Below are positions 1 to 64,000 of a stretch of DNA of 64,000 bases, one piece after another; the stretch's first letter is position 1; each line of letters starts with the position of its first letter. The translations under genes were made by a program, and so were the position numbers. The notes beneath the pieces are model-generated. The model was not told the DNA's origin, ran no database searches, and worked only from the letters and a program-made list of their open reading frames with translations. This DNA is from Opitutales bacterium. Its GTDB lineage: Bacteria > Verrucomicrobiota > Verrucomicrobiia > Opitutales > PNEW01. The stretch covers positions 384,001 to 448,000 of the forward strand of contig CBDANS010000005.1 in NCBI GenBank assembly GCA_965197745.1, read 5' to 3'.

Positions 1-183
1 TACGAAAATGTCATCGCTTTACGTATCGTAAACAGCATGGATGCGATGACCGCGGACTGGACGCGCCTGCCGCATAAATTGATTCAAAAAATATCTACTC
101 GTATCATTAATGAAGTCGAAGGGGTTAATCGAGTGGTCCTTGATGTCAGTTCCAAACCACCGAGCACCATTGAATGGGAATAA
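1..183 (+). CDS. guaA: GMP synthase (glutamine-hydrolysing), C-terminal part (5' truncated by window)
   Basis: Frame 1 translates to ...[12 protein letters not shown]...[27 protein letters not shown], the conserved GuaA C-terminus. Confidence 0.95.
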
Positions 184-269
184 CAGGCTCTTATATCCTT
201 AAAGACGGGTGATTTATAAATTAATTTTATAAGAACCATTTACTTTTATTTGGGTCTATATCTAAGAAT

Positions 270-1031
270 ATGATTCACGGAATAAGTAAAATTGCCTGTG
301 CGGTAATTCTCCTTACAGGGTCGATTACGCCTATGTCTTCTTTGGGGGCAGAACCGACGACCGATCAAATATTGGCAATGGCCAGAGAGTATCTTGGAGG
401 CGATGTCAATTTACGCGCTGTTCAGACGATTCAATTCCACGGTACATTTACTACTCAGGATAGTGAGGGGGAGAAGGGGGAAATCATTATTTACCTCAAG
501 AAACCTTTTAAACAAAGATTGGATGTCATGCGCTTGAAAGAAGGGGTCACAGAGACAACGGCAATAAATAATATTGATGGATGGGTTCGCCGTTCCAACA
601 ATAAAAATGACAGCGATTGGACGATTCGTATACTCAGTATGCTTGAGTTCAAACGCATGCGCGCCAATACTTTTGATAATTTAAATTTTTACCATGGGAT
701 AGAAAAAATAGGGGGTTATATTACAAATAAAGGAAAGGTGCAAAAAGATGGTAAAACCGCTTGTCTCCTTCACTTTCAATATGACAATGAAATGTTTTAT
801 GATCGCTATTTCGATATAAACACAGGGGAATTACTTGCCACCATTAATGACAAAGGCATTGAGATCAAAGATAAAGGAGAATTTATTGTCGACGGAATCC
901 GATTTCCTTGTGAGCAAGTAAGCTATGAAAATGGGAAAAAGAAAAACACTTTGATCTTTGCCGAAATTATCATAAATCATCCAATGGATGATGATCTTTT
1001 TGAATTACCTTCATTAAGATACGGTAAGTAA
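270..1031 (+). CDS. Exported protein, probable LolA-like/outer-membrane lipoprotein-sorting fold
   Basis: N-terminal signal peptide; beta-rich body; C-terminal 'IIINHPMDDDLFELP' resembles LolA-like family tails. Confidence 0.5.
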   Translation: MIHGISKIACAVILLTGSITPMSSLGAEPTTDQILAMAREYLGGDVNLRAVQTIQFHGTFTTQDSEGEKGEIIIYLKKPFKQRLDVMRLKEGVTETTAINNIDGWVRRSNNKNDSDWTIRILSMLEFKRMRANTFDNLNFYHGIEKIGGYITNKGKVQKDGKTACLLHFQYDNEMFYDRYFDINTGELLATINDKGIEIKDKGEFIVDGIRFPCEQVSYENGKKKNTLIFAEIIINHPMDDDLFELPSLRYGK

Positions 1032-1140
1032 ACGGTCTGCTGAACATTTCAGATAGTAGCGCGGTGTTAAGATTGATCCGTCGCAACCCGAAAAATAATG
1101 TTTGCCCGTAATGGTGACAAACGATTAGACATCAAGACCT

Positions 1141-2436
1141 ATGCGGGTACTTAAATACAATTCGCCAGGCTTTTTAAATAAGCTGGCTCTTTTTTCCGAG
1201 AAGGTTAATGACGCTCCTCAGATTAGAGCTACCGTAGCCACTATCCTTCAGGCGGTGAAAAAAAGCGGAAATAAGGCAATCATTGAATATACCGCGAAAC
1301 TCGACGGGGCAAATTTAAAAAGCTCCAACTTAAGAGTTGCTCGCAGTGAGCTGAAGGCAGCCACCAAGGTAATAAGTGGCCAACAGCGCAAGGCGATTAG
1401 AAATGCCATGCTCTGTGTTAAAGATTTTCACCGGCAAAGTCTTCCCAAAAACTGGAAAGGAAAAAATCCACATGGGGCCAAAGTGGGGGAAATTTATTAC
1501 CCGATTAATCGTGTGGGAATCTACATACCGGGAGGCACCGTGCCGCTCGTTTCAACAGTTGTTATGACGACAACCCTCGCGCGTCTTGCCGGCGTTCCGG
1601 AAATTGCGGTTTTTACTCCCCCACAGTCAGACGGTTCAGTGAATAGCGGAGTCCTCGCCGCACTGGAGTTAAATGGGATCCAGGAGGTTTACCGTATAGG
1701 GGGTGTTGTGGCTATCGGTGCGATGGCTTACGGAACATCAAATATACCAGCGGTCGACAAGATATATGGGCCAGGAAATGCTTACGTCGTTGAAGCGAAA
1801 CGACAGGTTTATGGAATTGTGGGACTGGACCTGCTGCCAGGACCCAGTGAAGTCATGATTATTGCCGACGGCACCGCGCGCGCAAAATATATCGCCGCCG
1901 ATCTGCTTGCACAGGCTGAGCATGGGCCCGGCGAAGGGAAAGTATTTTTGACAACAAGCAGTATTAAATTAATTGAAGCCGTTCAGGCTGAATTTAGAAA
2001 TCAGTTGTGTCATCTCAATCACAAACAATACATTAATACAGTATTAAGAAAGGGAGCTCTTTCCCTTTTGGTAAAAAATTTGGATCAAGCGGTTGAAATC
2101 GCAAATTACATGGCGCCGGAGCATCTTGAACTTCATGTCAGTAAGCGGCACATAAATCCATTGATAAAAAAAATAAGGACTGCGGGTGCTATCTTTTCAG
2201 GAGACTACACCCCGACGGTACTGGGAGACTTTGCAGCGGGGCCGAGCCACGTCTTACCCACGGGCCGTACCGCACGCTTTTTGAGCGGTCTCTGTATTTC
2301 AGATTTTTATCGGCGTAGTAGCATCACAGAATATACACCGCGTAGTTTGGCCATGGCGCGACCTGTAGTTGAAGCATTCAGTGAGCTTGAACAACTTGAT
2401 GCTCATGGGCGCTCATTACAAATCCGTTTCGAGTAA
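1141..2436 (+). CDS. hisD: Histidinol dehydrogenase
   Basis: Motifs YIPGG, GPGNAYV, GPSE, DLLAQAEH, APEHLE, GPSHVLPT. Confidence 0.97.
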   Translation: MRVLKYNSPGFLNKLALFSEKVNDAPQIRATVATILQAVKKSGNKAIIEYTAKLDGANLKSSNLRVARSELKAATKVISGQQRKAIRNAMLCVKDFHRQSLPKNWKGKNPHGAKVGEIYYPINRVGIYIPGGTVPLVSTVVMTTTLARLAGVPEIAVFTPPQSDGSVNSGVLAALELNGIQEVYRIGGVVAIGAMAYGTSNIPAVDKIYGPGNAYVVEAKRQVYGIVGLDLLPGPSEVMIIADGTARAKYIAADLLAQAEHGPGEGKVFLTTSSIKLIEAVQAEFRNQLCHLNHKQYINTVLRKGALSLLVKNLDQAVEIANYMAPEHLELHVSKRHINPLIKKIRTAGAIFSGDYTPTVLGDFAAGPSHVLPTGRTARFLSGLCISDFYRRSSITEYTPRSLAMARPVVEAFSELEQLDAHGRSLQIRFE

Positions 2437-2526
2437 CCGTAGGAAAAATGGATTTACCGCGGTTAAGGTAATTAAAGCTATCCGCGTTGCATTAGGGTTA
2501 ATTATATTATAGGAGATCTGCCATAA

Positions 2527-3621
2527 ATGACCAGGAATGTTACAGCTTACAATTTGTCCCTGCCTCACATCCGTGAGCTCGAGGGATATGTGCCGGGCAT
2601 GCAGCCTCAGGATGATCGTTGGGTTAAGCTCAATACCAATGAAAATCCTTATCCGCCAAGCCCTCATGTAGCTGCGGCAATTCGCTCGGAGCTGGATAAA
2701 TTACCCTTATATCCGAATCCGGAAAGCACGCCATTACGCGAGGTGATCGCCGCAAAACACGGATTAAATGTGGACCAGATAATTGTGGGTAATGGTTCGG
2801 ATGATATCCTGAATCTCGTGGTGCGCGCTTTTTGTGGTAAAGATCAACCAGCTGCTTCCACTATTCCCAATTATACCCTCTATCCGGTTTTAACAAGAAT
2901 TCAGAATGGGGAGTTTAAGACGATTCCTTATGATCGCGAGATGAATCTTCCTCTTGATGCCATCGTAGGTTCCGAAACCAGTTTATTTTTTTTATCATCA
3001 CCTAACACACCAACGGGTGTTGTCCATCCCGTAAAAGATATCGCCGATCTCCTGGATCGCTATCCAGGTATACTGGTCGTGGACGAAGCTTATGCCGACT
3101 TCGCTAAAGAGACAGCATTAGAATTGGTTAAGCATTACCCCAATGTGATAATCACTCGTTCTCTATCTAAGGCTTACTCCCTCGCGGGCCTACGTGTCGG
3201 GTATGGATTGGCCGCGGCGGAGGTTATCAATCTCATGGACCGGGTGCGCGATAGTTATAATGTCAATAGATTGAGCCAGGCAGGTGCCATTGCTGCGCTT
3301 GAGGATGCTTCATATCATAAAAAGGTGATCAGTAATATCGTCAAATTACGTGATTCCTATATTCGTGAGTTTAAAAATCGAAACTGGTTTACCTACCCGT
3401 CCCAGGCGAATTTCATATTCACTGAACCTGTCAGCAGTGGGGGGATAAAGAGTCCTGAAGTAGCGCAATCCTTATTCGATTTCCTTTATGCCAGGAATAT
3501 CCTGGTGCGCTTTCTAAGCTCTAGTCCATTGACAGCGGGTTTTTTGCGTATCAGTATTGGCGACGATGCACAGATGCGCACTCTATTAGAAAATATAAAT
3601 TTATGGCAGAAGAACGTATAG
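2527..3621 (+). CDS. hisC: Histidinol-phosphate aminotransferase
   Basis: [40 protein letters not shown] (PLP lysine); his cluster context. Confidence 0.96.
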
Positions 3622-4202
3622 CTGAGATTAAACGTGAGACGAAAGAGACTACCATCTCTCTTAATTTAAATCTCGATGGAGAGGGGAAATCAACGATTGA
3701 TACGGGGGTTCCATTTTTCAATCATATGATGGAATTATTTTCACGGCACGGACTCTTCGATGTCGAATTGAAAGCGACGGGCGATCTCGAGATCGACTAT
3801 CATCATGTAATCGAAGATATCGGCATTGTCCTTGGCCAGGCAGTGAAGGAAGCGGTTGGAGATAAACGGGGAATATTTCGCTATGGATTCTTCTTCTTGC
3901 CGATGGATGAGACCATGGCACGTGTCATTCTTGATATAGGCGGTCGATCAACACTCGTTTACCGCGTAGAATGCCGGGAACACTTTGTGCGCGATTTTAA
4001 TATTGGACTTTTAAAAGAGTTTTTTCAGGCATTTGCCAATAATGCAGGGGCTAATGTCCACATCAATCTTGAATATGGTCAGGAACCACACCATATCGCT
4101 GAAGCGATTTTCAAAGGCTTTGGTCGTACTCTAGATATGGCGACACGCATCGATTCGCGACAAGCGGGTAAATTGCCTACGACAAAAGGTAAATTGGATT
4201 AA
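3603..4202 (+). CDS. hisB: Imidazoleglycerol-phosphate dehydratase
   Basis: [37 protein letters not shown]. Confidence 0.97.
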
Positions 4203-4301
4203 TAAAGTTAAAGATGTAAACTGAATGGGTTAAGAAAAGCAGGAAGTTATACTTTCTTTTTCTGATTTTACATTTTTGCTAGAAAATTCTTATTACTTTT
4301 A

Positions 4302-4940
4302 ATGAGCGAATTGAAGCCAGATCTGGCGATCATTGATTACGGCATGGGGAATTTGAGGAGCGTTCTCAAAGCTTTTGAGTGCGTTGGCGCGCGCGCGCGC
4401 TTAGTTCACAAACCTGAAGAAATAGGCAATGCATGGGCGCTCGTTTTCCCCGGACAGGGTTGTATTATTGATTGTATGAGCATGTTACATGACTCGGGTT
4501 TTGACATTGAGATTACGGAATGGGTTAGAGCTGATAAGCCGTTTTTCGGCATATGCCTGGGGTTACAAGCTCTGTTTGAATATTCGGAGGAGGGGGACAC
4601 TCCTGGCTTGGGGTTATTTTCAGGACGGGTGCAACGTTTCAAGCTGGGCTCTGAATATAAAGTCCCTCATATGGGATGGAATGTTGTTGAATTTATTCGT
4701 GATCGACCACCAAATGCGGGATTGCAGTCAACTGGAAATCAATTTTATTTTGTTCACAGCTACTTTGTCGTTCCTGCGGACCCTGAGATAATATGGTGTG
4801 AAACTGACTACGGCAGTCGATTTGTTAGCGGAATCGCACAGGGTAAATGCTTTGCCACACAGTTTCACCCAGAGAAAAGTCAGTTAAAAGGATTGCAAAT
4901 TTATCGTAATTTCGTCGACTGGGTCGTAAAAAATCATTGA
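4302..4940 (+). CDS. hisH: Imidazole glycerol phosphate synthase, glutamine amidotransferase subunit
   Basis: [38 protein letters not shown]. Confidence 0.97.
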
Positions 4941-4991
4941 TATAATTTTGTGGCATTGATTTTAACCGTAATTAATTTAGAAAATAATTAA

Positions 4992-6284
4992 GTGGATAAG
5001 GAAGAAACAGCTGTTTTAAGAATTGATGACAAAAACTTCACTTTCCCATTGATGGAGGGGTCAGAAGGAGAAAAAGCTGTTGATGTGCGGACATTGCGAG
5101 GGAAAAGCGGTTATATCGCTTTTGACGAAGGCTACCGTAATACAGGTTCTTGTAACGGGAAAATTACCTTTATAGATGGGGAAAAAGGCATTTTACGTTA
5201 CCAGGGTTACCCCATTGAACAATTGGCGGAGAATTCAAGTTTTCTCGAGACCTCTTACCTTATTTTATACGGTGAATTGCCTACTCAAACCCAACTGAAT
5301 GTCTTTCGAGGTAAATTTTCCGAAAGTGCGAATGTGCACGAGAAGATGCATAAACTAATTGATGGATTTCCTACTAACGCGCATCCCATGGCCATGCTCG
5401 CTGCGATGATTAACGCGCTCGGTTGTTATTACCCTGAGTTGTCCAGCAACGACAGAGAAAAGGAATTAGAAAATTTTGATGATACAGCGGTCCATTTGAT
5501 TTCAAAAGTGCGCTCCCTTGCAGCCATGGCCTATCGCATGAAAATTGGGCGTCCCTTCATGTATCCCAATACTGAATTGTCCTATACTGCAAATTTTCTC
5601 TATATGATGATGTCTGATATCCATAATCAGTTCACGGCAACTGATGAGGTGATTAGAGCGCTGGACTTGATATTTCTTCTTCATGCCGATCATGAGCAAA
5701 ATTGTAGCACCTCGACGGTTCGTATGGTCGGGTCGGGTGGGGCTAATCTTTTTACCTCTGTTGCATCAGGAATTAGCGCTTTGTGGGGTCCGTTGCATGG
5801 TGGAGCGAATATGGCAGTTATACAGATGTTGGAAAATATACATAAAGATGGTGATGATGGATCCCGTTTCGTTGAAAAGGCTAAAGAGGGTCAAAAAATA
5901 ATGGGTTTTGGCCATGCTGTTTATAAAAACTATGACCCACGGGCTAAAATTCTGGGTTTAGCGGCGGAAAGTGTAATGAAAAGCTTGGGTATTCAGGATC
6001 CCCTCCTTGATATTGCCCGTCATCTCGAGAGCGTTGCCCTTAGCGATGATTATTTCATTGAACGTAAACTGTACCCGAATGTAGATTTTTATAGTGGTTT
6101 TATTCTTAAGGCAATTGGCATTCCCCTTGATTTCTTTACGGTGATTTTTACCATTGGCCGAATGCCAGGTTGGATAGCCAATTGGAAAGAAATGGCAGAA
6201 GAACCCAAGCCCAGTATATACCGCCCCCGTCAAATCTACCACGGCCCCAAAGAACGCGAATTCGTCCCTATCGAAAACAGGTGA
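4992..6284 (+). CDS. gltA: Citrate synthase
   Basis: [44 protein letters not shown]. Confidence 0.97.
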
Positions 6285-6434
6285 TAATTAATTGAAGAGG
6301 GGTTGCTTTCAAAAGCGGTTTTCTTTTCTTAAATTTCCATCCGCATTCTCTACACTGCTGCGTTATAGATGATCCCTGGAAACAAACGGTGAATACTAAT
6401 GCTTCGTTTCTGCTCGATGGATATCAACGAAATA

Positions 6435-7214
6435 TTATGACTGTGCTTTTGTTTCTTCTGGAAAGTTTCTGAATACCTCTTCCAATTTTAAACCAGTCAA
6501 TTTTTTTATCCCGCTCAATAGTTTCCAGAGGGCCAATGCCGTTATAAACATACAGGGCAGAACGATTACCGGCCAACTCCAGAAGGTCATGCGTCCCAGT
6601 TCTTCATTAAATGCATTTGTTCCCGATTCACTATGGATGAGAAATTTTGCAAGAGTGAAATTGAGAATCGCACTTGAGAGAAATGACGATGATAGGAGCA
6701 AAGTGGTATTGAAAAGTAGTTTAGCGAATGAGGACTGCGTTTCCTGTTCATTAAGCGCAATCTCAACTCTCGCTATATTAATTACTTTTTCATTATAAAG
6801 GAGAACCCGAATTAAGGGATATGGGGTTTTTAATGAAAGCAGTATTGCCAGACCAATGATGGAAGGAATTGCCGCTTCTTTTATCGCAATCCAATCTTTA
6901 TCCAACTTCATTAATCCAACACCACCGGTTAGTAAAATACTGGCAAAGCTGAGAATAGAAAAGAAATTATATTTATGACGGAAGAAAAAATCGTAGATTC
7001 CATAAGACAGTGGAAATAACAGCGCGATGATGAGGATAATAGAAGGGTGGAGATAAGACCACCGGCCTCCTTTCATTAATATTATGGAGGGAATAATGAT
7101 ATTCAGTCCCAGATTGAGCCATATATTTTCATTGTCAGTCTGGTTTTGGAGTGGTTTCGCAGGGTGAGGTATGGTATTTTCCCCTTTTTCGTTGTTTGTT
7201 TTTTCCTCAACCAT
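6435..7214 (-). CDS. VC0807-family integral membrane protein
   Basis: NIIIPSIIL, WIAIKEAAIP, FNEELGRMTFWSWPVI motifs; multiple TM helices. Confidence 0.75.
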   Translation of the reverse strand: MVEEKTNNEKGENTIPHPAKPLQNQTDNENIWLNLGLNIIIPSIILMKGGRWSYLHPSIILIIALLFPLSYGIYDFFFRHKYNFFSILSFASILLTGGVGLMKLDKDWIAIKEAAIPSIIGLAILLSLKTPYPLIRVLLYNEKVINIARVEIALNEQETQSSFAKLLFNTTLLLSSSFLSSAILNFTLAKFLIHSESGTNAFNEELGRMTFWSWPVIVLPCMFITALALWKLLSGIKKLTGLKLEEVFRNFPEETKAQS

Positions 7215-7239
7215 CGTTATAAAAGTTCAGCAATTATAT

Positions 7240-7890
7240 ATGAAAGCAAGCAATATTCATTGTCTTATATCAGCAGGACCGACGCGTGAATATTTTGATC
7301 CGGTTCGCTTCTTAAGTAATCCCTCGAGTGGAAAAATGGGATTTGCCATGGCTGAAGCAGCAATGAGTCGGGGCTGGGATGTCGATCTGGTCAGCGGGCC
7401 CGTCTCACTGACGCCACCTGATGGAGTATCTTATTTCCCTGTCGTTTCTGGTGAAGAAATGTTTGATAAAATTGATTCCCTCTTTGATCGCTGCGATATT
7501 CTAATTATGGTCGCGGCGGTAATGGATTATCGCCCAAGCAATTTTTCCCGACATAAACTAAAAAAGACGGGAGCGTCGCTGACCGTCGAGCTGGATCCGG
7601 CTATCGATATCCTTAAGACGGTTGCCTCACGTAAAAGAGATCAAATTATAGTGGCTTTTGCTGCGGAAACAGAAAAGTTGGAAGCCAATGCAAAAATTAA
7701 ACTCCAGGAAAAAAACGCAGATTTTATTGTCGCTAATCGTGTCGGAAAAAAGGAGTCAGGATTTGAGTCGGATTCCACTCAGGTTACACTAATTTCAGCT
7801 GCAGGTGAAATAACGAATTATGGGCCTGGCCGGAAATTATCAATAGCTGAGAAATTGGTTGAACGATTATCAGTTGAATTAAATACATAA
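7240..7890 (+). CDS. coaB: Phosphopantothenate-cysteine ligase (stand-alone CoaB domain)
   Basis: [43 protein letters not shown] at 7240 preferred because 7171 overlaps the divergent gene. Confidence 0.88.
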
Positions 7891-7944
7891 AAAAAATTTC
7901 GTCTGGCTAAATATATAGAGTTAAAAGACAAGTAATACCTGGCT

Positions 7945-9129
7945 ATGTCACCAACTACTAAATCCAGTGCATTAGAAAAAGCATTAGGTCGCCTCGATGA
8001 CCTGGACTCCATCAGTCTCGCTAATCTGGTTCAGCGGTTGGTTCGTGAACGTAGTCTTTTGGAAACTGTTTTCAATACAATACGCGAGGGTATTATGGTC
8101 ATGGACCAAAATGGTATCATAGAATACGCCAATGCCGCTGCCGGCGAACTTATAGGTTTTTCTATGAAAGAACAGGGGCAGGCAGTGCTATGGAAGCTCG
8201 TTCCTGACCTGGCTAGGACTCTTGATATATCAAGTAACGGTGAATACTGGGCGGGAACTGCGGTTACTCGGGATATGGAACTCAGCTATCCCGAAAAACG
8301 ATATGTTCGTCTCTATTTGATGCCGATAAAGGAAGAGAACAATGATTCCACGGAAAGTAGAAACTACACCGTCATTATATCTGATGTCACGGAATTAAGG
8401 CATTCTACACATGAGCAGATTGAAAATGAGAAACTCTCTACTATCATTATGTTGGCATCCGGTGTTGCTCACGAATTGGGTAATCCTCTCAATTCACTAA
8501 CGATACACCTGCAACTTATCAATCGTGAGCTTGAGAAACTGGATGATTCTGCGTCTAAAGAGAAAATCAGGAAGCAACTCAAAGTGTGTAGCGGAGAAGT
8601 CAATCGTCTCGACGGGATCATTACACAGTTTTTAGAGGCCATTCGACCATCTCCTCCCGATTTTCAAGATCTGGATATTTTAAAATCTTTGGAAGAGGTA
8701 TTGGAATTCCTCGGTGAAGAGCTGAGTAATTCAGGCATCAATGTTGATGTTGAAGAACCCGACGATTTGCCTGTTGTTATGGCTGACGGCAATCAGTTGA
8801 AACAGGTCTTTTTCAACCTCATTACTAACGCTCGCGATTCAATGGCTAGCGGGGGGACATTGAAAGTGCGCGCTCGATGTGATGATGAGTTCGTTTATAT
8901 TCTAATCGGTGATTCCGGTTTGGGTATTATGGAAGAAAATATGAGCAAGGTATTTGAACCCTATTTTACGACTAAAAAAGGGGGACATGGATTAGGGATG
9001 ATGATTGCGCATAGAATTATGCGCGATCACGGTGGCCAAATTGGTATCGATAGCCAGTCAGGGATAGGTACTGTAATTACCTTGCAGTTTCCCCAGAAAC
9101 ATCGGCGCTTTCGATTGCTTGAGAGCTGA
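7945..9129 (+). CDS. PAS-domain sensor histidine kinase (NtrB/AtoS-like)
   Basis: PAS-like segment; H-box AHELGNPL; N-box QVFFNLITNA; DSGLG, FEPYFTTK, GHGLGM. Confidence 0.92.
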   Translation: MSPTTKSSALEKALGRLDDLDSISLANLVQRLVRERSLLETVFNTIREGIMVMDQNGIIEYANAAAGELIGFSMKEQGQAVLWKLVPDLARTLDISSNGEYWAGTAVTRDMELSYPEKRYVRLYLMPIKEENNDSTESRNYTVIISDVTELRHSTHEQIENEKLSTIIMLASGVAHELGNPLNSLTIHLQLINRELEKLDDSASKEKIRKQLKVCSGEVNRLDGIITQFLEAIRPSPPDFQDLDILKSLEEVLEFLGEELSNSGINVDVEEPDDLPVVMADGNQLKQVFFNLITNARDSMASGGTLKVRARCDDEFVYILIGDSGLGIMEENMSKVFEPYFTTKKGGHGLGMMIAHRIMRDHGGQIGIDSQSGIGTVITLQFPQKHRRFRLLES

Positions 9130-9251
9130 TTCTCCAACCGCTTACCTTATTTATATTTAATCACTTGCGAAGTGGGACATAATTACCCATCTTTTAGGGT
9201 GATCAGTCTGCACTGATTGAATATTATAGCATTGAAATCTATTTAGAAACC

Positions 9252-10637
9252 ATGCCAGCGACCGTCCTTATTGTTGATGATGAGAAACATACCCGTGAAG
9301 GATTAATGCAGGCATTAGATGACAGCTATGATGTCTATCTTGCCGCTAATGCCGATGAAGCGTTTAATCTGCTTGAATCGGAGGAATTTGATATCGTGTT
9401 AACTGATCTGAGGATGGCAGGAAAATCTGGAATGATGGTCATCGACAAGGCTTTAAACATGCCTGTGAATCCAGTTACGATCATGATGACGGCATATGGG
9501 AATGTGGAAACGGCAGTTGAAGCGATGAAACGTGGAGCCTTCGATTTTTTAACTAAGCCGGTAAATTTGGAGAAACTGGAGATTTTAATAAAACGAGCCC
9601 TGAAATCGCGTGAATTGGAAGAAGAGAATGTCGCCCTTCACAAAAGGCTCGACGAAAAATACAATTTTGAAGGAATCATAGGAAATTCAACGGCTTTACA
9701 GGAGGTTATAGAAAAGGTAAAACTGGTTGCCCCCACAAAATCAACTGTTCTCCTGGAAGGAGAGACGGGAACGGGGAAGGAGGTTATCGCCCAGGCTATC
9801 CATCAGAACAGTGACCGAGCGCGGCAGCCATTTATCGTGGTCCATTGTGCGGCATTACCTGCCAGCCTTCTCGAAAGCGAACTATTTGGTCATGAAAAAG
9901 GAGCTTTCACGGGCGCGATAGATCGGCGCATAGGCCGTTTTGAAGCGGCTGACAAAGGCACTCTATTTCTCGACGAAGTCAGCGAGATTGATCAGTCGAC
10001 GCAAGTTAAGCTTTTGCGTTTTCTCGAGACAAAAACCTTTGAGCGCCTGGGAAGTATCAAACCCATAACTATTAATATACGTCTCGTCGTGGCTACGAAT
10101 CGAAATTTAGAAAAGATGGTGAAGGACGGTAAATTTCGCGAGGACCTTTTCTACCGATTAAATGTAGTCGGTATTAAGTTACCTCCCTTACGAAGTCGTA
10201 GAGAGGATATCCCGCTGCTTCTTCAGGACTGTATTCGCCAGTTTACTAAAGAAAATGCTAGTGAACCAGTAAATATAGATCCTGGCGCAATGAAGGTCTT
10301 ACAGCACTTTGACTGGCCGGGAAATATTCGGGAATTACGCAACTTTGCTGAAAATATAGTCGTAATGAAACGCGGGGGCACTGTCACTGAGTATGATCTT
10401 GATCGAAAGTTTATACATGGGGATGATCGGTTTGCTGATGCTATTGCATTGGATAATCCCTTGTCCGTAGAGGAGAATGAAAAGAGGTTATTGCGAAACG
10501 CTTTGGCTGAAGTACAGGGAAACCGCACCAAAGCAGCAAAACTGCTGGGAATAAGTCGGCGCACCCTTCACCGAAAACTCCAGCAATGGCCGGAACTCGA
10601 TGTCTTAGATAACGGAATCAAAAGCAGGAGAGGGTGA
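9252..10637 (+). CDS. Sigma-54-dependent response regulator (NtrC/AtoC family)
   Basis: Receiver (VDDE, TDLRM), AAA+ GETGTGKE and GAFTGA, C-terminal Fis HTH. Confidence 0.95.
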   Translation: MPATVLIVDDEKHTREGLMQALDDSYDVYLAANADEAFNLLESEEFDIVLTDLRMAGKSGMMVIDKALNMPVNPVTIMMTAYGNVETAVEAMKRGAFDFLTKPVNLEKLEILIKRALKSRELEEENVALHKRLDEKYNFEGIIGNSTALQEVIEKVKLVAPTKSTVLLEGETGTGKEVIAQAIHQNSDRARQPFIVVHCAALPASLLESELFGHEKGAFTGAIDRRIGRFEAADKGTLFLDEVSEIDQSTQVKLLRFLETKTFERLGSIKPITINIRLVVATNRNLEKMVKDGKFREDLFYRLNVVGIKLPPLRSRREDIPLLLQDCIRQFTKENASEPVNIDPGAMKVLQHFDWPGNIRELRNFAENIVVMKRGGTVTEYDLDRKFIHGDDRFADAIALDNPLSVEENEKRLLRNALAEVQGNRTKAAKLLGISRRTLHRKLQQWPELDVLDNGIKSRRG

Positions 10638-10745
10638 TAGCTGACCCCTCATGAGCTTTATAGGAACAAGCCTCAATTCATTGAGGAGAAATAAGTATAC
10701 GGCTTATAGCTTTCTTTTAATCGATTAGAAAGTTATCATTAACCT

Positions 10746-12557
10746 ATGGTAAATGTTTATCAACGAATAGTTTACTGGATCGATATAGGTCTGGGAAAAA
10801 AGATAACACAAGCTGTGGCCCTGGCTGCGATTACCGTTATTTATTCCTTTTATCACGGATACAAACGCTACAATGGCCCGGGACAGGAAGAAGTCATTGA
10901 AATGGCGGTTCTCGGCAAACAGCTTTCAGAGGGTAAGGGATTTTCAACCTCGGTGATTTACCCCCAAGCTGTAGCTTTGCTCGAGAGTAGAAAGAGCGAT
11001 TATGTTTATACAGCTGATGAACAGCACCCAGACTTATATCAAGCTCCATTATATCCCCTCATTCTTGCAGGAGGATTAAAAATAATGACACCAACAATGC
11101 GGGAAAAGATATGGAAAGATCCACTCAGCAAGGCCCGTGGTGTTTACCCGGCTTTTAACGGAGATTATTACCTTCTTGTTATAAATGTTATTATATTCTG
11201 GGTCGTTTGTCTACTTACCTACTTTTTAGGCCGTCTCATGTTTTCACCAATGGTAGGGTGGGTGGCCTATTTTGGCGTTTTATTCTCTTTAGGTCTTTGG
11301 GATAACATCCTTGCTGTATCTGGAGTGGTGGTGCTGATGGCATTGCTTTTAATATTATTTATCCTTTGGACCTATATTGAATATGCGCGAAGTGACGACT
11401 CACCCGAGCATTTGAAAAAATTTAAACCCTGGTTGTTTTCCTTAACAGGATTTATATTAGCACTACTTTTCCTGACTGAATACACGGCAGGATTAGTCGG
11501 CTTTATTTTTGCTGGTTATTGCCTGATCTTTTTTCGAGGGAGAAAAGAACTATTACGAACCCTGGGGCTAACCGTGCTGGTATTTACAATTATGATTTCG
11601 TGGTGGCTCTGGCGAAATACGGAATGGACGGGAAAACCCCTGACTCTTGCCGGCCAAAATATCAGCTTGCGATTAGGGGATCCAACCGCTGAGCCTGAAG
11701 AAGTAAAAAGGAAATTTGATCCTGAAATGCCACCATTGCGAATAAAAAAAGTCTTCAACAAAGGATTTAAGGGAATCGAAGATAATTTCAAAGAACTGAT
11801 TTGGAAAGGGGGAGGTTATATTTTCAGTGCTTTTTTTCTAGCTGGATGTCTCTATCGTTTCCGTCAGCGTTCAACGAACACGATGCGCTGGTGTGCCGTA
11901 TTGACCGTTGCTTCCCTGCTTCTGTTACAACCTTTCTTTAACAGTGGGCTTTCAATGAGACTACCCGCTTACTATACAACGCCACTAATCATTGTTTTTG
12001 GGTGTGGTTTTTTCCTCATCTTGCAGGAAAGTACTAAAAAGCGAAATCAATGGGAAAAACTGGGTATGATCGCCATTTTTTTAATCTTTCATAGCCTGCC
12101 TTTAGTTCATAATTTAAGTGAGCCCCGGAGGGTTCCATTTAAGTATCCTCCCTATATCCCATCGGTAATGGTTTACACGCGTACCGATTTAAAAACAAAA
12201 TTCCGACCGGGTTTTGGTTTTATGTCTGATATACCCGCGGGTCTTGCCTGGTATTCTCAGCAGAAAGTTTGGGCAAAACCTGACGACTACGGCAGTTTTG
12301 TAAATATATTTTTGCGACAGAATATCGGGGGGCTGCTACTCTCACCTGCAATACTCGACAAACCCTACTTCAGTAAACTCCTTCCCGCTAGTGCGGAATT
12401 GACGGGAGGGTTCGAGGAGACCCGTCACTGGGGTGATATCTATCGGGGTCTGGATCGTGGTAAACTTCCTGAATATTTCCCCTTGCGTATACCTTTTCAA
12501 TTAGCGGTTAATATGTTTGTTCTCATCAATCCACTCGCTACCCAGACTAACCGATGA
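10746..12557 (+). CDS. Polytopic membrane protein, probable GT-C (ArnT/PMT-like) glycosyltransferase
   Basis: Many TM segments, periplasmic loop with PLYPLILA, 'WLWRN' motif; directly upstream of polysaccharide export genes. Confidence 0.5.
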   Translation: MVNVYQRIVYWIDIGLGKKITQAVALAAITVIYSFYHGYKRYNGPGQEEVIEMAVLGKQLSEGKGFSTSVIYPQAVALLESRKSDYVYTADEQHPDLYQAPLYPLILAGGLKIMTPTMREKIWKDPLSKARGVYPAFNGDYYLLVINVIIFWVVCLLTYFLGRLMFSPMVGWVAYFGVLFSLGLWDNILAVSGVVVLMALLLILFILWTYIEYARSDDSPEHLKKFKPWLFSLTGFILALLFLTEYTAGLVGFIFAGYCLIFFRGRKELLRTLGLTVLVFTIMISWWLWRNTEWTGKPLTLAGQNISLRLGDPTAEPEEVKRKFDPEMPPLRIKKVFNKGFKGIEDNFKELIWKGGGYIFSAFFLAGCLYRFRQRSTNTMRWCAVLTVASLLLLQPFFNSGLSMRLPAYYTTPLIIVFGCGFFLILQESTKKRNQWEKLGMIAIFLIFHSLPLVHNLSEPRRVPFKYPPYIPSVMVYTRTDLKTKFRPGFGFMSDIPAGLAWYSQQKVWAKPDDYGSFVNIFLRQNIGGLLLSPAILDKPYFSKLLPASAELTGGFEETRHWGDIYRGLDRGKLPEYFPLRIPFQLAVNMFVLINPLATQTNR

Positions 12558-12638
12558 TTATTTGATTGACGCATCGTGCTGGTTTTTAAGTAAATCAACC
12601 AGAGCTACTAAATTTACCCTGAAACTGACTCGCCATTA

Positions 12639-13820
12639 ATGCATAAAGCGGTAACCCTCATATCTCTTTTTATAACCCCGTTATTATACGGCGTTTACGC
12701 TCCTATCCCGGAACAAGATTAAGGCACACCACTAACGATCAGTTTACAGGCTGGTGGTTTCTATGACTCCAATATTTTTGGGAATTTCGCGAATGAGATT
12801 GATAGCGGGGTCTTAAGTTTTGCTCCGCGTATTAAGTATAATGCATCACTTGCCGAGCAAACTTATCTATCCAGTTTTTACGATTTGGAAATTCTTTCTT
12901 ATGATAATCGTCCTTCCGATGATACTCTTATTAATAATATCCTGGGAATTAACGTCTATCATTCGTTTGCACCGAATATTAATTTCCAAATTGATGATAC
13001 CCTCTCACTCATTGACAACCCTGAATCATTACTCGTAGGCGTATTACAATCTAACCAGTCTTTAAATCAAAACCTATTCAATGTTCGTTTAAACGCCGAT
13101 TTCTCAGAAAAGCACGGTGCTGTTTTCAAGTATAGAAATACAAACTTTGCCTATGATGATAATGGTCTCGCTGAACTTCTGGATCGCAATCAGCACCTCA
13201 TTGGTGTTGAAGGAAATTTCAATCATACACCATTGATGACCTTTGTCGGAGAATTTCGTTATCAGGATATAAACTACGATCAGAGCGGCCTGGAAAAAAA
13301 CAGTGACTCGATTTTTTTTCTGGGAGGAATTAATTATAATCCCGATGAGAAGATAGATATAAGAGGAAGATTTGGAGTAGAGGATCGTGATCGAATTAGC
13401 AGTAGCGATAATACAAGTTTTTATGGTGAATTTACCGGCTCTTACCGTTATCAGGAGGAATCGTTTCTCTCCGCTGGTGTAACATATGATATACGCGAAA
13501 CTTCGAATCCTTTAAATTTCACTGACGACGAAGTTTTGAGTTTATTCATTAACGCTCAACACACTTTTAGCGGTGCCTTTACCATTTCCGGATCGGTATT
13601 ATATAATGCTTCAGAGTTGCTTCAGCGGGATCCGACAGCGGGGCCCAATGTCGAAGATGATACGGTTCGCGTTGGCTTTGGCTTAACCTATAAACCATCT
13701 GATAATTTAGCTATTATCATCGATTATGATTTTGATAATACCACCTCAGATGACCCGGTGCGCGAAGAAAACAGACACCGTGTCGGTATCAATTTCCGTT
13801 ATACTTTCGGATTATTTTAA
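12639..13820 (+). pseudogene. Outer-membrane beta-barrel (exopolysaccharide-associated) interrupted by in-frame TAA at 12720-12722
   Basis: ATG 12639 gives signal peptide MHKAVTLISLFITPLLYG-VYAPIPEQD*GTPLTISLQAGGFYDSNIFG..., in frame with the 12885 ORF; C-terminal ...INFRYTFGLF barrel signature. Confidence 0.75.
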
Positions 13821-13923
13821 TGGGGTTATTGAATTTTCCGGAATAGAGTTGATATTAATCGCAGCTGCGGGTCATGCTGGACCCGCTTTTCATTTAGGAT
13901 CTATAACCTAAAGCAATTAGAAT

Positions 13924-16104
13924 ATGAAAGATGCCAGTAGTTCATTGCCGGAAGGCCTTTCTTTGCCTGATTTGCTGAGAATGCTCAAGGCCAGAAAAAC
14001 GCTTATTGCGCTGATCCTGTCAATATGTTTCATCACCACCGTTATTATTACATGGAGTCAACCCAAGTGGTACAATTCGGTTGCCGGCATAAGAGTCGAG
14101 AAACCAGAAGGTGAGGTGGTATTATTCGGACAACAGACTACGGGAAATTTCGATCCCTATTTTATTCGGGAACAGGTTGAGATCATTCAGAGTAAAAAAG
14201 TACTCATGCCGGTAATTCGGAAATTTAAAATACAGGCATTACTCAGTGAACAGTTTGGTGGCGCCATCACCGAAGATGAATCTTATACATTTTTTTCAAA
14301 AAAAATGATCAACGTCGACTCACACTCGGGGACACCGCTTATTGATATTGGGGTGCTCGTGCAGGAAGATCCTGTTCTTGCTTCAATCCTTGCCAATGCT
14401 ATCGCCCAGGCGTATGCGGATGACCGAATTGAATTTGCGACTGCGGGCCAAACGGAAGCTATTCAAAAATTAAAAGAAGAATTGCAATTGCAGGAAAACG
14501 TAGTTTCAGAACAGAGAGATGACATCGAAAATTTACGTAAAGAACTGCAGATTTCTGGTGTTGGCATAAATTCCCAGACTATTCAACTCGACATCGAAAA
14601 CTTACGGCAACTGGAGCGCACTCTCATTGCTTTAAAAGTTGACGCGATTGCGCGCAAGACACGCTTTGAGCGGTTTAAAGCCGTTCCCTTGAATGAACGA
14701 TATAAGCTTGTTAATTCTGAACTCATCCCTGGCAGCAACATTCAGAACCTGATGCAGGCACATTTGATTGCCGATCAGAATTACACACAGATGAATAGAA
14801 GGCTGGGTGAAGCTCATCCCGATTTAATGGCCGCCGCTGAAAATATGGTTAAAATTAAGGATCAGCTGGACACTCTTCTACAGGGCTACGAAGAATCACT
14901 GGAGATTTCCTATTTTGAATCTCAAGCCCGTGTTTCTGAATTAGAAAAACAACTCGAGAGAGCCCGTCTCGATCAAATTTTTTCCGCCGAGAGCAAGGTG
15001 CGTCCCTTTGAAGAAGCAGTAACTAAACTCCGAGATGAAGAAAATTTATATAAAACCCTGAAAATTACCTTGAGGCAACGTGAAATCGATTTTCAGGTGC
15101 CCAAGCGTACCATTGAAATCCTTAATGAAGCGGTGCCTGCACGACGCCCGTCGAAACCCAATTGGATCGTCAATATAGGTTTGGCCTTAATATTTGGGAG
15201 TGTTCTCGGATTGGGGAGCGCGTTTCTCTTTGATTTTCTTGATACCAGTTTTCGTTCCATTGAAGACATGGAACGAACGCTGCAGTTACCGGTTCTGGGT
15301 GTAATCACGAAAAATCAACCGCTCGTAACTGCAGAAAACTACAATACCTTCGAAGCTGAACCCTATCGCGTTATACAGACGAATCTCGATTTGTCGGGAA
15401 GCGATGAAAAAAGCAATGTAATTATTGTCCAGTCAGCAGGTCCGGGTGAGGGAAAATCAACAACCATATACAATCTTGCCTCTGCAATGGCATATAGTGG
15501 ATTGAAAATTCTTTTAATTGATTCTGATCTTCATCGACCGGTTCAACATAACTTAATGGGAGCCCAACGTAATCCCGGGCTTATTGATATCTTAAAAGGT
15601 GAAAAAAAAGCAAAATCTATAATTCAAAAGACGAATGTTCCTAAACTGGATATAATAACTGCCAGCCATAGCGCCCATTTCACGCTTAGTGTGCTCCATG
15701 TAAAACCAATTCTTGCCTTACTCAAAGAATTTCGCACTCGCTATGATAAAATTTTTCTGGATTCACCCCCTATTATTGGAATTAGTGATGCTTCGGTCCT
15801 CGCCAGTGTCTGTGATGGCATTATTTTTGTCGTACAGCATAAGAGGACGACGACTTCCATGTCTCTGCGTGCTCAACAAATCCTTCAAAATGTTGAGGGG
15901 AGCATGCTTGGATTGATATTAAACCAAGTCCCGGACACGGGAGGGGAAGATTATAATTATTATACCAGTAATTATTCGTATTACAGCTCTTCTCAAAAGC
16001 AAAAGGAAGATGACACTAATAGGGGAACGGGAGTATCATCAGGAAACGAAAATGAATCATTTGAAATTGATGAAATTGGTAAAGGAAATACCCCTAAAGT
16101 TTAA
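13924..16104 (+). CDS. wzc: Polysaccharide co-polymerase / tyrosine autokinase (Wzc/GumC family)
   Basis: Two TM helices flanking a coiled-coil domain; Walker A GPGEGKST; LIDSDL; DSPP; Tyr-rich tail YNYYTSNYSYY. Confidence 0.9.
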   Translation: MKDASSSLPEGLSLPDLLRMLKARKTLIALILSICFITTVIITWSQPKWYNSVAGIRVEKPEGEVVLFGQQTTGNFDPYFIREQVEIIQSKKVLMPVIRKFKIQALLSEQFGGAITEDESYTFFSKKMINVDSHSGTPLIDIGVLVQEDPVLASILANAIAQAYADDRIEFATAGQTEAIQKLKEELQLQENVVSEQRDDIENLRKELQISGVGINSQTIQLDIENLRQLERTLIALKVDAIARKTRFERFKAVPLNERYKLVNSELIPGSNIQNLMQAHLIADQNYTQMNRRLGEAHPDLMAAAENMVKIKDQLDTLLQGYEESLEISYFESQARVSELEKQLERARLDQIFSAESKVRPFEEAVTKLRDEENLYKTLKITLRQREIDFQVPKRTIEILNEAVPARRPSKPNWIVNIGLALIFGSVLGLGSAFLFDFLDTSFRSIEDMERTLQLPVLGVITKNQPLVTAENYNTFEAEPYRVIQTNLDLSGSDEKSNVIIVQSAGPGEGKSTTIYNLASAMAYSGLKILLIDSDLHRPVQHNLMGAQRNPGLIDILKGEKKAKSIIQKTNVPKLDIITASHSAHFTLSVLHVKPILALLKEFRTRYDKIFLDSPPIIGISDASVLASVCDGIIFVVQHKRTTTSMSLRAQQILQNVEGSMLGLILNQVPDTGGEDYNYYTSNYSYYSSSQKQKEDDTNRGTGVSSGNENESFEIDEIGKGNTPKV

Positions 16105-16198
16105 ATCCAGTATTCTGGATTATTGAGTTCTTATGGGGTAGGGAGCGTTCATTGTTGACTTTAAAGTAAAAAACAAAATTTTTTAATTATTATTTGGT

Positions 16199-16274
<76 letters not shown>

Positions 16275-16284
16275 TTAAAAAAAA

Positions 16285-16971
16285 GTGAAAGCGAAAGAAC
16301 TTTTTGGGTTGCCGGAATCCCTGCCATTCGGGGATTTTTTTTTATCGGACAGCACTCCCTGGGAATGGGTTTTGAATATTAAATCCGCCTTGGCTGACTT
16401 TGATTTTAGGGCTCAGTCAATACGCCATGATTTCCCTCCAGGGGTGGCCATAAGCGGTCAGGTATTCATCCATCCCACGGTTAGGTTACCCCCCTATTGT
16501 GCCATTGAAGGCCCGGCTTACATCGGAGCGCATACTGAAGTTCGTGCGGGAACCTGTATTCGGGGTAATGTTATTGTCGGGTCGGATTGCGTGCTCGGTA
16601 ATTCATGTGAATATAAAAATTGTCTGCTTTTGGATCGCGTGGAAACCGCGCACTTTAACTATATCGGTGATTCTGTATTAGGCTCGGATGTCCACTTTGG
16701 AGCGGGAGCTATTTGCGCCAATTTACGCCTGTTACATGATCCCGTGCCGGTTGTCTTACCAGGTGGCAACCGCGTCACAAGTAATATGCGTAAGCTTGGC
16801 GCAATGGTGGGTGAACATGCTGAGGTTCTTTGTAACTGTGTTTTACAGCCCGGAGTGATAATGGGTAAGCGTGCTGTGGTTTTACCCGGTACTGTCTTCA
16901 GCGGTTATCTTGCTGAAAATTCGATTGCCCGTGTCACGCAGCAGATAAAAACGACCTTGAGAAGAGAGTGA
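16285..16971 (+). CDS. Hexapeptide-repeat (left-handed beta-helix) transferase, GlmU C-terminal-like
   Basis: IEGPAYIG, IRGNVIVG, AHFNYIGDSVLG, GAGAICANL, RKLGAMVG. Confidence 0.85.
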   Translation: MKAKELFGLPESLPFGDFFLSDSTPWEWVLNIKSALADFDFRAQSIRHDFPPGVAISGQVFIHPTVRLPPYCAIEGPAYIGAHTEVRAGTCIRGNVIVGSDCVLGNSCEYKNCLLLDRVETAHFNYIGDSVLGSDVHFGAGAICANLRLLHDPVPVVLPGGNRVTSNMRKLGAMVGEHAEVLCNCVLQPGVIMGKRAVVLPGTVFSGYLAENSIARVTQQIKTTLRRE

Positions 16972-16997
16972 GAATTATAGTTCACCCCTTTTTGAAT

Positions 16998-18743
16998 TTA
17001 AATTTCTTCATATATGGGTTCGCCTCGGTGCAATCTGATAGCGGTACGTGTCATTTGAGCTTCAGCTCTACGTGTCGGGCAATGAGCCGCTAAATGACGA
17101 GTGACTGCTACATAAATGTGTTCTGCCTGGGGGAGCCCTTCCCATAATTGGGCCTGGCGGACACCGGCTTCCAGACACTGTAATTTATGAAAATCAAGAT
17201 CCTCACGCAGGGTAGCCATGGCGAGGGTATCAATAAGTTGTTGATGTGGGTGGTTCAGACGTATATATCGGGCTACCAGGGAGGTTACAGTATCCCAGGA
17301 TTGCCGGCTGTTAAGGTATTCTAAAATAGATTCCAGTAACTCTTTGGGGTCGGCACTTAAGGATTCTAAATCATTGTTCTGTCCGGGTAATTTAGATTTC
17401 GGTATATTTAAAAATCGGTCAATATATACCGACATGGCACCGTGAATAATTGCTCGAATCGTATAACTGTTAGCCGAACGCAACAGTGACTGATAAACAG
17501 CGTTAGAGTAAGTGAAAGTGTGAAGGGGTCCAAACCAATCATTAATGTCATTTGATTCGGGGAAATGAGCCAACCGCATGGCAGCGGCATAAGCGACATA
17601 TTTGGCAACTTCCGTGGGTGCTACCCCGCGAGTGAAACATTCCTTGAGGGTCTTGAGAATTGCTAAAGGATCATCACCCAGTAAAATATCACTTAATGAG
17701 TTCGGCGCCATAGCTTTGCTCTTCCCGTTATATTCTGTTTTAATTAATGCATCTTCAGTTTCTTTAATGTGTGGAATGAGATCGATAGGGATTCGCCAGG
17801 CACTGCTTTCTTCCTCTCCGCGCGCCGAGCTTATTCCAGGGGTTAGCGTCGGCAGTATTTTCTCCGAATGTTCCCAACCGATGGCGTTCAGAAGTTCGAA
17901 TGCTTTATTGGCAAAATCATAAGTATGTCCTGTCGCAGAGTAAATGCGGTCTGTAATAGTGCCAAAGACGATATTATTAATCACTGCAGATTGAGGGAAG
18001 TCCTTTGCCGCAGTGAGCAAAGTGCGTTCAGCGCCATCGCGATGGCGCACCAATACCCAATGTTTGAGCCATCGATTAAGCTGTTCGGCTTCAACCCGTT
18101 TCCCATCCAGAGGACGTCGTTCTCGTCTTGATGGCATCCCTGCGCAGTTGGAGGCGAGTCGCCTTGAAGCGAGAGCGAGGGCGTAAATTCTGGTTTCCTT
18201 GCCGAGATAGGGCCAGAGATTGGCTACCGCGACCAGGGATGTCATTCCATCCTGCCAGTTTTCGTGATTGGCACTGCCATATAAAGCGATTTCGCTGATT
18301 ATTTTTCGATAATTCACTTTCCCCTCAAGAAGACCGATTATACTCTTCGCCTGAACGAGGGCGATGTTTTGCTCTAAGCCACGCTGCAGCCTTTTATTGA
18401 AATATTTTTTAGTCGGTTGTTCATTTGCTACTTTTGCAATATATATTTCATCATCAACGATCTTGACTTGGAAAGAAGGTACATCGTCAGCAAATAAATC
18501 AAAGGCACACCCGCTGTTTAAATCGAATCGTGCATGGTGCCAATGACAGGTGAGAATGCCATCATTGACCGTGCCTCTGTGAAGGGGAAATCCGAGATGT
18601 GGACAACGATTATCCACAGCTAGAACATTGCCATCATGCCAGAATAACGCCACCGGTCTGTCCTCACCCCGGACGACAAGCACTTCAGTTTTTTTCAGCT
18701 TTTTCAGCGAACTGACGTGAATATATTTTGAGCCATCAATCAT
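16998..18743 (-). CDS. Rieske [2Fe-2S] domain protein with long helical His-containing C-terminal region
   Basis: CPH(LG) and CHWH Rieske motifs in the first 80 aa; later GHTYDF, LHTFTY, DFHKLQ repeats. Confidence 0.85.
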   Translation of the reverse strand: MIDGSKYIHVSSLKKLKKTEVLVVRGEDRPVALFWHDGNVLAVDNRCPHLGFPLHRGTVNDGILTCHWHHARFDLNSGCAFDLFADDVPSFQVKIVDDEIYIAKVANEQPTKKYFNKRLQRGLEQNIALVQAKSIIGLLEGKVNYRKIISEIALYGSANHENWQDGMTSLVAVANLWPYLGKETRIYALALASRRLASNCAGMPSRRERRPLDGKRVEAEQLNRWLKHWVLVRHRDGAERTLLTAAKDFPQSAVINNIVFGTITDRIYSATGHTYDFANKAFELLNAIGWEHSEKILPTLTPGISSARGEEESSAWRIPIDLIPHIKETEDALIKTEYNGKSKAMAPNSLSDILLGDDPLAILKTLKECFTRGVAPTEVAKYVAYAAAMRLAHFPESNDINDWFGPLHTFTYSNAVYQSLLRSANSYTIRAIIHGAMSVYIDRFLNIPKSKLPGQNNDLESLSADPKELLESILEYLNSRQSWDTVTSLVARYIRLNHPHQQLIDTLAMATLREDLDFHKLQCLEAGVRQAQLWEGLPQAEHIYVAVTRHLAAHCPTRRAEAQMTRTAIRLHRGEPIYEEI

Positions 18744-18792
18744 TTATGCCCCCGTGGATGAGATTTTTAATATAATTAAATCCTTGTATATG

Positions 18793-18808
18793 TAAAGAAA
18801 TTTCTTTA
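18793..18808. promoter_or_regulatory. Perfect 16-bp palindrome TAAAGAAATTTCTTTA, candidate operator
   Basis: Lies in the 75-bp spacer between the divergent Rieske and regulator genes. Confidence 0.55.
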
Positions 18809-18818
18809 TTTATTTAAA

Positions 18819-19481
18819 ATGCCAAAATCAGTGAAATTGTCTATGCCGAAAATGCGGACTCGGCGTGCTATCCTTGAATTCCTTAAAAGAGACGGTCCTA
18901 CAGAAGCAATTACCATGGCTGAAACCTTAAATATATCCGCTATGGCTGTGCGTCAGCATCTCTATGAAATGCGCAATCAAAAGCTGGTCACATTTCAAGA
19001 GGATTCCAACGGGGTAGGGCGTCCCGCTAAGCAATGGAAATTAACCCTGGAAGCTGACAAGTTTTTCCCGAACGGTCATACTGACCTCGCCGTTAATCTT
19101 ATTAACGCAATTCGCACGAGCTTTGGCCAAAAAGGCATCGATAAACTTATAAAATTACGATCAAAAGATCAGATTTCAGATTACAATAATCGTATACCAG
19201 AGAATGCATCACTAATAAAGAAACTGGATCGTCTTGCGGAGATACGAACTGAGGAAGGCTATATGGCGGAAGTTCGAAAAGAAGGAGACAATTCTTTTTT
19301 GCTGATCGAGAATCACTGTCCTATTTGTAGCGCAGCAACCGCGTGTACTGGTCTTTGCGCAGCAGAACTCTCGGTGTTCCAATCAGTACTCGGAAAAAAT
19401 ACGGACATTGAACGAACTGAGCATATTACAACTGGATCGAGGCGGTGTGCCTATAGAATTAAAAATAAAAATAGATCGTGA
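18819..19481 (+). CDS. SufR-like wHTH transcriptional regulator with Cys cluster
   Basis: AVRQHL HTH, GRP, EGYMAE, NHCPIC...C...LC...E and terminal RRCAY. Confidence 0.85.
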   Translation: MPKSVKLSMPKMRTRRAILEFLKRDGPTEAITMAETLNISAMAVRQHLYEMRNQKLVTFQEDSNGVGRPAKQWKLTLEADKFFPNGHTDLAVNLINAIRTSFGQKGIDKLIKLRSKDQISDYNNRIPENASLIKKLDRLAEIRTEEGYMAEVRKEGDNSFLLIENHCPICSAATACTGLCAAELSVFQSVLGKNTDIERTEHITTGSRRCAYRIKNKNRS

Positions 19482-19535
19482 TATTGAACTTTTTAGTCCC
19501 TAAACCGATTTCAAGTAGATTGCCTTAGTAGGCAA

Positions 19536-20300
19536 CTAATCATTCAGTAGATCAATAACTTGCTGATGAAGGTGTGGGGTGGAAGCGACAATCGAAGCGC
19601 CTAGTACGGGGTCGCTTCCCTGCCAGTCGGTTATAATACCACCGGCACCCTGGATGATGGGGATTAACGCAAGGAGATCCCACGAATTCATAATTGGATC
19701 TACCATAATATCAGCATTACCGGTTGCGAGCAGCAGATAACCATAACAATCCCCCCAGGTATAGAGGGTGTTAACACTGCTCACTAATTTTTTCCAATTA
19801 TCGCCATCCTGGTGCTTTTCGGGATTAAGCAGATTACCACACAGGAGATCCGCTTTATGCAGGTCTTTTGTATCGCGCACCCGCACGGGTAGGTCATTGA
19901 GTTTAGCCATGGAATTGTTGCCAATAAGCAATTGATTAAGCAATGGTTGGTGTATGGCCCCGATGAGGGGCTGACCATTTTTGGAAAGACAGATTAGGGT
20001 TCCAAAAAGAGGGCAATCTCTCGCGAATGATTTAGTCCCGTCGATGGGATCAAGGGCCCAGACATATTCAGCATCAGCGTTCACCGTGCCTAATTCTTCA
20101 CCAATAATTCCATGTTCGGGAAACTCATTAGCAATGAGATTTCGCATAACCGCTTCAGCTTTGCGATCGGCTTCCGTGACTGGAGATTGATCACTTTTAA
20201 ATTCTACTTGTAGATCAGGATTGGCAAAATATTGAGTAATTATTGAACCACTTTCCCTGGCTAAGAGTTTTATAAACTTTATTATGTCATCATCTTTCAT
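19536..20300 (-). CDS. hisN: Histidinol-phosphatase, inositol monophosphatase family
   Basis: KSDQSPVTEAD, GEE, WALDPIDGTKSF, WGDCYGY, WDLLAL. Confidence 0.85.
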   Translation of the reverse strand: MKDDDIIKFIKLLARESGSIITQYFANPDLQVEFKSDQSPVTEADRKAEAVMRNLIANEFPEHGIIGEELGTVNADAEYVWALDPIDGTKSFARDCPLFGTLICLSKNGQPLIGAIHQPLLNQLLIGNNSMAKLNDLPVRVRDTKDLHKADLLCGNLLNPEKHQDGDNWKKLVSSVNTLYTWGDCYGYLLLATGNADIMVDPIMNSWDLLALIPIIQGAGGIITDWQGSDPVLGASIVASTPHLHQQVIDLLND

Positions 20301-20448
20301 TTTAGTTCACACCAATCTGACTGCGTTGAAGTTTGATTTTTAGATACCAATAATAAAATTTAATGGCAAGAAGCCATTGTCATGGGTAGATAAATATAAA
20401 ATACTGCTCGCCCTGCCTCGTTGAATACGGAAAGATGGAAAAATTAAG

Positions 20449-21105
20449 ATGCTTTGGACGGAAATGCCCATTCATTTTGTGGATTTTGAAGGGAGCCGCG
20501 ATTGCGGTATCATAGAATTTGGTGTCGCCACCCTTCTTCATGGTGAGATTACGGAGACACGAACCCGATTATGTAAAGCAAGTGCCGAGGTTCGTGCTAA
20601 AGAGTCACGCTTGCACGGAATTCAATATAGCGACACTCAGAACGAAAAGCCATTTTCTGAAGAATGGGATAATTTTACTCACCTGCGTAAAACAGGTCCC
20701 CTGGCCGCGCATCATGCGGCAACAGAAAATAATCTGATCAAAATGGCATGGCCATATCCTACCTATTCTCCGGATTTTTTGAATCCTGATCAGGAGATTG
20801 CCGAATGGGGTCCGTGGATTGATACCTGTGCCATTGCTTTTAAGTTATTTCCCCAACTGCAAAGTCACAAGCTGCAGGATTTAATTGATTTTTTCGGCTT
20901 ACAAAGTTCACTCCATAAGTTTACCAGGGTAAATTGTCCCCCCCGGCGATGTCATTACCATTGCGCTTTATTTGATGCCCTGGCTTCAGCAGTTTTGCTT
21001 ATCTATATTGGCAGTCTCACCGGTTTTGAGCATGTTACCATTTCATGGTTGCTCAACCAAAGTCGTTCTCGTTCGACTCATGCTGAACAAAAGGAGCTTT
21101 TCTAA
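20449..21105 (+). CDS. DEDDh 3'-5' exonuclease (DnaQ-like)
   Basis: VDFE (Exo I), AAH, WIDT, HCALFDA (Exo III). Confidence 0.85.
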   Translation: MLWTEMPIHFVDFEGSRDCGIIEFGVATLLHGEITETRTRLCKASAEVRAKESRLHGIQYSDTQNEKPFSEEWDNFTHLRKTGPLAAHHAATENNLIKMAWPYPTYSPDFLNPDQEIAEWGPWIDTCAIAFKLFPQLQSHKLQDLIDFFGLQSSLHKFTRVNCPPRRCHYHCALFDALASAVLLIYIGSLTGFEHVTISWLLNQSRSRSTHAEQKELF

Positions 21106-21120
21106 TTCTTGAAACGTTAA

Positions 21121-23544
21121 TCAGGCATTATCTTCCAAGACTTCAACTATTTTCGAGATGCCGATAAGTTTATCACTTTTCGAGAGATTGATGAGTTTGA
21201 CTCCTTGTGTCGTGCGGCCAATGATGCGTATGTCTTTAACGGGAGAACGCACGGCTTGTCCAGACTGAGTCAGCATCATGATTTCATCATTTTCATGAAC
21301 ACTGAGAGCCCCTGCGATGTTTGAAGATCGTATGGCGATAATTCCATTGCCTGCCCGATGCTGCAATCGGTACTGATCAAAATTAGTGCGTTTACCCTGG
21401 CCGTTTTCTCCGGCGATGAGGAGGGTTGAGTCGCTGTCAACGACTTCAAGCGTTTCGACAAAATCACTTTTTTTCAAAGCTATACCTTTTACTCCACGAG
21501 TGGCCCGCCCCTGATCACGTAAATCAGTCTCCTTAAAGCGAATGGACATTCCTTTATGGGAAATGAGAACAAGCTCATTTTCTCCCTGGGTAAGTTTTAC
21601 TCCGATTAATTCATCATCTTTGTCTATATTTATACCAATAATTCCACCCCGTCGATAATTCCGATAATGATGGAGATTGGTCTTTTTGGAAATCCCTTTG
21701 CGCGTGCACATGATGAGATGCTCTTGATTGGTAAATTCTTTTACGCAAAGCATGGCTGCAATTTTTTCGTCTTTCTGCATCGTGAGCACATTCACCACTG
21801 AACGACCTTTAGAAACACGGGTTCCTTCTGGTATATCATAGACCTTCTCGACATAGACACGACCGTTATTCATAAAAAACATGATGAAGTCATGGGTGCT
21901 GGCCGTAAAAAGATTTTCAACAAAATCCTCATCGTGAGAGCCAGTCCCGATTACCCCTTTCCCTCCTCTTCTTTGTGAGCGATAGGAACTTACCGGAGTG
22001 CGTTTGATGAACCCATTGTGCGTAACGGTTATAATGCAACCTTCGTTGGCAATGATATCCTCCATGCGAAATTCCCCTTCTGCGGCCATCAGCTGGGTGC
22101 GCCTCGGATTGTTGTATTTTTCTTTAAGCTCGAGTAGTTCGCTTTTAATCAATCCAAGCAGCTCATTATCATCGTTGAGAATTTGTTTCAATTCCTTGAT
22201 GCGCTTCATGAGCTCACGGTATTCAGTTTCAATTTTTTCTCTCTCCATGCCCGTGAGCTGGTAAAGACGAAGATCGAGAATGGCATTGGCCTGTCTATCG
22301 GAAAGAGGATATTTTGCGATCAGACTTTTTTTCGCAGCATCCCTGTCAGCGCTGGCGCGTATTATTTTAACAAAGTCATCCAGATTGGTTAGAGCAGTTT
22401 TATATCCCTCCAGGATATGCGCACGGTCTAATGCCTTATTAAGACGAAACTCTGTTCGCCTGTAGACGACCTCGCGGCGGTGCTCAATATAACACATGAG
22501 CATTTCCTTTATGTTCATTTCTTTCGGCCGGCGCTGATCAAGAGCGAGAAGGATGACGCCAAACGAGGATTCCATGGGGGTCATTTTAAATAGCTTGTTG
22601 ACAATGACGCGCGGCACTATTCCCCGTTTCAATTCAATAACAATACGGGTGTTTTCATCGGACTCGTCACGAAGGTCGCTGATTCCATCAAGTGACTTGA
22701 GTTGAACCAGCTCGGCAATTTTCGTAACCATACTCGATCGGTTAACGTTATAAGGAATTTCCGTGATAATTAATTGTTCCTTGCCGCCTTTTAGTTCCTC
22801 CGTGTGCATGGATCCACGAACTTTTATAATCCCGCGACCGCTTTTCATGTATTTCTCTATACCTTCCATACCCATGATTGCACCACCGGTTGGAAAGTCA
22901 GGGCCCGGTATGATTTTTATTAACTCTTCGACAGCTATTCCCGGGTTATCGATAATATTACCAATGGCATCAATTAACTCGCCCAGGTTGTGAGGAGGGA
23001 TATTCGTCGTCATCCCTACGGCAATACCCGTGGATCCGTTCATTAGTAAATTAGGCAATGCGGCCGGTAGCACACTTGGCTCTGTCGTGCTCTCTTTATA
23101 ATTCGGTTCAAAGTTGACGGTATTTTCATCGATGCTACGCAGCATTTCCTCCGTAAGTTCGGTAAGACGGCATTCGGTATAGCGGTAAGCTGCGGGGGGG
23201 TCACCGTCGATTGAACCAAAGTTTCCTTGAGGGGCAATGAGTGGGTAGCGCATCACCCAGTCTTCTGCCATACGAACAAGAGTGTCATAGACGGAGGCGT
23301 CCCCGTGGGGGTGGTAGTTTTTCAGAACCTCGCCAACGACACCCGCACACTTATCATAAGCGCGATTGTGCACGAGGCCTTCTCGCAGCATCGCGTATAA
23401 GATGCGACGTTGTACCGGTTTTAGTCCATCTCTAGCATCGGGAAGAGCACGACTGATAATGACCGACATCGAATAATCGATGTAAGCCGTTTGCATAATC
23501 TCAGTGATATTAGTCGTAATCGGGGCTTCATTTTCTGTATACAT
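21121..23544 (-). CDS. gyrA: DNA gyrase subunit A
   Basis: RALPDARDGLKPVQRR, YHPHGD, AAYRYTE active-site Tyr, GyrA-box QRRGGKG, beta-pinwheel repeats. Confidence 0.97.
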   Translation of the reverse strand: MYTENEAPITTNITEIMQTAYIDYSMSVIISRALPDARDGLKPVQRRILYAMLREGLVHNRAYDKCAGVVGEVLKNYHPHGDASVYDTLVRMAEDWVMRYPLIAPQGNFGSIDGDPPAAYRYTECRLTELTEEMLRSIDENTVNFEPNYKESTTEPSVLPAALPNLLMNGSTGIAVGMTTNIPPHNLGELIDAIGNIIDNPGIAVEELIKIIPGPDFPTGGAIMGMEGIEKYMKSGRGIIKVRGSMHTEELKGGKEQLIITEIPYNVNRSSMVTKIAELVQLKSLDGISDLRDESDENTRIVIELKRGIVPRVIVNKLFKMTPMESSFGVILLALDQRRPKEMNIKEMLMCYIEHRREVVYRRTEFRLNKALDRAHILEGYKTALTNLDDFVKIIRASADRDAAKKSLIAKYPLSDRQANAILDLRLYQLTGMEREKIETEYRELMKRIKELKQILNDDNELLGLIKSELLELKEKYNNPRRTQLMAAEGEFRMEDIIANEGCIITVTHNGFIKRTPVSSYRSQRRGGKGVIGTGSHDEDFVENLFTASTHDFIMFFMNNGRVYVEKVYDIPEGTRVSKGRSVVNVLTMQKDEKIAAMLCVKEFTNQEHLIMCTRKGISKKTNLHHYRNYRRGGIIGINIDKDDELIGVKLTQGENELVLISHKGMSIRFKETDLRDQGRATRGVKGIALKKSDFVETLEVVDSDSTLLIAGENGQGKRTNFDQYRLQHRAGNGIIAIRSSNIAGALSVHENDEIMMLTQSGQAVRSPVKDIRIIGRTTQGVKLINLSKSDKLIGISKIVEVLEDNA

Positions 23545-23591
23545 GGAGAGGAATTAAAATATTTTATATGGACTTATTTTTTGGAAACGCA

Positions 23592-26135
<2,544 letters not shown>

Positions 26136-26256
26136 CTACTTGGGATAATTGCGAATATATTTTGCAATATTTAGCAATAAAAATGGATTATTAATTAACC
26201 TTATTAGTATTGATTTTTAGATTGCTACCGGGCTTCCAGATATAATACTCGGGTCT

Positions 26257-26670
26257 GTGAAACTCTCTTTAAAAGTAGAGTATGCCTGCCGGGTGCTCGC
26301 CCAGTTAGCGCGTTCTCAGGGAAATCAGCAACTATCTCATATAGAAGATCTTGCAAAGGCTGAACAAATTCCGGCCAACTATCTTGTGCAAATTCTGAAT
26401 GAATTGCGAAATGGGGGGGTAATCATCAGTCGCCGTGGTAAACTGGGAGGCTATGCGCTGGCGAAAAAACCCGAGGATATCACGCTCTATGAAGTGATCC
26501 GGGTAATCGAAGGTGAAGTCCTGGAGATGAACTTCACAGGCAATGGACAATCGGGCCTTAGAGTGTCACAGGTATGGGAAGAAATTGCCCGGAATCTGGA
26601 AGCAAATATGCATGAGTACACGCTTCAGGATTTTCTCCAGCCTGATTCAGAAGCGATGTATTATATCTGA
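26257..26670 (+). CDS. Rrf2-family transcriptional regulator (no Cys triad; CymR-like)
   Basis: EYACR, YLVQIL, SRRGKLGGYALA, ITLYEVIRVIEG. Confidence 0.9.
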   Translation: MKLSLKVEYACRVLAQLARSQGNQQLSHIEDLAKAEQIPANYLVQILNELRNGGVIISRRGKLGGYALAKKPEDITLYEVIRVIEGEVLEMNFTGNGQSGLRVSQVWEEIARNLEANMHEYTLQDFLQPDSEAMYYI

Positions 26671-26844
26671 TAAAAGGTGCCGGGCATATTGGGGCACACC
26701 CATTAGCACATTTATGAGGGTTCGCTACTTGCCGTATTGTCTGCTTGTAAACTGAAATTGGTAGGGTTGTATTTTTCCCTGAATTGTAAACTTAGGACCA
26801 TCTTCTAAAGGTCGGCATTTAATAATCTACTTGAGAATATTATG

Positions 26845-27456
26845 TTAAACGAGGATCTCCGTGTACTCGGTAATCCATTGCTTTAAATTATTAATTAATG
26901 ATTCTAATTCCTGCGACGATAAGCTCTGTTCATTAACCGGGTGTTTGAGGACAGATGCGACAGAATTACGTTGGGCGGCGCTTTGAGAATTCCACCAATG
27001 CTCTTTTATCGGATACCCTTCAGATCCAGCGAAAAGGTATAGTGATTTAAAAAAAACGACATCCGGTCTGATATTAGACTCCCAGCTTTCCAGTGCTTTT
27101 GCGCATAAGTTATAAGAGCTGGATGAATAATCAGCATGGTTAAGCGTTCTTGTCAGGATGCGGGCAAAATTAGAAGCATAGAAAAAGCTGGGATAGTCGT
27201 TTCCTATCGATTGAAAACGTTTCAATAGCTGATAATCGCGAATGAACCATACATTACTTTGCGTCGGTTGTTCTAATTCTACCAGGGCATAGTCAAAGAG
27301 GTCGGGTTGCGCCTTAGTTGAGGACTTGCTTGCCCTGCGTTTTAAACACAGTATTAATCCCTGGTTCTCAGCGAGGATGTAATATTTCAGGTGAGATTCG
27401 CCAGTGGTATCCTTACTTAATAAGAATCCTTCAATTGAAAGAAGGCGCCCCGCCAT
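26845..27456 (-). CDS. recO: DNA repair protein RecO-like (short form)
   Basis: N-terminal OB-fold pattern (EGFLL...GESH...G...PDLF), C-terminal LF...EGYP; near ybeY/phoH. Confidence 0.6.
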   Translation of the reverse strand: MAGRLLSIEGFLLSKDTTGESHLKYYILAENQGLILCLKRRASKSSTKAQPDLFDYALVELEQPTQSNVWFIRDYQLLKRFQSIGNDYPSFFYASNFARILTRTLNHADYSSSSYNLCAKALESWESNIRPDVVFFKSLYLFAGSEGYPIKEHWWNSQSAAQRNSVASVLKHPVNEQSLSSQELESLINNLKQWITEYTEILV

Positions 27457-27476
27457 ACCACTCAGTCCTTTATCGC

Positions 27477-28184
27477 TTAGGTAGCTGTTCCTGTTTTTGT
27501 ATTATTCTCTGCAGTGACAATTTCCGGATTACGCACCTCTATCATTTCTTGCCTTTTGCTATTTACATTAAAATGAGGGACGACCGCTCCACCAGAAACA
27601 ATCAGTTTCATCCCTTCGGCGACACTCATCTCCAATTCTTTAACTTCATCCTTCGGGACCATGACAAGATATCCGCTGGTTGGATTGGGAGTGGTGGGAA
27701 GGAATACATTAATTATATCCTGGGTCGTCATTTCCTGTACTTCTCCTTTTCCATGCCCTGTTAAAAACCCCATGGCAAATACTCCTTTGCGCGGAAATTC
27801 AATAAGTACCACTTTCTGAAACACCGATTTTTTTTGCTGAACAAAAGTATCAATGATTTGTTTGACCGTGTTATAGACCGTTTTGGCAAAAGGTAAACTG
27901 GTAATCATGCGCTCTGTCATCCGGACAAAGAATTTTCCGAGAAAATATTTTGAAAACCATCCCAGGAGGGTAATCAGAACAAGGACGATTAAAGTAGCAA
28001 GAAAGTTTAGAAAAGCGGATAGAATGGCCTTATCAAAAATTTCATCAGGTATGAAAAAAAAGAAAAGTTGTGTGGTGGGAGCCCCAATCATCTCAATGAG
28101 GATGCGAATCACATATATCGTAACCGCCACGGGTGCGAGAACAAGCATCCCGGACACAAAGGCATTCCGTATAGCTTTTAGCAT
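27477..28184 (-). CDS. DUF502 membrane protein
   Basis: VYNTVKQI, VVLIEFPRKG, VFLPTTPNPTSG, EGMKLIVSGG. Confidence 0.92.
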   Translation of the reverse strand: MLKAIRNAFVSGMLVLAPVAVTIYVIRILIEMIGAPTTQLFFFFIPDEIFDKAILSAFLNFLATLIVLVLITLLGWFSKYFLGKFFVRMTERMITSLPFAKTVYNTVKQIIDTFVQQKKSVFQKVVLIEFPRKGVFAMGFLTGHGKGEVQEMTTQDIINVFLPTTPNPTSGYLVMVPKDEVKELEMSVAEGMKLIVSGGAVVPHFNVNSKRQEMIEVRNPEIVTAENNTKTGTAT

Positions 28185-28266
28185 AGCAACTGAAGGATAA
28201 AAATGCTCACATCTAAAGAGATATTCAGTCTGTATATTCTAACAAGATTAAAAACAAAATATTTAT

Positions 28267-28752
28267 TTAAGAAATAGCAAAAGGGGGAATTTTATTCGAC
28301 TTATCTAAAGCCTCCATAATTTTATTCTCTGCCTGGCGTATGGCATCGCGTCCATTTACACTTTTATCTTCGTGGCCAGCGAGGTGCAGCCATCCATGGA
28401 CTAAGTAGAGGGTAATTTCCCTGGCCAGGGTAAAACCGTTTTCGGATACATAGTGTTCGGCAAAATCGATACTAACACAGATTTCACCGGCAAAATCCAT
28501 TTTGGGATCACCTTGAAAAGTAATAACGTCTGTAGCGTGTGGATCATTGAAATATTTTTCATGCAATCGCCTTATCTCTTTTTCGTCGACAAACGCTACT
28601 GATAACTCACCGTCAGGTATGGTTTCAGGCTGGATGTGGTTATCCAGGAAGTGGAAGAGTGAGCAAACTTGTGTGGCCTGATTTTGCAAGCGCTTGCATC
28701 GATTAATGACTTGAACGTTGCGTTGCTTTCTCTTCGATTGGGGCATCAGCAT
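28267..28752 (-). CDS. ybeY: rRNA maturation endoribonuclease YbeY
   Basis: TDVITF, GEI, HGWLHLAGHED; true start may lie slightly downstream of 28752. Confidence 0.92.
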   Translation of the reverse strand: MLMPQSKRKQRNVQVINRCKRLQNQATQVCSLFHFLDNHIQPETIPDGELSVAFVDEKEIRRLHEKYFNDPHATDVITFQGDPKMDFAGEICVSIDFAEHYVSENGFTLAREITLYLVHGWLHLAGHEDKSVNGRDAIRQAENKIMEALDKSNKIPPFAIS

Positions 28753-31177
28753 TACTGAGTTTAGCGGGGCTTATCGGTGAAGGGGATTCTGTAACAGGGG
28801 TGGTTTTAACATTTGCTGCTTCTTCGGATTTTTTTTCTTCCATTGATTCTTTTTTAGGATAGTCCACCCGGGTGTGAAGCATATTGAGAAGGGTGAAAGA
28901 GAAACTGCTTTTAAGATCCTTTACTTCTTCAAAAGTAAGAGGACAGTCCGAGAGCTGACCCCCTTCTATTCTTTCATTGCATATACTATCGATCAAATCA
29001 TTTACGGCCTGGGGCGAAATTTTTCGCAGGCTTCGGCTTGCCGCTTCAATTGAGTCAGCAAGTAATATAATGGTACTCTCTGTGAATTGTGGCTTGGGTC
29101 CGTCATAGCGGTAGGTGCTTTCATTGACTTTGTCGAGTTCGACTTTAGGCGCGTTTGGGAAATCCCATGCAGTATGTTCATTTTGTTTTTTCAAGGCTTT
29201 GTAGTAGAAGTACTGGATAAGAGATGTCCCATGATGCTGTTGGATAACATCGGTAATAAGCTTTGGTAATTTGTTTTGTTGTGCCAGTTGCATCCCTTCT
29301 TTGACATGACTTTTTATGACAAGAGCGCTTATCGATGGATTTTGAACAAGGTGTGGATTTATTCCCTGTCGCTGATTCTCCGTAAAATATTCGGGTTTCA
29401 CCGTTTTGCCTATATCGTGAAAAAGGGAACAAACACGACAGACAAGGGGGTTTGCTCCAATAGCTGCAGCTCCATTTTCGGCGAGATTAGCGACCATAAG
29501 ACTGTGGTGATAGCTTCCCGGGGCAAGGACCTGCATGCGACGAAGTAGGGGGTGATTATAATCGGTAAGCTCGAGCAATGATATATCGGTCGTATATTTG
29601 AATAATTGTTCGAGGATAGGCAAAAAACCTAAGACGATTATCCCTGTAGCGATACCTACGAGTTGGGCCGCAAACATTTGTTTCGCGATAATTATCAAGT
29701 CCAGGGCGTCGCGTAAACCTAAGAAAAATGTGCATAATGCCAGGCAGAGCCCGGCAAACGCGCCCGCTCTCACGACACGTGCACGAAGTTGAATATTTCG
29801 GCAATAATATATACCTACAATTGAAGAGAGGAAAGTGATCAGGAGGAGGGGAAGGGCGTTACCGAGCATTACGGCGTTGAAAATACTGATTACTAAGGCG
29901 ACAAATATGCCGGGACCTACTCCAATTAGAATTGCGACAATTATTGGACCTAGGGCGGTGGGTGCCAGGTAGGGTAATATCGCAATCAAAGTATTTGATT
30001 TCTGGTTAAGAATTCCGATTTCACCAAATTCAAATATGAGTCGAATAATGGCCAGGTTTAACAATATAACTACCGCCGCGAGAGCTAGCTCTCTGTTGTG
30101 TGAACTTAATTGTCGGCTTTTTGCTTTAATACAAATAATTGATGATAGGAGGACCGCAAAAGTCATTAATACACGCTCCCAAAACAATGAGTTGAAGCTA
30201 AAACCTGCGTCTAAAATTTTATTTAATGATTTTCTATAGGCATTTAACTTTTCAATATCTAAGGAGAGAACTTTAGATCCGGGCTCAATGATTGTCTCTC
30301 CTTCCTCAACCGAAACAATTACCGGGTCGACACTGGCCAGCACTTGTTGAATGCGCTCCTCGCTTTTCACGGGATCGTATACCAGGTTCGGTGTAAGACC
30401 GTTGCGCAATAAGCGGTAGAGGGCAGCTGATGCTTCACGGGTAATATCTAAGGCTAGAAGATTGATGCGAAGGGAACGCAAAGCGTCTTCTTCTGATTGC
30501 ATTTCAACCTGGGCAATATGACCAGTCTCTTTTTGAATATTAAAAAAACTTAATCTACCGGTTTGTAGTTTTATTTCAGAATGTTCTGCATCATAAATGC
30601 CCTCCCGAAAAATATCCTGCATAATTTTCAGGCTCTCTTCAAAGGCTACAGCGCGCTGTTCATCATCCAACTCGATGTCGATTATTGATAAATCTTCAGG
30701 ATCGAGATTATACGAGCCTCTCGGTTCGAAATCTTGAGCAAAGTTGGCAATCGCAAATTGTTTTTCGGACGCCGGGAGTTCATGTATCTTTCTGTTTAAC
30801 TCATCGAGGGCTGCAGTTAATCGTTCAATATAACCGGCAAATTTTTCATAGGGAGTGAAATCGAGTCGGTAGATTGGAGGGACACGCCGCCTTCGACTGT
30901 CAATAAGGGACTCGGTGCGAATCTCACTTTCATAGGTAAAAGCAGTTTCCGCCACGATACGAATGCGTGCGATCTGATCCGGTAGAATTTGTGGTCCTGC
31001 CGGAGATAAACCAACGAAGCAGACAAATATGACAAGGACCGCGAAAGTTAATAACAAGGCGACGGAAATTAACTGGCTGGTGCCGAAAATACCTCGAGAA
31101 CCAGAATTATTCCCAACTGTTTGCTTGCGTCTGAAAATCGCGGAGCGTGCTTTACTGAATGCTTTAGATAGCGCCAT
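28703..31177 (-). CDS. 7TM-HD phosphohydrolase (PgpH/YqfF-like)
   Basis: Extracytoplasmic domain, 7 TM, APGSYHHS, FHDIGK, YFTEN, QHHGTS, YRYDGPKP, LADSIEAA; phoH-HD-ybeY synteny. Confidence 0.92.
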   Translation of the reverse strand: MALSKAFSKARSAIFRRKQTVGNNSGSRGIFGTSQLISVALLLTFAVLVIFVCFVGLSPAGPQILPDQIARIRIVAETAFTYESEIRTESLIDSRRRRVPPIYRLDFTPYEKFAGYIERLTAALDELNRKIHELPASEKQFAIANFAQDFEPRGSYNLDPEDLSIIDIELDDEQRAVAFEESLKIMQDIFREGIYDAEHSEIKLQTGRLSFFNIQKETGHIAQVEMQSEEDALRSLRINLLALDITREASAALYRLLRNGLTPNLVYDPVKSEERIQQVLASVDPVIVSVEEGETIIEPGSKVLSLDIEKLNAYRKSLNKILDAGFSFNSLFWERVLMTFAVLLSSIICIKAKSRQLSSHNRELALAAVVILLNLAIIRLIFEFGEIGILNQKSNTLIAILPYLAPTALGPIIVAILIGVGPGIFVALVISIFNAVMLGNALPLLLITFLSSIVGIYYCRNIQLRARVVRAGAFAGLCLALCTFFLGLRDALDLIIIAKQMFAAQLVGIATGIIVLGFLPILEQLFKYTTDISLLELTDYNHPLLRRMQVLAPGSYHHSLMVANLAENGAAAIGANPLVCRVCSLFHDIGKTVKPEYFTENQRQGINPHLVQNPSISALVIKSHVKEGMQLAQQNKLPKLITDVIQQHHGTSLIQYFYYKALKKQNEHTAWDFPNAPKVELDKVNESTYRYDGPKPQFTESTIILLADSIEAASRSLRKISPQAVNDLIDSICNERIEGGQLSDCPLTFEEVKDLKSSFSFTLLNMLHTRVDYPKKESMEEKKSEEAANVKTTPVTESPSPISPAKLSNADAPIEEKATQRSSH

Positions 31178-31199
31178 GACTGTTTATATCGGGCCAGGA

Positions 31200-32192
31200 T
31201 TAATTATTACCACTACTATTAACCCTATTCTGATCAATCGAATTAGCGTGATGAATTTCGTAAGCTTCTATGATTTTTTGGACCAGGGGATTTCGAACTA
31301 CGTCCGAAGACTGCAAATAAAATAATTCAATATTTTTGATATGCATTAGCACTTTTGACGCTTCTTTAAGTCCGGAATTTTTAGAACTGGGAAGATCAAT
31401 CTGTGTTACGTCACCGGTGATGACCATACGACTGCGATCTCCCATGCGCGTGAGAAACATCATCATTTGCTCAGGCGTCGTATTTTGCGCTTCATCTAAG
31501 ATGACGAAGGCATTAGAAAGCGTGCGGCCCCGCATGTAAGCGAGGGGAGCGATTTCTATAGCCCCGCGCTCGATGAGGCGAGTGGAATCTTCACGACCAA
31601 GCATGGCATACATCGCATCATAAAGGGGTCTTAAATAGGGTTGAATTTTTTCCGTAAGATCACCGGGTAAAAACCCCAATGCTTCACCGGCTTCAACTGC
31701 CGGGCGAGTGAGGATAATGCGATCAACTTCTTCTTTAAGCAGCGCATCAATGGCAGCAGCCATCGCTAAATAAGTTTTCCCCGTCCCCGCAGGACCAATC
31801 CCCAAAACGATTTCGTTATTAAGTACAGCTTGAAGGTATTTTTTTTGATTAATTGTTTTGGGCACGATACTTCGATTTTTGATTCGAATTATCAAGGGGT
31901 GGTCAAAAACATCTTTGAGATCAGGACCGTGACCATTGGCTACGGTTTTTAACATGTTTTCAAAATCAGAGTCCTGAAAATTTATTCCCTGTGCCCGTCC
32001 CTCTGCAAGCATATGAAAAAACAGCTCGGTCTTTGATATATTATCTGAATCACCGTTCACGCGCAGCCAATCTTCGCGAGTTACTATGTTCACTGACAGC
32101 ATTTTCTCGACTTTGGATAAATTACTTTCCCGCGCACAGTATAACTGGTTAAGCTGGCGGGGATTATCAAAATACAGGGTTTTTTCAGACAT
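31200..32192 (-). CDS. phoH: PhoH-family ATPase
   Basis: GPAGTGKTYLA, RPAVEAGE, LAYMRGRTL, DEAQN, GDVTQIDL. Confidence 0.95.
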   Translation of the reverse strand: MSEKTLYFDNPRQLNQLYCARESNLSKVEKMLSVNIVTREDWLRVNGDSDNISKTELFFHMLAEGRAQGINFQDSDFENMLKTVANGHGPDLKDVFDHPLIIRIKNRSIVPKTINQKKYLQAVLNNEIVLGIGPAGTGKTYLAMAAAIDALLKEEVDRIILTRPAVEAGEALGFLPGDLTEKIQPYLRPLYDAMYAMLGREDSTRLIERGAIEIAPLAYMRGRTLSNAFVILDEAQNTTPEQMMMFLTRMGDRSRMVITGDVTQIDLPSSKNSGLKEASKVLMHIKNIELFYLQSSDVVRNPLVQKIIEAYEIHHANSIDQNRVNSSGNN

Positions 32193-32229
32193 AAGCCCTC
32201 ATTAATTTAGGGGTATTACTATTATATAA

Positions 32230-32712
32230 TCAGCAATACTTTTTCAGTTTTCCCCAAGTGTCATTAAGGGCCTCAGGAAGAACCTTCGTCTGTCCAATTA
32301 CCGGCATATAATTCGTGTCACCCTCCCAACGCGGCACGATATGGCAATGAAGGTGTCGAGGAATACCGGCACCGGATGCGCTGCCAAAATTAAAACCTAT
32401 ATTAAATCCGTCAGGGTTAACCGCTTTTAACAGTATTTCTTTCCCTTTGACAATGATATCCATAAGATCGTTGCGTTCCCCTGATTCCAGATCACTGAGA
32501 TCTGCCACTTCTCGGTAAGGAACGGCCAATAGGTGACCGGGGTTGTAGGGATATTTATTCAATAGAAGATAAGATAATGTTCCACGATAGACGATAAGTG
32601 CCTCTTTATCGTTATCAAGTTGTGGCAGGCGCAGGAAGGGGTTATCGAAACGCTCTTCATTTTTTGGAGTTTCGATATATCCCATGCGCCAATATGCGTG
32701 AAGTGTATCCAT
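32230..32712 (-). CDS. HIT-family hydrolase
   Basis: LNKYPYNPGHLL, GFNIG, HLHCHIVPRW. Confidence 0.93.
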   Translation of the reverse strand: MDTLHAYWRMGYIETPKNEERFDNPFLRLPQLDNDKEALIVYRGTLSYLLLNKYPYNPGHLLAVPYREVADLSDLESGERNDLMDIIVKGKEILLKAVNPDGFNIGFNFGSASGAGIPRHLHCHIVPRWEGDTNYMPVIGQTKVLPEALNDTWGKLKKYC

Positions 32713-33094
32713 ACGAGAACGAACCTTTGGATGATTTTAAGAGTATGTAATGACTTAAGCCACTTAATCTTAAAATACGACTGAAAAGAGTAAAGTTTTT
32801 CTACCTCGTCGTCCACCCCTTATTTAAAGCATTTAAAGCATTTAAACTGATTAAGAGGAAAGAATCGATACACTGTTTTCAGCGGACATTTATTTTCATC
32901 TATTTCAGGATAAGAAGAGCAGGGAGTATCCCTGTTATCGATTTATCTTTTTCGCATTCACGGCTCGAAAATTTAAGACATTATTCTTTATCTCAATAGT
33001 ATTGATTGGGATACTTTTATTTATGGTGACTTCAGTCATCTAAGAATAATGTCATTATGATTATCTCATAAATTAACTTTTCGCATTTAAAATC

Positions 33095-34723
33095 ATGGCT
33101 CTAAATCTCTTGGATTGGTCAATAATTATTGCTTATGTCGTGGGAATGGTTGGCTTAAGCATCGCTATAGGCCGAGGTCAAAAAAACCATGAAGACTACT
33201 ACCTTGCGGGTCGTTCATTTGGCGCTTTACCGATCGCCCTATCCACGATGGCTACACAGTGTTCGACAAACAGCCTGCTCGGCGCTCCTGCCTTTGTTGC
33301 CTTTTCTGTTGGTGGCGGATTGGTCTGGTTGCAATACGAACTGGCTGTTCCTTTTGCCATGATAGGGCTCATGGTCGTCATCTTGCCTATCTTCCGACGA
33401 TTGAACCTGGTTTCATTGTATGAATATCTCGAGCTGCGCTTCGGTCTCGCGACAAGGACTGTCCTGAGTATTGTCTTCCAATTTCTCAGGGCATTCTCAA
33501 CGGGTGTCACCGTATATGGAATTTCCTTAGTGTTGATGGTCTGTCTCGATATACCCTTTTGGGGGGCAGTGCTATTACTTGGTGGTGTGACTGTGATATA
33601 CGATGTCCTTGGCGGCATGAAAGCGGTAATATTATCAGATATTATACAATTAATCGTTATTGTTAGCGCGGTCATTATCGCTATTATTATCGCAGTCAGT
33701 CTTTTAGGAGGGGTATCAAACACCATGGCGCATTTCGATAGAGATCGATTACAGGCTCTCGATTTTTATCATCATGGATTTGGTGACGGAAAGGATTTTT
33801 CATTTTGGCCTATGCTTATAGGAGGGGTCTTTCTCTATTTATCATATTACGGCTGTGATCAAACACAGGCGCAAAGAGAACTCTCAACGCGCAATCTACG
33901 AGATATGAAATACGCACTATTCCTCGGTGGTTTGCTCAGATTTCCCCTAGTTCTTGCTTACTGTATTTTAGGTATCTGCATTGGAGCTTATGCAATGTCT
34001 CATCCTGAATTTATAACTTCTCTGCCTACAAACGAAATGGATGTTGGCGGGGTAATACACAGCGAGCCCAACTACAATCTCGCCGTGCCTCTATTTGTTC
34101 TCAGTCATTTTCCGCATGGCATTATCGGTCTGATTATGGTGGGGCTCTTCGCCGCAGCGATGTCATCGTTGGACTCCACTTTGAATTCCCTTAGTGCTGT
34201 TACAATGCGAGACCTCGTGCAACGATTTATGTTTAAAGATTTAAAAATAAAACAGGAAATAATTACGGCAAAAATCATCACTGTATTTTGGGGCGTTATC
34301 TGTCTGACCTTTGCTTTTTATGTAGGCGATATATCCGATTCGATCATTATTTCGATAAATAAAATCGGTTCATTGATTAACGGTCCTCTCTTAGCAGTAT
34401 TTCTTCTCGGGATGTTGACTCGTCGGACCAACGATCTTGGCGCGGTTTCAGGTTTTATCGTGGGTTTCATCGCCAATCTTCTTCTCTGGAAATATGCTCC
34501 CGATATATCCTGGCTGTGGTGGAACGTTATCGGATTCTTTATAACCTATATCAGTGGGTTCATTTTAAGCCTCGTTAAAGCAGCCCCCGACTATAAAATG
34601 ATACAGGTGGCGCTCTATCAACGGGGCTCTGTTAAGGATGATAAGACGCAAAACTGGAAACCCTATTACCTTGTTCTCACCCTCTATGGGTTGGGTCTGT
34701 TCATTTCCCTCGCCTGCTTGTAA
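33095..34723 (+). CDS. Sodium:solute symporter (SSS family)
   Basis: YYLAGR, YEYLELRF, GGMKAVI..D..Q, DQTQAQR, AAAMSSLDS; ~13 TM. Confidence 0.93.
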   Translation: MALNLLDWSIIIAYVVGMVGLSIAIGRGQKNHEDYYLAGRSFGALPIALSTMATQCSTNSLLGAPAFVAFSVGGGLVWLQYELAVPFAMIGLMVVILPIFRRLNLVSLYEYLELRFGLATRTVLSIVFQFLRAFSTGVTVYGISLVLMVCLDIPFWGAVLLLGGVTVIYDVLGGMKAVILSDIIQLIVIVSAVIIAIIIAVSLLGGVSNTMAHFDRDRLQALDFYHHGFGDGKDFSFWPMLIGGVFLYLSYYGCDQTQAQRELSTRNLRDMKYALFLGGLLRFPLVLAYCILGICIGAYAMSHPEFITSLPTNEMDVGGVIHSEPNYNLAVPLFVLSHFPHGIIGLIMVGLFAAAMSSLDSTLNSLSAVTMRDLVQRFMFKDLKIKQEIITAKIITVFWGVICLTFAFYVGDISDSIIISINKIGSLINGPLLAVFLLGMLTRRTNDLGAVSGFIVGFIANLLLWKYAPDISWLWWNVIGFFITYISGFILSLVKAAPDYKMIQVALYQRGSVKDDKTQNWKPYYLVLTLYGLGLFISLACL

Positions 34724-34941
34724 TGCTTCTACAGTTTAATATTAATCCATGTTTTCGACAATATCGTCCCGAGTAGATGCATATATTCACTATTAGGTTA
34801 CCTTTCATTAATTAAAGACTTCTCAAATATGATTGCTAACCTTCAGGGCATTTTATAGTCATGCACCAACTTATCTTAATCCCTTTGGAGATACGATAGG
34901 AACTATTTTAGAATGCATACTGATATGCAATTTAACTAGAA

Positions 34942-35385
34942 ATGAATTATCAGAAATATCAAAAAGGCTTGATCATCCTTGTATCCATGGTGACACAAAT
35001 AGGATTGTACGCCCAGATTGTCCCGGACGCCCCAGTCATTGATTTTAAATTGCCGATGTTTGGTGAGAATGGATATAAAATCTGGGACCTTCAAGGGGAT
35101 GAAGGCCGCTATATCAATACGGAGAGAATTGATGTTATAAATCTCAAGCTGCGTGTTTTTTCAGGAGATAGTTCATTGCTGCTTGATACTACTATTGAGA
35201 GTCCCGAAGCGACTATGCTTATTCGAAGTAACAGGGCATTAAGTAATTCGTCCATACGCATGGTGGGCCCCAATTATCACATTACCGGTATGATTTGGCA
35301 TTGGGAAGGATCCAAACGAACGCTTGTCGTGAAAAAAAATGTACGCGTTAAATTTCAGGACACTTTAACGGACATATTAAAATGA
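34942..35385 (+). CDS. lptC: LptC-like LPS export protein
   Basis: N-terminal anchor, beta-jellyroll-like pattern, first gene of the lptA-lptB run. Confidence 0.6.
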   Translation: MNYQKYQKGLIILVSMVTQIGLYAQIVPDAPVIDFKLPMFGENGYKIWDLQGDEGRYINTERIDVINLKLRVFSGDSSLLLDTTIESPEATMLIRSNRALSNSSIRMVGPNYHITGMIWHWEGSKRTLVVKKNVRVKFQDTLTDILK

Positions 35386-35975
35386 ATAACTGGTTACTCA
35401 CATCGATTTTCATTCCGCTTTTAATATTCGGTTATAATTCTGTGAAAGGGGATGAAATAAAGAGTGAAGAGGGCTACCCTCCTATGACTTGGGTTAATAG
35501 CGAATCCCTGGAAATGAAAAGCACCCCGGAGCAGAACTTATTTTATTTTTCCGGTAATGTGCGAATAATTGGTAACAATCTTCTTGTGAAATGTGATTAT
35601 CTCGAAGTCACTACGAATCGTACCGGAGATGCGGAAGCGACAATTGGTCAGATTGGGATAATAAAAAAGATAATAGCGATAGGGTCGGTAGAGATCTTTC
35701 AAGCGGGACGCGCTGCGACTGCGGGGCATGCTGAACTGTTGCCTGATGATAATATGATCGTGCTAACTGACTCGCCCCAGATAATAGATCAAAAAGCAAC
35801 AGTCAGCGGTTGGCGCATCACTTTAATGAAAGGTAAACGAATGGCTATTGTTGAAAGTAATCCGGATGATCTCAGTGATGGGCGACCTACCGTAGTTCTC
35901 GATGCTCTGCCAGACCTTGGATTTAGTGATGAAAATGAAGAAAACGCGGAAAACGAAGTTATCAATAACGAGTAA
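35382..35975 (+). CDS. lptA: LptA/OstA-family LPS transport protein
   Basis: Signal peptide; FSGNVRI, AIGSVEI, IVLTDSP; upstream of lptB. Confidence 0.8.
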   Translation: MNNWLLTSIFIPLLIFGYNSVKGDEIKSEEGYPPMTWVNSESLEMKSTPEQNLFYFSGNVRIIGNNLLVKCDYLEVTTNRTGDAEATIGQIGIIKKIIAIGSVEIFQAGRAATAGHAELLPDDNMIVLTDSPQIIDQKATVSGWRITLMKGKRMAIVESNPDDLSDGRPTVVLDALPDLGFSDENEENAENEVINNE

Positions 35976-36007
35976 TTAGACTCCGCGTGATATTCACATA
36001 ATATTAG

Positions 36008-36742
36008 ATGAGTGCAGCTCGATCATATATTCAGATTAACGGTCTCGTGAAAACATACGGGAATCGCGAAGTAGTGGATGGAGTGGATTTATCAGTACGT
36101 GCGGGGGAAATTGTCGGCTTGCTCGGACCCAATGGAGCGGGAAAAACGACAACATTTTATATCATTGTTGGTCTCATACCGGCGACGAAAGGATCGGTAT
36201 TTTTTGACCAGTTTAATATTACGCGCACACCTATGTATAAGCGAGCGCGATTGGGCATTGGATACCTGCCTCAGGAGCCGTCCGTCTTTCGTAAATTGTC
36301 GGTTGAAGATAACATTAAAGCTATTGTAGAGACATTACCCATGAATGGCAGTGAGCGAAAGGAATGCACAGCCCGTCATCTCAATGAGCTTGGCCTTGCC
36401 CATTTGGCCTCTCAAAAGGCTTTTACCTTAAGTGGAGGGGAAAGACGCAGATTAGAAATTTCACGCGCTCTTGTTACAACCCCTAAATTTCTGCTTATGG
36501 ATGAGCCGTTCAGTGGTGTCGATCCCATAAGTATCAACGATGTCCAGGAGATTATCGTGGGACTTAAAAGAAAAGGCATCGGTGTTTTGATTACTGATCA
36601 CAACGTGCGTGAAATGCTTCGCATCGTTGATCGCGCCTATCTTCTCCATGAAGGAAAAGTGCTTTGCGAGGGGAGTAGTAATTTTCTTATTAAAGACCCC
36701 CAGAGCCGTCGCTTTTACCTGGGGGAAAACTTCAATCTCTAA
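36008..36742 (+). CDS. lptB: LPS export ABC transporter ATPase
   Basis: GPNGAGKTT, YLPQEPSVFRKL, LSGGERRR, DEPFSGVDP, ITDHNVRE. Confidence 0.97.
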   Translation: MSAARSYIQINGLVKTYGNREVVDGVDLSVRAGEIVGLLGPNGAGKTTTFYIIVGLIPATKGSVFFDQFNITRTPMYKRARLGIGYLPQEPSVFRKLSVEDNIKAIVETLPMNGSERKECTARHLNELGLAHLASQKAFTLSGGERRRLEISRALVTTPKFLLMDEPFSGVDPISINDVQEIIVGLKRKGIGVLITDHNVREMLRIVDRAYLLHEGKVLCEGSSNFLIKDPQSRRFYLGENFNL

Positions 36743-36750
36743 TCCTGCTT

Positions 36751-37710
36751 ATGTCTCTGAAATCTAAAACAAAACACACAGAAAGCATCTCCATTGAAGA
36801 TTTTTTGCATGCCTTTGAGGAATCGCTTAAATTAACTTTAGTCGCGGGAGAGCCGGGCCTTAAGAAGCTGATACGGGATAAAAGCATAAACCGCCCGTCC
36901 ATCGCATTAACGGGTTATTTGAAACATCTGGCTTTCAAGCGTATACAACTCTTTGGGGCGGGAGAAATGGGCTACCTGCGCGAGCTTTCTGAAGATGACC
37001 AATACAAGGTTTTAGTCGAAATGGCACGGAAACATATAGTCTGCATTGTGATTTCACGTAATCTCCTTCCGACAAAAGCAATGCTCAAAATAGCTGATGA
37101 ATTTAAGATACCACTCATTCGTACTCGCCTCGCTTCTCGTGATTTTATGGTGAAAAGCACCCTGCTCCTGGAATCAATCTTTGCCCCACAGATAACAGAG
37201 CATGGAACGATGATGGATATTAAAGGAATAGGAACCCTTTTGCGGGGTGAGAGCGGGATGGGGAAGAGTGAATGCGCGCTCGCTCTAATTGAGCGTGGCC
37301 ATAGCCTTGTCGCTGACGATGTTGTTTATGTTAAACTTATTAACGAGCAGGAATTGATGGCCACCAGCTCGAAATTAAATCGTGGTTATATGGAATGCCG
37401 GGGGCTCGGTATTATAAATATTGCTGAACTTTTCGGAATACGCTCGGTCCGCCTGGAAAAGCATATTGACCTGGTTGTCACCATTATCGATTGGTCTCAG
37501 GGGATGGAAGAGAATAGAACCGGATTAGAAGAAAATTATTATAATATTCTGGATATGAAAATCCCCCATATTGAACTGCCTGTCCGCCAGGGGAGGGATT
37601 TGGCCCGTCTTGTGGAGGTTGCCGCTATGACCCAGGCCCTCAAACTCATTGGGCACGATCCCGCGAAAGAATTTAACGACCGCCTGATTAAATATATGGC
37701 TCAGCACTGA
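36751..37710 (+). CDS. hprK: HPr(Ser) kinase/phosphorylase
   Basis: INRP, RIQ, GESGMGKSECALALIERGHSLVADD, ECRGLGII, GRDLA. Confidence 0.96.
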   Translation: MSLKSKTKHTESISIEDFLHAFEESLKLTLVAGEPGLKKLIRDKSINRPSIALTGYLKHLAFKRIQLFGAGEMGYLRELSEDDQYKVLVEMARKHIVCIVISRNLLPTKAMLKIADEFKIPLIRTRLASRDFMVKSTLLLESIFAPQITEHGTMMDIKGIGTLLRGESGMGKSECALALIERGHSLVADDVVYVKLINEQELMATSSKLNRGYMECRGLGIINIAELFGIRSVRLEKHIDLVVTIIDWSQGMEENRTGLEENYYNILDMKIPHIELPVRQGRDLARLVEVAAMTQALKLIGHDPAKEFNDRLIKYMAQH

Positions 37711-37759
37711 AATGAGATTATTGGAAAAATAATCTTTTTTTCTAAAAAAAAAGTTGCCG

Positions 37760-38247
37760 CCAGGAGATTTGAATTGCAATCTTGGAGCACTTTTTGGGGG
37801 CGGATTCAGGAGCAACCCTCTTGAAAACCGCATAGTTATCAGGGTTGTTCCACGAGTGATGATTCTATTAATGTGGCAACATTTTTTTTCTAAAGTTATC
37901 AGCAATTATAATGTGAATAAGTTGTTAGAAACTTGAACTTGAAATCATTCATGCAATAGAAAATTCTGAATTTCTCCACTGGGGTAACACAAATGTTTTA
38001 AACTTTTGGACTTTGACTTGGTGCACTTGATAACGACTCAATTAATCTTCTGTATATTATTATAAGTAATTTATTTATAATGGTTTATAACATAAATAGG
38101 GAACTTCAATCGGTTGCTATGCGGCCCTCTGATCGATGCGCTATTAAACACTTTTGGGGTCATTTTGTCTCTCGCCTCAGCCTCCAATTCCCGCCGTTCG
38201 ATGCCTCATTTTTTATCTGTGAATAAATTCTCTTATACCCTGATAAA
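37760..38247. other. Probable replication origin (oriC)
   Basis: ~540-bp intergenic region before dnaA; consensus-type DnaA boxes TGTGAATAA (=TTATTCACA) at 37912-37920 and 38218-38226 plus degenerate boxes (e.g. 37872-37880, 37896-37904); very AT-rich tract ~38040-38100. Confidence 0.65.
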
Positions 38248-39651
38248 ATGTCGCAACATTCTGTAAAACAAGATCTTTGGAATACTTTAAAGGGTGATTT
38301 TGAAAAGCTGTTTCCCCGAGATATCTATGAGACTTGGTTTGAACCCGTCTATGGTTTGGATGAAAATGAAAATTCTTTAACGCTCGCCGCACCGAATGAA
38401 TTTTCTGCTATCTGGATTCAGGATAATTACCTGGATTTAATCGGTCAGAAAGCGCGGGTGCTGGTCGGGCGCTCATTGGATATCATTGTTAAAGTTTCCA
38501 ATGATGAGATCCCCGAAATTAATAGTCGGTCGCCGAATCTATCGGAGGATCGTCAAGAGGAGACACGAGCCTTTGTCAGGAAAGAAAGCCAGCGTCAACT
38601 GGAGGAAACGCTTGCCCGGAAAAATTTCTTCCTTAATCCGGCCAATACATTTGAAAACTTTATAGTGGGGTCGAGCAATCAATTGGCCCATGCGGCAAGT
38701 GTAGCCGTAGCCAAAGCTCCAGCAAAAGCTTACAATCCTCTTTTTCTTTATGGAGATAGTGGATTGGGTAAAACGCACCTCATGCATGCTGTCGCTCATT
38801 ACATCGTCGATCATAATGCGCGTGCTAAAGTTATTTATGTTTCCTGTGAAAAATTCACAAATGAGTATATTCGCGCTATCCAGGAAAATAACCTCGTGAA
38901 TTTTCGCAAAAATTACCGCAACATTGATGTCCTCCTCATTGACGATATACAATTTCTCGCCGGTAAAGAAGGAATTCAGGAGGAGATATTCCATACATTT
39001 AACGATCTCTTCGAGTCACAAAGGCAAATTTGTCTGACGAGTGATCGTCAGGCGAGTGAGATTTCCAAACTGGAAAGTCGGCTCTTGTCTCGGTTTCAAT
39101 GGGGTATGGTGACGGATATTCAGGCTCCTAATCTTGAGACACGAGTGGCTATTCTCACAAAAAAGGCGGCTGCCCGCGGGTATGAAATATCAGAAGAAAT
39201 AATTCAATTCCTGGCTGAGCGTATCACTCGTAATGTCCGGCGATTGGAGGGAGCCTTGACCCGGGTAGCCTGTGCCTCAGTCATTCAGAAGCCGCTGGAT
39301 ATTGCCCGTGTAGAACAATTACTCCAGGATATACTTCAGGAGGAAGTGCTTAACCGGATCACTATCGAGATGATACAGAAAAAAGTGGTTGAATACTATC
39401 AACTGCGAATCAGTGATATGATGAGTAAGCGTCGCCCCAATAATATCGCCTTTCCTCGACAGATTGCGATGTACTTAAGTCGCTTGCATACCAGTCACTC
39501 ATTACAAGATATAGGATCAGCTTTTGGTGGCCGAGATCATGGGACTGTCATTCATGCCTGTAAAACAGTAGAGAATATTATGGAGCAGGATGAATCAGTT
39601 ACGCGGAGTGTAGATTACTTGACAAAACAGCTGACTAATCAGAATCCATAA
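38248..39651 (+). CDS. dnaA: Chromosomal replication initiator
   Basis: TFENF, YNPLFLYGDSGLGKTHL, LLIDDIQ, RLLSRF, PRQIAMYL, FGGRDHGTV. Confidence 0.98.
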   Translation: MSQHSVKQDLWNTLKGDFEKLFPRDIYETWFEPVYGLDENENSLTLAAPNEFSAIWIQDNYLDLIGQKARVLVGRSLDIIVKVSNDEIPEINSRSPNLSEDRQEETRAFVRKESQRQLEETLARKNFFLNPANTFENFIVGSSNQLAHAASVAVAKAPAKAYNPLFLYGDSGLGKTHLMHAVAHYIVDHNARAKVIYVSCEKFTNEYIRAIQENNLVNFRKNYRNIDVLLIDDIQFLAGKEGIQEEIFHTFNDLFESQRQICLTSDRQASEISKLESRLLSRFQWGMVTDIQAPNLETRVAILTKKAAARGYEISEEIIQFLAERITRNVRRLEGALTRVACASVIQKPLDIARVEQLLQDILQEEVLNRITIEMIQKKVVEYYQLRISDMMSKRRPNNIAFPRQIAMYLSRLHTSHSLQDIGSAFGGRDHGTVIHACKTVENIMEQDESVTRSVDYLTKQLTNQNP

Positions 39652-39654
39652 TAA

Positions 39655-40176
39655 ATGGAACTGACGAATGAGCAGCATCAGGCCCTGGAAAAATGGGTGA
39701 ATGAAGGATTATCGTTGTCGGATATCCAGGCTCACTTGAACGATCACTTTGCGCTTTCGCTAACCTATATGGAAGTGCGGTTTTTAGTGGATGATCTAAA
39801 CCTCACTTTGCAAGAGGAGGACACAACATCCCAACCAGATGATTCCCTGGGTAAGACTGGGAGCGAACAGCTTTTGGATTCACCTGAAAATTTATCGGAA
39901 ACGGGCGTGCATGCAGCGAATATAAGCTCAGAAATTTTTGATGATAAAGATGATATAGGATCTACGCTGGCAGTGGATGTCGATCGGATAACCAAACCGG
40001 GATCGATAGTGAGTGGTAACGTTAAATTCAGCGACGGAGTCAGTTCTGCCTGGTTTATAGATCAGTTTGGGCGGCTGGGCCTTAATCCCTCGCAGGAAGG
40101 TTACGAGCCAAGCGCTGAAGATTTAGAGGTTTTCCAAAAGCAACTGCAAATTGCCTTGCAAAAACACGGAATATGA
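39655..40176 (+). CDS. Hypothetical protein
   Basis: 173-aa ORF starting 3 nt after dnaA; two ordered blocks (TYMEVRFLVDDL; GNVKFSDG..W.IDQFGRL) joined by an acidic linker. Confidence 0.8.
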   Translation: MELTNEQHQALEKWVNEGLSLSDIQAHLNDHFALSLTYMEVRFLVDDLNLTLQEEDTTSQPDDSLGKTGSEQLLDSPENLSETGVHAANISSEIFDDKDDIGSTLAVDVDRITKPGSIVSGNVKFSDGVSSAWFIDQFGRLGLNPSQEGYEPSAEDLEVFQKQLQIALQKHGI

Positions 40177-40182
40177 GGGGTT

Positions 40183-42192
<2,010 letters not shown>

Positions 42193-42247
42193 CTAAATCA
42201 GATGCAAAAACCGGGTGATATATAATTTAAGAATGTCCTGAAGACGG

Positions 42248-42661
42248 TCAGGTAATATTAAGGGAAGATTTTTTATTCCCTACAGGATAAATATTAATTT
42301 CAAGCAAGCGTCGATAGGGTTGCAAGCTCAGATAAGCGATAACCGCCACGATTGCGCCCAAGGTATCGGCAATCCAATCCATCCATTCGAAATAACGGTG
42401 GGGATTCAGGTATTGATGCCATTCATCGCTCAAACCAAAAAGTGAAGTGATTAATATCGCAATTAAGGCGTGCTTTATAGGCATTTTATTGTCTTTAACA
42501 ACACGAAATATCAAAGTAGCGAGAAGGCCGAAAATGAAAAAGTGTGCTGTTTTGTCGATGGCTATAAAAGGTAAGATCGCAGGTAATTGGGGAGCGCTGC
42601 CGCCCGATGAATAAACGATGGTAAGAGCAAGGGCAATTGGCCATATCATGCGATGCAACAT
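42248..42661 (-). CDS. VanZ-family membrane protein
   Basis: DKTAHFFIFG, SDEWHQ, DWIADTLG. Confidence 0.88.
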   Translation of the reverse strand: MLHRMIWPIALALTIVYSSGGSAPQLPAILPFIAIDKTAHFFIFGLLATLIFRVVKDNKMPIKHALIAILITSLFGLSDEWHQYLNPHRYFEWMDWIADTLGAIVAVIAYLSLQPYRRLLEINIYPVGNKKSSLNIT

Positions 42662-43112
42662 TTTAGGAATGTTAATATATTACTGGCTTTTTCACAAGTA
42701 TAGAGAGCATTCATAAATACAAATAGTTTCGTTATTTGAGATAAATTTGTAATTTATTTTTTGACAATGAGGAGCGATATTTAGACTTAAAACTGAAACT
42801 GCTTGCTTAATAAATAAATCAAAATAGGAGTATTTTCTGTGTGGCTATTGGTTTTATGGCATGAATGTTAAATTTGAAAATACAGATTATACCCGAATCT
42901 CTTCGGAGTTTTATATTTGCTCATGTCAGGATCTGACAATTTACTGTTTCCTTATAACCCTAATATGGGATAACCAACAGATACTGAAGTAACCGAAGTT
43001 ACGATGATATTCTCTATTTCTCAAGCTGACTAATTTTAATATAATTCCCTAATTGTAAATCCCTGCCCGATAGCACCTGTCATTTATGGGGCACACACTG
43101 TGATAAAAATCT

Positions 43113-46100
43113 ATGTCACCCTCTTTAAATAATGATCGTAATGTGCTGGTTGAGGACGTGATCACTCAAGCCAGAAAAAAGGTAAATAAAAAGAATCTCA
43201 AAATAACAGAGCGGTATATACACCAGTATTATAAGTCGGTATCCGAGGGAGATCTGAGAGAAAAAAAACCCTCGCAGTTGAGTGGTGCAGCCCTGGCGCA
43301 TTTCAAATTTGCCCAGATGCGAGAGCCCAAAGTACCGAAGGTCCGTATTTATAATCCCGACCTGAAAATTGATAATTGGGAGTCGACGCACACGATTGTG
43401 GAGATGGTTAATGATGACATGCCATTTCTCGTCGATTCACTGGGGATGGTTTTAAACAAACATGGGATCTCTATTCATTTGACGATTCATCCTATCCTCA
43501 AGGTTCGTCGCGATGCAAGGGGCAAACTAAGAGAGATCGCTGCCGGTGACGATGAAAGTGAAAACCTGCATTTGGAATCTTTTCAGCATGTTGAGATCGA
43601 TCGAGAAACAAATCCAGAAAAGATCGACCTCCTGGAAAAGGATATCAGAGCATCCATGTGCGATGTAAGGGCCGCGGTCGAGGACTGGTCGAAGATATGC
43701 GAGAAAATAAAAATAACTTGTCAAGACCTGGATCACAAGCCGCCACCCCTGGAACTGATGGAAGTTGCCGAAAGTAAGACCTTCCTGGAGTGGATGGTTG
43801 ATAATAATTTTACTTACCTTGGCTATCAGGAATATCGATTGAAAAAGAATAACCGAAAAGTTGAATTATACCCGGTGAAAGGAACCGGTCTGGGTGTTCT
43901 GCGAGATGGGCACCATAAGCAGTCACCGAATAAAGTACTCACGCCTGAAATTTTACCAAAACGGGTACAGTCGAAAGAACTCCTTATTATTACCAAAGCA
44001 AATTCTTACGCGACCGTTCATAGAAGAGCTTTTTTGGATTATATCGGCGTTAAAATATTCAATAAGAAAGGGAAGTTAACGGGAGAAAATAGAATTATCG
44101 GTCTATTTACATCAGTCGCCTACAATCGCAGCGTAGAGGAGATACCTTTTATTCGGCACAAGGTTAAGCAGGTGATGGAGCGATCACAGCTCTATTCCTC
44201 CAGTCATGCGGCCAAAGAGCTGCTTAATATCCTGGAAACATTTCCCCGCGACGATCTTTTTCAAAGCTCGTTGAATGAGTTGTATGACATATCCATCAGT
44301 ATCCTGCACTTGCAGGAACGCCAAAGAGTAAAGCTGATCATACGGCATGATCCCTTTGGCCGTTTCTTCTCCTGTTTGGTCTATATCCCACGCGATCATT
44401 ATAATACTCAAATACGTGAACGTGTTCAGGAAATTTTGATGGAGGATCTTCAAGGATGCTCCCTCCAACATGCCATTCGGCTTTCCGATTCAGTTTTAGC
44501 ACGCGTTCATATCATAGTCCGAACTGAACTGAGGAAAAAAATAAAAATTAATGTCTCAGAAATCGAAGAGAAAATAACGGCCACGGTCCGCTCATGGAAG
44601 GATACCCTGCATCAATCCTTGATCGAAAACTATGGAGAAGAAAAGGGCCTCAGCTTCTTCAGAAAATACGGCAATAGTTTTTCCGCGGCTTATCGAGAAG
44701 ATATCGCTCCCTCTGTCGCGTTCCTGGATGTTGCGGAATTAGTTGCCCTGGGGGAGAGCGAGGACAGTCTCCACCTCTCTCTTTATGAGGAGGTTTCTCA
44801 TCCCGAATCTAATCTAGGTTTAAAACTATATCGTCGAGGAGGCCCCATCCCGCTCTTTGATGCCCTACCCATACTGCGCCATATGGGGCTGAGAGTCATC
44901 AGTGAGCGGCCTTATCGTGTGAATATTAAGAGTGAGAAAAATGTATGGATTCAGGACTTTGAAATGATACATCGACTCTCAGATACTTTGACTTTGGCAG
45001 AGGTAAATAAAATTTTCGAAGATGCTTTTGTCCAGGCCTGGCGGCGCACCATGGATATTGATGGATTTAACAGGTTGGTTCTCAGTGCGCGTCTTACCTC
45101 TCGACAGACGACTTTGATTCGCTCCTATTGTAAATATTTAGTGCAGGTGGGAGTGCCTTTCAGCCAGACATACATGGAAAGAGTGCTTTCAGAAAATGCT
45201 TCATTGGCCAGACTGCTGATCGATTTCTTCGAAATTCGCTTTTCCCCTGCGCATAATGAGAAGAGGCGAAATCGTGATATGCGTTTGGTGATAAATAAAA
45301 TTGAAGATGAACTTAACGCCGTAGCGAGTCTTGATGAAGACAGGATTCTTCGCAGCTTTTATGATTTAATAAGCGCTACTCTCCGCACTAACTATTATCA
45401 ACGAGGAAAAGAGGGTGACGTTAAAAGTTATATCTCGTTTAAATTAGACCCTCATAAAATACCCGAATTACCCCAACCGCGACCGCAATTTGAAATATTC
45501 GTTTACTCCCGTCGTTTTGAAGGGGTGCATCTACGCGGAGGCAAGGTAGCGCGTGGCGGCATCCGCTGGTCAGATCGAAGAGAAGATTTTCGTACGGAGA
45601 TTCTGGGTTTAATGAAAGCGCAAATGGTTAAGAATACCCTCATCGTCCCGGTAGGGGCGAAGGGGGGATTTGTCGTCAAAAGGCCTCCCCTCGATGGGAA
45701 TCGCAATAAATTAATGGAAGAAGCAGTAGGATGTTATCAAAATTTTATTCGCGGACTGCTTGATTTAACCGATAACTATTCAGGGGATAAAGTAATATCG
45801 CCAGAGGCGGTAGTGCGATATGATGATGACGATCCTTACCTTGTTGTCGCGGCCGACAAGGGCACGGCCACTTTCTCAGATATCGCCAATGGGGTTGCCC
45901 AGGAGTACGACTTCTGGCTCGGCGACGCCTTTGCCTCAGGGGGTTCTGCAGGTTATGATCATAAAAAAATGGCTATCACTGCGCGTGGGGCCTGGGAATC
46001 GGTAAAGAGAAATTTTCGTGAATTAGGAGTTGATACCCAAACCAGCGATTTCAGTGTTATTGGGATGGGAGACATGTCGGGGGATGTTTTTGGAAATGGG

Positions 46101-47963
46101 ATGCTTCTTTCTCGCCATATATTGTTAAAAGCGGCGTTTAATCACCTCCATATTTTCCTCGACCCCCATCCGGACCCGAAAACGAGCTATGTTGAACGTG
46201 AACGGCTTTTTAAATTACCGAGATCTACGTGGGATGATTACGATAAAAAATTAATCTCTAAAGGGGGCGGAGTCTTTTCCCGTCAGTCTAAATCGATTAA
46301 CCTGAGCGCGGGAGTTAAAAAAATGCTGGCCCTGGATGTCGATGCATTGACCCCTCATGAACTGATCAAAGCAATTTTGCGCATGCCCATTGACTTACTT
46401 TGGAATGGCGGCATCGGCACTTATATTAAATCCCATGGTGAATCCCATTTTGAAGTCGGCGACCGCAGTAACGATAGTGTGCGTGTCAACGCAAATGAAC
46501 TGCAGTGCCGTGTCGTAGGGGAGGGGGGTAATCTAGGCCTCACCCAGCTTGCACGTATCGAGTTTGCGCTCAATGGGGGTCTTATTAATAGCGACTTTGT
46601 TGACAATGCAGGGGGTGTCGACTGTTCGGATCGCGAAGTGAATATTAAAATACTCTTAAACGTCGTAAAGCAGAAAGAAAAGCTGACAGTTAAAAATCGA
46701 AACCTGCTTTTGAACAAAATGACTGATGAAGTAACCTCCCTTGTCCTCGATGATAATTATCTCCAAAGTCAGGCTATCAGCATGATGGAAGCCCACGCTG
46801 CGGATCGTGTAAGTGAACATGCCCATCTCATTCACATCCTGGAAAGCAAGAACCAACTTGACCGGGCATTGGAGTACATTCCTTCGGATGATGAAATTAT
46901 TGAGCGCAAAAAAAATGGGAAAGGTTTAACGCGCCCGGAACTGGCCGTGCTTCTCGCTTACAGTAAGATTGCCCTCGATGATGAATTGCTGAAGTCAAAC
47001 GTCCCCGAAGACCCTTATTATTTTGCAGAAGAACTTGAGCGCTATTTTCCGGCCCCCGTGATAAAACGTTATACGCATCTGATGCCTTTTCATAATTTGC
47101 GTCGTGAAATAATAGCGATGCGGGTAACCAATAGCATGGTAAACCGGATGGGTGCGACTTTTGCTTATCGAATGTGGGAAGAATGCGGTGCCGATGCTGC
47201 CAGCGTTGCACGGGCATATACGATCGCACGCGAAATCTACAATACCAGGGAGCTGTGGGAGTCGATTGAATCGTTGGATAACAAGGTCCCAGCCAGTATC
47301 CAGTATTCCATGATGTTCCAGACAAGCCGGCTTTTGCGAAGAGTAACACACTGGTTGCTGGATGTTCCCAGGCGCTCAAAAAATATATCGGCGGCGATAG
47401 CGAATTATCATCATGGCATAAATACCCTGACTGAAATACTCCCAGATTTAATTGTCGACGATGATCTAACACGATTCAAAGAGATGATGCAGGAATACAT
47501 TGGGGTAGGAGTTCCTAAAGAGGTGGCAAAAAGAATTTCCGTCTTGAATTCTATTTATCCGGCATTGGATATAGTGGAAATTGCTTTAAATGCAAAAAAG
47601 AAAGTCGCCCATATTGCTTCCATCTATTTCAATTTAGGGTCATGTATGTCTTTAAACTGGTTGAGAAACCAGATCGAAATATTGGAAGTGGACGGGCACT
47701 GGTCGGCCGTCGCAAGGAGAACACTCCGTGATGATCTATACCATCTCCACCGCATTCTTTCCTCACAGGTAATTGTCCATGACGGCAAATCGAAAGCGGA
47801 AAATGCGGTGAATAACTGGTTGCATCAACACCGGGTTGAGACTGACCATGTCAAAAATATCCTTAATGACATGAAATCTGCCGGAGAAATGGATTTTGCA
47901 ACTTTATCTGTAGCGGTACAGGAAATTCGAAAACTCAGTCAAATGAATTCTGGAGGGCGATGA
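43113..47963 (+). CDS. Large (~180 kDa) NAD-specific glutamate dehydrogenase
   Basis: DDMPFLVDS, ARGGIRWSDRREDFRTE, VVAADKGTATFSDIAN, GYDHKKM, GDMSGDVFGNG, GGVDCSD. Confidence 0.96.
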   Translation: MSPSLNNDRNVLVEDVITQARKKVNKKNLKITERYIHQYYKSVSEGDLREKKPSQLSGAALAHFKFAQMREPKVPKVRIYNPDLKIDNWESTHTIVEMVNDDMPFLVDSLGMVLNKHGISIHLTIHPILKVRRDARGKLREIAAGDDESENLHLESFQHVEIDRETNPEKIDLLEKDIRASMCDVRAAVEDWSKICEKIKITCQDLDHKPPPLELMEVAESKTFLEWMVDNNFTYLGYQEYRLKKNNRKVELYPVKGTGLGVLRDGHHKQSPNKVLTPEILPKRVQSKELLIITKANSYATVHRRAFLDYIGVKIFNKKGKLTGENRIIGLFTSVAYNRSVEEIPFIRHKVKQVMERSQLYSSSHAAKELLNILETFPRDDLFQSSLNELYDISISILHLQERQRVKLIIRHDPFGRFFSCLVYIPRDHYNTQIRERVQEILMEDLQGCSLQHAIRLSDSVLARVHIIVRTELRKKIKINVSEIEEKITATVRSWKDTLHQSLIENYGEEKGLSFFRKYGNSFSAAYREDIAPSVAFLDVAELVALGESEDSLHLSLYEEVSHPESNLGLKLYRRGGPIPLFDALPILRHMGLRVISERPYRVNIKSEKNVWIQDFEMIHRLSDTLTLAEVNKIFEDAFVQAWRRTMDIDGFNRLVLSARLTSRQTTLIRSYCKYLVQVGVPFSQTYMERVLSENASLARLLIDFFEIRFSPAHNEKRRNRDMRLVINKIEDELNAVASLDEDRILRSFYDLISATLRTNYYQRGKEGDVKSYISFKLDPHKIPELPQPRPQFEIFVYSRRFEGVHLRGGKVARGGIRWSDRREDFRTEILGLMKAQMVKNTLIVPVGAKGGFVVKRPPLDGNRNKLMEEAVGCYQNFIRGLLDLTDNYSGDKVISPEAVVRYDDDDPYLVVAADKGTATFSDIANGVAQEYDFWLGDAFASGGSAGYDHKKMAITARGAWESVKRNFRELGVDTQTSDFSVIGMGDMSGDVFGNGMLLSRHILLKAAFNHLHIFLDPHPDPKTSYVERERLFKLPRSTWDDYDKKLISKGGGVFSRQSKSINLSAGVKKMLALDVDALTPHELIKAILRMPIDLLWNGGIGTYIKSHGESHFEVGDRSNDSVRVNANELQCRVVGEGGNLGLTQLARIEFALNGGLINSDFVDNAGGVDCSDREVNIKILLNVVKQKEKLTVKNRNLLLNKMTDEVTSLVLDDNYLQSQAISMMEAHAADRVSEHAHLIHILESKNQLDRALEYIPSDDEIIERKKNGKGLTRPELAVLLAYSKIALDDELLKSNVPEDPYYFAEELERYFPAPVIKRYTHLMPFHNLRREIIAMRVTNSMVNRMGATFAYRMWEECGADAASVARAYTIAREIYNTRELWESIESLDNKVPASIQYSMMFQTSRLLRRVTHWLLDVPRRSKNISAAIANYHHGINTLTEILPDLIVDDDLTRFKEMMQEYIGVGVPKEVAKRISVLNSIYPALDIVEIALNAKKKVAHIASIYFNLGSCMSLNWLRNQIEILEVDGHWSAVARRTLRDDLYHLHRILSSQVIVHDGKSKAENAVNNWLHQHRVETDHVKNILNDMKSAGEMDFATLSVAVQEIRKLSQMNSGGR

Positions 47964-48079
47964 GCCCCCTGTGTATTAGGATTACAGGCAGGACAATAGA
48001 CTTTGCTGCGCCTGGCGCACCGATGGGCATCCTCATGGCATAATCTTTCAAGTGCATTTTCGCTCAAAAAAACAATCGT

Positions 48080-49252
48080 TTAAGCGAAGTATTTTTTCAA
48101 ACGATCGCAGGCATTCTCAAGATTGGTCATACTCGTAGCATAGGACAGGCGTAAGTAAACCTCCCCTTCATTTCCAAATGAATTTCCTGCTAAGACTGCA
48201 AGTCCTGCATTTTCCAGGAGTTCGTCCGCAAGTTGACCCGCATCTCTGCCTGTCTCTTTAATATTGGGAAAAACGTAGAATGCACCTGCTGGCTTGAGAC
48301 AATTAATACCGTGAATCTCGCTGAGGGCTGACACCAGGTAGTCTCTGCGGCTTTTAAATTCTTCCACCATTTGTTTTACACAGTCTTGAGAGCCATTGAG
48401 CGCAGCTAAGGCCCCATATTGATTAAAGGTGCAGGGGCAAGATGCGATATTGACGTTATAAAGTTCAAAGATATCAGCGAGGAATGAAGGAACGATGGCA
48501 TATCCCAACCGCCACCCCGTCATCGAATAACTCTTGGAAAAGCCATCGAGGATGATTACGCGTTCTTTCATCCCCGGAAGGGAAGCGATGCTGAAAAAAT
48601 TACCATCATAGAGAAAATCTTTATATATCTCGTCAGAGAGGATATAGAAATCGTGCTTCTTGGATTCTTCGGCTATTACCTCAAGATCTTCTCGGCTCAG
48701 GATGCCCCCCGTAGGATTATGCGGTGAATTTATGATGACGAGGCGCGTGCGTTTGCTAATACATGAGCGAAATTCGTCTTGATCAAAAGAGAATGATTTT
48801 TCTTCGCGAAGGGGTAGGGGAATGGGAGTAGCTCCACTGTGGGCTATGAGCGAAGCATACATGGGAAAACCTGGATCAGGGTAAATTACTTCATCACCCT
48901 TACCCGCAAGGCTTTGAATAGTGTAGAATATAAAGGGTTTGCCACCAGGTGCGACAATGACATTAGATGAGTCGATTTTGATACCACGTCGAGGGCCGGT
49001 AGCCTCGGAAATGGCATTTCGCAATTCAGGCAGACCCGGTGCAGGACTGTAACCGGTTTTCCCTTCACGTATCGCGTCTATAGCGGCATCACAAATATGT
49101 ATTGGGGTTGGAAAATCAGGCTGCCCAATCTCCAGATGGATGATGTCTTTACCTTGTTTCTCAAGTTGCTGCGCCCGTGCCAGCACTTTGAAAGCAGTTT
49201 CAGTCTGGAGTCCCTGTGTACACTCTTTAGTCTTCATGAAAGCAAAATACAA
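48080..49252 (-). CDS. PLP-dependent aminotransferase class I/II (aspartate aminotransferase-like)
   Basis: GQPDF, NSPHNPTG, SDEIY, GFSKSYSMTGWRLG, GAFYVF. Confidence 0.93.
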   Translation of the reverse strand: MYFAFMKTKECTQGLQTETAFKVLARAQQLEKQGKDIIHLEIGQPDFPTPIHICDAAIDAIREGKTGYSPAPGLPELRNAISEATGPRRGIKIDSSNVIVAPGGKPFIFYTIQSLAGKGDEVIYPDPGFPMYASLIAHSGATPIPLPLREEKSFSFDQDEFRSCISKRTRLVIINSPHNPTGGILSREDLEVIAEESKKHDFYILSDEIYKDFLYDGNFFSIASLPGMKERVIILDGFSKSYSMTGWRLGYAIVPSFLADIFELYNVNIASCPCTFNQYGALAALNGSQDCVKQMVEEFKSRRDYLVSALSEIHGINCLKPAGAFYVFPNIKETGRDAGQLADELLENAGLAVLAGNSFGNEGEVYLRLSYATSMTNLENACDRLKKYFA

Positions 49253-49295
49253 TCGTTTGCGATGAGAGCAAGCATCACTTAAGAGGATTGACTAG

Positions 49296-50613
49296 TGGTC
49301 GTGACCACGAAAACTGGGACAGTTGAAAAGTTAGTCTGGGTAACCTAGAAAGGACTCAGACAATGAAAGGCAAAAGATACACGACCGAAGAGAAAATACG
49401 GATGCTGCGGCAGGCGGACAAAGGGAAAACGATCCTGGAAGCATGCCGCGAGAACAACATTAGCGAACAGACTTTCCACCGCTGGAAGCGTGAGTTTGGG
49501 ATGATTGATGTCGACCAGGCCAAGCGGATGAAGGAACTCTTTGAAGGAGAACGCGCGGTTAAAACGGATGCTGGCGGACAAGCTGCTGGGGATAGAGATC
49601 CTGCAGGAGACCCTCGAAAAAAAACTGTAAGCCCTGGGCACAAGCGGCAAGTGGCAGAGAGACTTGTGGCTCGGGGCCAGTGTTCGATGCGAGCGGGGTG
49701 CCGGTACTTTCGGCTGCACCGTTCCACCTATGCGTATAAGGCGAAGCATCCGGATGCTTGGTTAATGAAACTGAAGGCGGCAGTAAGGCGGTTATCACGG
49801 CAATATGCCAGGTGGGGCTATCCGAAGATCACGAAGCTGTTGAAAGACGAAGGCTGGGAGGTGGGTAAACGTCTCGTGCAAGGTCTACGACGCGAACTGG
49901 GCTTGGCGATCCCCCAACGCAAGCCAAGACGTCGGGGCAGGGGTGTTTCCACCGGGCTGCCGACCAAGGCCGAACATCCCGGCCATGTTTGGACCTGGGA
50001 TTTTATCCACGATAAGACGGTCCGCGGTGGCAGTTTAAAAATGTTGACCGTGCTCGATGAGTACACCCGCGAGTGTCGAGTGATCCATGTTGATCGCCAT
50101 ATCAATGCGGAAACGGTGCGCGGTATCATGCAAAAACTGCTTGCCCGTCATGGGCCGCCACAATATATTCGCAGTGACAACGGTTCCGTTCCGAGGAGCG
50201 AAGCGACGACATGCGAAGCCATTCATTGAAAAGGAATTGAGAGCCTGGCTAACTGCGATGAAAATCAAAACCCTCTATATCGAACCAGGAAGCCCTTGGC
50301 AGAACGGATACATCGAATCGTTGCATGCCCGTTTTCGCGAGGAGTGTTTAAACCGTGAACAGCTATGGACTTTGACCGAAGCCCGCGTGGTGATCGAGGA
50401 CTGGCGCTGGCTTTACAATAATGTCCGACCCCACCGCAGCCTCGGCAATATCACCCCACGGTGCTTCGCTGAAGACATTAATACCGAAGGCTTGGGCTCC
50501 ATTCGGGCTACGCCCTCATTGCGCCCAAGCCTTGACTTCCTCTACCAACTTAACTTCAACATTAACCTCTCCAGACTAACTCTCTCGGTGGACCAGTTTA
50601 CGTAACCCGATCA
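49296..50613 (+). mobile_element. IS3-family (IS407-like) insertion sequence, degenerate
   Basis: TG...CA ends with ~44-bp imperfect TIRs (TGGTCGTGACCACGAAAACTGG...GTTAGTCTGG vs TGATCGGGTTACGTAAACTGG...GTTAGTCTGG); orfA HTH; A-run slippery site ~49617-49624; orfB DDE (WTWDF, SDNG, IES, FREECL); no flanking direct repeat seen. Confidence 0.92.
49363..50605 (+). pseudogene. IS3 transposase orfAB with +1 insertion (~49540) and 31-bp insertion (~50188-50218)
   Basis: Removing one T restores ...KELLKENARLKRMLADKLL..EKKL*; removing 31 bp restores SDNGSPFIEKEL. Confidence 0.8.
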
Positions 50614-51307
50614 CCTTAACTAGGAAATTCCGATTTCAAATAAATATTAAACTGAGACACGATCGACCCCTCGATATTCTGATGATCAAAGACGGAACTC
50701 TTATAGGATAGAGGAATCAGTCATGCTACTGGCCGATGACTTAAAGATGGTTTCACAAGGACATTTTTATCCTATCTTATCCTATAAGATCATTCGATTA
50801 TAAGAGACTACACCCCTATTACCTGTATTGAGCTTTGCAGGAAATGCATGTCATAGTCCTTGATTGAGTATTGGTTCAGTCCACTGTATTCTCAATTGCA
50901 ACTGATCGCTTTCGGGATATGGGGATGCCTTTTCTTTCAAAAAACAAGCAGGAAGAAACAGGGGATAGAATGAAGAAAATCCTTAACGACAGACGACAGG
51001 AAAAGCTCTCTTAATGATTGTCAGGAATTATCCTGATATAATTAGTTAAATCGATGCCGGACAAAAAAAATACTGACCTTTAAATTCCAGATATGTCCGA
51101 ATTGGACATTGATGGATAACAGTCTGTTAGCTTAAATATATAATTTTTAAATATAAAGTTAAAGTTTGCTAAAGATTTGCTAATTATCATTCACTTTGCT
51201 GTATTTGACTGCATTTTAGTGCATTTTTAAAATTTCATAACGTACTTAGGAATAACAACTAGAGAAACAAGTTGAAATTGAATGAATGTAGATGCACGGT
51301 TATAACA

Positions 51308-51332
51308 GGTTCGACTCCCGCCACCTCCACCA
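51308..51332 (+). other. 3' fragment of tmRNA (ssrA) or tRNA-Ala; att-like island boundary
   Basis: GGTTCGACTCCCGCCACCTCCACCA: T-loop plus acceptor 3' strand with U70 (Ala identity) and CCA; the 5' half of the T-stem and the rest of the gene are absent. Confidence 0.75.
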
Positions 51333-51333
51333 G

Positions 51334-51739
51334 CCTTCGCCATTGGCGAGGGCTGCCACGTCGACTTGTCAAGCCATAGTTCTCGCGCGTAAGCGAGTTG
51401 GGACGACGGCTGAAGCTCGCTAGAGCGAAGACGAGCTTTACGGTACAAACGTACCATTCTCTACGGCTACGGCTTGGCAAGCCAGCTAATCATTAAAATA
51501 AAAATGATCCCCTTCGCCATTGGCGAGGGCTGCCATGTCGACTTGTCAAGCCATAGTCCTCGCGCGTAAGCGAGTTGGGACGACGGCTGAAGCTCACCGA
51601 GCGAAGACGGGCTTTACGGTACAAACGTACCATTCTCTACGGCTACGGCTTGGCAAGCCAGCTAATCATTAAAATAAAAATGATCCCCTTCGCCATTGGC
51701 GAGGGCTGCCACTTCGACTTGTCAAACCATAGTCCTCGC
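51334..51739. repeat. Tandem repeat, ~2.3 copies of a 176-177-bp palindrome-rich unit
   Basis: Units start at 51334, 51511 and 51687 (CCTTCGCCATTGGCGAGGGCTGCCA...); near-identical copies. Confidence 0.95.
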
Positions 51740-51859
51740 ATTTTAGCAAAAAATAAATATACGTTTATGCGAAGCCTGACCCCTTCTATGGGGAAAATAG
51801 TCAAGCGTGTAAAAATGTCAGTGCATAACTTGTTTAAGTTTCGTTGTTTAAAATAAATT

Positions 51860-52060
51860 CAGGATCGTCTCCTCTGATCGTTCACGAGTCTTAAGACTCG
51901 GATTAACCTGCTATCCGTGCATCACTTAAAGTGAGCACCCTGTGACATTTCCAATAGACGTGTCTAAATCAGAGGAGCAAGCGCTGCCCAATCTTTCAAG
52001 GACGGTATCCTTATTTAAAGAGACACCAGGGGTCAGTACGGGTCATTGCTCCGCTCCAAA
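51860..52060 (-). ncRNA. Predicted bridge/seek RNA in the 3' non-coding end of the IS110 element
   Basis: Two stem-internal-loop-hairpin modules; loop segments match the insertion site (CUGACCCCU, AAAG) and partly the donor junction (AUGUCA, AUAGcAG); RNA ends approximate. Confidence 0.75.
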
Positions 52061-52094
52061 AATGTTTCTTTTTTAGCTTCTCGTTGGCACCTCC

Positions 52095-53183
52095 TTAAGG
52101 GTTGATGGGGTTAAGTTGCAAGCCCAGTGCTTTGGCTTCCAGGCGACCGGTCTGGATCCGCCACCAGTCCACGGCAAACTGCCGGGCCAGGGCCACGATG
52201 ATCTTTTTCTTACGCGCTTTCGTCAGCTTCAAATCGCACAAGTGACGCTCCCACTTTTTAATCGCGTAATAGTCGGGCTGATACACTAACAGCCGCCACA
52301 CGCACTCGATGAGCAAATGGCGTAAGCGACGGTTGCCATGTTTATTGATCGGGCCCTGGAAACGCCGCTGGTTGCTACTGTCTTCACTGGGGCACAATCC
52401 GGTGTAGCTGCCGATCTGGCGGCGGTTTTTGAAACGCTGCCAGTTGCCCACCTCCCGCTCTAAGAGAATGCAGGTCATTTTGCCCAAACCAGTGGGCAGT
52501 CCTTCGGGAGCCTCGGCCTCAATCTTCTTGGTTAGATTCTTGAGCTCCTCATCGATCGCGAGGATGATCCTCCTTAACGGTTCCAACAGCTCACACACCG
52601 TGGGCGGCAGCTGCGCTCGGCAGCGCTCCCACTTGCGGCGGTTCCACCACGGCCCCCGCAGTCGTCCCCCATAATACATGACCTGGCTTCTACCCTGTGC
52701 GGCCAGCCGCTGGCGCTGTCTCATCATACTCTGGCGTTGTCGACTCACACTGCGTTTGCGCTCCTGCTCTTCGCTCGGGACGTAGACCACACTGAAGGCT
52801 TCACGGTTACCGTTCACATAGCGGTCCAAACAAAGGGCCATTTGATGGGCATCGCGTTTGTCCGTTTTGACTTTTTTCCCATACTCGTCCCAGTCGCGCG
52901 GGCGTATCACGTAGTTCTGCACCCCCAGTTGTTTTAACTGTCGATGCAGGCTGTAGCCAAACGGTCCGGCTTCATAGCAGCTGACTATCTGCTGGGCTTC
53001 CTTTACTACTTGCTGTTCTATCCATTTTAGAAACGAAGGGGGACTGAATCGGCGGGGCGCTTTCGGGGTGCCACCGTCTACCATCATAACCACTACATAG
53101 CGGTCGATATGGACATCAATCCCAAGCTTGATTACTTCGGCTTTTGTTTTAACTTCTTTTGTTGATGACGTGGGTTTTTTCAT
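52095..53183 (-). CDS. IS110-family transposase/recombinase (362 aa)
   Basis: RuvC-like DEDD: GIDVH, CYEAGPFG, KTDKRDA; Tnp domain YTGLCPSEDSS (catalytic Ser), INKHGNRRLR; ATG 53183 lies inside the element end, whereas the 53408 start runs through flanking repeats. Confidence 0.93.
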   Translation of the reverse strand: MKKPTSSTKEVKTKAEVIKLGIDVHIDRYVVVMMVDGGTPKAPRRFSPPSFLKWIEQQVVKEAQQIVSCYEAGPFGYSLHRQLKQLGVQNYVIRPRDWDEYGKKVKTDKRDAHQMALCLDRYVNGNREAFSVVYVPSEEQERKRSVSRQRQSMMRQRQRLAAQGRSQVMYYGGRLRGPWWNRRKWERCRAQLPPTVCELLEPLRRIILAIDEELKNLTKKIEAEAPEGLPTGLGKMTCILLEREVGNWQRFKNRRQIGSYTGLCPSEDSSNQRRFQGPINKHGNRRLRHLLIECVWRLLVYQPDYYAIKKWERHLCDLKLTKARKKKIIVALARQFAVDWWRIQTGRLEAKALGLQLNPINP

Positions 53184-53262
53184 AGGGTTGTCAGGGTTTG
53201 TGATTCGCTCACCCCTGACAATCCCCATGTCATCTTTTGACTCTTTCTGGTCACTAGTCTTT

Positions 53263-53368
53263 TCCCGACACCCGAACCCCGAACCCTGTCCCGAGTCCCG
53301 CGGCCACGGGACGACATCTTCCACCCTGACACCCGAACCCTGAACCGTGAACACTGAACGGTGACACC
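53263..53368. repeat. Degenerate heptamer tandem repeats (CCCGAAC/CCTGAAC type)
   Basis: cccgaca cccgaac cccgaac ... cccgaac cctgaac cgtgaac actgaac. Confidence 0.8.
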
Positions 53369-53422
53369 TACAAGCTTGACTCCATTCTTCTTTGCAGTTC
53401 CATAGCAAAAAAGGTCTAATAA

Positions 53423-54685
53423 GTGAACCTCTCTGAACTGCAAGCTAAAGCTACACGACTGGAACGTGAGCTGCAGGAGACCCGCAATCTCCTGGCATTG
53501 ACCATCGACCCCGAGGCCGTCACTGCAGACCTCGCCCGCACTCGAGCCTATGCATTCGATTCCGTAAAGATGCCCGTTGAGGATGTGGTAGCGGGGTGTG
53601 CCGATTCACTCGATCGATACGGTTTCTGTGTCGTCGACCATGTGATACCATCCGACGAGGTGGACGCCATTCGCGAGGAAGTTATGGCGGCAGATGATAC
53701 TGCCAACCGCAATATTCAGGGCATTAAAGACCTGTTTAATCAAGAGGGGGCGAACGCCGAGGAATTACTTAGCGGCAAGGCCGCGGCAAACAACGTGGAG
53801 TTAAGGCGAGTGCGCAGGGTCGGGCATCCTCCCAAACCTCCCAACAACATTATCTGGATGCCCCAGTACGCCCGGCATCTCGCCAATCCGGTAATTACCG
53901 CTGTGGCACGCCACGTTCTCGATGACCATCTTCGAATCGCGTCGTTGCATAACCGTTGCATAAAAAGCGACGATGCATTTATCGAGAATAATGGAGCAGA
54001 CGAATTCAAGAAAATGCGAGGTTCGGATAAGCGCGGCTGGCACACAGACTGGCCCCACGACCTTTCAGCTTACGGCAATAAAGACCCCAATAATAATGTC
54101 GGTTGCATCCGCCAGCCCTGCCCCGACGTAACCATGTGCCTGGTGATGATCTGGTATCTAACCGATGTCGATGAAAATTCGGGGGGCACGTGGATCGTGC
54201 CGGGTTCGCATAAGGACAAGCGGAATCCACGGGGTCCGAACGATGGTATTTCGGTTACCGCGCCCATTCCCGGCGATATGCAAGTAACCGCGCCAGCGGG
54301 GTCTGTCTATATCCAGGATTCGCGTTGCTGGCACGCGACTGCCAGGCACAATCCAAGTGGTCGGGAGAGGGTTGCGGTGGTGAATCGCTGGTGCCCCTGG
54401 TGGTTCTCCGTCGACGACTTCGCCCCAGGAGACAAGTACAATGTCTACCACTTATGCCGTCCTCTTAACCATGCAGAGTATCTGGCCCTGCCCCCTGATC
54501 TGCAACCGTTGATGCGGCATCTCTGTCCCGATGAACGTGACACCTTGCAACAGCCGGTGCTCGATCGGGCTGAAGCAGCTCATGCACGCACGCTGTGGGG
54601 ATTTCAGCAAGAGGAGGAAAATCCAGAATCCATGCAACATATCAACGCGCATATCAAAGTGCCGGTGGTGCCTTTTAAGTGTTAG
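53423..54685 (+). CDS. Phytanoyl-CoA dioxygenase (PhyH)-family Fe(II)/2-oxoglutarate oxygenase
   Basis: LDRYGFCVVDHVI, WHTD (HxD), YLTDVDENSGGTWIVPGSH, AGSVYIQDSRCWH, R. Confidence 0.88.
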   Translation: MNLSELQAKATRLERELQETRNLLALTIDPEAVTADLARTRAYAFDSVKMPVEDVVAGCADSLDRYGFCVVDHVIPSDEVDAIREEVMAADDTANRNIQGIKDLFNQEGANAEELLSGKAAANNVELRRVRRVGHPPKPPNNIIWMPQYARHLANPVITAVARHVLDDHLRIASLHNRCIKSDDAFIENNGADEFKKMRGSDKRGWHTDWPHDLSAYGNKDPNNNVGCIRQPCPDVTMCLVMIWYLTDVDENSGGTWIVPGSHKDKRNPRGPNDGISVTAPIPGDMQVTAPAGSVYIQDSRCWHATARHNPSGRERVAVVNRWCPWWFSVDDFAPGDKYNVYHLCRPLNHAEYLALPPDLQPLMRHLCPDERDTLQQPVLDRAEAAHARTLWGFQQEEENPESMQHINAHIKVPVVPFKC

Positions 54686-54696
54686 CCGCCGTCGCA

Positions 54697-54736
54697 AGCT
54701 TCAGCCGTCGTCCCGCAGATGCGGGACTATAGCTGG
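54697..54736. repeat. REP-like palindromic element
   Basis: AGCTTCAGCCGTCGTCCC is the reverse complement of GGGACGACGGCTGAAGCT in the 177-bp unit; hairpin GTCCCGCA-GA-TGCGGGAC. Confidence 0.75.
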
Positions 54737-54889
54737 TGGCTATCTCTTTTCTTTATCCCTGACAATTGACTTTCGACTTTAAGCCTTTGACGAAGACAGG
54801 TCAAAAGGGGTCTTATCAATTTTCGATTTGCGATTTTCGATTGCAGATTTGGGATTGATGCACCTTGGTCCCACTGGAAGGAAATATTA

Positions 54890-55951
54890 ATGAGAAAAAT
54901 TAAAGTCGGCGTGATTGGCGCGGGTGGTATCGTCCGTCGCTTGCATCTGCCCGATCTGGACCAAAACGACAACTTCGAAGTAGTTCTGATTAGTGGTCGT
55001 AAAAAGTCTCGGCTGAAACAACAGTGTGAAGTATTTGGGATTCCCAATTGGACGCAGGATTATGAGGCGGTTATCTCTGACGACTCGGTCGATGCTATTG
55101 TTGTAGGAACACCTCATCCACACCATGTTTCCTGGGGAATTAAGGCCATTAAATCTGGCAAGCATGTGTTGATGCAAAAGCCGCTGTGTGGTGACATGAA
55201 CGAGGCAAACGCTTTCATGGAAGCTGTTGAAAAGAGCCACCATACGGTGATGTGTCTACCTCATTTTAGCAGTCAGGTTTACAAAATTCGCCAGATGATT
55301 ACAGAAGGCGCAATCGGTAGAGTATCAGGCGCACGCTATAGAACCAGCCACGGGGGCCCAGAGATTTACTATGCTGAGATTCGCGATCTCTTCGGTGAAA
55401 CCGATGATGACCTGTGGTTCTTTGACGCTAAACGTGTCAGTGTCGGTGCACTATTTGACATGGGGGTTTATGCGATCTCCCATTTGGTGGCCATTTTAGG
55501 ATCGTTTGCTAAAGTTACTGGCTTCGTTACAACATTTGACAAACCCACAGATTTGGAGGATGTCGCTACCCTGGTTTTGCAAACCGAGACTGGAGCCATC
55601 ATTACGGCGGAAACCAGTTGGTGTGATCCTGCCCGTACTGGAGAAGGTAGTATCCATGGAACAGCAGGAAAGTTCACCATTCCGGGGCGAGATGGTGCCG
55701 CAGTCAGTCTGCATACACCGACCTCCTATACCAGAGAACACGCGCCAGTTGACGTTCAGCCGGTGAATTGTGAAGATGCCAATCCGGGTAATATGCACCA
55801 GCATTTTGCCGATCACATTCGAGCGGGTACCCAACCGCCACTTTCCAATGCGCAAGCCGCTCGCCATGTGACAGAAATCATGTTAGCTGGTATGGAATCC
55901 TCTCTTCTGGGCCAAGCGATCAATTTGAAAACGCGAGTAGATAACGAATAA
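54890..55951 (+). CDS. Gfo/Idh/MocA-family NAD(P)-dependent oxidoreductase
   Basis: VGVIGAGGI, TPHPHH, GKHVLMQKP, GALFDMGVY. Confidence 0.92.
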   Translation: MRKIKVGVIGAGGIVRRLHLPDLDQNDNFEVVLISGRKKSRLKQQCEVFGIPNWTQDYEAVISDDSVDAIVVGTPHPHHVSWGIKAIKSGKHVLMQKPLCGDMNEANAFMEAVEKSHHTVMCLPHFSSQVYKIRQMITEGAIGRVSGARYRTSHGGPEIYYAEIRDLFGETDDDLWFFDAKRVSVGALFDMGVYAISHLVAILGSFAKVTGFVTTFDKPTDLEDVATLVLQTETGAIITAETSWCDPARTGEGSIHGTAGKFTIPGRDGAAVSLHTPTSYTREHAPVDVQPVNCEDANPGNMHQHFADHIRAGTQPPLSNAQAARHVTEIMLAGMESSLLGQAINLKTRVDNE

Positions 55952-56303
55952 TGAATTTTCCGAAAATTAAGCGGAGACAGCTACGGTCTCATAATTGAGG
56001 AGTAAACGCACCTCATTTAGGTAAAACCCAGGATATACATATGTTATCATTAGGATGCTTATTTATAACATTATGGTTTCAAATAGAAATTTAGATACTG
56101 ACCCTTCGTAGCCAGAACGAGGCCAAGATCGGAAAGGAATCTGACAAACTCTTGTCGGCTTCAACGGTAGTGTGTCTCTACCGACCTAAAAGCGACTTCA
56201 TATTTGATCGACATTCACGGGGTCTTGTGCCGTGGTTTATAGAGAGATGATAGTCAGCTAGCCGACTCGGGTTTTTGAAAAATTTAGACAAAGGAAGAGA
56301 TCA

Positions 56304-56714
56304 ATGAAGGATGCCGTGATTGTGTCTCAACCCGACGGCTTTACCGAGGTCTACGGCATGCATGGAGGAACTGGCCTGATCCATTGGAAGCGGATGGTGG
56401 TCGGTGAACATCTTTTTGGAGGCTGGCAGTCAGTGGATTTCAATCGTTTCGAGCCAGGCGCCGCGTCGGCCGACCACATCCAGTCGCGCACCGAGGAGAT
56501 CTGGTTTGTGGCCTCCGGACAGGGTGAGGCTTCCATTGACGGCGATCAGGTTCGAGAGATGAAGACCGGCGATCTACTCATCACCCCACAAGATGGCCGA
56601 CACGGAATGAAGAACGTCGGCGACGGCCATCTGGAAGTGTTGGTCATCGAGGTATTCCCTCCGTCCGTTGCCGGGGTTCTTCCCGCTCAAAAACCCACCG
56701 AAGTCGAGGGTTGA
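56304..56714 (+). CDS. Cupin-domain protein
   Basis: PG....H.Q...EEIWFVASGQG and GDLLITP...RHGMKN cupin motifs. Confidence 0.85.
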   Translation: MKDAVIVSQPDGFTEVYGMHGGTGLIHWKRMVVGEHLFGGWQSVDFNRFEPGAASADHIQSRTEEIWFVASGQGEASIDGDQVREMKTGDLLITPQDGRHGMKNVGDGHLEVLVIEVFPPSVAGVLPAQKPTEVEG

Positions 56715-56716
56715 CC

Positions 56717-57028
56717 ATGGCTGCCAAGGCGAAATGCACCCTAATTCATCTGAGTCAGGAGAGATCGATTGATCCCAAACAGTATTTCACCGGGGCGTGG
56801 CGTTCGATTCGCCTTGAGAGCCTTGAGCCCGGCCAGAGGTTGGAACGGACGATGGAGGGGGTTGAAGAGTCATATTTCGTGCAATCGGGATCCGGTAGTG
56901 CAGTTGTAGGCGACCGAGAATTCAATTTGTCCCATGCGACGACCCTGACTTTTCCCCGTGATTCATCGTTCAGGTTGGAAGCTGGAAAGGAAGGCCTGGA
57001 GCTTTTCGTAGTCACGCTGGAAGTGTGA
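56717..57028 (+). CDS. Cupin-like protein
   Basis: LEPGQ, EESYFVQSGSG beta-barrel pattern; closely coupled to the upstream cupin. Confidence 0.7.
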   Translation: MAAKAKCTLIHLSQERSIDPKQYFTGAWRSIRLESLEPGQRLERTMEGVEESYFVQSGSGSAVVGDREFNLSHATTLTFPRDSSFRLEAGKEGLELFVVTLEV

Positions 57029-57185
57029 CGGTTTGCTGTTTTCTGGACCGATCCGGAATTCTGCCGAGGCAGTTTTTCATTAAGGTTATCTGTTTCTCCC
57101 GATACCTCTTCTTTTTAAATAAAACGATTTTTAGCACTTCACTTTGGAATATATTCAATGAGTAACGACTGCGGGAATTGACAAT

Positions 57186-57244
57186 GCATAACAATACACT
57201 GGAGCTGATTGGGCCATGTCAATCAGTCCAGTTTTCCGTTATTC
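57186..57244 (+). other. attC-like 59-bp imperfect palindrome
   Basis: GCATAAC-5nt-ACTGGAGC...GTCCAGT-5nt-GTTATTC with one extra base in the left arm. Confidence 0.35.
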
Positions 57245-57339
57245 TAAGAAATATCTTCTTGCAAAATCATCCGGGCGAGCGGATGAAGTTGTCACACCTG
57301 CTACCTGGGCAAAAGAATAACATGGAATAAGGAGATACG

Positions 57340-57774
57340 ATGAACGATAAGACCGTTGGTGGTGTTCACTGGAGTTTCTGGACAATCGGTGCTGTCGCGC
57401 TGATCTGGAATGTTATGGGCGTCATGAATTTATTGATGCAAATGAATGCAGACGCACTCGCTGCAATGCCAGAGGCACAGCGCGCGATAATTGAAGGGCG
57501 ACCGGCATGGGCCACCGGAGCATTTGCAATAGCTGTTTTCGGCGGTGCGCTTGGCAGCTTTCTGCTTCTGCTCAGGAAGTCGGCCGCGTTCTATTTGTTT
57601 ATCGCGTCACTCCTTGGCATGATTGTGCACATGATTCCTTACCTCGGCATGGCCGGTTCGACTGTTGACTTCGGTCCCTTCGAGATCTCGATGTATATTC
57701 TGCTGCCATTGGTGGTGGCAGCGTTTTTGATCTGGTATGCAAAGTGGGCCAAGAACAAGCGTTGGATCAACTAG
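57340..57774 (+). CDS. Small 4-TM membrane protein of unknown function
   Basis: RBS AAGGAG; W.....VALIWNVMG, P.WATGAFAIAVFGG.LG..LLLLRK pattern. Confidence 0.85.
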   Translation: MNDKTVGGVHWSFWTIGAVALIWNVMGVMNLLMQMNADALAAMPEAQRAIIEGRPAWATGAFAIAVFGGALGSFLLLLRKSAAFYLFIASLLGMIVHMIPYLGMAGSTVDFGPFEISMYILLPLVVAAFLIWYAKWAKNKRWIN

Positions 57775-58202
57775 GAACAATGGATAAATAAATAAAGATC
57801 GCTCTCAAATCCTGCATCCTGTAGCCCGCATCCTGCCTGTCGCTAAGTCACTTCGTAATTTGCGTATCACGCAAATATTGAACGTGAAACAGAGAACTCA
57901 GTCGTTCACCCTTGCAACGCATAATTAATCTGGCTCACCAAGCTTTACCCGTAGAGAATGGTAGGATTGTACCATTAAGACCATCTTCGCACTGCGAGTT
58001 TCAGCCGTCGTCCCATAGGGGTGAAAATGAAGTTGATCAGTCACAACAGCCCGTAGCCCTTCAGATTTAGACGAAGAGGCAGACGAAGACGAAGACGAAG
58101 CTTCACTATCCTGAATCCTGAATCCTGCATCCTGAACTACTTATCGCTAGACAATCGGGATAATTCTATCTAGACCGATAAGGTTTTTTTAATTTACGAC
58201 GG

Positions 58203-59069
58203 ATGATGGTTTATATCAACGGGGAGTATGTAAATTCAGAGGATGCGAAAATTTCGGTTTTCGATCACGGATTGCTGTACGGAGATGGCGTCTTCGAAGG
58301 GATCCGTCTTTACGGGGGTTGTGTCTTTAAATTGGACGAGCATATAGAGCGCCTGGAAATGTCCGCCAAGGCGCTCATGTTGAATATCCCTCTATCGCAT
58401 GGTGAAATGTCAGAGGCGGTGTGTGAGACCTGTCGGAAAAACGATCTTAAGGATGGTTATGTCCGACTGGTGGTGACGCGCGGGGTTGGCGATTTGGGCT
58501 TATCACCCAAGTTGTGCAAAACTCCGCAGATTATAATAATTGCCGACAAAATACAGCTTTACCCGAATTCCTACTATGAGGAGGGGATGAAATTGATCAC
58601 GGTCGCGACGTGGCGTAATAATCCGGCCGCGCTCCCCCCGATGATTAAATCGCTTAATTATCTTAATAATATCATGGCTAAAATGGATGCCCAGAACGCG
58701 GGATTCGTTGAAGCGTTGATGTTAAATGACCGAGGTTGCGTGGCGGAATGCACGGGTGACAATGTTTTCATTATACGCAAAGGGGAAATCTTCACCACCC
58801 CTAATTCTTCCGGTATCCTTAAGGGGATCACGCGAGAAGTGGCGGTCACCATAGCTGCGGATATGGGGATTCCACTCAAGGAAGCGGAACTGACCCGTTA
58901 TGATCTATGGAACGCGGAGGAATGCTTTCTTACGGGGACGGCAGCTGAGATTGTTCCCGTAACCGAAATTGACGGCCGCGTTATCGGCGAGGGAAAGCCG
59001 GGGGATACCACGTTGCGCTTTATGGAGGCCTTCAGGAAAAAAGTGACTGTTGAGGGAACACTGCTTTAA
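58203..59069 (+). CDS. ilvE: Branched-chain amino acid aminotransferase
   Basis: DHGLLYGDGVFEGIR, KSLNYL, ECTGDN, LKGITR, FLTGTAAEI. Confidence 0.95.
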   Translation: MMVYINGEYVNSEDAKISVFDHGLLYGDGVFEGIRLYGGCVFKLDEHIERLEMSAKALMLNIPLSHGEMSEAVCETCRKNDLKDGYVRLVVTRGVGDLGLSPKLCKTPQIIIIADKIQLYPNSYYEEGMKLITVATWRNNPAALPPMIKSLNYLNNIMAKMDAQNAGFVEALMLNDRGCVAECTGDNVFIIRKGEIFTTPNSSGILKGITREVAVTIAADMGIPLKEAELTRYDLWNAEECFLTGTAAEIVPVTEIDGRVIGEGKPGDTTLRFMEAFRKKVTVEGTLL

Positions 59070-59267
59070 ATTTCACCTCTTCTGCCGACTTATTAATAGA
59101 TGTCCCTGCCAGTAGGGATTTCCTATTTCTGGCAATTTCAAAAGATGGCATGTTTTATGCGGTAGTATATATATATTAAATGGATATAAAACGCAAAAAT
59201 CATGTCTCAGGCAAAAGAAGGATTATTTGTGCTTCTAAAATAAGCGGCAAATGATATAATTACGACA

Positions 59268-59777
59268 ATGGGTAAACCAACCGAATGTAAATATTGCGAT
59301 AAAGAAGCCACGATTCACCTTACCCAGATCGTTGATAATAAGATCCACAAGGTGGATATCTGTGAGGATTGCGCATTAGCTAAAAAAATGACCGATCCGA
59401 GTAATTTTTCGCTGACTAACTTACTCGACACTATAGGCGGTGATAGCCAGGACGATGCCGAAAATGCCATCGTTTGCGAGAGCTGTGGTATATCCACAAC
59501 CGATTTTAAAAAGCTCGGCAGGTTTGGTTGTCCCGATTGTTATGAAAACTTTAAGGAATTAATAGAACCCATGCTGCAAGACATGCACAAATCTCTAGAG
59601 CATCGAGGTAAAGTGCCGCAACTATCGGCAGAACGCTTAGCATGGCGCAATCGAGTCCAGCTTTTAGAAAAGAATTTGCAGGAAGCGATTGATGCTGAAC
59701 GGTATGAGGATGCCGCGCAGTGCCGTGACGAAATTGTGCAACTGAAAAATGAGAAGAAAAGCCATTTGCAAAGTTGA
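59268..59777 (+). CDS. mcsA: Protein-arginine kinase activator McsA
   Basis: Four CxxC motifs, GRFGCPDCY, H.GKVP, UVR motif ERYEDAAQCRDEI. Confidence 0.92.
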   Translation: MGKPTECKYCDKEATIHLTQIVDNKIHKVDICEDCALAKKMTDPSNFSLTNLLDTIGGDSQDDAENAIVCESCGISTTDFKKLGRFGCPDCYENFKELIEPMLQDMHKSLEHRGKVPQLSAERLAWRNRVQLLEKNLQEAIDAERYEDAAQCRDEIVQLKNEKKSHLQS

Positions 59778-60868
59778 AAATGTTAATTAGTCCCCTAATG
59801 GAAGCGAAGGCGGAGTTGACTGACAACACCGATTTAATTTGCCCCGTGGTATTGAGCACACGGGTCAGGCTTGCTCGTAATATTACGGATATTCCCTTTC
59901 CCGGATGGGCCAAAGAGGCACAAAGGCGAGAAGTTTTGTCCGCTTGCATGGGGGTGATCGCGAAATTGCCTCAAATGAAAAAAGGAAGTCAATTTTCTGT
60001 CGATGACCTGAGCGATCTGGAAAAACAGATATTGATGGAACGTCACTTAATCAGCCGTGAATTGATCAATGCGAAAAAGGGAAGCGGCTTGGTGATCAGC
60101 GAGGATCAATCGTGTGCGGTGATGGTTAACGAAGAAGATCATTTGCGCATTCAGCATTTACGCAGCGGTTTTCGTTTCAAGGAAGCATGGAAAACAATTA
60201 ACGAAATAGACAGTGCTCTTGAAAAAGAAATCGACTACGCATTTTCTTTGGATTTGGGATATTTAACAGCATGCCCCACAAATGTAGGAACCGGTATGCG
60301 CGCCTCGGCGATGATGCATTTACCCGCATTGGTCATCGCCAGTCAAATGGAAAAAGTTATTCGCGCGGTCAATCAACTGGGAATTGCGGTACGCGGTGTG
60401 TTCGGCGAAGGCTCGGATGCCAGCGGGAGCATCTTTCAAATTTCAAATCAGCAAACGCTTGGTGAAAGTGAAGAGGATATTATTAAACGATTAGTAAATG
60501 TTCTTAATTCGGTAATCGAACAGGAAAATAATGCACGGAATAAACTTTTAGAAAAAGATCCGATAAAACTTGTTGATAAAATGAGTCGCGCCTATGGCGT
60601 TTTAAAAAACAGCCATCTACTGAGTTCAGCGGAAGCGATGAATTTACTTTCGCTGTTGCGACTGGCTATCGATTTGAAAGTGCTGCCTGAAGATAATCGT
60701 GGGCAAATTGATCGATTATTTATTGAAAGCCGCCCCGGTCATATTCAATACGCAGCTGAAGATGAAATCGATCCCAATCAACGTGACGAATATCGCGCGA
60801 AATACATAAGAGCGCAATTCACCGAATTGAAGTCACTTAACTTTGACAAATTGGTTAATAATTCCTAA
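59774..60868 (+). CDS. mcsB: Protein arginine kinase McsB
   Basis: STRVRLARN, ERHLIS, NEEDHLRIQ, GYLTACPTNVGTGMRAS, FQISNQ; alternative ATG at 59780. Confidence 0.95.
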   Translation: MKMLISPLMEAKAELTDNTDLICPVVLSTRVRLARNITDIPFPGWAKEAQRREVLSACMGVIAKLPQMKKGSQFSVDDLSDLEKQILMERHLISRELINAKKGSGLVISEDQSCAVMVNEEDHLRIQHLRSGFRFKEAWKTINEIDSALEKEIDYAFSLDLGYLTACPTNVGTGMRASAMMHLPALVIASQMEKVIRAVNQLGIAVRGVFGEGSDASGSIFQISNQQTLGESEEDIIKRLVNVLNSVIEQENNARNKLLEKDPIKLVDKMSRAYGVLKNSHLLSSAEAMNLLSLLRLAIDLKVLPEDNRGQIDRLFIESRPGHIQYAAEDEIDPNQRDEYRAKYIRAQFTELKSLNFDKLVNNS

Positions 60869-60893
60869 TCTATAAACAAATCGATAAATCACT

Positions 60894-63380
60894 ATGGAAC
60901 CCATGAACAATTTTACCCCGCGTGCACAACAGGTATTGGCCTTGGCACGGAAAGAAGCTGACCGGTTCCACCACAATTATGTTGGAACCGAACACCTCCT
61001 GCTTGGGTTGATAAACTTAGGGCAGGGAGTTGCCGTTAATGTCTTGCAGAAAATGGGTCTTGATCTGGAGACCGTGCGCACCGCCGTAGAAAAACAGGTG
61101 GGCACAGGTCCGGAGTCGAAACCATCTGGCAATATACCGTACACCCCCCGCGTGAAAAAAGTTTTAGCCCTTGCGGGTAAGGAAGCAAAGGCACTCAATC
61201 ATAGTTATGTGGGGACCGAACATATTCTTCTCGGTCTTCTCCGCGAAGGTGATGGTGTAGCAGCGCGCGTATTAAAAACGCTCGATGTCGACATAGAACG
61301 CTGCCGCAATGAAATTCTAAGTGAGCTGGACCCCAACTTTTCAGGCGAACAGGATGAACCTGTTACTTCGTCCACGGGAGCCTCGGGTGACGAGAAAAAG
61401 GATGTTAAGACACCCGCACTTAAAGCCTTTGGGCGTGATCTCACCGAATTGGCACACAATAATGAACTCGATCCTGTTATCGGGCGCAAAGAAGAAATTC
61501 GTCGTGTCATCCAGGTGCTTTGTCGTCGCACAAAAAACAATCCTGTTCTTATCGGAGAAGCGGGAGTGGGGAAGACGGCTATCGTCGAAGGCCTGGCCCA
61601 GGAAATTGCTTCCGGCATCGTCCCGGAACTCCTCGTCGATCGACGCGTGATAACCCTTGATCTTGCCCTGATGGTCGCGGGCACAAAATACCGCGGTCAA
61701 TTTGAGGAGCGCATAAAAGCGGTGATGGATGAAATACGCCGCGCCAAAAACATTATTATATTTATCGATGAATTGCATACTATTGTCGGTGCGGGAGCTG
61801 CCGAGGGGGCAATGGATGCCTCAAATATATTTAAGCCGGCGCTTTCCCGTGGCGAACTGCAGTGTATCGGGGCAACCACTTTATCCGAATATCGCAAGTA
61901 CATTGAAAAAGACAGTGCCCTTGACCGTCGTTTTCAAAGTGTGATGGTGGAGGCGCCATCAGTTGATGAAACAATCCAGATTCTCAATGGATTGAGGTCG
62001 AGGTACGAGGAGCACCATAAAGTTGTCTACACGGAAAAAGCTATCGTGTCATCGGCAAAACTATCGGATCGGTATATCACCGGGCGTTATCTCCCTGATA
62101 AAGCTATCGATGTTCTAGACGAATCGGGAGCGCGAGCGCGTATAGATTCATTGAACAGACCACCGGAGGTGGAAGAATTAGCGAAAAAAATCGACGAGAT
62201 CTGTGCGAAGAAAGAGGACTCCATAAGCAAGCAGCATTTTGAAGAAGCGGCCAAGTACCGTGACAATGAAAAACAGCTTCGGGCCGAACGCGATCAGTTG
62301 ATTGAAAACTGGAAAAAGACCCGTGAGGAGACAACGATCACCGTCGACGAAGACGATATGCTTCAGGTCGTGTCGGGCTGGACCGGGATACCTTTGAGCC
62401 GCATGGAAGAAAAAGAAACGGAAAAGCTTCTCAAACTCGAACAGGAGTTGCAGGAAGATGTTATCGGGCAGGATTCAGCGACCGAAGTGATCGCCAAAGC
62501 GCTGCGCCGTTCACGGGCGGACTTGAAAGATCCACGCCGTCCCATCGGCTCCTTTATGTTCCTGGGACCGACGGGGGTGGGGAAAACCCATTTGGCGAAA
62601 ATATTAGCTGAGAAGATGTTTGGCGACCAGGACTCGATTGTGCAGATCGATATGTCCGAGTACATGGAAAAATTTTCCGTCTCAAGACTTATAGGTTCAC
62701 CTCCAGGTTATGTTGGGTATGAAGAGGGCGGTCAGTTGACTGAAACCGTCCGCCGTAAACCTTATTCTGTCGTTCTCTTTGACGAGATCGAAAAGGCTCA
62801 TCCCGATGTTGTTCAACTTCTCCTGCAGGTATTTGAGGACGGGAGATTGACTGACAGCCTGGGCCGATCTGTAGATTTTCGCAATACGATCATCATCATG
62901 ACCTCAAATGTTGGCGCACAGCAGATCCAGAAAGGGAGTTCGCTCGGCTTTGGCGTGGATGATAAAAGTGGAAAAAGTGACTACGAAAAAATCAAGGACA
63001 AGATCCTTGAGGAGTCCAAGCGCATTTTTAAGCCGGAATTTCTCAATCGGATAAATGACATGGTGATTTTCAGAAACCTGAACCGCGACGATCTGATGAA
63101 GATTACCGATCTCGAGTTGGTGAAAGTGGCCAGGCGATTGAGTGAACATGACATAGTGCTTGAGGTAAGCCAGGAGGCCAAAGATTTTCTGATCGATAAT
63201 GGCTATGATGAGAAATACGGAGCGCGTCCCTTGCGCCGTGCGGTAGAACGTCATCTTGAAGACCCCTTGGCGGAAAGTATCTTAAAGGGTGACCTCAAGA
63301 AAAACAAACCGATCAAGGTTATCGTGGAAGATGATCATTTAGATTTCACGCAGGACCAGCCTATTTCCAGCGTGTCCTGA
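60894..63380 (+). CDS. clpC: ATP-dependent Clp protease ATP-binding subunit ClpC
   Basis: Two Clp-N repeats, [11 protein letters not shown] middle domain, [11 protein letters not shown] ClpP-binding loop. Confidence 0.96.
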
Positions 63381-63403
63381 TATAACGCTTACTTTTATAT
63401 TCT

Positions 63404-63440
63404 TTAACCGCGCTTTACATCTGAAGCGCGGTTAATTTTT
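63404..63440 (+). terminator. Rho-independent terminator after clpC
   Basis: TTAACCGCGCTT-loop-AAGCGCGGTTAA followed by TTTTT. Confidence 0.85.
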
Positions 63441-63556
63441 GGGGATGAGGACAGTTATATTCCCGTTAGAGAATCAATATAATTTAAGAATGAGGGATTT
63501 ATGGCAATGGGGAACAAAAATCATAAGCCGCTTTCAACGGGTAGATTAACTTATAA

Positions 63557-64000
63557 ATGATACAGCGAATAGCGATAGTGTGCCTTTTGATCGGGGCTTC
63601 ATTTTTATCAGCTGAGGCGAAGATAACTTTCGATACACCCTATGGCTCAGGTATCGATAATATTCTTGATACAGTTAAAGATGAAGGGTGGGAAAGTGTC
63701 TCTCTGGCTTTAACCGATAGAGCATTGGAAAGTTATGAAAACGGTGAACAGGCCGCTGAAAATTGGTATTACCTTTCACGGTGGGCACGACTTTTTTCCT
63801 CCAACGAAGCGGATATCATAAATAATTGGATCGATGCGATCGATAAAGCTAAATTGGGACATACAAATATGGCCCAGCGTTACACTCTTTACCAGCGGCC
63901 CCTGGGAGAACATCTTCCCCTTTCATTAAAGAGGAATTTACTCCATGATATTGAATTTTCGCGCGAGTTTTTCGATTTACTCTCTCCCTATGAATTTCTT
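63557..64000 (+). CDS. Exported hypothetical protein (3' truncated by window)
   Basis: ATG 63557: MIQRIAIVCLLIGASFLSAEA signal peptide; open frame to the window end. Confidence 0.7.
   Translation, partial: MIQRIAIVCLLIGASFLSAEAKITFDTPYGSGIDNILDTVKDEGWESVSLALTDRALESYENGEQAAENWYYLSRWARLFSSNEADIINNWIDAIDKAKLGHTNMAQRYTLYQRPLGEHLPLSLKRNLLHDIEFSREFFDLLSPYEFL

Follow-up and report, generated by a model that had tools for sequence, protein, structure and literature searches.

An IS1111-type element of the IS110 family whose downstream RNA is predicted to match its own insertion site in an Opitutales bacterium

A 64,000-nt window of contig CBDANS010000005.1 (the whole stretch of DNA that was analysed) contains a recombinase gene with a long non-coding tail inserted in a palindromic repeat, and the question that it raises is whether the tail encodes an RNA that guides the recombinase to that repeat. 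A sequence-only reading had proposed a recombinase of the IS110/IS1111 kind whose 3' non-coding RNA matches its own insertion site. Our analyses support this proposal through covariation of the RNA helices and of the guides with the flanks, and we hold with high confidence that the element is a complete IS1111-type member of the IS110 family, i.e., an RNA-guided DNA recombinase element. The protein is encoded as follows.

52095 to 53183, minus strand: recombinase gene, 362 aa, DEDD/Ser type, reading frame open over its full length.

The N-terminal region matches the RuvC-like DEDD domain (Pfam PF01548, E 2.6e-9) and the C-terminal region matches Transposase_20 (Pfam PF02371, E 7e-16). The protein also scores 170.6 bits against a cut-off of 140 with the NCBIfam model NF033542, named "IS110 family RNA-guided transposase". 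The catalytic residues D23, E71, D108, and S270 are invariant among 25 homologues, and D120 is conserved in at least 90% of them. S270 is the conserved serine of the G-x-x-P-x4-S motif, which reads GLCPSEDSS in this protein; the residue that follows it is N and not G, whereas the part of PMC11187229 considered here gives SG, TG or occasionally TA. A phmmer search of PDB sequences returned no match at E up to 0.01, so a fold search was needed to reach IS621. The ten best Foldseek matches of the AF2 model (pLDDT 85.5, pTM 0.70) are IS621 (8WT9/8WT6) and ISCro4 (9T56), with E values of 6e-11 to 7e-10 and TM scores of 0.49–0.57. Protein domains, curated model, and fold all agree and support assignment to the IS110 family; together with the translation, they bear out the 362-aa DEDD and serine recombinase originally described. 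The nearest relatives found are 56–65% identical and come from metagenome-assembled genomes labelled Verrucomicrobia, Terriglobales, and Aminicenantes and from metagenome contigs; no relative above about 65% amino acid identity was found in genome contigs. The metagenome contigs kept for analysis provided 80 loci (57–64% identical), and in a sample of the phylum a match at E up to 1e-40 was obtained for 9 of 401 genomes, counting the present one. In a collection of 72,556 plasmid records searched with tblastn the best matches are only 27–34% identical; the one match examined, on an E. coli plasmid, lies in a record without an IS name.

The extent and ends of the element can be read from the sequence and from the repeat into which it is inserted.

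51785 to 53235, minus strand: complete element of 1451 bp, a length that includes a single core dinucleotide (AG in the element sense, CT on the plus strand), assigned to the left end.
53222 to 53235, minus strand: left end, in which the 7-nt extension AGATGAC (core AG and 5 nt more) precedes ATGGGGA, the sub-terminal inverted repeat.
51785 to 51794, minus strand: right end, the sub-terminal repeat TCCCCAT followed by a 3-nt extension AGA, the last base of which (51785) is unusual.
51736 to 51784, plus strand: target flank, made up of the loop and right arm of a REP-like palindrome, with GCCTGACCC and then core CT at its end.

A CT dinucleotide is present at each boundary (51783–84 and 53234–35), the 7-bp sub-terminal repeats read ATGGGGA at 51788–94 and TCCCCAT at 53222–28 on the plus strand, and 310 nt of non-coding sequence follow the gene (52094–51785) versus about 52 nt that precede it (53235–53184). 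Read-back of the sequence reproduced every coordinate given earlier, including those of these terminal features. Homologues have the same end layout of extensions and sub-terminal repeats. IS1111-type elements carry a 3-nt right extension. The 7-bp left extension of such elements is named in the part of PMC11187229 considered here. The ends were set by uninterrupted paralogous copies of the target repeat: the second flank (53236–53243) continues TTTGACTC, and removal of the element with one CT gives CCCCTTTT, as in 19 uninterrupted genomic copies. Insertion in the IS1111 group is site- and orientation-specific and leaves no target duplication; here the rejoined flanks fit paralogous repeats, at a single insertion in the genome.

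REP and REPIN sequences are short multicopy extragenic palindromes associated with a RAYT-type Y1 transposase gene that is flanked by inverted REPs. The genome has 30 copies of the 11-mer target CTGACCCCTTT, where 1.85 are expected, and 19 of the four-T form, where 0.51 are expected; about 29 other half-sites are unoccupied. Six near-perfect palindromic doublets of the target are present, one of which folds at -24 kcal/mol as DNA. The natural target is the stem base of a REP-like palindrome, with about 30 half-sites in the genome. A PF01797 gene (Y1, RAYT-like; C6:163380-163706) has GGGTCAGACTGCGAAT on one side and the inverse of that sequence on the other, a motif related but not identical to the target, and a Y1 gene is encoded in 9 of 104 homologous loci for which the DNA was examined, in several within about 70 nt of the right end of the element.

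The non-coding end is predicted to specify the following RNA.

51862 to 52061, minus strand: bridge/seek RNA, about 200 nt, two domains, with a terminal closing helix formed by 5' GGAGCG and 3' CGAUCC.
52004 to 52027, minus strand: inner hairpin of the target-binding loop (helix P3), 52027–21 with 52010–04, 7 pairs including 2 G-U.

An alignment of 14 diverse homologues of the RNA (A1) shows that it folds, as judged by covariation, into two domains with a terminal closing helix. The six helices comprise 39 pairs with 88.4% of alignment cells paired (35–46% in slid controls), and 30 of the 39 pairs have compensatory changes; none of 500 shuffles was as high. Covariation of the fold among homologues had been put forward as a check on the proposal. 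Helix P3 corresponds to helix 3 of A1, with 77.9% of cells paired and compensatory changes in three of five pairs. All six helices are intact in the present copy, with two pairs of helix P2 (A1 columns 15-80 and 16-79) non-standard. The 7-bp stem GGAGCAA/UUGCUCC (52052–46 with 51980–74), initially described as enclosing an internal loop, can form in the present copy, but as a conserved closing helix we reject it: the homologues conserve a different register. An alternative local closing helix (A1 columns 5-10 with 85-90) is possible and has less covariation than the long-range helix. The target loop described at the outset is present; the RNA, however, continues beyond it into a second, probably donor-binding domain.

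The conserved fold places two guides in the internal loop of the first domain.

52028 to 52036, minus strand: 5' target guide CUGACCCCU, pairing with the element-sense top strand of core AG plus right flank GGGTCAG.
51993 to 51996, minus strand: 3' target guide AAAG, equal to left flank AA plus core AG, pairing with the bottom strand.

The 5' guide matches 51776–51784 at nine of nine positions (CUGACCCCU versus AGGGGTCAG), and AAAG matches CTTT at four of four, with the core included in both, as first reported; beyond the core the 3' guide contains only two specific nucleotides. Such matches could arise by chance, in which case the transposase gene would be an ordinary one and the 3' end its untranslated region or terminator. 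When both strands of the 41-bp rejoined site were considered and the position of the match was left free, 257 of 5000 mononucleotide shuffles gave nine matching nucleotides; the 310-nt end folds with unremarkable energy (z = -1.06, 19 of 100 shuffles at least as stable); and an Rfam scan of 51000–54000 (E up to 1) gave no match on the RNA, its single match being a chance, snoRNA-like one within the coding sequence (21.9 bits, gathering score 46). A match of nine nucleotides anchored at the core, however, was found in only 1 of 5000 shuffles. From the present sequence alone the case against chance is only moderate; the comparative support is decisive.

That support comes from 85 homologous RNAs with 17 classes of 5' guide, in which the same loop columns fit the homologues' own, differing flanks. 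The right flank is available over 10 nt or more in 70 homologues, and in 45 of these the 5' guide matches the homologue's own flank at eight or more contiguous positions. The sum over all elements is 550 (shuffled mean 407), and with one element per class the score over the 17 classes is 144 versus 67 in shuffles; none of 10000 shuffles was as high in either comparison. Thirteen of the 70 have five or fewer contiguous matches, mostly with a single mismatch or 1-nt indel where a G/C run adjoins the core. For 64 of 71 homologues, the final four nucleotides of the 3' loop strand are identical to the left flank and core of the same element (score 313 versus 256 in shuffles, 0/10000), and eight classes of 3' guide score 33 versus 21 (0/10000); the classes AAAG, GAAG, GTAG, CAAG, ATAG, and TTAG each fit their own flanks. 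Distinct targets fitted by their own guide include GGGCCAC, GAGGGGAG, GGCTTC, GCCGCGTG, GGACGGCG, and GCTCCAC. Given this covariation of guide and flank, which had been named as a further check, and that of the helices, we consider a chance origin of the matches extremely improbable. The comparisons support the prediction that the strands of the internal loop match both sides of the element's own insertion site around the CT/AG core.

The orientation of the guides can be described in two ways. The element had been likened to IS621, and read on the plus strand it has that look: the 5' strand is identical to the left target with the core, and the 3' strand is complementary to the core with the right target, the arrangement in which IS621 is described (PMC11208160, in the part considered here). 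If the element were oriented as a member of the IS110 group, its 5' loop strand would read the left target. The gene and the RNA, however, are on the minus strand, so that in the element sense the long guide reads the sequence flanking the right end, with the top strand as its pairing partner; moreover, an RNA located 3' of the gene and sub-terminal repeats are IS1111-type features in the part of PMC11187229 considered here. With the long guide on the top strand, right of the core, and the short one on the bottom strand, left of it, the element has the reversed, IS1111-type order of that account. We thus regard an IS621-type orientation of the element as very unlikely, and the choice between the two polarities here is a matter of reference frame.

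The second domain of the RNA contains sequences related to the ends of the element itself.

51943 to 51948, minus strand: putative 5' donor strand AUGUCA, complementary over 6 nt to left-end positions 4–9 (TGACAT).
51905 to 51916, minus strand: putative 3' donor strand GGAUAGCAGGUU, in which AUAGCAG equals the right-end terminus of relatives, ATAGC, plus core AG.
53232 to 53227, minus strand: left-end positions 4–9, TGACAT, the putative site of the 5' donor strand and the -10-like half of a putative junction promoter.

The 5' donor strand changes with the left end across three left-end types: AGATGAC goes with RNA ..(G/A)UCA.. in nine elements tabulated, AG(A/T)TAAC with ..AUA.. in 64 listed rows, and AGATGCC with ..AGCA.. 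in one element; the complementarity is imperfect and the ends vary little. The 3' donor strand corresponds to invariant A1 columns 146-157, and its 11-mer is found in each of the 16 genome-contig loci where the region is present and in 71 of the 80 metagenome loci, counts that are to be read knowing that the loci were picked by this 11-mer. These observations partly show that the second domain may bind the element's own joined ends, and the covariation supports a donor-binding domain on what has been called the long seekRNA of IS1111-type elements. Given matches to both ends, the RNA would bridge the circle junction and the target.

The conservation of the ends also suggests how such a junction might be expressed.

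51799 to 51804, minus strand: -35-like box TTGACT in the right end, which would lie 17 nt upstream of TGACAT in a circle junction.
53187 to 53220, minus strand: leader hairpin, TTGTCAGGG ... CCCTGACAA, which stops a few nucleotides before the start codon.

The -35-like box is TTGACA in 58 and TTGACG in 12 of 74 homologous right ends, positions 4–9 of 65 homologous left ends read TAACAT (57), TGACAT (7), or TAACGT (1), and the spacer between the two boxes would be 16–18 nt for 66 of the 74 right ends. A promoter scan of the integrated copy yielded one site where 1.0 was expected and makes no case for an internal promoter. A consensus fold of 15 homologues retains five pairs of the leader hairpin, two with compensatory changes.

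Based on these features, we posit the following mechanism. The element would excise as a circle that joins its right end to its left end through the AG core, a step suggested by the conserved sequences, and the junction would place the -35 box TTGACT 17 nt from the -10-like TGACAT, forming a promoter from which the recombinase gene and the downstream RNA of about 200 nt would be transcribed on the same strand. The RNA, folded into its covarying two domains and terminal closing helix, would pair through its 5' guide with the top strand (core plus right flank) and through AAAG with the bottom strand across the core (AA and core), pairings for which both complementarity and covariation with homologue flanks are shown. 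The second domain would engage the donor, AUAGCAG matching the right-end terminus plus core and AUGUCA being complementary to left-end positions 4–9. By homology to IS621, a tetramer of the DEDD/Ser recombinase would then exchange strands at the AG/CT core, with Ser270 as the nucleophile, and insertion would be oriented and without duplication.

Whether the present copy can still complete this cycle is uncertain. The element had been called intact, and all of its parts are present; the exception is the base at 51785 (T on the plus strand, A in the element sense), which is mismatched to the donor strand immediately next to the core, such that the copy's own right end (ATAGA plus AG) agrees with AUAGCAG at six of seven positions. 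Among 74 elements with the pattern CATAG[CA]AG, 73 have CATAGC and only the present copy has CATAGA, its RNA retaining AUAGCAG. With the last right-end base mismatched to the donor strand, this copy may be slow or unable to move. An immobilised relic, i.e., an element of the same kind that was inherited vertically at this locus and can no longer excise because of this mismatch, would account for the presence of the element at the same site in contigs from three studies, for the roughly 29 free half-sites, and for its being the only full copy in the 4.45-Mb genome, where the one other trace is a gene fragment (aa 20–188, about 80% identity) with neither ends nor RNA. Of the contigs from the three studies, one of run X4 that covers 51714–53142 has G at 51785, the canonical C in the element sense, and an extra G after 52618, inside the gene. 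The reading frame open over 362 aa, the presence of all catalytic residues, and the intact six helices and both target guides argue against a relic, which we consider possible though somewhat unlikely. None of the contigs of runs X1, X3, X4, and X7 on 51400–53600 skips the element or contains a joint of right end and left end, a result that has no bearing on activity because contigs drop rare forms. A loose end at 51782 (X1 and X4) that was considered as an empty allele is a paralogous repeat copy with five differences. The comparison with other copies and empty alleles that had been suggested thus gave paralogous repeats that fit the ends but neither a second full copy nor, in the contigs of the four runs, an empty allele at this locus.

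Returning to the two-domain RNA of the element, we also consider, as an unlikely reading, that the approximately 200-nt molecule may switch between two folds via a CUCC tract (A1 columns 87-90), through processing of the long transcript. In the short form, CUCC and the RNA 5' end would close the target-binding domain alone, yielding a short "seekRNA"; in the long form, CUCC and a GGAG near the 3' end would build the donor-binding domain and the RNA termini would close the molecule. Processing would then shift the particle from a bridge of donor and target to a target-only seeker. All three helices fit the 14-sequence alignment, and compensatory changes are found in three of five and six of seven pairs of the long-form helices versus one of six pairs of the short-form helix. 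If true, this reading gives a role to the long seekRNA, a role left open in the Discussion of Siddiquee et al. 2024 (PMC11187229, in the part considered here).

The mechanism has been known in print since 2024, and the earlier description of an uncharacterised ortholog is fair at the level of the present clade, a member of which is what is new here. Nothing is changed in principle, and the NCBI family model already names such proteins RNA-guided transposases. The locus adds a natural and well-documented case from a host group that has received little study, with homologues recorded under Verrucomicrobia and Acidobacteria-type metagenome-assembled genomes, together with a comparative set of 85 homologous RNAs with at least 17 natural guide classes on one scaffold and one AG/CT core. 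This set separates the RNA positions that can change from those that stay constant, and is useful for trying the clade as a compact programmable recombinase (362 aa and about 200 nt).

REP-targeting IS110-family elements were reportedly described by Tobes and Pareja in 2006. Like ISPpu9, ISPpu10, and ISPa11, as presented in the parts of PMC12288879 and bioRxiv 10.64898/2026.03.19.712850 considered here, the element interrupts a repeated extragenic palindrome, probably with a set position and orientation; the repeat family and the host group are different. Close parallels in organization are ISEc11, ISPa11, ISKpn4, and ISPst6, in which the seekRNA was described as lying downstream of tnp and as carrying its top-strand match on the 5' side of its bottom-strand match (Siddiquee, Pong, Hall & Ataide 2024; PMC11187229, in the part considered here). 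The present element shares with them a DEDD/Ser transposase, a long downstream non-coding region, sub-terminal inverted repeats, a 7-nt left extension, a probable lack of duplication, the same order of matches with an overlap at the insertion point, natural re-targeting among relatives, and a circle-junction promoter, here predicted; ISPa11 likewise targets a REP. In contrast to these elements, the protein is distant and the present clade is known from sequence alone. With IS621, IS622, and ISCro4 (PMC11208160, Durrant et al. 2024; PMC11208158, Hiraizumi et al. 2024; both in the parts considered here), the element shares the recombinase fold, a two-loop RNA, guides of about 9 nt and about 4 nt that both include a 2-nt CT/AG core, and a second loop, here predicted to bind the joined ends of the element itself. 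It differs from them in sequence (17–20% identity), in an RNA located 3' rather than 5' of the gene, in putative donor strands placed in a multi-branched domain, in longer sub-terminal repeats, and in a guide polarity that is reversed relative to the element, the 5' strand of IS621 corresponding to the bottom strand and its 3' strand to the top strand.

The element occupies 51785-53235 on the minus strand. The sequence-only reading had described an IS110/IS1111 recombinase followed by a non-coding RNA whose guide matches its own insertion site, and a re-reading of 51600-53400, together with the minus-strand translation of 53183-52095, reproduced all of its coordinates. In element sense, a left flank ending in CAAA is followed by the core AG, the left end (ATGAC and ATGGGGA), the gene, a 310-nt non-coding end, TCCCCAT and AGA, a second core AG, and the right flank GGGTCAGGC.

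Features of the element (window positions)
53183-52095, minus strand: recombinase open reading frame, 362 aa by translation
51783-51784 and 53234-53235, plus strand: core dinucleotide CT, at both ends of the element
51788-51794 (ATGGGGA) and 53222-53228 (TCCCCAT): inverted repeats, facing each other
52036-52028 (CUGACCCCU) and 51996-51993 (AAAG): guide strings in RNA sense, one on each side of the inner hairpin
52027-52021 with 52010-52004: inner hairpin
53187-53220, minus strand: left-end hairpin, stopping 2-5 nt before the start codon here and in homologues, with arms that vary by clade

The recombinase matches the Pfam domains DEDD_Tnp_IS110 and Transposase_20 and the NCBIfam model NF033542 (IS110 family RNA-guided transposase; 170.6 bits, cut-off 140 bits). 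Across 25 aligned homologues, D23, E71, D108, and S270 do not vary, S270 being the serine of GLCPxExSS, and conservation of D120 is 90% or more. A phmmer search of PDB sequences gave no match; the ten best Foldseek matches of an AlphaFold2 model (pLDDT 85.5) are the IS621 recombinase (8WT9, 8WT6) and ISCro4 (9T56), with E values of 6e-11 to 7e-10, TM scores of 0.49-0.57, and identities of 17-20%. With a single genome scanned for each species, 10 loci were found that are 56-65% identical, from MAGs labeled Verrucomicrobia, Terriglobales, and Aminicenantes. A phylum sample gave a match in 9 of 401 genomes, this one included, one of which carries four identical copies and a fifth, different element. 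Metagenomes yielded 185 relatives, of which the 80 kept are all 57-64% identical, and the best plasmid-borne relatives are 27-34% identical, so that no relative closer than ~65% was found in the four scans.

A stretch of 170-200 nt 3' of the gene is conserved in all homologues in which the region is present. The alignment of 14 of these RNAs supports a six-helix structure composed of a terminal helix that pairs the two ends of the RNA, a target domain (basal helix, internal loop, and inner hairpin), and a branched donor domain. Covariation bears out these helices: 88.4% of 535 cells are paired and 30 of 39 pairs have changed on both sides, values that none of 500 shuffled alignments reached on any measure, and moving the partners by 1-3 columns lowers pairing to 35-46%. 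The 7-bp stem of the sequence-only reading is able to form in this copy, but its register is not conserved in homologues. Local closure of the target domain (columns 5-10 with 85-90) is possible, with compensatory change in one of six pairs. The donor domain was missing from the sequence-only description. The 310-nt end alone folds no better than shuffles (z -1.06), and Rfam holds no family matching the RNA. In four homologous loci (L016, L018, L019, and L021), an additional conserved stretch of ~380 nt lies between the recombinase gene and the RNA, and in another, L013, a similar stretch follows a broken RNA; it could represent a passenger or a small nested element.

Two segments were taken as guides in the 14 aligned RNAs and 71 further ones, namely the 12 nt preceding the inner hairpin and the 8 nt that end in AG and precede AUUG, and each was compared with the flanks of its own element; one extra U before the hairpin, as occurs in guides ending in CUU, was tolerated, with an identical rule for controls. 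Among the 70 elements with at least 10 nt of right flank, the 5' guide matches contiguously from the core over at least 8 nt in 45 and at least 9 nt in 40; most of the 13 with five or fewer matches differ by a single mismatch or 1-nt indel within the core-adjacent G/C run. The 5' guide score is 550 against a flank-shuffle mean of 407 for all elements and 144 against 67 with one element for each of 17 classes, the latter figure being fairer because kin share guides. Elements with targets as unlike one another as GGGCCAC, GAGGGGAG, GGCTTC, GCCGCGTG, GGACGGCG, and GCTCCAC each carry a guide that matches their own target. The 3' guide matches at least 4 nt in 64 of 71 elements (AAAG 49/54, GAAG 5/5, GTAG 3/3, CAAG 2/2, ATAG 2/2, TTAG 1/1, TAAG 1/2, AGAG 1/2), with a score of 313 against 256 in shuffles. 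The covariation of guides with flanks that the sequence-only reading had proposed to look for is thus found for both guides, none of 10,000 shuffles scoring as high in any of these comparisons.

On the donor side, the 3' strand GGAUAGCAGGUU is identical in all RNAs collected, which were themselves selected by its first 11 nt; this 11-mer occurs in 16/16 genome-contig loci with the region and in 71/80 metagenome loci. Within this strand, AUAGCAG has the sequence of the right-end terminus, ATAGC, followed by the core AG. In this copy, the donor 5' strand reads AUGUCA, the complement of positions 4-9 of the left end, and the alignment columns that it occupies differ between the left-end types ATGAC, ATAAC, and ATGCC; given imperfect pairing and little variation among the ends, left-end pairing is only partly shown. 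The right end carries a -35-like hexamer (TTGACA in 58/74, TTGACG in 12/74, and TTGACT in this copy), and left-end positions 4-9 read TAACAT in 57/65 and TGACAT in 7/65, the two lying 16-18 nt apart in the predicted circle in 66/74. This putative junction promoter agrees with one described for ISEc11 (PMC11187229). No convincing promoter of its own was found in the integrated copy, and the left-end hairpin may mask the start of translation when the element is transcribed by read-through.

One full copy of the element is present in the genome (7 contigs, 4.45 Mb), along with one related gene fragment (aa 20-188, ~80% amino acid identity) that has neither ends nor RNA. To the left of the element on the plus strand lies the right arm of a ~70-bp palindrome composed of an arm AAAAGGGGTCAGGCYTCGCA, an AT-rich loop, and the inverse arm. 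The 11-mer CTGACCCCTTT occurs 30 times in the genome against 1.85 expected, and its four-T form 19 times against 0.51; six clean palindrome doublets are present, one of which folds at -24 kcal/mol as DNA. Removal of the element and one CT restores CCCCTTTT, the same as uninterrupted copies; apart from the ambiguity that the shared core introduces, this places the ends at 51785 and 53235.

Loci elsewhere in the genome (contig C6)
564471-564975: relic recombinase gene (L032), ~245 nt from a REP-like palindrome
564172-564228: that REP-like palindrome
163380-163706: sole Y1_Tnp (RAYT-like) gene in this genome (L117), within a 199-aa open frame

Inverted copies of GGGTCAGACTGCGAAT, a motif related to the target, lie on either side of the Y1 gene, at 162757 and 163796, and a Y1 gene lies within the retrieved DNA of 9 of 104 homologous loci, in several within ~70 nt of the right end of the element. 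Together, the palindromic repeats and these associations argue that the target is REP-like, as for ISPa11, ISPpu9, and ISPpu10. In L013 and L018, near-copies of the target (AAAGGGGTC...) recur immediately left of the element; they could be REPs arranged in tandem or remnants of earlier events.

The sequence-only reading considered this copy intact. Its open reading frame is indeed open and the catalytic residues, RNA helices, and target guides are complete, but the right-end base next to the core is mismatched to the donor 3' strand: among the 74 elements in which the pattern was found, 73 end in CATAGC and this copy alone in CATAGA. This mismatch, the presence of a single full copy although ~29 half-sites are free, and the occupation of the same site in contigs of three studies would fit a copy that is immobile or nearly so, which, set against the complete gene and RNA, we regard as possible and rather doubtful. 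Contigs of run X4, from another study, contain the same insertion with G for T at 51785, giving the canonical right-end base, together with T>G at 52634 and one additional G, after 52618 and within the gene, that would shift the recombinase frame.

Neighboring features (window positions)
49363-50605: two overlapping open reading frames with HTH_Tnp_1/rve and rve_3 domains, 1.2 kb from the element
51334-51739: 176-bp tandem repeat, 2.3 copies, 96% match, ending at the start of the REP-like half-palindrome
53250-53400: G+C-rich short repeats of CCCGAAC type surrounding a small palindrome, GTCCCGCGGCCACGGGAC

The first of these looks like an IS3-family element in the usual two-frame arrangement. 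Contigs of other runs have skips of 50-58 nt inside the tandem repeat; within 53250-53400 they lack 7 nt at 53297 and skip 61 nt. A 1580-bp IS is present in 12 copies that are ~99.6% alike (contig C7:46902-48481 and 11 more on C6 and C7); its terminal repeats read GAATGGCGTTAAGATAAGGG, its minus strand has a 422-aa open frame, and it gives the impression of an IS4-like DDE element. Its copies lie beside CTGAC motifs that belong to the same REP-like repeats, with an apparent 9-bp duplication, and one abuts a GGGTCAGACTGCGAAT copy beside the Y1 gene; a second, unrelated IS therefore seems to favor these repeats.

The initial interpretation is thus supported, subject to four corrections: to guide polarity, to the choice of closing helix, to the number of RNA domains (a second one is present), and to the claim of intactness. 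The mechanism has been in print since 2024, bridge RNAs have been predicted for 93% of catalogued IS1111 elements, and the NCBI model name already includes the term RNA-guided; the main use of the element is as a well-supported comparative data set. It is a new, fairly divergent member of the published system. The sequence-only reading had assigned the long guide to the left target and the short one to the right; read in the direction of the element, the long 5' guide pairs with the top strand, on the side of the right end, and the short 3' guide pairs with the bottom strand, on the side of the left end. IS1111-type seekRNAs, as described by Siddiquee et al. (PMC11187229), likewise have the top-strand guide 5' and the bottom-strand guide 3', and this order is the reverse of that in IS621 (PMC11208160).

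What the first reader, a model, noticed from the sequence alone, without database searches (positions are those of the whole stretch)
51869..51977. Second RNA module matches the predicted excised-circle (donor) junction
Seen: excision at the CT cores would give the junction CCCCAT-GTCAT-CT-TCT-ATGGGG, with the IRs 10 nt apart as described for IS1111 circles. A second module is closed by CTCCTCTGAT/ATCAGAGGAG (51869-78 with 51968-77) and has an inner hairpin GTGCATCAC-TTAAA-GTGAGCAC (51917-38). It carries AUGUCA (51943-48), matching the left donor ATGTCA, and AUAGcAG (51908-14), a 6/7 match to the reverse complement of core plus right donor (AUAGAAG). Both 9-nt left-guide positions are followed by GGUG, so the two loops are built in parallel. 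A perfect 16-bp palindrome CGAGTCTTAAGACTCG (51885-900) branches from this module. Caveat: the left donor guide reads AUGUCAcag, so it does not pair across the core. This could be a subfamily-specific donor-recognition mode or a mutation. The two closing stems overlap at GGAG (51974-77), allowing alternative folds.
Basis: partly seen in the sequence, partly recalled or inferred. Interest (0 to 1): 0.7.

Follow-up and report, generated by a model that had tools for sequence, protein, structure and literature searches.

The report
Donor-binding half of a transposon's guide RNA
This stretch encodes the second half of the guide ("bridge" or "seek") RNA of an IS1111-type jumping gene, the half that reads the element's own joined ends; it is a well-supported but ordinary new example of a kind of system described in 2024.

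Summary
The sequence features are all present at the stated coordinates. The module lies on the minus strand, in the 310-nt non-coding region 3' of an IS110/IS1111-family DEDD transposase gene (53183-52095).

Uninterrupted copies of the target hairpin in the same genome fix the element ends.

Alignment of 62 relatives with the window supports the three helices by covariation: 90.7% of cells are paired against 35-45% in the slid controls, and 17 of 26 pairs change on both sides.

The right guide AUAGCAG equals right end plus core in 61 of 62 loci. A C-to-G change occurs on both partners in L097 and in the L092/L102 clade, which lie apart on the tree. The window is the single mismatch, and the fault is in the DNA end: another public assembly of the same insertion carries the consensus base.

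The left guide AUGUCA is weaker, with 3-7 of 7 positions complementary and a few compensatory changes. None of the 78 parsed relatives pairs across the core, so this is a trait of the subfamily, not a mutation.

Verdict: a real donor-binding loop and a new member of a known kind. No circle junction or RNA was observed directly.

The parts
51785..53235 (-). Whole IS1111-type insertion sequence, 1451 bp, counting one copy of the core. In element orientation the left end is AG-ATGAC-ATGGGG and the right end is CCCCAT-AGA, followed by the core AG at 51784-83.
   Evidence: Five uninterrupted copies of the target hairpin in the same genome read ...GCCTGACCCCTTTTG. The terminal extensions are 7 bp and 3 bp, as published for IS1111.
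52095..53183 (-). DEDD transposase gene, 362 aa.
   Evidence: Pfam PF01548 (E 2.6e-9) and PF02371 (E 7e-16). It is 56-65% identical to 10 genome loci and 52-64% identical to 80 metagenome loci.
51974..52057 (-). First RNA module, the target-binding loop. The left target guide CUGACCCCU is at 52036-52028. The right target guide plus handshake, UUGAAAG-AU, is at 51999-51991.
   Evidence: The 9-mer equals the reverse complement of core plus 7 flank bases at 9/9 positions in 29 of 54 loci and at 8/9 or better in 38 of 54. The guide changes together with the flank in, for example, L020 and L031.
51869..51977 (-). Second RNA module, the donor-binding three-way junction. This is the finding.
   Evidence: Three helices are supported on 63 sequences: 90.7% of cells are paired against 35-45% in slid controls, 17 of 26 pairs change on both sides, and 0 of 500 shuffles reach the observed values. 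RNAalifold finds P1 (9 of its 10 pairs), P2 (7 of its 8) and three pairs of P3 on its own.
51968..51977 (-). P1 5' strand, CUCCUCUGAU. It pairs with 51869-51878 (AUCAGAGGAG).
   Evidence: 10 pairs, 97.7% of cells paired, 4 pairs with changes on both sides.
51940..51948 (-). Left donor guide position. AUGUCAC (51948-51942) is complementary to the left end ATGACAT at 6 of 7 positions. It is followed by AG (51941-40) at the core positions, which cannot pair with the core.
   Evidence: The homologous 7-mer is complementary to each locus's own left end at 3-7 of 7 positions. Examples: L074 7/7, L092 6/7, the crown clade 4-6/7. None of 78 loci has CU at the core positions.
51917..51938 (-). P2 inner hairpin, GUGCUCAC-UUUAA-GUGAUGCAC, with one bulged U.
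   Evidence: 8 pairs, 6 with changes on both sides. For example, columns 42/59 are A-U in 36 sequences and G-C in 27.
51907..51914 (-). Right donor guide AUAGCAG (51914-51908) plus a handshake-like G (51907).
   Evidence: The guide equals right end plus core in 61 of 62 loci. C-to-G occurs on both partners in L097 and in L092/L102. The next base equals the first flank base in 58 of 62 loci, and is C with C in L079, L092 and L102.
51882..51902 (-). P3 hairpin. It comprises the 16-nt palindrome CGAGUCUUAAGACUCG (51900-51885) plus two outer pairs and one bulge.
   Evidence: 8 pairs, 7 with changes on both sides, 83.1% of cells paired. The structure is conserved in relatives but the palindromic sequence is not.
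51785..51785 (-). Last base of the right end. It is A in element orientation (T on the + strand), where 58 relatives have C and 3 have G. It is the only mismatch to the right donor guide.
   Evidence: One contig of run X4 covers the same insertion (51714-53142) and reads G on the + strand here, which is C in element orientation, at depth 10.8 of 10.8.
51799..51804 (-). TTGACT, a -35-like hexamer in the right end. In the predicted circle it lies 17 nt upstream of TGACAT, which is left-end bases 2-7.
   Evidence: Counted. TTGAC is conserved in the right ends listed, with 16-17 nt to TAACAT. A junction promoter is published for the IS1111 member ISEc11. The function here is inferred, not tested.
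53222..53228 (-). Left subterminal inverted repeat, ATGGGGA in element orientation. Its partner is at 51788-51794.
   Evidence: Read directly from the sequence. One subclade of relatives has an 11-bp repeat, ATGGGGTGGTC.

Best explanation
Region 51869-51977 (minus strand) encodes the donor-binding loop of the bridge (long seek) RNA of an IS1111-group insertion sequence. The RNA is co-oriented with the transposase gene and lies 3' of it. It has two modules.

**First module (52057-51974).** It reads the target, a terminator-like hairpin repeat.

**Second module.** It is a three-way junction (P1, P2, P3) whose two long single-stranded joints read the joined ends of the excised circle.
- The joint 3' of P2 (AUAGCAG) has the sequence of right end plus core, so it pairs with the complementary strand.
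- The following G can pair with the first base of the target flank after strand exchange, like an IS621 handshake guide.
- The joint 5' of P2 (AUGUCAC) pairs with the other strand of the left end (ATGACAT) but stops before the core.

Oriented by the CT core, the order is left guide, stem-loop, right guide, handshake, as in IS621. The transposase gene points the other way relative to that core.

**Shown here:** the structure, the covariation of the right guide and of the handshake base, the element ends, and the target.

**Inferred:** that the RNA is made, that it binds the transposase, and that the left guide pairs.

The window's copy has a point change in its right end next to the cleavage site. 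This probably weakens donor recognition.
For: 1. **Transposase family.** PF01548 plus PF02371. The long non-coding region lies downstream of the gene, as in IS1111 elements (PMC11187229 section 6; PMC11208160 passages).
2. **Ends.** They are fixed by 5 uninterrupted target copies and fit the 7-bp and 3-bp extension rule.
3. **Helices.** On the window plus 62 relatives, 90.7% of cells are paired against 35-45% in slid controls. 17 of 26 pairs change on both sides, and 0 of 500 shuffles reach the observed values. Window MFE z = -4.65.
4. **Right guide.** It is identical to right end plus core in 61 of 62 loci. C-to-G occurs on both partners in L097 (inside the crown clade, whose neighbours L079 and L100 keep C) and in the L092/L102 clade, so two separate events.
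5. **Handshake position.** It equals the first flank base in 58 of 62 loci. It is C with C in L079 and in L092/L102. The two G-versus-A cases allow G-T wobble.
6. **Left guide.** It is complementary to the local left end at 7/7 positions in L074, and at 6/7 in the window, L086, L103, L092, L110 and L112-115.
7. **Left guide, compensatory changes.** Left-end base 3 G/A goes with RNA C/U, base 2 T-to-A with RNA A-to-U (L101), and base 4 A-to-C with RNA U-to-G (L111).
8. **Same insertion elsewhere.** In run X4 it has the consensus right end that matches the guide 7/7.
9. **First module.** It matches the target, which leaves the second for the donor.
Against: - No RNA run holds the stretch, and no circle junction was seen. 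Expression and excision are therefore unshown.
- Both ends and both guides are nearly invariant in the crown clade, so most of the 61 of 62 agreement is shared ancestry. Independent events are few: two for the right guide, two for the handshake base, and about three single-pair events for the left guide.
- The left guide is weak in most relatives, at 4-6 of 7 positions with a fixed A-A mismatch. It is 3/7 in L068 and 4/7 in L102.
- Handshake exceptions: L029 and L047 have G against flank C.
- The one natural right-end/left-end junction among relatives (L048, a circular-looking contig) has the repeats 7 nt apart, not 10.
- For four IS1111 elements (ISEc11, ISPa11, ISKpn4, ISPst6), the RNA that predominantly co-purifies with the transposase is 82-96 nt, about one module. 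The role of the long form is stated to be unknown.
- RNAalifold also proposes UGG/CCA and AAC/GUU pairings that would occupy part of the joints.
Confidence: 0.8

Rival explanations
1. The module is a structural or processing part of the long precursor RNA: a scaffold for the transposase, a 3' stability element or a processing signal. It does not read DNA. The element ends would be recognised by the protein through the subterminal inverted repeats.
For: - For four IS1111 elements (ISEc11, ISPa11, ISKpn4, ISPst6), the predominant co-purified seekRNA is 82-96 nt, about one module. The authors say the role of the long form is not established and that end recognition may differ from IS110 (PMC11187229).
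- Left-guide complementarity is only 4-6 of 7 positions in the crown clade, and none of 78 loci pairs at the core.
- The guide-like joints are almost invariant, as a protein-binding motif would be.
Against: An 8-nt stretch of the RNA changes together with the right end in two lineages and with the flank base in two lineages. A protein-binding motif would not track DNA 150-300 nt away. The left-guide 5-mer also changes with the left end (GAUAU/ATAAC, GUCAU/ATGAC, GCAA/ATGCC).
Confidence: 0.1
2. The module reads the integrated right-end/flank junction, for excision only, and not the circle junction. AUAGCAGG matches the integrated junction ATAGC-AG-G at 8 of 8 positions but the predicted circle junction ATAGC-AG-A at only 7 of 8.
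For: - The eighth base follows the flank (58 of 62 loci; C with C in three), not the left end, whose first base is A in nearly all.
- Siddiquee et al. found that flanking target sequence is needed for circle formation.
Against: In IS621 the base after the right guide is a handshake guide. It is meant to pair with the non-cognate DNA after strand exchange, and the same loops serve insertion and excision (PMC11208158 section 11; PMC13626964 abstract). The observation therefore does not separate the two readings. The left-guide position matches the left end, which is not next to the right end in the integrated state.
Confidence: 0.07
3. The guide matches are chance in a structured 3' untranslated region or terminator of the transposase mRNA.
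For: In the window alone, a 6-nt match and a 6/7 match are individually common in shuffles, at 8% and 19%.
Against: Both matches in the right order occur in 0.9% of shuffles. The same positions match in 61 of 62 relatives and covary. The module is conserved down to 40% transposase identity.
Confidence: 0.02

Closest known systems
Donor-binding loop of the IS621 bridge RNA (IS110 group; Durrant et al. 2024, PMC11208160; Hiraizumi et al. 2024, PMC11208158)
   Same: - It is the second of two modules.
- The order, oriented by the CT core, is left guide, stem-loop, right guide, handshake base.
- The left guide has the sense of the top strand, and the right guide is complementary to core plus right donor.
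- The left donor guide is shorter than the left target guide. In IS621 it is 8 nt against 9 nt.
- One donor guide pairs imperfectly. In IS621 that is the right one, which pairs discontiguously.
   Different: - Here the RNA lies 3' of the transposase gene, and the gene points opposite to the CT-core orientation.
- The loop is a three-way junction with an extra hairpin (P3), not a simple internal loop.
- The left donor guide does not touch the core at all in this subfamily.
- The ends carry subterminal inverted repeats with 7-bp and 3-bp extensions.
Long seekRNA of IS1111-family elements ISEc11, ISPa11, ISKpn4 and ISPst6 (Siddiquee et al. 2024, PMC11187229)
   Same: - The non-coding region lies downstream of the gene.
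- In element orientation, the top-strand target match lies 5' of the bottom-strand match.
- The terminal extensions are 7 bp and 3 bp.
- The -35 and -10 elements are split between the two ends.
- A first module of about 84 nt compares with their 82-96-nt short form, and two modules of about 190 nt compare with their 148-172-nt long form.
   Different: That work assigns no function to the 3' part of the long RNA. Here that part shows covariation with the element's own ends. The transposase here has SS where their motif has SG/TG. The inverted repeat is 7 bp in the window, against the usual 11-13 bp.
Predicted bridge RNAs of IS1111-group elements ISCARN28, ISAzs32 and ISPa11 (Durrant et al. [quoted passage not shown]
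   Same: The bridge RNA lies in the right end, and the donor-binding nucleotides sit in a multi-loop structure.
   Different: The figures are not held, so the guide layout could not be compared base by base. This clade, found in Verrucomicrobia-type and other soil or sediment assemblies, matches no Rfam family.

Membership tests
IS1111 group of the IS110 family | DEDD (RuvC-like) transposase with a C-terminal PF02371 domain | tested here: met
   PF01548 E 2.6e-9 and PF02371 E 7e-16, both above the curated cut-offs.
IS1111 group of the IS110 family | The longer non-coding region lies downstream of the transposase gene | tested here: met
   310 nt lie 3' of the stop codon (52094-51785), against 52 nt 5' of the start (53235-53184). 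The criterion is from PMC11187229 section 6.
IS1111 group of the IS110 family | Subterminal inverted repeats with terminal extensions of 7 bp (left) and 3 bp (right) | tested here: met
   The extensions are AGATGAC before ATGGGG and AGA after CCCCAT. The ends are fixed by uninterrupted targets, and the rule is quoted.
IS1111 group of the IS110 family | Inverted repeat usually 11-13 bp | tested here: inconclusive
   Only 7 bp (ATGGGGA) match in the window. One subclade of relatives has 11 bp (ATGGGGTGGTC).
IS1111 group of the IS110 family | GL-P----S(T)G motif in the C-terminal domain | tested here: inconclusive
   The window has GLCPSEDSS and the consensus of 8 relatives has GLCPREDSS. The final pair is SS, not SG/TG/TA (motif).
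IS1111 group of the IS110 family | Site-specific insertion without target duplication | tested here: met
   The flanks rejoin to ...GCCTGACCC-CT-TTTG, the form of 5 uninterrupted hairpin copies. The same target half-sites recur in relatives.
Bridge RNA / seekRNA, donor-binding loop | Conserved structured RNA module next to the target-binding module, on the transposase strand | tested here: met
Bridge RNA / seekRNA, donor-binding loop | A guide that matches core plus one donor flank and covaries with it | tested here: met
   61 of 62 loci are identical, with two separate C-to-G double changes.
Bridge RNA / seekRNA, donor-binding loop | A second guide that matches the other donor flank on the other strand, including the core | tested here: inconclusive
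   Complementarity is 3-7 of 7 positions, with three single-pair compensatory changes. The core is not paired in 78 of 78 parsed loci. CU is present in the distant clade L105, L107-109 and L111.
Bridge RNA / seekRNA, donor-binding loop | Handshake base after the right guide, matching the non-cognate DNA | tested here: met
   58 of 62 loci. C goes with C in L079 and in L092/L102. Exceptions are L029, L047, L082 and L084.
Bridge RNA / seekRNA, donor-binding loop | The RNA is expressed and bound by the transposase, and is needed for recombination | not testable with these tools
   No RNA holder is listed, and only contigs were available.
Any Rfam family | Match to a curated covariance model | tested here: not met
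   0 matches at E up to 1 in window 50000-54000.

The most novel reading that the evidence does not exclude
In this IS1111 clade, donor recognition is asymmetric. The RNA reads only the right end, the core and a handshake base with full fidelity. The left-end guide has decayed to a 3-5-bp contact that never reaches the core and, in the crown clade, carries a fixed A-A mismatch. The left end would then be held mainly by the protein on the inverted repeat, and its sequence would be constrained as the -10 box of the junction promoter. A related possibility: the two AG dinucleotides in the right end (AT-AG-C-AG) allow excision in two registers. This would explain the 7-nt junction of L048 and the extra CAG at the right-end junctions of L029 and L047.
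Probability: 0.2. Interest if true: 0.5.

Novelty: new member of a known kind. Interest (0 to 1): 0.3.

Why it matters
Bridge/seek RNAs are being developed as programmable recombinases. Almost all mechanistic work is on IS621 of the IS110 group. For the IS1111 group, the published experiments assign a function only to the target-reading part of the RNA.

This locus and about 100 relatives give comparative evidence that the 3' part of an IS1111 long RNA reads the element's own right end and carries a handshake-like base. They also show that the left-end guide can be short and stop before the core. That helps in annotating such elements and in choosing which positions to reprogram.

For this genome, the finding is an ordinary single-copy insertion sequence whose right end has drifted away from its guide.

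Tried and rejected
- **Rfam.** The scan of 50000-54000 at E up to 1 gave no family.
- **ARAGORN.** No tRNA or tmRNA gene was found, despite a tmRNA-like 3' end at 51290-51323.
- **Other copies in the same genome.** None is complete. There is one transposase remnant on another contig and copies of the target hairpin.
- **Alternative end model.** I considered a right end stopping at CCCCAT-AG, with CAG/AAG belonging to the target. I rejected it for four reasons.
  - 5 of 5 uninterrupted targets lack the extra 3 nt.
  - The base before the core follows the donor guide, not the target guide (L097, L092, L102).
  - In L079 and L082 the target guide does not pair with it.
  - The 10-nt junction gives 16-17-nt promoter spacing.
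- **Same-sense reading of the left-guide position.** GAUA could match AGATAAC. This fits some crown members (L055, L061) but fails in the window, L074, L086 and L103.
- **RNAalifold's extra pairings** (columns 25-27/77-79 and 29-31/71-73). There is almost no change on both sides (one sequence, at 29/73). They are broken when column 79 changes to C (5 sequences) and when column 71 changes to C (L079).
- **Sequencing runs.** No RNA holder is listed. The contigs laid showed no right-end/left-end joint and no empty site. The loose end at 51782 belongs to another copy of the hairpin repeat, with 5 differences in 89 nt.
- **Earlier notes of this scan.** None for this place.
- **** failed because L024's match contains stop codons. 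L024 was left out of the protein alignment.

Full report
**What is there.**
- The region lies on the minus strand, downstream of a 362-aa open reading frame (53183-52095). This frame carries the two Pfam domains of IS110/IS1111 transposases, PF01548 and PF02371.
- Rfam has no family for the region.

**Element ends and target.**
- The genome holds one full copy, plus a remnant of a related transposase gene on another contig.
- The DNA flanking the element matches a repeated hairpin found elsewhere in the genome: AAAGGGGTCAGGCTTCGCA, a loop, then TGCGAAGCCTGACCCCTTTTG. Five uninterrupted copies were read.
- Joining the window's flanks gives ...GCCTGACCC-CT-TTTG. The core is therefore CT at 51783-84 and 53234-35.
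- In element orientation the left end is AG-ATGAC-ATGGGG and the right end is CCCCAT-AGA-(AG). These are the 7-bp and 3-bp extensions that Siddiquee et al. give for IS1111 elements (PMC11187229, passage).
- In the predicted circle, a -35-like TTGACT in the right end lies 17 nt from TGACAT in the left end. A junction promoter of this kind is reported for ISEc11. Here it is an inference.

**Relatives.**
- A scan of species genomes gave 10 loci at 56-65% protein identity.
- A metagenome scan gave 570 relatives, of which the best 80 were kept.
- A search of 401 genomes of the phylum found matches in 8, including the window's own genome, and gave 11 more loci at 40-54% identity.
- From the window and L015-L104 (91 loci), 71 non-coding RNAs were extracted.
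- For the second module I aligned the window and 62 loci. I left out six exact duplicates (L030, L035, L058, L061, L087, L095) and two loci cut by contig ends (L070, L038).

**Structure (unless stated).**

| Helix | Content | Pairs | Cells paired | Pairs changed on both sides |
|---|---|---|---|---|
| P1 | closing stem | 10 | 97.7% | 4 |
| P2 | inner hairpin | 8 | 89.7% | 6 |
| P3 | the window's palindrome plus two outer pairs | 8 | 83.1% | 7 |

- Overall, 90.7% of cells pair, against 35-45% when partners are slid by 1-3 columns.
- 0 of 500 shuffles reach the observed values.
- RNAalifold recovers 9 of P1's 10 pairs, 7 of P2's 8 and three pairs of P3 on its own.
- The window module folds with z = -4.65.
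- The module is thus a three-way junction. Durrant et al. say that in many IS1111 orthologues the donor-binding nucleotides sit in a multi-loop (PMC11208160, passage).

**First module.** Its 9-mer CUGACCCCU equals the reverse complement of core plus flank at 9/9 positions in 29 of 54 loci, and at 8/9 or better in 38 of 54. Some low values are alignment offsets. Guides change with their flanks in, for example, L020 and L031. The first module therefore reads the target, and the second is left for the donor.

**Right donor guide.**
- Of 91 loci, 78 had parsable donor segments and 62 of these also had a right end.
- The RNA 7-mer equals right end plus core in 61 of 62: 58 with ATAGC-AG and 3 with ATAGG-AG.
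- On a transposase tree of 89 rows (L023 and L024 left out; quick search, midpoint root), L097 sits inside the crown clade beside L079 and L100, which keep C. L092 and L102 form a separate basal clade. The double change therefore arose twice.
- The base after the guide equals the first flank base in 58 of 62 loci, and is C with C in L079, L092 and L102.
- In L082 and L084 the RNA has G against a flank A, which allows G-T wobble. L029 and L047 are exceptions and carry an extra CAG at the junction.
- This behaviour matches the handshake guides of IS621 (PMC11208158 section 11).

**The window's mismatch.**
- The window is the one locus where guide and end differ: AUAGCAG against ATAGA-AG.
- In contigs of four public runs laid on the stretch, X1 and X3 are identical to the window.
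- The X4 contig covers the same insertion (51714-53142). It reads G at 51785 on the + strand, which restores ATAGC-AG.
- The X4 copy also has one extra base after 52618, which breaks the transposase frame.
- Both observations suit an old, inherited insertion that is decaying. This last point is an inference.

**Left donor guide.** The 7-mer just 5' of P2 was compared with each locus's own left end.

| Loci | Left end | RNA 7-mer and next two bases | Complementary positions |
|---|---|---|---|
| Window | ATGACAT | AUGUCAC-AG | 6/7 |
| L074 | ATGACAT | AUGUCAU-AG | 7/7 |
| L086, L110 | ATGACAT | AAGUCAU | 6/7 |
| L103, L106, L112-115 | ATGACAT | AGGUCAU | 6/7 |
| L092 | TAGACAT | AUGUCCA | 6/7 |
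| L101 | AAGACAT | ACAUCUU | 5/7 |
| L102 | AAGACAT | AAGUCCA | 4/7 |
| L068 | ATCACAT | ACGGUAG | 3/7 |
| Crown clade (55 loci) | ATAACAT (TTAACAT in L059) | ACGAUAU and variants | 4-6/7, fixed A-A mismatch |
| L105, L107, L108, L109 | ATGACAT | AGAUCAA-CU (AGAUCAC-CU in L109) | 4/7 plus the core |
| L111 | ATGCCAT | ACAGCAA-CU | 4/7 plus the core |

- Three single-pair changes are compensated. Left-end base 3 G/A goes with RNA C/U, base 2 T-to-A goes with A-to-U in L101, and base 4 A-to-C goes with U-to-G in L111.
- The tree shows that the G/A change happened once, at the base of the crown. Independent support is therefore thin.
- The two positions where a core complement would sit are AG (34 loci), AA (18), GA (17) or other non-CU pairs in all 78 parsed loci. 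Only the distant clade L105, L107-109 and L111 has CU.
- In IS621 the left donor guide is also shorter than the left target guide, at 8 nt against 9 nt, and one donor guide pairs discontiguously.

**Orientation.** Oriented by the CT core, the RNA order is the IS621 order, but the transposase gene lies on the other strand. This is the reversal noted by Siddiquee et al. (abstract and section 9).

**Against the reading.**
- No run on record as RNA holds the stretch, and only contigs could be laid. Neither the RNA nor a circle was seen.
- For four IS1111 elements (ISEc11, ISPa11, ISKpn4, ISPst6), the predominant co-purified RNA is 82-96 nt, and the role of the long form is stated as open.
- One relative, L048, is a circular-looking contig with a 77-nt terminal overlap. 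Its right-end/left-end junction reads CCCCATAG-ATAACATGGGG, 3 nt shorter than predicted. That junction would give a 14-nt promoter spacer and does not fit the donor guide. It remains unexplained.

**Comparison and novelty.**
- Three searches of the held papers found no experimental study of an IS1111 donor-binding loop. Durrant et al. predict them. Their Fig. 6d, Extended Data Fig. 10c and supplementary tables were not visible to me and may already show this layout.
- The finding is a new member of a known kind.
- The useful extras are the covariation evidence for the right guide and the handshake base in an IS1111 clade, and the short left guide that avoids the core.

Noticed in passing
L048 (whole locus, 1613 nt; junction near 71-110): This circular-looking metagenome contig has a 77-nt terminal overlap and a unit of about 1536 bp. 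Its right-end/left-end junction reads CCCCATAG-ATAACATGGGG, with 7 nt between the repeats instead of the predicted 10. This would fit recombination at the inner AG of AT-AG-C-AG.
   Followed up: partly
L029 and L047, right-end junctions: The right-end junctions read ATAGC-AG-CAG-GG..., with an extra CAG between the core and the usual target half-site. This could be a footprint of the shorter excision register seen in L048.
   Followed up: no
window 52618-52634 (in run X4): The X4 contig of the same insertion has one extra G after 52618 and T>G at 52634, a frameshift in the transposase gene. Its right end is the consensus. The window has the reverse combination: an intact gene and a changed right end.
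   Followed up: partly
L039 (about 60-110 nt after the transposase stop): A second copy of the element, inverted, appears to be inserted into the DNA that encodes the left target guide of the first copy (...CACTGACCC-T-GCTATGGGG...). The guide-coding DNA mimics half of the target.
   Followed up: no
L018, L060, L078: In these relatives the bridge RNA gene is cut off or interrupted by unrelated sequence. In L018 and L078 the break is inside the first module. In L060 it comes right after the left donor guide.
   Followed up: no
L019, L021, L022, L024, L098 (between transposase stop and RNA); L016 and L068 (after the RNA): A conserved insert of about 230 nt (GATGAGTTTTTCGCTTTGG ... CTCCTGCAGAGCCC) sits at different places in several relatives. 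It may be a small mobile or structured element of its own.
   Followed up: no
window 51290-51740: The sequence GGTTCGACTCCCGCCACCTCCACCA resembles a tmRNA 3' end. It is followed by about three tandem copies of a ~185-bp unit that run into the left arm of the target hairpin. ARAGORN and Rfam call no gene. Several contigs in the public runs end or branch here.
   Followed up: partly
window 49363-50605: Two overlapping reading frames (288 aa and 172 aa) look like the two parts of another transposase (my impression of IS3-like from recall; no family search was run), just upstream of the repeats.
   Followed up: no
G000 contig 6, 564463-564972 (L014): This is a remnant of a related transposase gene covering residues 21-191 at 80% identity. 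No left end was visible upstream, and unrelated sequence follows.
   Followed up: partly
alignment A2, columns 25-31 with 71-79: RNAalifold pairs the conserved UUGGAAAC of the 5' joint with GGUUAAGCCA of the 3' joint. That would turn the junction into an IS621-like internal loop. There is almost no covariation (a single two-sided change, at columns 29/73), and the pairs break in L079 and L080-88. A tertiary or alternative contact is not excluded.
   Followed up: partly
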